Source: a virus. Taken from it: a DNA stretch of 19,147 nucleotides. Where the stretch lies: IMG/VR virus record IMGVR_UViG_3300045988_000798, positions 1 through 19,147 of that record, one strand, 5' to 3'. This document shows positions 1-19,147 of this stretch, one piece after another (position 1 is the stretch's first letter; each line of letters begins with the position of its first letter). A program made the translations under genes and the position numbers. The notes beneath the pieces are model-generated. The model was not told the origin of the DNA and made no database searches. It saw only the letters and a program-made list of their open reading frames with translations.

Positions 1-2
1 AA

Positions 3-332
3 AGCGAAATTTCTGTAAAGACACTCTTTTTCGAACGGACAAATTGCTACAATTTCAACGATATCGTATTAATGCAATCAACAGAATTAACCGACAAGAA
101 TGACAAAGAAATCTTTGAAGGGGATGTCGTGACTGATGGATACACAACAGGCGACATCAAAAACCATCCCACACTAGGATTTTATATGGTTGACGACAAT
201 GGCACGGAAAGATGGTTTAGCGATAATGCAACTATCGAAGATTTTGAGGAAGACGTCGAAACAGCACATAAAATTCTCGAAATCATCGGAAACATCTACA
301 AAAATCCGGAACTGGTAGAGGTGAGCTCATGA
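3..332 (+). CDS. YopX-domain phage protein, 5' end cut by the window edge
   Basis: The frame of the listed 72..332 ORF stays open back to nt 3 (SEISVKTLFFERTNCYNFNDIVL then MQSTELTDKNDKEIFEGDVV...). The DKNxKEIFEGD motif and the C-terminal GNIYKNPELVE motif are typical of the YopX family. Its stop overlaps the next start as ATGA at 329-332. Confidence 0.7.
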   Translation, partial: SEISVKTLFFERTNCYNFNDIVLMQSTELTDKNDKEIFEGDVVTDGYTTGDIKNHPTLGFYMVDDNGTERWFSDNATIEDFEEDVETAHKILEIIGNIYKNPELVEVSS

Positions 333-1039
333 GCGTGAAATACAAATATTCCGGGCTGACAGAGGAATTATATCAACGGTTAGTCAGTGAGCATGCGGAA
401 CTGAGAGAGACGCACAAAAAAGGCTCCTATAAACAGTATTTTCAAGATGTCAGACAGTGCAGCGAAGTACAAGCCCGCATCATTTACCAAGCATTTAATA
501 GTGCGGTGGTGGAACGTGCGAGGATATCGCCCCAAACTGTCGACCGCTTGGAAGGCATTATTTCTGATGAATTATTCGACGACCTTCAAGACTATCTGTC
601 TACTAATTACACAAGAGGTAAAACCACGCGCCCAGTGTTGGATAAAGCCAATGCAGGACTGCCAGAAGATTTATTCAAGCGTTTCCGTGCAGAAGTTGAA
701 GTGCTTAGAAAGACTTATCCTAACAGTATTGTCAAGCATATTATGGACGTTAAAAGTTGTGACAAAAAAGCAGCTAACAAAACCCAAAACGCCCTCAATC
801 TGTGCTATGCGGAAAAAGCCGCCCTAACGCCGTTGAAGGCAATCCAAATGGAAGGGTTACTTTCAAGAGAGTTATTCGGCGAGATTATTGATTATGTCTT
901 CAATAACTATGAATGGAGTGAGAGATTGGACAATGAAGTTGACCGCATCACGCTCGAATATCGTAATAAAGGCAAGGTAGGCCGTGAGAAAACATCAGTC
1001 AGAAAAGCCTTATATACAGCCTATGCACTAGGCGTGTAG
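329..1039 (+). CDS. Hypothetical phage protein with two tandem ~85-aa homologous domains
   Basis: A GAGGTGA ribosome-binding site precedes the ATG. Residues G9-Y94 and G110-Y194 align by eye: GLxExLxxR...LRxT...C...EG(I/L)(I/L)SxELFxxxxDYxxxNY. I recognise no family. Confidence 0.65.
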   Translation: MSVKYKYSGLTEELYQRLVSEHAELRETHKKGSYKQYFQDVRQCSEVQARIIYQAFNSAVVERARISPQTVDRLEGIISDELFDDLQDYLSTNYTRGKTTRPVLDKANAGLPEDLFKRFRAEVEVLRKTYPNSIVKHIMDVKSCDKKAANKTQNALNLCYAEKAALTPLKAIQMEGLLSRELFGEIIDYVFNNYEWSERLDNEVDRITLEYRNKGKVGREKTSVRKALYTAYALGV

Positions 1040-1084
1040 CTAGAACGGTTTACGAGGGTTCGACTCCCTTGCTAGCTATTACCA
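1037..1084 (+). ncRNA. tRNA-like minihelix 1 (acceptor stem plus T-arm, no D or anticodon arm)
   Basis: TAGCTAG (1037-1043) pairs with CTAGCTA (1072-1078). The T-stem is GAGGG (1054-1058) with CCCTT (1066-1070) around the 7-nt loop TTCGACT, giving the tRNA B-box GGTTCGACTCC. A 10-nt GG-containing linker AACGGTTTAC takes the place of the D and anticodon arms. The 5' strand begins on the TAG stop of the upstream CDS, and TTACCA follows the 3' strand. Confidence 0.4.
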
Positions 1085-1103
1085 GTCAATACATATTAGA
1101 AAA

Positions 1104-1250
1104 GAGGAATCCTTTTTATTTTTTTCATTCAAATCGCTGAAGCGTGGACTGGTCGTGGATGCACCAAAATCCAGTAAATAATAAGTTATAGAATCGAGGA
1201 ATCCTTTTTTATTTCATTCACAAATCTAAAGCGTCTTACTGGTGACGTGA
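1104..1250 (+). repeat. Two ~55-nt direct repeats spaced 92 nt apart (1104-1158 and 1196-1250)
   Basis: GAGGAATCCTTTTTATTTTTTTCATTCAAATCGCTGAAGCGTGGACTGGTCGTGG versus GAGGAATCCTTTTTTATTTCATTCACAAATCTAAAGCGTCTTACTGGTGACGTG. Each starts with a weak AT-rich hairpin plus a T-tract and ends in an ACTGG motif, which is also the 5' acceptor strand of minihelix 2. Confidence 0.6.
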
Positions 1251-1366
1251 TTATTCAAGGTTTAATGCCTGCAATGCGAAACTGAAATCTCCATAATTCT
1301 ACTTACTTTATTCTTGTATTATTTCAAAAAAAGGAGGAAAACCTCCAAAATGATTTCTATATCGCA

Positions 1367-1410
1367 GACTGGAATGGTTGTATAAGGGGTTCGATTCCTC
1401 TTGCCAGTCA
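1367..1410 (+). ncRNA. tRNA-like minihelix 2, homologous to element 1
   Basis: GACTGG (1367-1372) pairs with CCAGTC (1404-1409). The T-stem is AGGGG (1385-1389) with CCTCT (1397-1401) around the loop TTCGATT, giving the B-box GGTTCGATTCC. The linker AATGGTTGTATA resembles the linker of element 1. The 3' flank TTGCCAGTCA resembles TTACCAGTCA after element 1. Confidence 0.4.
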
Positions 1411-1753
1411 TTGTCTGTCAAACACTAACTTTTAGTGGCTTGAACACTTTTTCAACACCGGACAAGCTGACAGACCTTGTCCAAACAAAACCCAGCAAAT
1501 TTAAGAAAAAAGGATGTGAAACACCCTCTTTCTTATTGATATCGCATTACAAAATAAAAGCCAAAGACCTTGCTGGTGTCGACGGCTAGAAATGAGGTGA
1601 TAAAAGGCTTGAGAAACACCCCAAGAATAAATACGTATTCTATCTTTTCAATAAAATCTCTTAACGTTTCTTGGGCCAAAATAAAAAAGACCGACACGAT
1701 GGCCGGCACTCTTTGAAAATCAACACTACTATTATACCAGAGAGGGCAGAACA

Positions 1754-2170
1754 ATGCTATTGCCGGAAATTGATGAAAAAGCAACAATCAAACGTTGCAA
1801 GCGCAAACTTCGAGAATATCCACGCTGGCGAGAGATTGCACACGATAGCGCTGAACAAAAGATTACACAAGAGTTTACCTTCATGCCAAGAGGCGGTAGT
1901 GGAGTAAGTAGACCGGTGGAGAATATCGCAGTTAGGCGTGTCGACGCAATGAACGAGTTAGAAGCCATAGAGCAAGCAGTTAGCGGGCTATACCGTCCAG
2001 ATTATCGCAGAATCTTGATAGAGAAATATCTAGCTTATCCACCTAAACCAAACTGGCAAATTGCCCAAGCAATCGGCTTCGAGAGAACGGCGTTTCAAGA
2101 GTTGCTAAATAATGCTATCCTAGCATTTGCAGAATTGTACAGAAATGGTCAATTAGTCGTAGAACGTTGA
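1754..2170 (+). CDS. arpU: ArpU-family phage late transcriptional regulator
   Basis: 138 aa with GAGGG 7 nt upstream of the ATG. The sequence (IDEKATIKRCKRKLREYPRWREIA...RPVENIAVRR...YRRILIEKYL...IAQAIGFERTAFQELLNNAI) and its position directly upstream of the terminase genes match ArpU/sigma-region-4-like late regulators of Gram-positive phages. Confidence 0.8.
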   Translation: MLLPEIDEKATIKRCKRKLREYPRWREIAHDSAEQKITQEFTFMPRGGSGVSRPVENIAVRRVDAMNELEAIEQAVSGLYRPDYRRILIEKYLAYPPKPNWQIAQAIGFERTAFQELLNNAILAFAELYRNGQLVVER

Positions 2171-2220
2171 GATTTCGGTATTTTGACGGATAAAGCACGG
2201 TATCTTACAAGTGTTTAAAG

Positions 2221-2229
2221 TGGTATTAT
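2221..2229 (+). promoter_or_regulatory. Candidate extended -10 promoter element (TGgTATTAT)
   Basis: TGGTATTAT matches the extended -10 consensus TGnTATAAT in 8 of 9 positions. There is no good -35 at 17-nt spacing. It lies between arpU and terS, where late promoters usually sit. Confidence 0.3.
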
Positions 2230-2249
2230 TATATTATCGAAGAAAAACG

Positions 2250-2280
2250 GAGACAACTCATTTTGTGGGTTGTCTTTTTC
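2250..2280 (+). terminator. Rho-independent terminator-like hairpin between arpU and terS
   Basis: The stem AGACAACTCA (2251-2260) pairs with TGGGTTGTCT (2266-2275), 10 bp including one G.U, with loop TTTTG. TTTTT follows at 2276-2280. Confidence 0.6.
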
Positions 2281-2298
2281 AGTATCGGAAAGGAGTTG

Positions 2299-2742
2299 AT
2301 GGAAAATGGGATGACCGAGAAACAAATGAAGTTTGCCGATGAGTACATCATCAGCCTAAATGCTTCGCAAGCGTATAAAAAGGCTTATCCTAATATTAAG
2401 AACAACGATGTTGCAAAGGCTAATGGAAGTAGACTGCTTGCAAAGGCTAACATCAAGGCTTATATAGACGAGCAACTTGAAAAGTTGAAGTCAGAACGTG
2501 TTGCGGATCAACAAGAGGTCATGGAATTTCTCACAGCCGTAATGCGTGGCGAGGTTGAAGAACCTCTGCTTGTCCTCGATGGTGAGGGTATGCAACGTAT
2601 TGCTCAAGCCAAACCAAACGTCGCTACACGTCGCGCTGCGGCAGTTGATATCGGAAAACGTTATAGAATGTGGACGGACAAGGTCGAAGCTGATGTAACG
2701 CAAGATATCAATATTAATGTCGGTGAATGGAATGACGATTAA
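2299..2742 (+). CDS. terS: Terminase small subunit (Terminase_2 type)
   Basis: MTEKQMKFADEYIISLNASQAYKKAYPNIKNNDVAKANGSRLLAKANIKAYI is the typical N-terminal HTH region of this family. The start is uncertain, either ATG 2299 or ATG 2311, with AGGAG at 2291-2295. The TTG at 2263 listed in the track lies inside the upstream hairpin and is unlikely. Confidence 0.85.
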   Translation: MENGMTEKQMKFADEYIISLNASQAYKKAYPNIKNNDVAKANGSRLLAKANIKAYIDEQLEKLKSERVADQQEVMEFLTAVMRGEVEEPLLVLDGEGMQRIAQAKPNVATRRAAAVDIGKRYRMWTDKVEADVTQDININVGEWNDD

Positions 2743-3997
2743 TCTTGATATCAACCCAAGTAGGGTGTTTAATCGGCATATCTATGAGCATTTGTTTGAT
2801 TATGACACGTTCACCGAGGTTCATTATGGCGGAGCATCAAGCGGTAAGAGTCATGGGGTTTTTCAGAAGATAGTCCTCAAAGCTCTTAAAAAGTGGGACA
2901 AGCCCCGCAAAATATTGATATTGCGAAAAGTAGGCTCTACGGTTCGTGACTCGGTATTTGCGGACGTGCAAGCAGCGTTGTCTTATTTCGGTGTGCTTAA
3001 TCTATGCAAGGTTAACATGAGCGCATTCCGAATCGAATTGCCAAACGGCGCTGAGCTGATTTTTAAAGGGATGGATAACCCAGAGAAGATTAAGTCTATC
3101 AAAGGTATTTCGGACGTGGTTATGGAAGAAGCGTCAGAATTTACGCTCGATGATTACACGCAGTTGACACTTCGTTTGAGGGATAAAGCTCACAAACAGA
3201 AACAAATCTATTTGATGTTTAACCCTGTTTCTAAAGCTAATTGGGTATATAATGCGTTCTTTGTGAAGAACCCTAAGAATACAGTGGTTTACCAAACAAC
3301 GTATAAGGATAATCGGTTCCTGGACGACTTGACTAAGGAGAATATCGAGGAGCTGGCAAACCGGAATGAAGCCTATTACAAAATCTATGCTCTGGGGGAA
3401 TTTGCAACACTCGACAAACTAGTTTTTCCGAAGTACGAAAAAAGATTGCTTAACAAGGACGAGCTTAAACAGTTGCCGTCCTTTTTTGGTCTGGACTTTG
3501 GGTTTACTAACGACCCTACGGCGTTTATGCATGTCAAAATAGACCGAGAGAACAAGCGGCTATATATCTTGGAGGAATACGTCAAGAAGGGGTTGCTTAA
3601 CAACCAAATAGCAGAAGCTATAACTAGCCTTGGCTATTCAAAAGAGGTGATTATGGCTGACTCAGCGGAGCAGAAGTCTATTGCTGAACTGCAAACACTA
3701 GGCTTGCGTCGGGCTATTCCAGTAGATAAGGGTAAAGGTTCGGTATTACAAGGGATTCAGTTCTTGCAGCAATTCGACATCATTGTCGACGAAAGGTGCG
3801 TCAAGACGATTGAGGAGCTTGAGAACTATACATGGCAGAAAGATAAACATACAAACGAGTACATCAACAAGCCGTGTGATAGTTACAACCACTGCATTGA
3901 CGCGATTAGATACGCACTGCAAAATCTTATCTTCGTCAAGGATAGACCGGACGTAGACGCTAAAATTAGACGGGTTAACAAACTGATAAGGAGATAG
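2717..3997 (+). CDS. terL: Terminase large subunit (PBSX/Terminase_3 type)
   Basis: 426 aa with a Walker A-like YGGASSGKSH motif and a C-terminal nuclease-like region (MADSAEQKSI...YNHCIDAIRY). It overlaps the end of terS. An alternative start is ATG 2732. Confidence 0.9.
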   Translation: MSVNGMTINLDINPSRVFNRHIYEHLFDYDTFTEVHYGGASSGKSHGVFQKIVLKALKKWDKPRKILILRKVGSTVRDSVFADVQAALSYFGVLNLCKVNMSAFRIELPNGAELIFKGMDNPEKIKSIKGISDVVMEEASEFTLDDYTQLTLRLRDKAHKQKQIYLMFNPVSKANWVYNAFFVKNPKNTVVYQTTYKDNRFLDDLTKENIEELANRNEAYYKIYALGEFATLDKLVFPKYEKRLLNKDELKQLPSFFGLDFGFTNDPTAFMHVKIDRENKRLYILEEYVKKGLLNNQIAEAITSLGYSKEVIMADSAEQKSIAELQTLGLRRAIPVDKGKGSVLQGIQFLQQFDIIVDERCVKTIEELENYTWQKDKHTNEYINKPCDSYNHCIDAIRYALQNLIFVKDRPDVDAKIRRVNKLIRR

Positions 3998-3998
3998 A

Positions 3999-5498
3999 AT
4001 GACGAATACAACACACAGTGCTGACGATATTCTGCATGAAGGGCAGTATATTCCTAGATCGTATCAATTCGAGCGAGACATGGAGCCGACTAGCTTACAG
4101 AAACGTGAAGATTTCCTTCGTTTTGCAAAAGAAGCTAACACGCACTTCATGGCTCAGTCAGCAGACGACCTAGTGGACACGTTCCAAGGACGTGAGAAGC
4201 TAGAGAAGATGGTAGCTCAGTTCCAAGATGAACAGATTGAGCGTTTGAACATCCTAGAGAGCTATTCAAACGGGAACAACTACACGATTCTAAATGGCCG
4301 TAAGCGATTGGAACCAGAGAAGGCTGATTACCGCATTAGGCACGACCTGGGCGGACAAGCTAGCCGTTTCTTTACCGGATATACAGTAGGTCAACCTATT
4401 TCAATCGGTGCTACTGACACTAACGGCGACTTGACAGCCATCGATGAATTCAACGCTTACAACGACATTGAAGCTCTTAATCGTGAGTTGGTTTATGACG
4501 CTTCACGCTTCGGACGAGCGTTTGAACTACACTATTATGATGAGTTTGGCAATCCCGCAGTGGTCTTGATTGACGCAAGGGAAATGTTCACTATTCGTAG
4601 CGCAGACGTTCGAAAGGATATCATCGCGGCTGTCCATTGTCCAGTGTATGACGGCGAGATGTTTGTCACAGTCTACACTGACAACAAGATTGTTAGTTAT
4701 GATCCAAACTGGCAGGAAATCGAACGCAAAGAGAACCCGTTCGGGATGGTGCCAGTGGTGGAGTGGCAGAATAACCGTGAGCGTTCGGGAGATTGGGAGA
4801 AAGGTATTCCAATCATTGACGCTTACGACGCAGCGGAATCTGACACGGCTAACTATATGTCAGACCTTAACGATGCCATGCTTGTTATCAAGGGAGACGT
4901 TGAAAGTACAGGGATGAATGCGTCTGACATTATGAAAATGAAACACGCTAACATGCTTGTTCTTGAAAGTGGTGTCGGTCACAACGGTCAACAAACGTCA
5001 CTAGACGCCGGCTATATCTATAAGCAATACGATGTCAGCGGTGTTGAAGCGTACAAATCACGTTTGATTAAAGACTTCTTCCGAATCGTTGGATTGCCTA
5101 ACTTGCAGGACGACTCGACATTCTCAGCTACGTCTGGGATTGCTATCCGCTACAAGCTGGTTGACTTGCAGCAAGTTACAGCCGTCAAACGTGGATTCTT
5201 TGTCAAGGCGCTCAGACGTCGCTATAAGCTACTTGAGTTACTGTCTAACAATCTCAAAGGTATCGAACCGGTGGATGCTGACATGTTGACATTCACGTTC
5301 CATGAGAACTTACCGACAGACGTATGGGCTGAGATTCAATCAGCTATCAATTCTGGAATGGAAATCTCACAAGAAACACTTATGGAATCAGCTAGCTTCA
5401 CTGATGCTCGAAAAGAAAAGAGCCGTTTGCTCAAAGAGGGCGGCGCTACTGATTTAGAAGTTAGTCAGATTGTAGGTACTGAGGATGATGACGAATAA
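3999..5498 (+). CDS. Portal protein (SPP1 gp6-like)
   Basis: 499 aa, immediately after terL, with an AAGGAG ribosome-binding site. Its size, acidic C-terminus and position are typical of SPP1-type portals. Confidence 0.85.
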   Translation: MTNTTHSADDILHEGQYIPRSYQFERDMEPTSLQKREDFLRFAKEANTHFMAQSADDLVDTFQGREKLEKMVAQFQDEQIERLNILESYSNGNNYTILNGRKRLEPEKADYRIRHDLGGQASRFFTGYTVGQPISIGATDTNGDLTAIDEFNAYNDIEALNRELVYDASRFGRAFELHYYDEFGNPAVVLIDAREMFTIRSADVRKDIIAAVHCPVYDGEMFVTVYTDNKIVSYDPNWQEIERKENPFGMVPVVEWQNNRERSGDWEKGIPIIDAYDAAESDTANYMSDLNDAMLVIKGDVESTGMNASDIMKMKHANMLVLESGVGHNGQQTSLDAGYIYKQYDVSGVEAYKSRLIKDFFRIVGLPNLQDDSTFSATSGIAIRYKLVDLQQVTAVKRGFFVKALRRRYKLLELLSNNLKGIEPVDADMLTFTFHENLPTDVWAEIQSAINSGMEISQETLMESASFTDARKEKSRLLKEGGATDLEVSQIVGTEDDDE

Positions 5499-6441
5499 TG
5501 AACGCTACAATGCCGAGCGAAAAGCACAATCAGACCTAATCAAGCGTGACATAGGGCGTGACAAAGTCTTAAAAGAGCTTTATCAAACGTCTTATAACCG
5601 CATGCAGAGCCAAATAAACGGGTTTTACATGCGCTATGCCGACAAGGAAGGGCTGAGTCGTGCCGAAGCTATGAAGCGAGCTAGTGAGTTCGATGTCACT
5701 GAGTATAAGGACCGAGCTAGAAAAGCAGTAGTCGAGAAAGATTTTTCACACGGCACAAATCAATGGCTAAGACTGTTTAACTTGAAAATGAAAGTCAGTC
5801 GTTTGGAACTACTCAAAGCAGAATTAAGACTTGAGATAGCTAGTCTTATATCAGACGTTAACGAAGTCTTTGACGAAGCTCGTGAGAATGAATACTTAGC
5901 TGAGTTTAAGCGTCAAGCGGGGATCTTGGGCAATTCTGCCGTCAATGCAGTAAGTCGCATGAGAGCGATTTTAGACGCTGATTTCTACGGTCAGAATTTT
6001 AGTCGCAGAGTTTGGGGCAGAAATGGACTTCATGCAAGTATGCAGAAGGATGTGTTTAGCTCGTTAGCACGCATCTTCACCGATATGGACGGTTTTAAGC
6101 AGGAGCGGCAACGATTAGCTAAGAAATATAACACAAGCCAGTCCAACGCCCAACGACTACTCAAGACCGAAATAGCTCGCATTAATGCTGATACAGAGTT
6201 GATGATGTTGAAAGAAAACAACTTCACACATCTAATCTATGTTGCAGAAAGTGGGGCTTGCGATATTTGTAAGCCCTTGGACAAAAAAGCTATACCGATC
6301 AACAAGGCAGAAAAGGGGGTCAACATGTACCCAATGCACCCTAACTGTCGCTGTTCAGCGTATGGACATATCAAAATGGAATATAAAGCTGGCGGCAGCA
6401 CTCTTGATGAAGAAGCTGTTAACGGCGTTTGGGGTGAATAA
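5485..6441 (+). CDS. Minor head protein (SPP1 gp7 / Mu F-like)
   Basis: 318 aa directly after the portal gene. It carries the family-typical motifs NFSRRVWG and C-terminal CDICKPL...MHPNCRCS. Confidence 0.85.
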   Translation: MMTNNERYNAERKAQSDLIKRDIGRDKVLKELYQTSYNRMQSQINGFYMRYADKEGLSRAEAMKRASEFDVTEYKDRARKAVVEKDFSHGTNQWLRLFNLKMKVSRLELLKAELRLEIASLISDVNEVFDEARENEYLAEFKRQAGILGNSAVNAVSRMRAILDADFYGQNFSRRVWGRNGLHASMQKDVFSSLARIFTDMDGFKQERQRLAKKYNTSQSNAQRLLKTEIARINADTELMMLKENNFTHLIYVAESGACDICKPLDKKAIPINKAEKGVNMYPMHPNCRCSAYGHIKMEYKAGGSTLDEEAVNGVWGE

Positions 6442-6527
6442 CCCCTTGTCCAGACCGTGCTGAGGACATTAAAAGCTGCATGAGTTCGTCGAGGTTGGAC
6501 GTTAAAGCGTAAAGAAAGGAGCCTATC

Positions 6528-7079
6528 ATGGCAGAAAAAGAACTTGAAACAGTTGAGAATCCTCAAGAGGTTGAAGCTAGCCAACCAGGAAAAGAGGAGA
6601 AGATGGTGTCAGTCGCTGAAATGCAGCGTAGACTCAAGCAGATGGAAGAAAAACATACTCTTGAAATTGCTGATATGCAAACCGGTATTCAATCTCAAAT
6701 CGAGGAAGCCGTTGCTAAAGCTAAAATGAGCGAAGAAGAACTTCAAGAGCTACAACAGAAACAGCGGGATAAAGAATTCGAAGAAGCCCAGAGCACAATC
6801 GCAGCACTTCAAGCTCAAATCGCTCAACGTCAAATGCAAGATATCGCTATTAAAGAGCTCGAAGCTCAAGGCGTTCCCGTTAATGAGTCAACGCTTGCAT
6901 TCGTTGTAAAAGGCGACGAAGAAGCTACCAAGTTAGCTGTTTCAAACATGGCTAACATCCTAAACTTGCAGAAACGAGAAGAAGCAAAAGCTCTCCCACC
7001 TCGCACTAGTGGCGGAGAGGAAGGGCGTTCACATCGTGGAAAAGACAAGTTTGACAAAGCCAAAATCACTAATTTCTAA
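6528..7079 (+). CDS. Scaffolding protein
   Basis: 183 aa, rich in E/K/Q/A and predicted coiled-coil. It lies just upstream of the capsid gene and has an AAAGGAG ribosome-binding site. Confidence 0.75.
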   Translation: MAEKELETVENPQEVEASQPGKEEKMVSVAEMQRRLKQMEEKHTLEIADMQTGIQSQIEEAVAKAKMSEEELQELQQKQRDKEFEEAQSTIAALQAQIAQRQMQDIAIKELEAQGVPVNESTLAFVVKGDEEATKLAVSNMANILNLQKREEAKALPPRTSGGEEGRSHRGKDKFDKAKITNF

Positions 7080-7097
7080 TTTAAGAAAGGAGAGCGC

Positions 7098-8030
7098 ATG
7101 GCTCAACAAAAATTTAATCCAGACACAGTTCTATTGTCTGATTCTCTTGGGAAAGAGATTACGTCAGAACAAATCACTGATCTTTTCACCGACGAACTCG
7201 TTAAAACTTCAAAAGTTATTCAGCTTGGCCAAAAAGTTGAAATGGACGGCAAAATGGTCCGCAAAGGTGTTGAAGTTGGTCAATTGACAGACGCTTACTT
7301 TGTGGGTGAAGGTCAAAAAATTGGTACTGCAAAAGTACAAACTAAATCTTACGTTCTTGAATCTCGCAAATTGGCAGTTATCTTGCCGGTAACAGAAGAA
7401 GTCCTTAACTACACTTGGACTGATTTCTTCGAATCAATCAAGGATAAGATCGTTGACTTGTTCAACAAAAAAATCGACGGAGCAGCATTCCTTGGTTTGT
7501 ACAACAACCCATTCGGTGCCAACGTCTTGGCGTCTGCTAAACGTGCTCAAAACATCGTATCTGGGGACATCAACCTTAATAACATCTACGATGTTGAGGA
7601 TAAATCAGAAAAAGAACCTAACGCATTCGTAGGTCACCGCACTATCAACCGCACACTTCGTGGAATCGTCGACAATGTGAACGGCGGTCAACACATCTTC
7701 ACTAAACCAGCTAACCCTAACGCAATCGGTGAGCTTGATGGCCTTCCATATTCTCAACTTCAATTGCAAGATGGGCAAACTTACCCAGCAGGTACATTGA
7801 TCACTGGTAACTTCAATGGTTTGGTTTACGGTATTCCAAACGGCACTAACCTGCGTCTTAAAATCGCAGACCAAGCTACTTTGTCTAAAGTTCAAAATGA
7901 TGGCACACTTGATTCTGGTGACGTTCACTTGTTTGAACAAGACATGCAAGCACTTCGTGCAATCTTTGAAATTGCCGTAGCGATTCCAAACGACGAAGCA
8001 TTTGCAGCGATCCAACCAGTAGGAGTCTAG
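7098..8030 (+). CDS. Major capsid protein
   Basis: 310 aa with a strong AAAGGAG ribosome-binding site and biased, highly expressed-type codon use. It sits after the scaffold gene. Confidence 0.8.
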   Translation: MAQQKFNPDTVLLSDSLGKEITSEQITDLFTDELVKTSKVIQLGQKVEMDGKMVRKGVEVGQLTDAYFVGEGQKIGTAKVQTKSYVLESRKLAVILPVTEEVLNYTWTDFFESIKDKIVDLFNKKIDGAAFLGLYNNPFGANVLASAKRAQNIVSGDINLNNIYDVEDKSEKEPNAFVGHRTINRTLRGIVDNVNGGQHIFTKPANPNAIGELDGLPYSQLQLQDGQTYPAGTLITGNFNGLVYGIPNGTNLRLKIADQATLSKVQNDGTLDSGDVHLFEQDMQALRAIFEIAVAIPNDEAFAAIQPVGV

Positions 8031-8043
8031 TCAGGAGGTTTAA

Positions 8044-8316
8044 ATGACCTATAAAGCTAAGATTACATTCCGTGACTTGCAAGATAACGAGTATATCTAT
8101 CAAGTCGGGGAAGTTTACCCACGAGAAGGCTATGAGCCATCTAAAGAGCGTGTGGCAGAAGTTCTTGAAAAAGGCGGTATCGAACAAGTCGATCCGCCAA
8201 AAGAACTTACAGTCAAGGAGCTCAAAGCAAAACTTGATGAAGCTGGTGCCGAGTATGACACCAAAGCGAAAAAAGCAGATTTAGAAGAACTTCTAAAGGC
8301 TGCGGAGGAGGTCTAA
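8044..8316 (+). CDS. Small head-module protein with a C-terminal HeH/SAP-like motif
   Basis: 90 aa with an AGGAGG ribosome-binding site. The C-terminal LTVKELKAKLDEAGAEYDTKAKKADLEELL resembles the HeH/SAP helix-extension-helix motif. Confidence 0.55.
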   Translation: MTYKAKITFRDLQDNEYIYQVGEVYPREGYEPSKERVAEVLEKGGIEQVDPPKELTVKELKAKLDEAGAEYDTKAKKADLEELLKAAEEV

Positions 8317-8317
8317 A

Positions 8318-8665
8318 ATGAACGATATCCAACTTGAGAAGATTAAACGTCGGTTGGGTATCGACGTTGAAGACGATCTTGAGGATGAATTGATTGAGGA
8401 CTTAGTCAACGACGCTGAGAGTTATTTCAAAGCACTAGTCGGAACAACCGAGATTGACAAGAAATATCATTTCATCATCGAAAATGTTGTTTACAAGCTC
8501 TATGGTCGTAAGGGTTCAGAAGGTGTCAAAACCGAAAACGTAGACGGCTATTCAGTCACCTACGAAGATTGGGATGACATGTTCAAACCTTACAGAAAGA
8601 TTTTGGATAAAGATTTCGGCCTAGATGGCTCGTTAGCTCGAAAAGGTAAGGTGAAATTCCTATGA
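8318..8665 (+). CDS. Head-tail connector protein (gp6/gp15-like)
   Basis: 115 aa with an acidic N-terminus (IDVEDDLEDELIEDLVNDAESYF) typical of phage head-tail connector proteins. It has a GGAGGAGG ribosome-binding site. Confidence 0.65.
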   Translation: MNDIQLEKIKRRLGIDVEDDLEDELIEDLVNDAESYFKALVGTTEIDKKYHFIIENVVYKLYGRKGSEGVKTENVDGYSVTYEDWDDMFKPYRKILDKDFGLDGSLARKGKVKFL

Positions 8666-8970
8666 AAACACCACACCGCATTAAGCTAGTGAAGCAAGGT
8701 GTTTCGACTTACAACCCAATCACTGATAAGCACGAAGAAAAGGCACAGTCTAGCAAGATTGTGCCTTGTTTAGTCAATTTTATTGACCAACAGCGTGCAT
8801 TTGAAGCCTACGGGAGTAGGTCGGACGTGGTCATGATATGCCGATTCAATCAAGAGCAGAAGCCGTTTGACTATGCTCTATATGAGGGCAAGAAGTATTA
8901 TCCTATCGAACGCATTGACGCACCGATAAAAGGGGCAATCCGATTGAAGCGAGGTGAGCTAAATGGCTAA
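8662..8970 (+). CDS. Head-closure / head-tail adaptor candidate
   Basis: 102 aa, coupled to the upstream gene by an ATGA overlap. The call rests on position only. Confidence 0.45.
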   Translation: MKTPHRIKLVKQGVSTYNPITDKHEEKAQSSKIVPCLVNFIDQQRAFEAYGSRSDVVMICRFNQEQKPFDYALYEGKKYYPIERIDAPIKGAIRLKRGELNG

Positions 8971-9316
8971 TTTCACAATCGAGTGGAGAGGGGACACAGT
9001 CCTCGCTGCTGCTTTGAATAAGGCAAGTCAAGGAGTTAGAACACAAGCTCAAAACGCTCTTAAAAACTCAGCTGAGAAGGGCAAGAGTATTTCAAAAGGT
9101 CTTGCGCCAGTGGATACCGGCTTCTTGAGAGCTAATATCACCACTAGGCATTTGGGCGAAGAATCGCACATCCATTCAGCCGCCTCTTATAGTGGATTCC
9201 AAGAATTCGGAACACGCTATCAGCCTGGAAAACCGTTTATGCGTCCAATGATGCAACAGATCGAGCCTTACTTCACAGAACAAATCAGAAAAGTTATGGA
9301 AGGAGCCTTTAAATGA
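8963..9316 (+). CDS. HK97 gp10-family tail-component protein
   Basis: 117 aa carrying APVDTGFLRANI and FQEFGTRYQPGKPFMRP, characteristic HK97 gp10-like motifs. Confidence 0.8.
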   Translation: MANFTIEWRGDTVLAAALNKASQGVRTQAQNALKNSAEKGKSISKGLAPVDTGFLRANITTRHLGEESHIHSAASYSGFQEFGTRYQPGKPFMRPMMQQIEPYFTEQIRKVMEGAFK

Positions 9317-9693
9317 CACCAAACCATGACTTATTCAGAAATCTATTTGCTATTGCTAACGAAACATTGGCAACTTATGACTATTTACCCGATTCATCAG
9401 CTAGTTATCCATTCGCTTTCATCGGTGAAAATAGCTCAGCACCTACACTCAATAACGAAAACTTTGGAACGATAAGACAAACCGTCCATATCTACGGGAC
9501 TAGAGTGCAGCGTGCAGAGCTAGACGCCCACTGTCAAACGTTGGAACGAGCTAGCGAACGAATTAAAGGGTTTGAATACAACTTATTAAAAACTGGTACA
9601 GACAAGCAAGTCTTACCAGATAATACAGACGTCCAGCCATTGATACACATTGTGCTGGATTTTTCATTTACATATACCAAAAAGGAGGAATAA
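9313..9693 (+). CDS. Tail completion / tail terminator candidate
   Basis: 126 aa with an ATGA overlap to the upstream gene. It lies immediately before the major tail gene. The call rests on position only. Confidence 0.45.
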   Translation: MTPNHDLFRNLFAIANETLATYDYLPDSSASYPFAFIGENSSAPTLNNENFGTIRQTVHIYGTRVQRAELDAHCQTLERASERIKGFEYNLLKTGTDKQVLPDNTDVQPLIHIVLDFSFTYTKKEE

Positions 9694-10236
9694 ATGGCAG
9701 AACTTATTTTGGGGAAAGACCTAATGGTCTTCTTCCGTCGTGTCAAAGACCAGAAGACACAAGACGCTGCTAAGGTACGTTTCCAAACAGAACACACTAT
9801 CAATGCTGAAAAAGAGGTCGAAACTACCAAAACCAAAGACGGTGTAGTTAACTCTATCTCCGACGGGGAAGTGTCTGGGGAATTCGTATCACTTGCTTAT
9901 CGTGAAGATGGGACTACCACAGAAATGTGGCGTGAAATGCGTAAATGGTTCATCGCAGGCGACAAAGTAGAGTGCTGGCAAGTTGACCTTGCTTCCAAAC
10001 GCGCTTCTGGTGGCAAAGATGTCTATGACGTTGAATATTACCAAGGTTATCTTAAAAACTTTGAAATCGCAGCACCCGCTGACGACAAAGTTGAGCTTTC
10101 TTATGAAATGGCTATCGATGGCAACGGTATTATTTCTACTGATAGCTTGACAGAAGCTCAGAAGAAAGCAGTCGCAAGCGCTCAATACGACTACCACACT
10201 CTTGCTAAAGAAGACAGCCTAGTTTCATCTATCTAG
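9694..10236 (+). CDS. Major tail protein
   Basis: 180 aa with an AAGGAGG ribosome-binding site, followed by a strong terminator and then the chaperone pair and TMP. This is the canonical siphovirus order. Confidence 0.75.
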   Translation: MAELILGKDLMVFFRRVKDQKTQDAAKVRFQTEHTINAEKEVETTKTKDGVVNSISDGEVSGEFVSLAYREDGTTTEMWREMRKWFIAGDKVECWQVDLASKRASGGKDVYDVEYYQGYLKNFEIAAPADDKVELSYEMAIDGNGIISTDSLTEAQKKAVASAQYDYHTLAKEDSLVSSI

Positions 10237-10243
10237 TCTATTG

Positions 10244-10271
10244 CAGGGGCTTTGAGCCCTTGCTTTTTTTG
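10244..10271 (+). terminator. Rho-independent terminator after the major tail gene
   Basis: GCAGGGGCT (10244-10252) pairs with AGCCCTTGC (10256-10264), 9 bp including one G.U, with a 3-nt loop. TTTTTTT follows at 10265-10271. Confidence 0.75.
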
Positions 10272-10291
10272 TATAAAAGGAGAAATAAAAC

Positions 10292-10633
10292 ATGATTCTA
10301 TCTATCAACGGACGAGACTTTAATTTGATTTTCGGACTTGCATTTTTGCGTGAGATCAACAAATTGCACTCAGCAGAGCTTGAAGGCATGAAGACTGGCT
10401 ACGGGGCTATGACATTGATTTCAGCCGGTGTGGCTATCAATGACCCGCTAGCATTCGTGGATATCATCAAAGCTGGTACAATTACAGCGCCACAAAAGCC
10501 AAGTGATGCTGACATTGAAGCCTATCTTGCTGATTTGATTGACAAAGGTAAATACAAGGAGACAATCGACTCTATTATTGACGAGTTAAAAGCGTCATCC
10601 CTACTCAAACTCGCAATGAACGTTCAAGAGTAG
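10292..10633 (+). CDS. Tail assembly chaperone (gpG-like)
   Basis: 113 aa with an AAAGGAG ribosome-binding site. It lies between the major tail gene and TMP. Confidence 0.7.
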   Translation: MILSINGRDFNLIFGLAFLREINKLHSAELEGMKTGYGAMTLISAGVAINDPLAFVDIIKAGTITAPQKPSDADIEAYLADLIDKGKYKETIDSIIDELKASSLLKLAMNVQE

Positions 10634-11010
10634 GGCAAAGTCAACCAGATTATGATTTCAGCTATGACGACGCAATGGCCCTCTTGATTGCAAGGCACGG
10701 CATGAGCTACGTCGAAGCTGCCAGGACAACGCTTGTTGAGTTCGAGGTGTATAACACCGCCTACGCAATTAAACAAGAGGACATCCGCTTTAACGCAGCA
10801 ATTCAAGCATGGTATAACCAGACCGTGCAAGCTACCAAAGGCAAGGGCAAGAGTGTTCGCTCAGCTTACCGAACCTTTAATGAGTTCTACGACCATGAAA
10901 AAGAGTTCAGCAAGATATTTAAACCAGAGGACACTGTGCCAAGAAGTCGAGCGCTCTCGTTAGCTGATAAGAATAGGATCATTAATCAACAAAAGAAAGG
11001 GGGTAGTTAA
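10582..11010 (+). CDS. gpT-like -1 frame extension of the chaperone (probable frameshift fusion with 10292..)
   Basis: The -1 frame relative to 10292..10633 is open from 10582, just after the TGA at 10579-10581, through 11010. There is no Shine-Dalgarno sequence ahead of the listed ATG at 10675. The two frames overlap for 52 nt (10582-10633). Confidence 0.55.
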   Translation, partial: RVKSVIPTQTRNERSRVGQSQPDYDFSYDDAMALLIARHGMSYVEAARTTLVEFEVYNTAYAIKQEDIRFNAAIQAWYNQTVQATKGKGKSVRSAYRTFNEFYDHEKEFSKIFKPEDTVPRSRALSLADKNRIINQQKKGGS

Positions 11011-11654
11011 TGGGAGCATCTTTTGACGTTACAGCCATATTGCGTGCTAACTCAAGTGACTTCACCAATGGCGTCAATGCTGCTCGGTCTGCCCTTGCTG
11101 ATTTGAGAAATCAGTCTGGGGGCATGCTTGCTCAAGTTGGTAGCAGTTTAAAGTCAGTTGGTAGCGCCATGCAATCAGTCGGGGCTGGAATGACTACAGC
11201 TTTTACATTGCCGATGGTTGGAGGTTTGACAGCCGTAATCAAAGGCTATGCAGACCTTGAGCAATCGTTGGGTGGTGTTTCTACGCTGTTTAAACAGAAT
11301 GGGTCAAGCGTCAACACCCTTGCTAGAGACTACGGCATGACCAGGGAGCAAGCCCAAGCGCTCTACAATACAATGGATCGTGAGGGAACCAACGTCATTG
11401 AGAATGCCAACGGAGCCTATAGGACGGCTGGTGTGTCTGCTAACCGATACATGGAGCAGGTCACATCGTTCTCAGCTACCTTGCTACAAGGTCTAGGCGG
11501 AGACACTGCCAAGGCTGCGAAATACGGGGATAAAGCCCTTGTCCAAATGTCAGATAATGCGAACAAGTTCGGTACTAACATGACGGACATTCAAAACGCT
11601 TATCAAGGTTTCGCAAAAGATAACTATTCAATGCTGGATAACTTGAAACTCGGT
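11010..11654 (+). CDS. Tape measure protein, exon 1 (215 codons)
   Basis: An AAGGGGG ribosome-binding site precedes the start. The sequence ends in AYQGFAKDNYSMLDNLKLG, the first half of the conserved TMP motif MLDNLKLGYGGT. The remaining 20 codons of the listed ORF, up to the TAG at 11715, have no TMP-like continuation. Confidence 0.8.
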
Positions 11655-11939
11655 AGAAAAACCATAGCCGAGTATAAACCTAGTGGAAACGGTGAAACTC
11701 TACGCTATGTAGCGTAGACAATACCGTGCTAAGCAAGATTTAATCTTGAAAGTGTAACGACTATCGAAACAGAAGAAGCATCCGAAAGGGTGTTTTTTTA
11801 ATGGAGTAGAGTAGGCTCAAGCGAGCCGAAGCACTAGGATGTATTTAATACATAAGAGATAGTCTAATCTCTATGGCGACATAGAGCAGTCTTTAAAAGA
11901 CGGTTGTGATTTAGCGAATCACAGCGAATATGTACCGTG
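11655..11939 (+). ncRNA. Group I self-splicing intron, ORF-less, 285 nt
   Basis: P1: exon ACTCGGT (11648-11654) pairs with GCCGAGT (11667-11673), with a terminal U.G at the splice site. P10: ACCATA (11661-11666) pairs with exon 2 TATGGT (11940-11945). The last intron base is G (11939). A P7-like long-range pair joins GACTATC (11759-11765) to GATAGTC (11858-11864), resembling the R and S core consensus elements. There are at least 8 local hairpins, two with GNRA loops. Confidence 0.8.
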
Positions 11940-14264
11940 TATGGTGGTACCATGTCCGAAATGGTTCGTTTGGTCAATGAATCTGGTGTCTTAAATGGTG
12001 AATTTGAAGCCACAGCTGATAATATCCGTGACATTCCATTCCATACCTTGATTGATGCCATCGGCATTACTCAAGATAGGCTCGGTGTTACTGGAACGAC
12101 TGCCAAAGAAGCAAGTACAACCGTTTCAGGATCGTTCAATTCCATGAAAGCTGCCGCCGAGAACTTAGTGGCCGGCCTTGGTAATAACGAAGCTAATATC
12201 AAGCAGCTTATGGAAAACATGAAGCAGACTATCATCACGTTCAAGGATAATGTGGTGCGTGTTCTAGGGACTATCTGGGACAATCTGCCAGTGGACGGCT
12301 GGGTTAAATGGGCAGCGCTGATCATTGGAGTGGCGGGGCCTATTATTGCAATATTAGGAACCTTAATCATTTGGATCGGGAACGTTGTTTCAGCATTGAG
12401 CACAATCGGTGGAGCTATCAGCTCAGTAGTAGGGTTCTTTTCAAGCGGTTCTACCGCAGCTAGCGGTCTAGGTGCCGCTTTTAGCGGGCTATCAGCCGGG
12501 GCTCTTGCTGCTTTTGCCGGCATTGTTGCTGCAGTGGCTCTAGTTGGGGCTGCGCTCGTTGACTTATGGAACAATAACGAGAATTTCCGTGCACAAGTTA
12601 CGGCAATCTGGGAAACCATCAAGAGTGCAATCACTAGCGCTGTTCAAGCCATTGTGTCGTTCGTTATGTCAATTTGGGGGCAGTTGACTTCATTCTGGAA
12701 CGAAAACCACGCCTTGATTATGCAAACGGCGACAACTTACTGGAACATGTTTAAGGGTGTGATTGAAAATGTAATGAACGCTATCTTACCAGTGATTCAA
12801 ACTGGCTTGAATTTGCTTATTACATTGTTTTCTACATCTTGGCAACTTATTACCACTGTCATTTCCACGGCTCTTGAAATCGTGTTAAACATCATTAAGA
12901 TGGCTATGCAAATCTTACAAGGTGACTGGTCTGGAGCGTGGGAAACACTCAAGACTATCTTGTCTACTGTGTGGGAAGGTATCAAGTCTCTTGTTTCAAT
13001 CGGTATCAATGCTATTGGTCCGATTATCCAAGCGGGTATTCAATTCATTCTCGCTATCTGGAACGCAGCATGGGCATTGTTAGCTATTCCATTCCAAACG
13101 CTTTGGGCATTACTTCAACAAATCGCTGGCGGAGCTATGACTGCCATTAGCGGTGTGATTAGTGCCGGTATCGCCGTGATTCAATCCATTTGGTCAGCGG
13201 CGTGGACAGTTATCCAGACAGTTTTCTCGACAGTTTGGAATACAATCATGTCTATTCTGTCACCTATCATGGCCGGCATATCAAGCATTATTTCAAGCAC
13301 TTTGTCAGCTATTCAAGCGATTTGGAACGCTATCTGGACGGGGATTCAAGCTGTTTTGGCTGGTGTATTAGCTGCTATTGTCGGTTTGGTTACTGGTAAC
13401 TTCTCACAAGTTCAAGCGGCTATTTCGTCAATTATGTCAGCTATTCAAGCCACTATCAGTGCGATTTGGAACGCCATTTTGTCACTTATTAGTAGCGTAC
13501 TAAGTGCGATTGCTAGCACTGTATCAAGTACATGGGCATCTATCCAGTCAATCGTTTCAAGTGCTATGAGTTCCGTTCAGAGCATTATCAGCTCAGCTTG
13601 GAGTGCTGTTAGATCAGCAGTATCAAGTGCCATGAGCTCTATTCAGTCAGCTATCACTAGCGGATTTAGTGCCGTGGTATCAGCGGTAACAAGTGCCGGT
13701 CAGCGTATCATTTCAGCGGTCCGTTCAGCGTTCAGCGGTGCACTTAGTGCAGCCCGTGGATTCGTCGGGCAAGCTGCAAGCGTCGGTTCTCAATTGATTA
13801 GCGGTTTCGTTAGCGGGGTTACATCCGCAGCCGGCAAGCTGATTTCAGCAGTTAAAGGCGCGGTAAGTAATGCGATTAATGGAGCTAAAGCCTTGCTTGG
13901 TATCAAATCACCATCCCGTGTATTCCGTCAATTCGGTATCTACACGGATAAAGGTTTCATCATCGGTATTGCTAGCAAAGCGGACCAAGTAGCCCGTTCA
14001 ATGCGCTATATGGCCCAAGGAGCTATCGACGCATTCACTGGTCAAGATATCAACGGAGCCATCACTGATGAACTTGGTAGCATGGATGGTCAGTTAGGTC
14101 GTTTGGCAGGGTATGATCCATCAGTTTCGTTCAACGGCGGCAAGATGTCAGTTACTCAACAAGCAGCGAATATCGTACTTAAAATGGGCGATACGACTTA
14201 CAGAGCATTTACCGATGACATCACTAATGCTCAGTCAATGGAATTAATGCTTAATAACTATTAA
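11940..14264 (+). CDS. Tape measure protein, exon 2 (774 codons; spliced TMP about 989 aa)
   Basis: It begins YGGTMSEMVRLV, completing the conserved motif. It contains hydrophobic segments, long Ser/Ala/Ile-rich repeats and the C-terminal GIKSPSRVFRQFG motif typical of TMPs. It is in the same reading phase as exon 1, since the intron is 285 = 3 x 95 nt. Confidence 0.85.
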   Translation, partial: YGGTMSEMVRLVNESGVLNGEFEATADNIRDIPFHTLIDAIGITQDRLGVTGTTAKEASTTVSGSFNSMKAAAENLVAGLGNNEANIKQLMENMKQTIITFKDNVVRVLGTIWDNLPVDGWVKWAALIIGVAGPIIAILGTLIIWIGNVVSALSTIGGAISSVVGFFSSGSTAASGLGAAFSGLSAGALAAFAGIVAAVALVGAALVDLWNNNENFRAQVTAIWETIKSAITSAVQAIVSFVMSIWGQLTSFWNENHALIMQTATTYWNMFKGVIENVMNAILPVIQTGLNLLITLFSTSWQLITTVISTALEIVLNIIKMAMQILQGDWSGAWETLKTILSTVWEGIKSLVSIGINAIGPIIQAGIQFILAIWNAAWALLAIPFQTLWALLQQIAGGAMTAISGVISAGIAVIQSIWSAAWTVIQTVFSTVWNTIMSILSPIMAGISSIISSTLSAIQAIWNAIWTGIQAVLAGVLAAIVGLVTGNFSQVQAAISSIMSAIQATISAIWNAILSLISSVLSAIASTVSSTWASIQSIVSSAMSSVQSIISSAWSAVRSAVSSAMSSIQSAITSGFSAVVSAVTSAGQRIISAVRSAFSGALSAARGFVGQAASVGSQLISGFVSGVTSAAGKLISAVKGAVSNAINGAKALLGIKSPSRVFRQFGIYTDKGFIIGIASKADQVARSMRYMAQGAIDAFTGQDINGAITDELGSMDGQLGRLAGYDPSVSFNGGKMSVTQQAANIVLKMGDTTYRAFTDDITNAQSMELMLNNY

Positions 14265-14286
14265 GAGAGAAAAGAGGTTTTAGCTA

Positions 14287-15078
14287 ATGTATGATTATGC
14301 TTCATTGAAGCGCACGGAATCAACAGTGCTGCAAAGAGCACCGGTTGATAACATGCGTATCAACGGTACGCCTATAGAAGATATCATCCAAGGGTATCGA
14401 CAACTTACGGTCAAAGGTCGTTCATTGCTCAATCGTGAAATTTCAACTACTCGTGTTCCTGGACGCCGTGGTGTCTGGGTGGACAGCGTCAATGACTCAG
14501 AGCGTGAGATTGAAGTTAAGTATCAGTTAACGACAGTCACCAGCCAAGTCATGAGGACCTCTTTCCGAGAGCTTAACCGCATCTTGAGAGAAGTAGGGCC
14601 TAGCGGTTATCTTGAAGTTACGTTTGACGATGAGCCAGATTTCACTTATTACGCCATCTTTAAGGAAGCGGATGAAGTGGAGGAAGATAGACTTTCGATT
14701 GTTAGCAGCTTTGTATTGTTAGTGCCAGACGGCTATAAAAAACGGGTTCCAGAGCGTTCTAATGGCGTTGTTTACCTTACATACGCTAAGAAGGTAATAC
14801 CTGAGAAGATTGTAGCCATGACATCGACAACGGCAACAGAATTCGAAATCATCAACGGTCAAACCAAGCTATCGTTTAAGGGTAGTTATGCAGCTAATAA
14901 GGAAATTGTCATTAAATTTGGCGACGAAGAAGTGACTGCTACTTATGATGGTCGTAATATCCTAAGTGAATTGCAGCGATTTAGCCCACTTGAGCAGTTT
15001 TTTGTCAAAGACGGGGACCGATTGGCTGGTAAAAACGTGACTATTCGGGAAGTGCAGTGGAGGGATGAAAGTCTATGA
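14287..15078 (+). CDS. Distal tail protein (Dit; siphovirus tail component family)
   Basis: 263 aa directly after TMP with an AAAGAGG ribosome-binding site. The N-terminal region resembles the phage tail component N-terminal domain. Confidence 0.75.
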   Translation: MYDYASLKRTESTVLQRAPVDNMRINGTPIEDIIQGYRQLTVKGRSLLNREISTTRVPGRRGVWVDSVNDSEREIEVKYQLTTVTSQVMRTSFRELNRILREVGPSGYLEVTFDDEPDFTYYAIFKEADEVEEDRLSIVSSFVLLVPDGYKKRVPERSNGVVYLTYAKKVIPEKIVAMTSTTATEFEIINGQTKLSFKGSYAANKEIVIKFGDEEVTATYDGRNILSELQRFSPLEQFFVKDGDRLAGKNVTIREVQWRDESL

Positions 15079-18000
15079 TCTATTTATTCGATAAGGATGA
15101 AAAACTTATCAAGATTATTCGCAAGCCTGCCATTAAGACGGCATTGCAAAAATTCAGTCTTACCACTGAAAATTACGTTTCAGACCGCTTGACTGTCGAA
15201 ATGAAAGCCTTGAGGGATGACGAACTAGCAAAACTGGAATACATGGCTATTCAGTCAATCGACGATACCCATAAATTCCATTACTTCTATATCGCCCAAG
15301 GGAATACCAAAGGGGATATCACAACGCTTGTCGGTGTTCAATCTGGTATCGAGGAGCTACGCAAGACGGTTGTTTACGACAAGCGTCCGACAGACCAACG
15401 TGCTAGACCGGTTATTGAATGGCTTTTAACTGGGACGAACTGGTCCCCTCGGTTTATTGCTGAAACAAACCCAAAGAGCACTAATTTCTATTACATTTCC
15501 ACGTTTGATGCTTTGAAAAAAGTGTGTAAGGTGTGGGGCTTAGAAATGCAGTTCTTTGTTGAAATGAACGGAAGTCAGATTGGTGCTAGATACATTGATT
15601 TCAAGCGTAAAGTAGGTGAAGCCGTCGGTAAGCGTGTAGTTTACGGGCATAACGCCCTTGAAATTCTGCAAGAGGTTGAGAAGACAAACCTATACACTGC
15701 CTTGGTAGGGCGTGGAAAAGGGGAACAAGTCAGCTCAGCGGAAGATACTGGAAAAGACGCTGACGGGTACGGGCGCAAAATCAACTTTGAGGAAATTGTC
15801 TGGTCGAAAGCCAAAGGGGACCCACTAGACAAGCCCCTTGGTCAGAAATACCTTGAAATTCCAGAAATGACCGCTAAATACGGCATTAAACAACCAGACG
15901 GCAAGATGCGCCCAAAGATTGGCTTTGTCGAATTTAGCGAGGAAGAAGACAAGAACGAACTTATCAAGCAGACTTACGATGCTTTGATTGAGTCTTCAAG
16001 ACCTAAACTGACACTTAAAACGTCAACGGTTTATCTCAAGGGCGTCCAAATTGGTGACACTATCCGAGTGGTCCGACATGACAGACACCTTGATTATGAT
16101 ACACGTATCTTTGAAATCACATTCAACCGCTTAAACAACGAATCTAGCGACATCAAGCTAGGGGACCGAGTTAGCGAGAGCAATGACGCAAAGGTACAGA
16201 GTACCGTCAACAAGGCTCTTGACGAGTTTAAAGCTGGTGAGTTTACTGAGTTTGTCAAAAAGCTGCCAGAGTTTATCCCGTCAGCTAATGGTTTTAACCA
16301 TAACTGGTACACAAGCACTGATCCAACAGAATCTCACCCTGGACAAGTCCTAATCAATGATTCTTGGTACAAACCAGACCCAGAACATGAGGGACACACT
16401 ATCATGTATCGCTGGACTGGGGAAATGTGGCAAGAGGTACTGAGAACATGGGACGGCACGGGGCTTCAAGACAAAATCAAGAAAGAATTCGAGAAAGTCG
16501 CAGCCGACATGGCTAAACAGCAATCAGAACACGACAGAGTGGTTGCTGAAATCACAGCCAAGGCCACTAATGCGGAAACATTAGCCAGTTCAGCTAAATC
16601 AACCGCAGAGGACGCTTTTAACCGTCTGAATGATGTTAAGAGCGAAGCTATCGCAGAAGCTCGTTACTTGGACACAGTCGAGCGTGCAGAGACAGAGAAG
16701 AAGATTGCTGCATCTAAAAAAGACGCACTATCAGAAGCTGTCAAACTGGTCGATAATGCTAAAAGTACGCTAAACACGGACTTATCAGAGACTGAAAAGA
16801 GAGTTGAAGCTCTAAAAGGTTCTATTGGTACATTGTCAAATGACACGTCAGTACAGTTTGCCAAGATCAATAACGCCCTCATTTCAGTAGCTAGCAAGCA
16901 AGACGTTGACAAAGTCAGTCAGCGCGTGTCTAATGCTGAGACGGTTTTGACACAGCAAGCAGGGCAGATTTCAGCCAAAGCTAGCAAAGAGGAAGTCAAT
17001 GCTGTTTCTGGGCGTCTAAACAAGGCTGAGAGCTCGTTGACAGTGCAGGCTGGGCAAATCAGCCAGAAAGCCAATAAGCAGGACGTAGACACGCTGACAG
17101 GGCGTGTGAATCGTGCTGAAACGTCTATCACTCAGCAAGCGGACATGATTGCATCCAAAGCCAATAAGCAAGAACTTGACAATGTCAATAATCGAGTGCT
17201 AAACGCAGAAAGTCGTATCACTCAGCAAGCTAACGAGATTAGCCAACGAGTGAAGACAAGCGATTTTAATAATGCTACTCAGAGACTTGCGACGACTGAG
17301 AGCTCAATCACTCAACTAGGAAATAAAATCACTACTGAGATTAGTAGAGTAGACAGTAAGATTCCGACAGACTTTGGCAGTCGTAACTTGATTTTGAAAT
17401 CAGCAGATTTCGAGAATCTACACCGTCAACCCGGAGGAGACGGAAATACTACTACTACTACTACGGACGGGCAAGCTTTCCTAATCAAGTCTCATAGCTA
17501 TTCGAGCGACGTTTACGGTGGTATCTCATGGAACATGGCTATTCCAGAGATTAAAGCCGGTGAAACATTCTCGCTCTTGGTTCCGGTTTACATCGACAGC
17601 GGGGTAGACATTGACCGTGGCGCTATGATTATCATTAAAAATCATAAAAACAATGACAATCTAGTTGCTTACAATATCCCGACAGACCTCAAAAATGAGT
17701 GGTTTGACGTTAAGCTGATTTTCACTGCCGGCAAGGACATCACCCTCGGTGGATGGCCGTTCTATATTACAGTTATTAGAAACGGCTATTTAAAAATCAA
17801 GCCACCTATGCTCGTCAGAGGGACGCTCATTCCCTTGCAGCATACAGTGGCCCCAGAGGACACAGAAGCTGAAGTCAGCACGGTTAAAACGACGATAACG
17901 CAGACCGAGCAGGGTGTCAGTCAGCTATCTCAGAAACAATCTGAAACAGATAGCCGCATGACTAACGCTGAAACTACGGTCAATCACTTGGTCGATGAAG

Positions 18001-19147
18001 TATCATCAAAAGTGTCTAAGACTGATTTTGACAAACTGTCTAAGAGCGTAGCGGCTAATAGTACCGCAATCACTCAGACTGATAACAAAATCAGTTTGAA
18101 AGCAGACCGGACAGAAGTCCAAACTGCTAAAGCTACGGCTGACAGTGTAGTGTCTAAAAGCCAAGAGTTAGAGCGTAAAATCAACCAGACTAATGCAGAA
18201 TTACGTGTTACAGCCGATTCTATTGCTCAGAAGGTTTCAAGAGTTGATTTTGACAATCTTGGAAATAAAGTCACTAACGCTGAAACGCAAATCAGCACGT
18301 TGGCTGGCAAGATTGAAACTAAAATCTCTAGGGTTGACCTAGATAGTGCTATTGATAGAAAAGGCTTTTTGAAAGAGTCTGACGTCAACAGATTGGTCGA
18401 TAACAAAGGTTTTGCGACGGCTACGGCTGTAACTAACCTTATCCAACAATCTGAGCAAGGGACAACGCAGCTTATTAGCGAGGTCAAAAAGCAGATTCCG
18501 TCAATTGACACGCTTTCTGTTGGTGGTGAGAACTTGATCCGTAACTCAGCATTTCCGGATAACTTGGACGGTTGGGGATATTGGGAAGCACCACAACCTA
18601 ACTCGAATTTATCTGTGTCAAGTCATTCATTCTATTACAACGGTTCTAAGCCGTTGTTTTTGCTTTCAACAACAACAACAACAACGCCTAGCGCTACGAT
18701 GAGATTTCCAGTGAAACGAAATACCACTTATTCCCTTAATGTTTCGATTTTGGCAGGCGGTAACCTAAAGGGGATGGATATCTATTTTCTTGGGCGCAAG
18801 TCAAATGAAACTGAAACATTTAGCAAAGTAGTTAACATCAAGCATTTCGACGGTTCGCCATCCACAAGCGGTGTTAAGAAATTTCACTTCACTTTCAACT
18901 CTGGAGACTGTGATGAAGGTTTCATCCGTGTCGATAATACGGGTACTACTAACGGCAGTCAGTCTATGTTATTCTTCGCCGAACTGGACTGCTACGAGGG
19001 TACTATGGACCGTTCTTGGCAACCGTCTCCGAAGGACGCAAGCCAAGAGGTGACAGTCAAGTTCAATGAAATCAAGTCTACCGTTGACGGTTTCAGCCGG
19101 ACAATCGGTGAACACGGCAAGTCTATTTCGCAAATTATCCAAGAGGC
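15075..19147 (+). CDS. Tal-like tail-associated / host-recognition protein, 3' end beyond the window (at least 1357 codons)
   Basis: This ORF is not in the supplied track. The ATG at 15075 overlaps the Dit stop as ATGA, with GGAGGG upstream. I translated the frame by eye and it is open to the last base. The N-terminal ~400 aa (MIYLFDKDEKLIK...) resemble the prophage tail endopeptidase / minor structural protein N-terminal region. These are followed by coiled-coil repeats and two CBM-like modules. Confidence 0.85.
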   Translation, partial: MIYLFDKDEKLIKIIRKPAIKTALQKFSLTTENYVSDRLTVEMKALRDDELAKLEYMAIQSIDDTHKFHYFYIAQGNTKGDITTLVGVQSGIEELRKTVVYDKRPTDQRARPVIEWLLTGTNWSPRFIAETNPKSTNFYYISTFDALKKVCKVWGLEMQFFVEMNGSQIGARYIDFKRKVGEAVGKRVVYGHNALEILQEVEKTNLYTALVGRGKGEQVSSAEDTGKDADGYGRKINFEEIVWSKAKGDPLDKPLGQKYLEIPEMTAKYGIKQPDGKMRPKIGFVEFSEEEDKNELIKQTYDALIESSRPKLTLKTSTVYLKGVQIGDTIRVVRHDRHLDYDTRIFEITFNRLNNESSDIKLGDRVSESNDAKVQSTVNKALDEFKAGEFTEFVKKLPEFIPSANGFNHNWYTSTDPTESHPGQVLINDSWYKPDPEHEGHTIMYRWTGEMWQEVLRTWDGTGLQDKIKKEFEKVAADMAKQQSEHDRVVAEITAKATNAETLASSAKSTAEDAFNRLNDVKSEAIAEARYLDTVERAETEKKIAASKKDALSEAVKLVDNAKSTLNTDLSETEKRVEALKGSIGTLSNDTSVQFAKINNALISVASKQDVDKVSQRVSNAETVLTQQAGQISAKASKEEVNAVSGRLNKAESSLTVQAGQISQKANKQDVDTLTGRVNRAETSITQQADMIASKANKQELDNVNNRVLNAESRITQQANEISQRVKTSDFNNATQRLATTESSITQLGNKITTEISRVDSKIPTDFGSRNLILKSADFENLHRQPGGDGNTTTTTTDGQAFLIKSHSYSSDVYGGISWNMAIPEIKAGETFSLLVPVYIDSGVDIDRGAMIIIKNHKNNDNLVAYNIPTDLKNEWFDVKLIFTAGKDITLGGWPFYITVIRNGYLKIKPPMLVRGTLIPLQHTVAPEDTEAEVSTVKTTITQTEQGVSQLSQKQSETDSRMTNAETTVNHLVDEVSSKVSKTDFDKLSKSVAANSTAITQTDNKISLKADRTEVQTAKATADSVVSKSQELERKINQTNAELRVTADSIAQKVSRVDFDNLGNKVTNAETQISTLAGKIETKISRVDLDSAIDRKGFLKESDVNRLVDNKGFATATAVTNLIQQSEQGTTQLISEVKKQIPSIDTLSVGGENLIRNSAFPDNLDGWGYWEAPQPNSNLSVSSHSFYYNGSKPLFLLSTTTTTTPSATMRFPVKRNTTYSLNVSILAGGNLKGMDIYFLGRKSNETETFSKVVNIKHFDGSPSTSGVKKFHFTFNSGDCDEGFIRVDNTGTTNGSQSMLFFAELDCYEGTMDRSWQPSPKDASQEVTVKFNEIKSTVDGFSRTIGEHGKSISQIIQE
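16893..17342 (+). repeat. Five tandem in-frame 90-bp (30-aa) repeats inside the Tal-like gene
   Basis: Units start at 16893, 16983, 17073, 17163 and 17253. The approximate consensus is (S/N)KxxVDxVxxRVxxAExxITQQAxxISxKA. Confidence 0.85.
17448..17462 (+). repeat. (ACT)5 microsatellite, then ACG, encoding Thr6
   Basis: ACTACTACTACTACT followed by ACG, in frame, within the first CBM-like module. Confidence 0.95.
18669..18683 (+). repeat. (ACA)5 microsatellite, then ACG, encoding Thr6
   Basis: ACAACAACAACAACA followed by ACG, in frame, within the second CBM-like module. Confidence 0.95.

What the first reader, a model, noticed from the sequence alone, without database searches (positions are those of the whole stretch)
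1037..1410. Two homologous anticodon-less tRNA-like minihelices in the gap upstream of the late regulator
Both elements (1037-1084 and 1367-1410) have the same unusual architecture:
- a 6-7-bp acceptor-like stem;
- a canonical T-arm with a 5-bp stem closed by a G-C pair;
- a 7-nt TTCGAnT loop, forming a perfect GGTTCGAnTCC B-box;
- a roughly 10-12-nt single-stranded linker, AA(C/T)GGTT(T/G)..., in place of the D and anticodon arms.

The GG in the linker could mimic the D-loop G18/G19 contacts with the T-loop. That would make each element a tRNA top half, or elbow mimic, comparable in principle to the tmRNA tRNA-like domain or to YrlA-type tRNA mimics.

The stem sequences differ between the two copies while the pairing is kept, which is covariation-like. 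Element 1 begins exactly on the stop codon of the upstream gene.

Possible roles, all hypotheses:
- RNase P or RNase Z processing punctuation of the middle/late transcript;
- a decoy for host factors or toxins that target the acceptor stem or tRNA elbow;
- decayed phage tRNA genes.
Basis: partly seen in the sequence, partly recalled or inferred. Interest (0 to 1): 0.7.

Follow-up and report, generated by a model that had tools for sequence, protein, structure and literature searches.

The report
Conserved tRNA-like minihelices in Streptococcus phages
Two short RNA hairpins that copy only the acceptor-stem and T-arm half of a tRNA lie between the early genes and the late-gene activator of this Streptococcus phage. 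They are conserved, with compensating mutations, in hundreds of related dairy and oral phages where nobody has annotated them, and they most likely mark sites where host tRNA-processing enzymes cut the phage transcript.

Summary
Both elements exist as described: E1 at 1037-1078 and E2 at 1367-1410. The GGTTCGANTCC box occurs twice against 0.01 expected by chance.

They are not decayed tRNAs or chance hairpins:
- A covariance model finds the element in 83 of 83 related sources, always on the + strand and overlapping the DUF1340 stop codon.
- 97.9% of pair cells are paired, and 7 of 12 pairs show double compensatory changes.
- G.U pairs outnumber A.C pairs 47 to 7, which points to a + strand RNA.
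- The unit is present in 331 Streptococcus phage genomes, including 2972, DT1 and TP-J34. It is unannotated or marked as an anonymous stem-loop, and it is absent from Rfam.

The GG linker is not universal. S. thermophilus phages carry a perfect 12-bp helix capped by the T-loop, so the elbow-mimic idea is unsupported.

All 124 distinct copies read: T-loop, 12 (or 13) nt, purine, U, U/C. None encodes CCA. This is the pre-tRNA geometry that streptococcal RNase Z cleaves.

The last minihelix is always followed by a GUCUGUCA tail and a covarying hairpin whose invariant loop is complementary to that tail.

Best reading: tRNA-like processing punctuation, in the manner of plant mitochondrial t-elements, within a modular structured RNA upstream of the late activator. 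The mechanism is inferred, not shown.

The parts
329..1039 (+). DUF1340 gene, last gene of the early/replication block. Its TAG stop (1037-1039) forms the first three bases of E1.
   Evidence: Pfam PF07067, E = 1.5e-77. PHROG 1814, unknown function. The minihelix overlaps the stop codon in 83 of 83 sources.
1037..1078 (+). E1 minihelix: 5' strand 1037-1043, bulged linker 1044-1053, T stem 1054-1058 with 1066-1070, T loop TTCGACT 1059-1065, 3' strand 1072-1078.
   Evidence: Sequence; MFE fold -15.9 kcal/mol; covariance-model hit 83.4 bits; covariation.
1079..1087 (+). E1 trailer: U1079 U1080, then the tail ACCAGUC (1081-1087). A1078, U1079 and U1080 occupy the discriminator/74/75 positions counted from the T loop.
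   Evidence: R-U-U at offsets 13-15 after the T loop in 98 of 124 distinct copies, and one nt later in the other 26; no CCA in any. The tail is complementary to 1147-1153.
1081..1153 (+). CCAG module 1: ACCAGUC (1081-1087) pairs with GACUGGU (1147-1153), enclosing a weak GAGGAAUCC hairpin and a U run.
   Evidence: Recurrent tail/complement pairs with C:G, U:A and U:G but never C:A. The enclosed hairpin is weak, -4.2 kcal/mol, z about 0. Direct repeats D1/D2.
1171..1242 (+). CCAG module 2: CCAGUAA (1171-1177) pairs with UUACUGG (1236-1242). It is a repeat of module 1.
1367..1410 (+). E2 minihelix: 5' strand 1367-1372, bulged linker 1373-1382 (1383-1384 extend the T stem), T stem 1385-1389 with 1397-1401, T loop TTCGATT 1390-1396, 3' strand 1404-1409, A1410 at the discriminator-like position.
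   Evidence: Sequence; MFE fold -14.7 kcal/mol; covariance-model hit 33.8 bits, E = 3.6e-5. Compensatory variants GGCGGG/CCCGTC and GGCGAG/CTCGTC in L045 and L052.
1411..1420 (+). E2 trailer UU, then the invariant tail GUCUGUCA (1413-1420).
   Evidence: A GTCTGTC(A/G) tail lies 22-83 nt upstream of 85 of the 88 CTGACAG(A/G)C sites found. It is complementary to the H2 loop. RNAalifold pairs the two, 8 bp.
1423..1437 (+). H1, a small hairpin CACUAA/UUAGUG whose loop carries variable A-rich inserts in relatives.
   Evidence: Sequence comparison.
1444..1458 (+). ACACUUUUUCAACAC: an 11-nt repeat unit present in 1-3 copies in relatives.
1460..1482 (+). H2 hairpin: stem GGACAAG/CUUGUCC, invariant 9-nt loop CUGACAGAC (1467-1475). 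Loop bases 1468-1475 are complementary to the tail 1413-1420.
   Evidence: All 7 pairs have double-sided changes; covariation score 0.61 against 0.15 shuffled; 88% of cells paired against 24-44% when slid. At least 5 distinct stem sequences. MFE -9.1 kcal/mol, z = -3.1.
1492..1576 (+). CCAG module 3: CCAGCAA (1492-1498) pairs with UUGCUGG (1570-1576), enclosing the hairpin 1506-1532.
   Evidence: CCAGC tails always go with GCUGG.
1754..2170 (+). ArpU-like late transcriptional activator, the first gene downstream of the 715-nt structured gap.
   Evidence: PHROG 248 'transcriptional activator', E = 2e-44. Annotated as ArpU/transcriptional activator in homologous phages.

Best explanation
**What it is.** E1 and E2 are cis-encoded, + strand RNA elements. 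Each mimics the coaxial acceptor-stem/T-arm half of a tRNA: a 12-13-layer helix capped by a canonical 7-nt T-loop closed by G53-C61. They lie in the long untranslated spacer between the last early gene (DUF1340) and the late-gene activator. This arrangement is shared by the Streptococcus thermophilus and S. salivarius phages of the family Aliceevansviridae.

**Proposed mechanism (inferred).**
- The host tRNA-maturation machinery treats each minihelix as a CCA-less pre-tRNA.
- RNase Z cuts after the purine at the discriminator position, in front of the conserved UU.
- RNase P may cut at the 5' edge of the helix.
- This would punctuate the read-through early transcript. It would define the 3' end of the early mRNA and release a small minihelix RNA that could receive CCA.
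- It would also create the 5' end of a downstream structured RNA. That RNA's first nucleotides, UU(A)GUCUGUCA, can pair with the invariant loop of hairpin H2.
- The outcome would influence the stability and timing of the mRNA for the late activator.

**Shown:** the structure, its strand, its conservation and covariation, its tRNA-like geometry, and its genomic position.

**Inferred:** cleavage by RNase Z or RNase P, CCA addition, and any effect on late-activator expression.
For: **A real, selected structure**
- The covariance model finds it in 83 of 83 sources, 124 copies, all on the + strand.
- 97.9% of pair cells are paired against 36-63% in slid controls. 7 of 12 pairs have double changes. 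0 of 500 shuffles reach the observed values.

**Strand**
- 47 G.U against 7 A.C in the paired columns.
- In S. thermophilus phages the 5' strand is the DUF1340 C-terminal coding sequence. In the non-recombinant copies every change on the 3' strand keeps a standard or G.U pair: 31 G.U cells and no A.C in the whole set.

**tRNA-like geometry**
- The T-loop is TTC(G/A)ANY with a GG/CC closure in all 124 distinct copies.
- S. thermophilus E1 is exactly 12 contiguous bp plus a 7-nt loop, z = -6.1.
- After the loop, 98 of 124 copies have 12 nt, then R, then U, then U/C. The other 26 have the same motif one nt later. None has CCA.

**Host context**
- All tRNA genes in Streptococcaceae are CCA-less and depend on RNase Z.
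- RNase Z cuts immediately after the discriminator. The example mapped by RACE was A|U (PMC8549757).

**Distribution**
- The minihelix-tail-H2 block is in 331 INPHARED records, all Streptococcus, both lytic and temperate. That fits a core function.
- It is the only such element in the whole 45.6-kb TP-J34 genome.
- It is not followed by a U tract, so it is not an intrinsic terminator.
Against: - There are no RNA-level data: no ends, no small RNA, no cleavage assay. Two phage 2972 RNA-seq papers that I searched do not mention the region.
- Helix length is 12 layers in some copies and 13 in others. Many copies have a 9-15-nt bulge or a 2x2 internal loop in the helix, which could weaken RNase P or RNase Z recognition.
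- RNase P cleavage at the 5' edge would remove the DUF1340 stop codon, and in S. thermophilus phages the last two codons as well. That would make a non-stop mRNA, which is either an unexplained cost or a sign that RNase P does not act here.
- T-loops are also general RNA tertiary modules. The element could be a structural part of the larger RNA rather than an enzyme substrate.
- The Rfam tRNA model does not score these elements.
Confidence: 0.4

Rival explanations
1. The minihelix is a structural module of a larger cis-regulatory RNA and is not an RNase substrate. The T-loop-capped helix would be one domain of the modular structured RNA that fills the gap, alongside the tail/H2 pairing and the three CCAG/CUGG modules. 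That RNA would be the leader of the late-activator mRNA or the 3' UTR of the early operon. The T-loop would serve as a tertiary docking site or a nuclease-resistant cap, so that the whole RNA controls stability or translation of the late-activator message.
For: - The last minihelix is always followed by the GUCUGUCA tail and by H2, whose invariant loop is complementary to that tail.
- Further tail/complement helices covary.
- The modules duplicate and recombine as units: L220, and E1/E2 in the window.
- No convincing sigma-70 promoter lies directly upstream of the late-activator gene, so that gene probably depends on read-through of this RNA.
- T-loops are known general tertiary motifs (established knowledge).
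Against: - This reading does not explain why the trailer keeps tRNA spacing (12 nt, R, UU) and avoids CCA in all 124 copies.
- The gap varies from about 150 to 715 nt with modules gained and lost. That is unlike a single compact fold.
- In the H-type topology there are 0 nt between the paired loop segment and the H2 3' strand. A complete 8-bp tail:loop helix cannot coexist with the full H2 stem (inference from geometry).
Confidence: 0.25
2. The minihelix controls the upstream gene. Because the DUF1340 stop codon lies inside the 5' strand, the helix could couple translation termination of DUF1340 to RNA folding or cleavage. One possibility is that RNase P makes a non-stop mRNA, so that the protein is tagged by tmRNA late in infection. 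Another is that ribosome occupancy decides whether the element folds.
For: The stop codon overlaps the helix in all 83 salivarius-type sources. In S. thermophilus phages the TAG sits at helix positions 7-9. The overlap is kept even though the helix register relative to the stop codon differs between the two groups.
Against: - E2 copies have no ORF overlap and are equally conserved.
- Phage 2972 has lost the 3' half of E1 but keeps E2.
- One contig, L058, has the stop codon mutated and reads through.
- The overlap may simply reflect compaction: the 5' strand was recruited from coding sequence.
Confidence: 0.1
3. The minihelix is a tRNA-mimic decoy or recruiter. After processing and CCA addition it would titrate or recruit a host factor that recognises the acceptor/T-arm half of tRNA. 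Candidates include the CCA-adding enzyme, EF-Tu, T-arm modification enzymes, and acceptor-end-targeting toxins of defence systems.
For: The architecture equals the minimal minihelix substrate of several tRNA-binding enzymes (established knowledge). The T-loop is strictly conserved.
Against: - The acceptor stems vary freely in sequence, so no aminoacylation identity is conserved. There is no G3:U70.
- The element is universal in lytic and temperate members at a fixed locus. Typical counter-defence cargo is variable.
- No supporting data exist.
Confidence: 0.1
4. The elements are non-functional relics or DNA-level elements. They could be decayed phage tRNA genes or recombination scars. Alternatively they could act as DNA: a replication origin with iterons, a protein-binding inverted repeat, or a recombination hot spot.
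For: - The T-arm plus the UAGCU...GG-like 5' segment suggests descent from a tRNA (resemblance judged by eye).
- Single-element phages look like E1/E2 recombinants, and hybrid L050 has an unpaired acceptor.
- 11-nt T-tract repeats (1-3 copies) and an 8-bp inverted repeat lie just downstream.
Against: - Compensatory changes keep the pairing.
- The G.U/A.C asymmetry of 47:7, and 31:0 in S. thermophilus E1, is expected for a + strand RNA. It is not expected for duplex DNA or for neutral decay.
- No full tRNA occurs at the locus in 114 loci.
- The element is not at attP in TP-J34.
Confidence: 0.07

Closest known systems
Plant mitochondrial t-elements (tRNA-like processing signals in mRNAs)
   Same: Both consist of an acceptor-like stem plus a T-arm with a GTTCRANYC-type loop and have no anticodon arm. 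Both are embedded in untranslated parts of polycistronic or precursor transcripts. t-elements are cut by RNase P and RNase Z to define mRNA ends. This is the closest functional analogy.
   Different: The setting here is a bacteriophage of Firmicutes, not an organelle. Cleavage has not been demonstrated here. Many copies carry a 5'-strand bulge. The element overlaps a stop codon and is coupled to a conserved downstream tail/hairpin motif.
MALAT1 mascRNA / MEN-beta tRNA-like elements and MHV68 TMER tRNA-like units
   Same: A tRNA-like fold inside a longer transcript recruits RNase P and/or RNase Z. One transcript thereby yields an upstream RNA 3' end, a small tRNA-like RNA and, in the TMER units, a downstream hairpin RNA.
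   Different: Those elements are full cloverleaf mimics in eukaryotic nuclei or herpesviruses. Here only the acceptor/T-arm half is present and the host is a bacterium.
tmRNA tRNA-like domain
   Same: Both have an acceptor stem plus a T-arm without an anticodon arm, and a short GG-containing D-loop analogue. The only Rfam signal is a sub-threshold match of the T-arm to the tmRNA model.
   Different: In tmRNA the two acceptor strands are the 5' and 3' ends of a roughly 350-nt RNA that encloses a tag ORF and pseudoknots, and tmRNA has G3:U70. Here the helix is local, there is no tag ORF and no G3:U70, and ARAGORN finds no tmRNA.
C4 antisense RNA of phages P1/P7 (Rfam RF01695 and related c4 motifs)
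   Same: It is a phage regulatory RNA made from the same transcript as its target. Its precursor is an RNase P substrate because a helix mimics the acceptor stem, and its loops pair with complementary segments of the same operon RNA. This resembles the tail/H2-loop complementarity seen here.
   Different: There is no sequence or covariance-model similarity (no Rfam hit). C4 lacks a canonical T-loop. The host clade and the regulatory circuit differ (immunity operon versus the early/late junction).
Synthetic acceptor-T-arm minihelices (model substrates of RNase P, RNase Z, the CCA-adding enzyme and EF-Tu)
   Same: The S. thermophilus-phage E1 copy is a 12-bp helix with a 7-nt T-loop followed by a purine and a single-stranded trailer. 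That is the textbook minihelix.
   Different: Those substrates are laboratory constructs. The natural elements here show 12- or 13-layer variants, bulges and internal loops.

Membership tests
Canonical tRNA gene | Cloverleaf with a D-arm and an anticodon arm, detectable by tRNA finders or covariance models | tested here: not met
   ARAGORN finds 0 genes in the window and in 114 related loci. Rfam RF00005 gives no match at E <= 10. Only 9-12 nt lie between the acceptor 5' strand and the T stem.
Canonical tRNA gene | T-arm: 5-bp stem, G53-C61 closing pair, 7-nt loop T54-T55-C56-R57-A58 | tested here: met
   All 124 distinct copies have GG-TTC(G/A)ANY-CC.
Canonical tRNA gene | Acceptor and T stems stack to 12 bp, followed by an unpaired discriminator | tested here: met
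   S. thermophilus E1 has 12 contiguous bp followed by A. R-U-U lies at offsets 13-15 in 98 of 124 copies and one nt later in 26 of 124.
tRNA-like processing signal (t-element / mascRNA type) | tRNA-like fold embedded in a longer transcript outside coding sequence | tested here: met
   The elements lie in the 715-nt gap between DUF1340 and the late-activator gene, on the same strand as both genes. Transcription itself is inferred from the + strand wobble signature.
tRNA-like processing signal (t-element / mascRNA type) | Endonucleolytic cleavage by RNase P and/or RNase Z at the helix borders | not testable with these tools
   There are no RNA-end data. The support is indirect: no CCA is encoded, the R|UU trailer is conserved, and the host family relies on RNase Z (PMC8549757).
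tmRNA | Tag-peptide ORF and pseudoknots enclosed by the acceptor strands; G3:U70; detection by ARAGORN or RF00023 | tested here: not met
   ARAGORN finds none. RF00023 matches the T-arm only, at 8-16 bits against a gathering score of 47. Pair 3-70 is G-C in E1 and C-G in E2.
Intrinsic (rho-independent) terminator | GC-rich hairpin followed directly by a U tract | tested here: not met
   The trailers are UUACCAGU and UUGUCUGU. The terminator scan reports no + strand site in 900-2300.
Known phage or large structured RNAs in Rfam 15 (C4, ROOL, GOLLD, Y RNA-like and others) | Score at or above the family gathering threshold | tested here: not met
   The gathering-threshold scan of the window returns only a group I intron elsewhere. 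E-value scans of the gap and of four homologous loci give nothing relevant.
attP / tRNA-derived integration core | Located next to the integrase; identical to the 3' end of a host tRNA gene | tested here: not met
   In the complete TP-J34 genome the element occurs only at 13.17-13.32 kb, about 12 kb from int at 1-1080. Identity to a host tRNA was not tested.

The most novel reading that the evidence does not exclude
Aliceevansviridae phages use the host's tRNA-maturation enzymes as a timing device.
- RNase P/Z cutting at the minihelix would sever the early operon at or before the DUF1340 stop codon.
- It would liberate a CCA-tailed mini-tRNA.
- It would also create a downstream regulatory RNA. 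That RNA's 5' seed, GUCUGUCA, would toggle between its own H2 loop and other targets, setting when the late activator, and hence packaging and lysis, is expressed.

This would be the first bacterial-virus counterpart of organellar t-elements or the mascRNA system. It would also be a new RNA family present in essentially all dairy Streptococcus phages.
Probability: 0.2. Interest if true: 0.8.

Novelty: new variant of a known kind. Interest (0 to 1): 0.62.

Why it matters
S. thermophilus phages are the main biological threat to yoghurt and cheese fermentations. They are also the model phages of CRISPR biology (2972, DT1, Sfi21 relatives).

- **An overlooked element.** A strictly conserved, structured, tRNA-like RNA sits at the early/late junction of about 330 sequenced genomes. 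It is in no RNA database and in no annotation beyond anonymous 'stem_loop' features.
- **If it is a processing signal.** It would show that bacterial viruses, like plant mitochondria and mammalian nuclei, co-opt RNase P and RNase Z to punctuate mRNAs. It would also offer a handle on how late-gene timing is set in these phages.
- **Easy to test.** Model phages, engineered-phage methods and RNA-seq data sets already exist.
- **Practical uses.** The invariant T-loop, tail and H2 loop are attractive conserved targets for RNA-targeting (type III) CRISPR immunisation and for diagnostics.

Tried and rejected
1. **Known-family searches.**
   - ARAGORN on the window and 114 loci found no tRNA or tmRNA.
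   - Rfam at the gathering threshold and at E-value thresholds gave only a sub-threshold tmRNA T-arm match.
2. **Literature.** Searches for tRNA-like elements in Streptococcus phages, for DUF1340 and for Sfi21 found nothing.
   - Two phage 2972 RNA-seq/CRISPR papers do not mention the region.
   - Neither does a 40-genome survey or the TP-J34 paper.
3. **Genome-collection scan.** The pattern GGTTCRANYCCN{8,16}GTCTGTC was too loose. The sample of returned loci checked with the model was negative. The host range beyond the phage and viral collections is therefore not mapped.
4. **DUF1340 as an RNA-related protein.**
   - The PDB sequence search was uninformative.
   - The AlphaFold2 model has pLDDT 79 and shows two tandem helical repeats.
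   - Foldseek against the PDB gave no match at E <= 0.001.
5. **Coding potential in the gap.** Small ORFs on both strands are not conserved (comparison with 2972), so this was rejected.
6. **A dedicated promoter upstream of E2.** A 10/12 match exists in 2972. It is not conserved in TP-J34, and the whole block is absent from single-element phages. It was rejected as a general feature.
7. **Weak + strand terminators after E1.** The GAGGAAUCC hairpins fold at only -4 kcal/mol with z about 0.
8. **Relation to attP.** Rejected.
9. **Exact splice sites of the group I intron.** Not resolved.
Full report
**Context.** The window is the early/late junction and morphogenesis region of a Streptococcus siphophage related to S. 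salivarius and S. thermophilus phages of the family Aliceevansviridae.
- Gene order: YopX (72-332), DUF1340 (329-1039), a 715-nt gap with no conserved ORF, an ArpU-like activator (1754-2170), TerS, TerL and onward.
- The nearest database phages are S. salivarius SA-TP2 and YMC-2011 and many S. thermophilus phages.

**Observation.**
- E1 is TAGCTAG-AACGGTTTAC-GAGGG-TTCGACT-CCCTT-G-CTAGCTA, 1037-1078. TAG is the DUF1340 stop codon.
- E2 is GACTGG-AATGGTTGTA(TA)-AGGGG-TTCGATT-CCTCT-(TG)-CCAGTC, 1367-1409, followed by A1410.
- The box GGTTCGANTCC occurs twice against 0.01 expected.
- Single-sequence folding gives the proposed structures as minimum-free-energy and centroid folds.
- ARAGORN finds no tRNA or tmRNA. 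Rfam 15 contains nothing that matches beyond a sub-threshold hit of the T-arm to tmRNA.

**Conservation and covariation.** I fetched 80 IMG/VR loci through the DUF1340 protein, built a covariance model from 25 E1-type sequences and searched 83 sources.
- Every source has a minihelix on the + strand overlapping the DUF1340 stop codon, and 41 have a second copy.
- On the resulting alignment 97.9% of pair cells are standard pairs, against 36-63% when partners are slid. 7 of 12 pairs carry double-sided changes. 0 of 500 shuffles reach the observed values.
- Examples by eye: TAGCTAG/CTAGCTA against TAGCCAG/CTGGCTA; GAGGG/CCCTC against GACGG/CCGTC; GGCTGG/CCAGTC against GGCGGG/CCCGTC and GGCGAG/CTCGTC.
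- G.U pairs outnumber A.C pairs 47 to 7. This asymmetry is expected only if the + strand RNA is the selected molecule.

**S. thermophilus phages.** The same element is present in Moineauvirus, Brussowvirus and Piorkowskivirus phages.
- There E1 is a contiguous 12-bp helix capped by TTCGANT, for example GGCTTATAGTGG-TTCGAAT-CCACTATAAGTC (z = -6.1).
- Its 5' strand encodes the DUF1340 C-terminus (..MGL*), and the stop codon sits at helix positions 7-9.
- The non-coding 3' strand changes only in ways that keep Watson-Crick or G.U pairs: 31 wobble cells and no A.C in the whole set. The 5 non-standard cells comprise four in E1/E2 recombinants and one A.G in L217.
- A 120-nt query covering E2, the tail and H2 of phage 93 hits 331 INPHARED records, all Streptococcus, usually with no annotated feature. 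DUF1340 itself is in 336 records.
- The model phage 2972 has lost the 3' half of E1, at the arbitrary ends of its record, but keeps an intact unit at nt 77-118.
- In the whole TP-J34 genome the element occurs only at this locus. The GenBank record marks anonymous stem_loops there, and the paper does not discuss them.

- The 10-12-nt GG linker is not a family feature. It is absent from some salivarius E2 copies, here called 'type C' (GGCTG-TC-AAGGG..CCTTT-GC-CAGTC), and from all S. thermophilus copies.
- Locus L006 shows that the linker (TGGGCTTGT there, AACGGTTTAC in the window) corresponds to the coding 5' strand ATGGGCTT(A/G)T of the S. thermophilus element. It may be a relic of strand replacement rather than a D-loop mimic.
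- The conserved core is therefore a 12-13-layer helix capped by a T-loop.

**tRNA-like 3' geometry.** Among 124 distinct copies, 98 have exactly 12 nt after the T-loop, then a purine, then U, then U/C. The remaining 26 have the same R-U-U one position later. None encodes CCA.
- Twelve nt plus a purine discriminator is the tRNA geometry.
- In Streptococcaceae all tRNA genes are CCA-less and depend on RNase Z.
- RNase Z cuts immediately 3' of the discriminator. The cut mapped by RACE in S. oligofermentans was A|U (PMC8549757).
- This is the main positive argument for the processing model. It is circumstantial.

**A larger RNA.** The last minihelix of every phage is followed by (A/G)UU(A)GUCUGUC(A/G).
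- Downstream lie a small hairpin H1 with variable inserts, 1-3 copies of an 11-nt ACACUUUUUCR repeat, and hairpin H2.
- All 7 pairs of the H2 stem covary: covariation score 0.61 against 0.15 shuffled, and 88% of cells paired against 24-44% when slid. At least five distinct stem sequences occur.
- The 9-nt H2 loop CUGACAGAC is invariant and complementary to the tail over 8 nt. The tail lies 22-83 nt upstream. RNAalifold pairs the two.
- The rare variants, tail A to G and loop A to G, give G.U pairs.
- There is no spacer between the loop segment and the H2 3' strand. A complete 8-bp tail:loop helix and the full H2 stem therefore cannot coexist. The choice is partial kissing or alternative conformers (inference).
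- Three further modules in the window follow the same logic: 1081-1087 with 1147-1153, 1171-1177 with 1236-1242, and 1492-1498 with 1570-1576.
- Across phages, CCAGC tails always face GCUGG. CCAGU tails face ACUGG or GCUGG. C:A never occurs. This again supports + strand RNA pairing.
- E1 with its ACCAGUC tail looks like a diverged duplicate of E2 with its GUCUGUCA tail. Single-element phages look like E1/E2 recombinants, and L220 carries a tandem duplication of the whole unit.

**Interpretation.** I place most weight (0.4) on a processing-punctuation role. The host RNase Z, and possibly RNase P, would treat the minihelix as a CCA-less pre-tRNA and so split the early read-through transcript from the RNA that carries the late-activator gene.
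- The tail:H2 interaction would then act on the new 5' end.
- The structure, strand, conservation, geometry and position are shown. Every enzymatic step is inferred.
- The main difficulty is that RNase P cleavage would delete the DUF1340 stop codon.
- Rival readings:
  - a structural domain of a leader RNA (0.25);
  - control of DUF1340 termination (0.1);
  - a tRNA-mimic decoy (0.1);
  - a relic or DNA-level element (0.07).
- The relic or DNA-level reading is largely excluded by covariation and wobble asymmetry.

**Comparison with known systems.**
- Functionally the closest are plant mitochondrial t-elements, followed by MALAT1 mascRNA and MHV68 TMER units, and the RNase P-processed C4 RNA of P1/P7.
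- Structurally the closest are the synthetic acceptor/T-arm minihelix and the tmRNA tRNA-like domain.
- The element fails the membership tests for tRNA, tmRNA, intrinsic terminator, attP core and every Rfam family (see the membership table).
- I rate it a new variant of a known kind: a tRNA-like element in a new biological setting and with a new associated motif.

**Dead ends and caveats.**
- The single genome-collection scan was wasted on a pattern that was too loose.
- The DUF1340 model (pLDDT 79) shows two tandem helical repeats with no informative fold match.
- No RNA-level data were available.
- The covariance-model alignment leans towards the model's structure. The independent Python counts and raw sequence listings agree with it.

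Noticed in passing
window 11620-11886 (+): Group I intron (Rfam RF00028, 53 bits, above the gathering score). It lies between ORF 11010-11717 and ORF 11937-14264, apparently splitting the tape-measure gene just upstream of the distal tail protein gene (Dit; Pfam Sipho_tail, 14287-15078). The exact splice sites could not be fixed.
   Followed up: partly
window 1346-1333, 1532-1506, 1625-1608, 1707-1690 (-) and 2256-2228 (-): Four minus-strand terminator-like hairpins lie in the gap; the scan of 900-2300 found 5 sites, all on the minus strand, against 1.0 expected. A 10/12 minus-strand promoter-like site lies between the late-activator gene and terS. Together they suggest a possible antisense RNA to the late-activator gene ending at 1707-1690. 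That hairpin is conserved in TP-J34 (L090 988-971). For 1532-1506 the strand is ambiguous, because homologous hairpins exchange G.U for A.C.
   Followed up: partly
window 1081-1153, 1171-1242, 1492-1576 (+): Three repeated 'CCAG modules'. A 7-nt tail (CCAGYAA or ACCAGUC) pairs with UURCUGG or GACUGGU 46-70 nt downstream, enclosing a hairpin plus a U-rich run. Across phages the pairs covary as C:G, U:A and U:G, never C:A.
   Followed up: partly
window 1444-1458 and the homologous position in L003-L090: An 11-nt direct repeat ACACTTTTTCR is present in 1-3 copies between the tail and H2. Phased T tracts of this kind could also act at the DNA level, through bending or as iterons.
   Followed up: no
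window 7285-7292 and 16079-16086 (+): TGACAGAC, the complement of the GUCUGUCA tail, occurs twice more, inside late genes. The 8-mer occurs 4 times on both strands against 0.68 expected, counting the two known sites. These could be trans targets, but the excess is not significant on its own.
   Followed up: no
L058 3207-3262; L050 3207-3262; L220 1954-2140: Three natural variants. L058 has the DUF1340 stop TAG changed to CAG, so the ORF reads through the minihelix. L050 is an E1/E2 hybrid whose acceptor strands cannot pair. L220 carries a tandem duplication of the whole minihelix-tail-H2 unit.
   Followed up: no
window 329-1036 (DUF1340 protein): The AlphaFold2 model (mean pLDDT 79) shows two tandem all-helical repeats, at about residues 5-93 and 107-210. 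There is no PDB fold match at E <= 0.001. The family has more than 4000 members in metagenomes, and all database phage hits are Streptococcus.
   Followed up: yes
L088 (phage 2972) 28-55 and 1-20; L089 1095-1105: In phage 2972 the record start and end cut through E1, whose 3' half is deleted. A 10/12 promoter-like site (GTGATA-16-TATAAT) lies about 20 nt upstream of the intact minihelix. It is not conserved in TP-J34, and the block is absent from single-element phages.
   Followed up: partly
L086 2300-2316 and the homologous position in other S. thermophilus phages: In S. thermophilus phages the tail region UAGUCUGUC(A/G)UGACUA can form its own small hairpin (UAGUC/GACUA). That is a possible alternative to pairing with the H2 loop. 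The hairpin is absent from the salivarius-type window.
   Followed up: no

Follow-up and report, generated by a model that had tools for sequence, protein, structure and literature searches.

The DNA under study is the 19,147-nt IMG/VR record IMGVR_UViG_3300045988_000798, termed here the window and numbered from position 1, and its gene context is that of a standard siphovirus late operon. The terS (2263-2742) and terL (2717-3997) genes, the latter uninterrupted, are accompanied by genes for an SPP1-type portal (3999-5498), a capsid protein (7098-8030), a tail tube protein (9694-10236) and a tail assembly chaperone (TAC; 10292-10633, Phage_TAC_12). The operon continues in the order TAC, TMP, Dit, with a split tape measure protein (TMP) gene at 11010-14264, a gene for a Dit-like Sipho_tail protein at 14287-15078 and, from about position 15075, an ORF that exceeds 1350 aa and encodes a Prophage_tail domain. 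The ORF that follows the chaperone gene (10582-11010 region) lies in the -1 frame, is open from 10582 and overlaps the chaperone end by about 50 nt; such an overlapping -1-frame layout after the TAC is the usual one for a programmed frameshift upstream of TMP genes, and no slippery site was identified at the overlap between the chaperone and the downstream ORF (10292-11010). Directly 3′ of the tail tube gene, at 10243-10263, sits a terminator-like hairpin with a T-run, GCAGGGGCTTTGAGCCCTTGC, the only terminator-like site that a terminator scan found within 10200-12500. Upstream of terS, positions 1620-2279 share 81-86% DNA identity with many Streptococcus thermophilus phages (TP-J34, 2972, 858 and the CHPC series), in which this region is annotated as a late transcriptional activator; it is one of few such stretches, the remaining structural module being without a close GenBank phage match.

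On the same strand, the ORF list places 11010..11717 (235 aa) and 11937..14264 (775 aa, GTG start) where the original prediction had seen a single TMP gene broken in two, and both ORFs are present as described. Exon 1 (11010..11654, + strand) comprises 215 codons ending in ...LDNLKLG and is supported by the ORF list, PHROG and tblastn to annotated TMPs, while exon 2 (11940..14264, + strand) comprises 774 codons plus the stop and starts with YGGTMSEM... On the DNA, exon 1 ends in ...AACTTGAAACTCGGT, with t11654 as its last base, and exon 2 begins at 11940 with TATGGTGGTACC. Joining 11654 to 11940 in silico yields a single in-frame ORF of 989 aa that reads ...YSMLDNLKLGYGGTMSEMV...; the predicted junction in the spliced RNA is ...AAACTCGGT|TATGGTGGT..., and the predicted junction-spanning peptide of the spliced TMP is LGYGGTMSEMVR. 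With the spliced TMP, Pfam gave only a sub-threshold Baculo_PEP_C match, and the protein owes its name to PHROGs and tblastn. Its match to PHROG phrog_58, 'tail length tape measure protein' (E = 8e-130), is one stretch, aa 12-641, running across the junction at aa 215. Searching with a 229-aa junction-spanning query, tblastn finds uninterrupted single-piece homologues in 365 phage records at a query coverage of at least 80%. The intron-less TMP gene of Javan85 reads ...DNYTMLDNLKLG|YGGTQSEMARLVNES and is colinear with the spliced window product (DNA across the uninterrupted site, ...FAKDNYTMLDNLKLG|YGGTQSEMARLVNES; site sequence, AACTTGAAACTTGGT|TACGGTGGTACA), and that of S. thermophilus phage D4446 reads ...LDNLKLG|YGGTKEEM. 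Relative to both, the spliced window TMP has gained or lost zero codons at the junction, which is the colinearity across LKLG|YGGT that had been proposed as a check on the 989-aa protein.

Might the TMP nevertheless be truly split into independently translated proteins of 235 and 775 aa, with the spacer serving as a structured non-intron RNA or regulatory element? Gene callers and several GenBank records do annotate two CDSs, and PHROG phrog_6900 (235 positions) matches aa 19-256 of the spliced protein. However, the tail of the exon 1 ORF (11655-11717) runs through helices P1-P5 of the intron described below and has no protein homology, the GTG start of the second ORF lies inside that intron, and the exon ends abut exactly, at codon resolution, when set against uninterrupted homologues. 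Moreover, none of the elements that define a group I intron is missing from the spacer, and the intron of Lactococcus phage r1t is its homologue. We regard two independently translated proteins as very improbable here and proceed with a single, spliced TMP. It is only because the gene was called in two parts that a GTG start is annotated at 11937, and the annotation should be corrected by joining 11010..11654 and 11940..14264 as one TMP CDS; the same split is present in many GenBank and IMG/VR records. The length of phrog_6900 ('tape measure', 235 positions) equals that of the 235-aa unspliced exon 1 ORF, and this suggests that mis-annotated exon 1 fragments, taken from intron-containing TMP genes, went into building the PHROG.

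The 285 nt between the exons (11655..11939, + strand) have the anatomy of a group I intron of an IA-like subgroup with no internal ORF. An Rfam scan of the whole window returned exactly one match, RF00028 at 11620-11886 on the + strand (53.0 bits, E = 3.7e-11), which takes in model positions 1-253 and is thus full-length; the covariance-model check proposed with the original prediction therefore comes out positive, 3 bits above the gathering score of 50 bits. The near-identical copy on IMG/VR contig L012 scores 58.9 bits. The r1t, L119, L059 and Javan271 copies fall below the RF00028 gathering threshold, and the Rfam score alone is therefore a poor membership test for the r1t-type family.

All elements of the intron lie on the + strand. 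The last 7 nt of exon 1 (11648..11654, ACTCGGT) provide the 5′ strand of P1, and the internal guide sequence (11661..11673) consists of ACCATA, the P10 strand, followed by GCCGAGT, the P1 3′ strand (11667-11673). P1 has 7 bp, its terminal pair being the U.G wobble U11654.G11667 at the 5′ splice site. ACCATA (11661-11666) pairs with the first 6 nt of exon 2, TATGGT (11940-11945), giving a P10 of 6 bp, and the intron-terminal omega-G is G11939. This guide sequence with its wobble, the P10 pairing and the final G had all been anticipated, as had two further features: a GACTATC/GATAGTC pairing, which is found at 11759-11765 with 11858-11864 and forms P7, the presumed guanosine-binding helix; and hairpins with GAAA and GCGA tetraloops, the former capping P7.1 (11772-83 with 11788-99) and the latter P9 (11869-75 with 11880-86). 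The 5′ strand of P3 (11679..11685) pairs with its 3′ strand at 11832-38. P4 (11689-94 with 11722-27) encloses P5 (11699-705 with 11712-18) and is followed by P6 (11728-30 with 11751-53) and by the P6a hairpin (11734-39 with 11743-48), which reads CAAGAT-TTA-ATCTTG and has a 3-nt TTA loop. P7.2 (11814-18 with 11823-27), the P8 hairpin (11839-44 with 11848-53), P9.1 (11889-92 with 11898-901) and P9.2 (11904-11 with 11917-24) complete the set of 14 helices, each of which is fully paired in the window copy. No ORF of at least 40 aa lies on the + strand within 11718-11936, and an endonuclease-sized ORF is absent from the intron, in agreement with the earlier view that the insert is too small to encode a homing endonuclease.

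Michel and Westhof reportedly defined subgroup IA, in 1990, by two additional helices, P7.1 and P7.2, which come after the P7 5′ strand and before the P3 3′ strand. Because the predicted structure has P7.1 and P7.2 in that place and no P2, the window intron would belong to subgroup IA (IA2-like). The P7.1 hairpin and its U-run (11772-11799) were also considered as an intrinsic terminator and rejected, as the terminator scan made no call there and the U-run is base-paired with covariation.

Folded as a single sequence, the insert reaches -98.4 kcal/mol (z = -7.4), a value that 0 of 100 dinucleotide shuffles match, and the minimum-energy fold recovers P3, P4, P5, P6a, P7.1, P7.2, P8, P9, P9.1, P9.2 and P10. 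Could an AT-rich intergenic spacer resemble a group I intron by chance? Only the modest Rfam margin speaks for this, and against it stand the RF00028 E-value, the fold z-score and the existence of more than 110 homologous copies at one site that carry compensatory substitutions. We give a chance resemblance practically no credence and consider it ruled out by the Rfam E-value, the covariation and the z-score.

The covariation was measured on 60 introns, 47 distinct ORF-less copies and 13 diverse ORF-trimmed ones. Standard pairs fill 95.5% of the 5263 cells, compared with 35-46% in controls that shift the 3′ partners by 1-3 columns; the tested structure was written from the window sequence, itself a member of the alignment, which inflates this share of paired cells and leaves the counts of compensatory pair types unaffected. 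Compensatory changes, on both sides of the pair, occur in 52 of the 91 pairs, and 0 of 500 shuffles reach any of the observed covariation measures. Such substitutions are found in P1, P3, P4, P5, P6, P6a, P7.1, P7.2, P8, P9, P9.1 and P9.2. In P1 the splice-site U.G pair is present in 60/60 copies, pair 4 covaries as C-G, G-C or A-U, and one pair is compensated in 10 sequences. P3, with 99.5% of its cells paired, has two pairs with compensatory changes; P4 (99.7% paired) changes from G-C to A-U in 15 sequences; and the third pair of P6 is U-A, C-G or G-C. All six pairs covary in P6a and again in P8, and compensatory changes affect 9 of the 12 P7.1 pairs and all five P7.2 pairs. P7 is intact and covariation is silent there, six of its seven pairs being invariant in the 60 copies. 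P10 is 80-92% paired across the family, and the invariance of omega-G in this sample is partly imposed by the extraction pattern.

The insert belongs to a family. When it was used alone (285 nt) as a blastn query against phages, full-length ORF-less matches appeared in Streptococcus phages 33888 and IPP23 (88%) and MissG1 (85%, annotated as ncRNA), together with an ORF-less copy in Javan271 (72% identical to the window intron) and copies whose two halves flank an HNH gene, in Lactococcus phages r1t, 28201, 50901, 62501 and proPhi7 and in S. pyogenes phage Javan520. In every matched record examined the element lies in the TMP gene. The flanks of these phage copies, 5′ ...AA(A/G)CT(C/G)GGT and 3′ TA(T/C)GG(T/C)GG, correspond to the codon boundary LKLG|YGG, and the insertion site is identical in the window, r1t, proPhi7, Javan520, Javan271, IPP23, 33888 and MissG1. 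The eight copies compared have an identical 20-nt stretch, made up of J6/7 and the P7 5′ strand. The exact motif recurs in 108 IMG/VR viral contigs and in the genomes of 15 GTDB species (131 loci), the latter including Streptococcus infantis, S. oralis, other Streptococcus species and Desemzia, as well as MAGs of Clostridiaceae, Oscillospiraceae, Anaerococcus and Tenericutes. The 5′ context is that of a TMP gene in 117 of the 131 motif-bearing copies. Among the 110 complete copies, 58 are ORF-less (269-341 nt), 49 have an ORF of 120 aa or more and three are intermediate; as about half of the family (58/110 complete) is ORF-less, the HNH gene defines the full-length form and not the family. Against GenBank phages, the megablast matches of the TMP region are confined to the intron and some 60-100 nt of the exon upstream, so that the intron is spread more widely than the gene that hosts it.

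The closest point of reference in the literature is Lactococcus phage r1t. In their 1996 abstract, van Sinderen et al. (Mol Microbiol 19:1343) reportedly state that one r1t ORF seems to be located inside a self-splicing group I intron. A later paper names r1t as one of the phages that have group I introns and cites the 1996 work for it (PMC4177764). The attribution of the r1t intron rests on this abstract, on the secondary citation and on the GenBank annotation. In r1t (ORF40 / ORF41 HNH / ORF42) the TMP gene is interrupted at the same codon boundary as in the window, ...LDNLKLG|YGG..., and the insertion site that the original prediction had left open is the r1t ORF40|ORF42 site. The two cores are about 75% identical over the aligned parts, and P1, P3-P9.2, P7.1 and P7.2 are found in both. 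However, the r1t intron is 928 nt long and has a 186-aa HNH_3/NUMOD4 gene in the P6a loop, whereas that of the window has 285 nt and a loop of 3 nt; a compensated pair sets the two P1 helices apart (CUCGGU/GCCGAG in the window versus CUGGGU/GCUCAG in r1t); and the host genus is Lactococcus for r1t and Streptococcus for the window. Nearer in sequence are IPP23 (KY065464), 33888 (MK044828) and MissG1 (OL774877), whose introns occupy the window's site with 85-88% identity over the full 285 nt and are likewise ORF-less (275-277 nt). Their TMP exons are too diverged from those of the window for megablast beyond about 100 nt, and in IPP23 and 33888, unlike the window, P7.1 is truncated. A literature search found no paper that discusses the IPP23, 33888 or MissG1 copies, a Streptococcus TMP intron or the MissG1 ncRNA. 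The TMP intron and its insertion site are thus already known, and the window copy adds one more member to a well-populated family.

The RF00028 match, the colinear spliced product, the covariation across 60 introns and the homology to r1t at an identical site together bear out the compact, ORF-less group I intron of the original prediction, and we are highly confident that 11655-11939 is a genuine intron of the r1t type in the TMP gene of a Streptococcus siphophage or prophage. From standard group I chemistry we infer how an element with this anatomy, homology, covariation and pair of in-frame, colinear exons would splice. In the late transcript, the RNA would fold into its P3-P9 core, and the guide sequence would pair with the last 7 nt of exon 1 to form P1 with the U.G at U11654. 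An exogenous guanosine bound in P7 would then attack the 5′ splice site after U11654. With exon 2 aligned by P10, omega-G11939 would take the G site in place of the cofactor, and the exons would ligate into an mRNA that encodes the single 989-aa TMP.

Two intron substitutions are unique to the window among the 60 copies, at 11686 and 11833. At the first, position 1 of J3/4, with a conservation of at least 90% among the copies, the window has G where the other 59 copies have A, and G11686 could weaken J3/4-P6 contacts. At the second, in the P3 3′ strand, A11833 replaces G and turns a U.G pair into U-A. The change at this conserved J3/4 position is one reason to ask if the window holds a decayed, splicing-dead relic in a defective prophage, its TMP effectively a pseudogene that yields fragments only. 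The marginal Rfam score and the loss of the endonuclease gene from the intron point the same way, and the window may indeed be a defective prophage, no longer under selection to splice. Yet all of the window's helices remain fully paired, the change at 11833 strengthens P3, both exons are intact, in frame and visibly constrained, and phage contigs 88-94% identical to the window keep the intron with its core helices conserved. A dead relic thus appears improbable to us, and the window allele of the r1t-type intron is, judging from its sequence, likely competent to splice.

How did the window copy come to be ORF-less? In sibling introns the P6a loop, 3 nt in the window, is the site of a 186-187-aa HNH endonuclease gene, and the r1t ORF41 HNH protein carries HNH_3 and NUMOD4 domains. 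The nearest ORF-bearing core, L119, comes from a Streptococcus sp. genome; it is 95.3% identical and has the same P6a stem. Within the 887-nt L119 intron, a 187-aa HNH ORF at offsets 145-709 starts in the P6a loop, where it is preceded by an extended -10-like TGTATGATAAAAT and an RBS-like sequence, and ends in ...SKILKV*, with its TAA within GTGTAACG. The 3′ end of the L119 ORF overlaps the 3′ strands of P6a and P6 and J6/7; as the ORF ends inside the ribozyme core, its last codons double as these same elements. Across the family, ORF-less and ORF-bearing cores are interleaved, and some copies retain pieces of the gene. L072 (341 nt), whose core is 100% identical to that of ORF-bearing L032, keeps a remnant of the ORF 3′ end; L013 (407 nt) keeps about 130 nt of the ORF, and L015 and L017 about 20 nt, and other ORF-less copies have quite different short P6a hairpins. 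The interleaving, the remnants and the differing hairpins point to several independent endonuclease deletions in the family as a probable history. The window copy is most likely one such deletion derivative, a direction of change that we infer from these relatives; the alternative is that its ORF-less state is ancestral.

Encoding no endonuclease, the window intron lacks autonomous homing. The ORF-less form may persist through vertical inheritance, through ordinary recombination or through recombination with an endonuclease supplied in trans, and the presence of the intron would aid its own persistence by destroying the presumed HNH target site. Eight IMG/VR contigs (L012, L025, L063, L064, L074, L083, L091 and L103) align with the window over up to 15 kb at 88-94% identity, and all eight carry the intron, that of L091 containing the very start of the contig. 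Between 11413 and 12319 the window differs from L012 and L063 by three mismatches (11686, 11833 and 11965), with 99.7% identity to L012, and the flanks of this block diverge by about 7-9% from the same contigs (background identity about 92%). The block diverges normally from L025 and L064, and its near-identity to L012 and L063 therefore reflects recent exchange, not constraint. A second near-identical block, with about three mismatches to L012/L063, covers about 13170-14104 in TMP exon 2. The roughly 900-bp intron-centred tract was considered as proof of homing and was downgraded on account of this similar tract about 1.2 kb downstream in exon 2. Since that second tract lies away from the intron, mosaic recombination explains the first as well as homing co-conversion does. 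Both blocks of about 900 bp are recent recombination patches, and are possibly related to homing.

More tentatively, and with the balance leaning somewhat against it, the ORF-less intron may still be exchanged among co-circulating Streptococcus phages, for example by way of an HNH endonuclease that ORF-bearing siblings provide and that acts in trans, cutting intron-less TMP genes, with co-conversion of the flanking exon sequence. If this were true, the LKLG|YGG site would offer a natural, densely sampled cycle of invasion, endonuclease loss and re-invasion, an example that would draw on over 110 copies, on ORF deletions that arose independently several times and on the terL siblings of the intron. 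The family picture, with one TMP site, about half of the copies without HNH through different deletions, and terL siblings, is possible material for work on the homing cycle and brings no new principle.

A parallel exists in another gene of the same host genus. In the S. thermophilus lysin gene, as described in two citing papers, ORF-bearing full-length and shorter ORF-deleted forms of a group IA intron coexist (Foley et al. 2000, J Virol 74:611, cited in PMC5601072 and PMC3952083). By these citing descriptions, that intron resembles the window's in its Streptococcus host, its group IA class and its known endonuclease-deleted derivatives, and differs in its host gene (lysin) and insertion site. 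TMP genes themselves harbour group I introns in B. cereus-group prophages (IVS1-3; PMC2504315), in Cluster J mycobacteriophages (PMC3706429) and in ICP1, where splicing was shown by RNA-seq and RT-PCR and the TMP gene was called a 'frequently interrupted gene' (PMC10448857). Like the window's, these are group I introns (IA1 or IA2), some without a complete endonuclease gene, and they target the most conserved TMP stretch; their phage lineages are unlike that of the window, and blastn with the 285-nt insert finds no detectable DNA similarity to the B. cereus, ICP1 or Cluster J introns.

The 20-nt core motif also occurs in introns that interrupt terL, at loci L029, L059, L090, L065, L132, L018 and L014, the last being Lactobacillus phage LL-H. 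The terL break falls after TerL residue ~120 in L059, L029 and L090 and near ~172 in L065, L132 and L018, and the L059 TerL is 81-85% identical to that of the window. Mikkonen and Alatossava are said to have described the group I intron in LL-H terL in 1995. This intron and its IMG/VR terL relatives have the exact 20-nt J6/7-P7 motif in common with the window, and the LL-H copy is about 78% identical to the window from P7 to P7.2; its host, however, is the large terminase gene, and both its guide sequence and its exon context differ from the window's.

The Javan271 record (L004) apparently holds two tandem TMP introns, at about 2082-2971 and 2994-3291. The upstream element, of about 890 nt with an HNH gene (CDS 2396-2908) and P7-like motifs, is apparently inserted between ...AATTTTACGAT and GTTAGATAAC. 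Only the downstream intron is picked up by Rfam at E <= 0.01 (43 bits), and a mini-exon of about 23 nt separates the upstream element from this ORF-less r1t-type intron.
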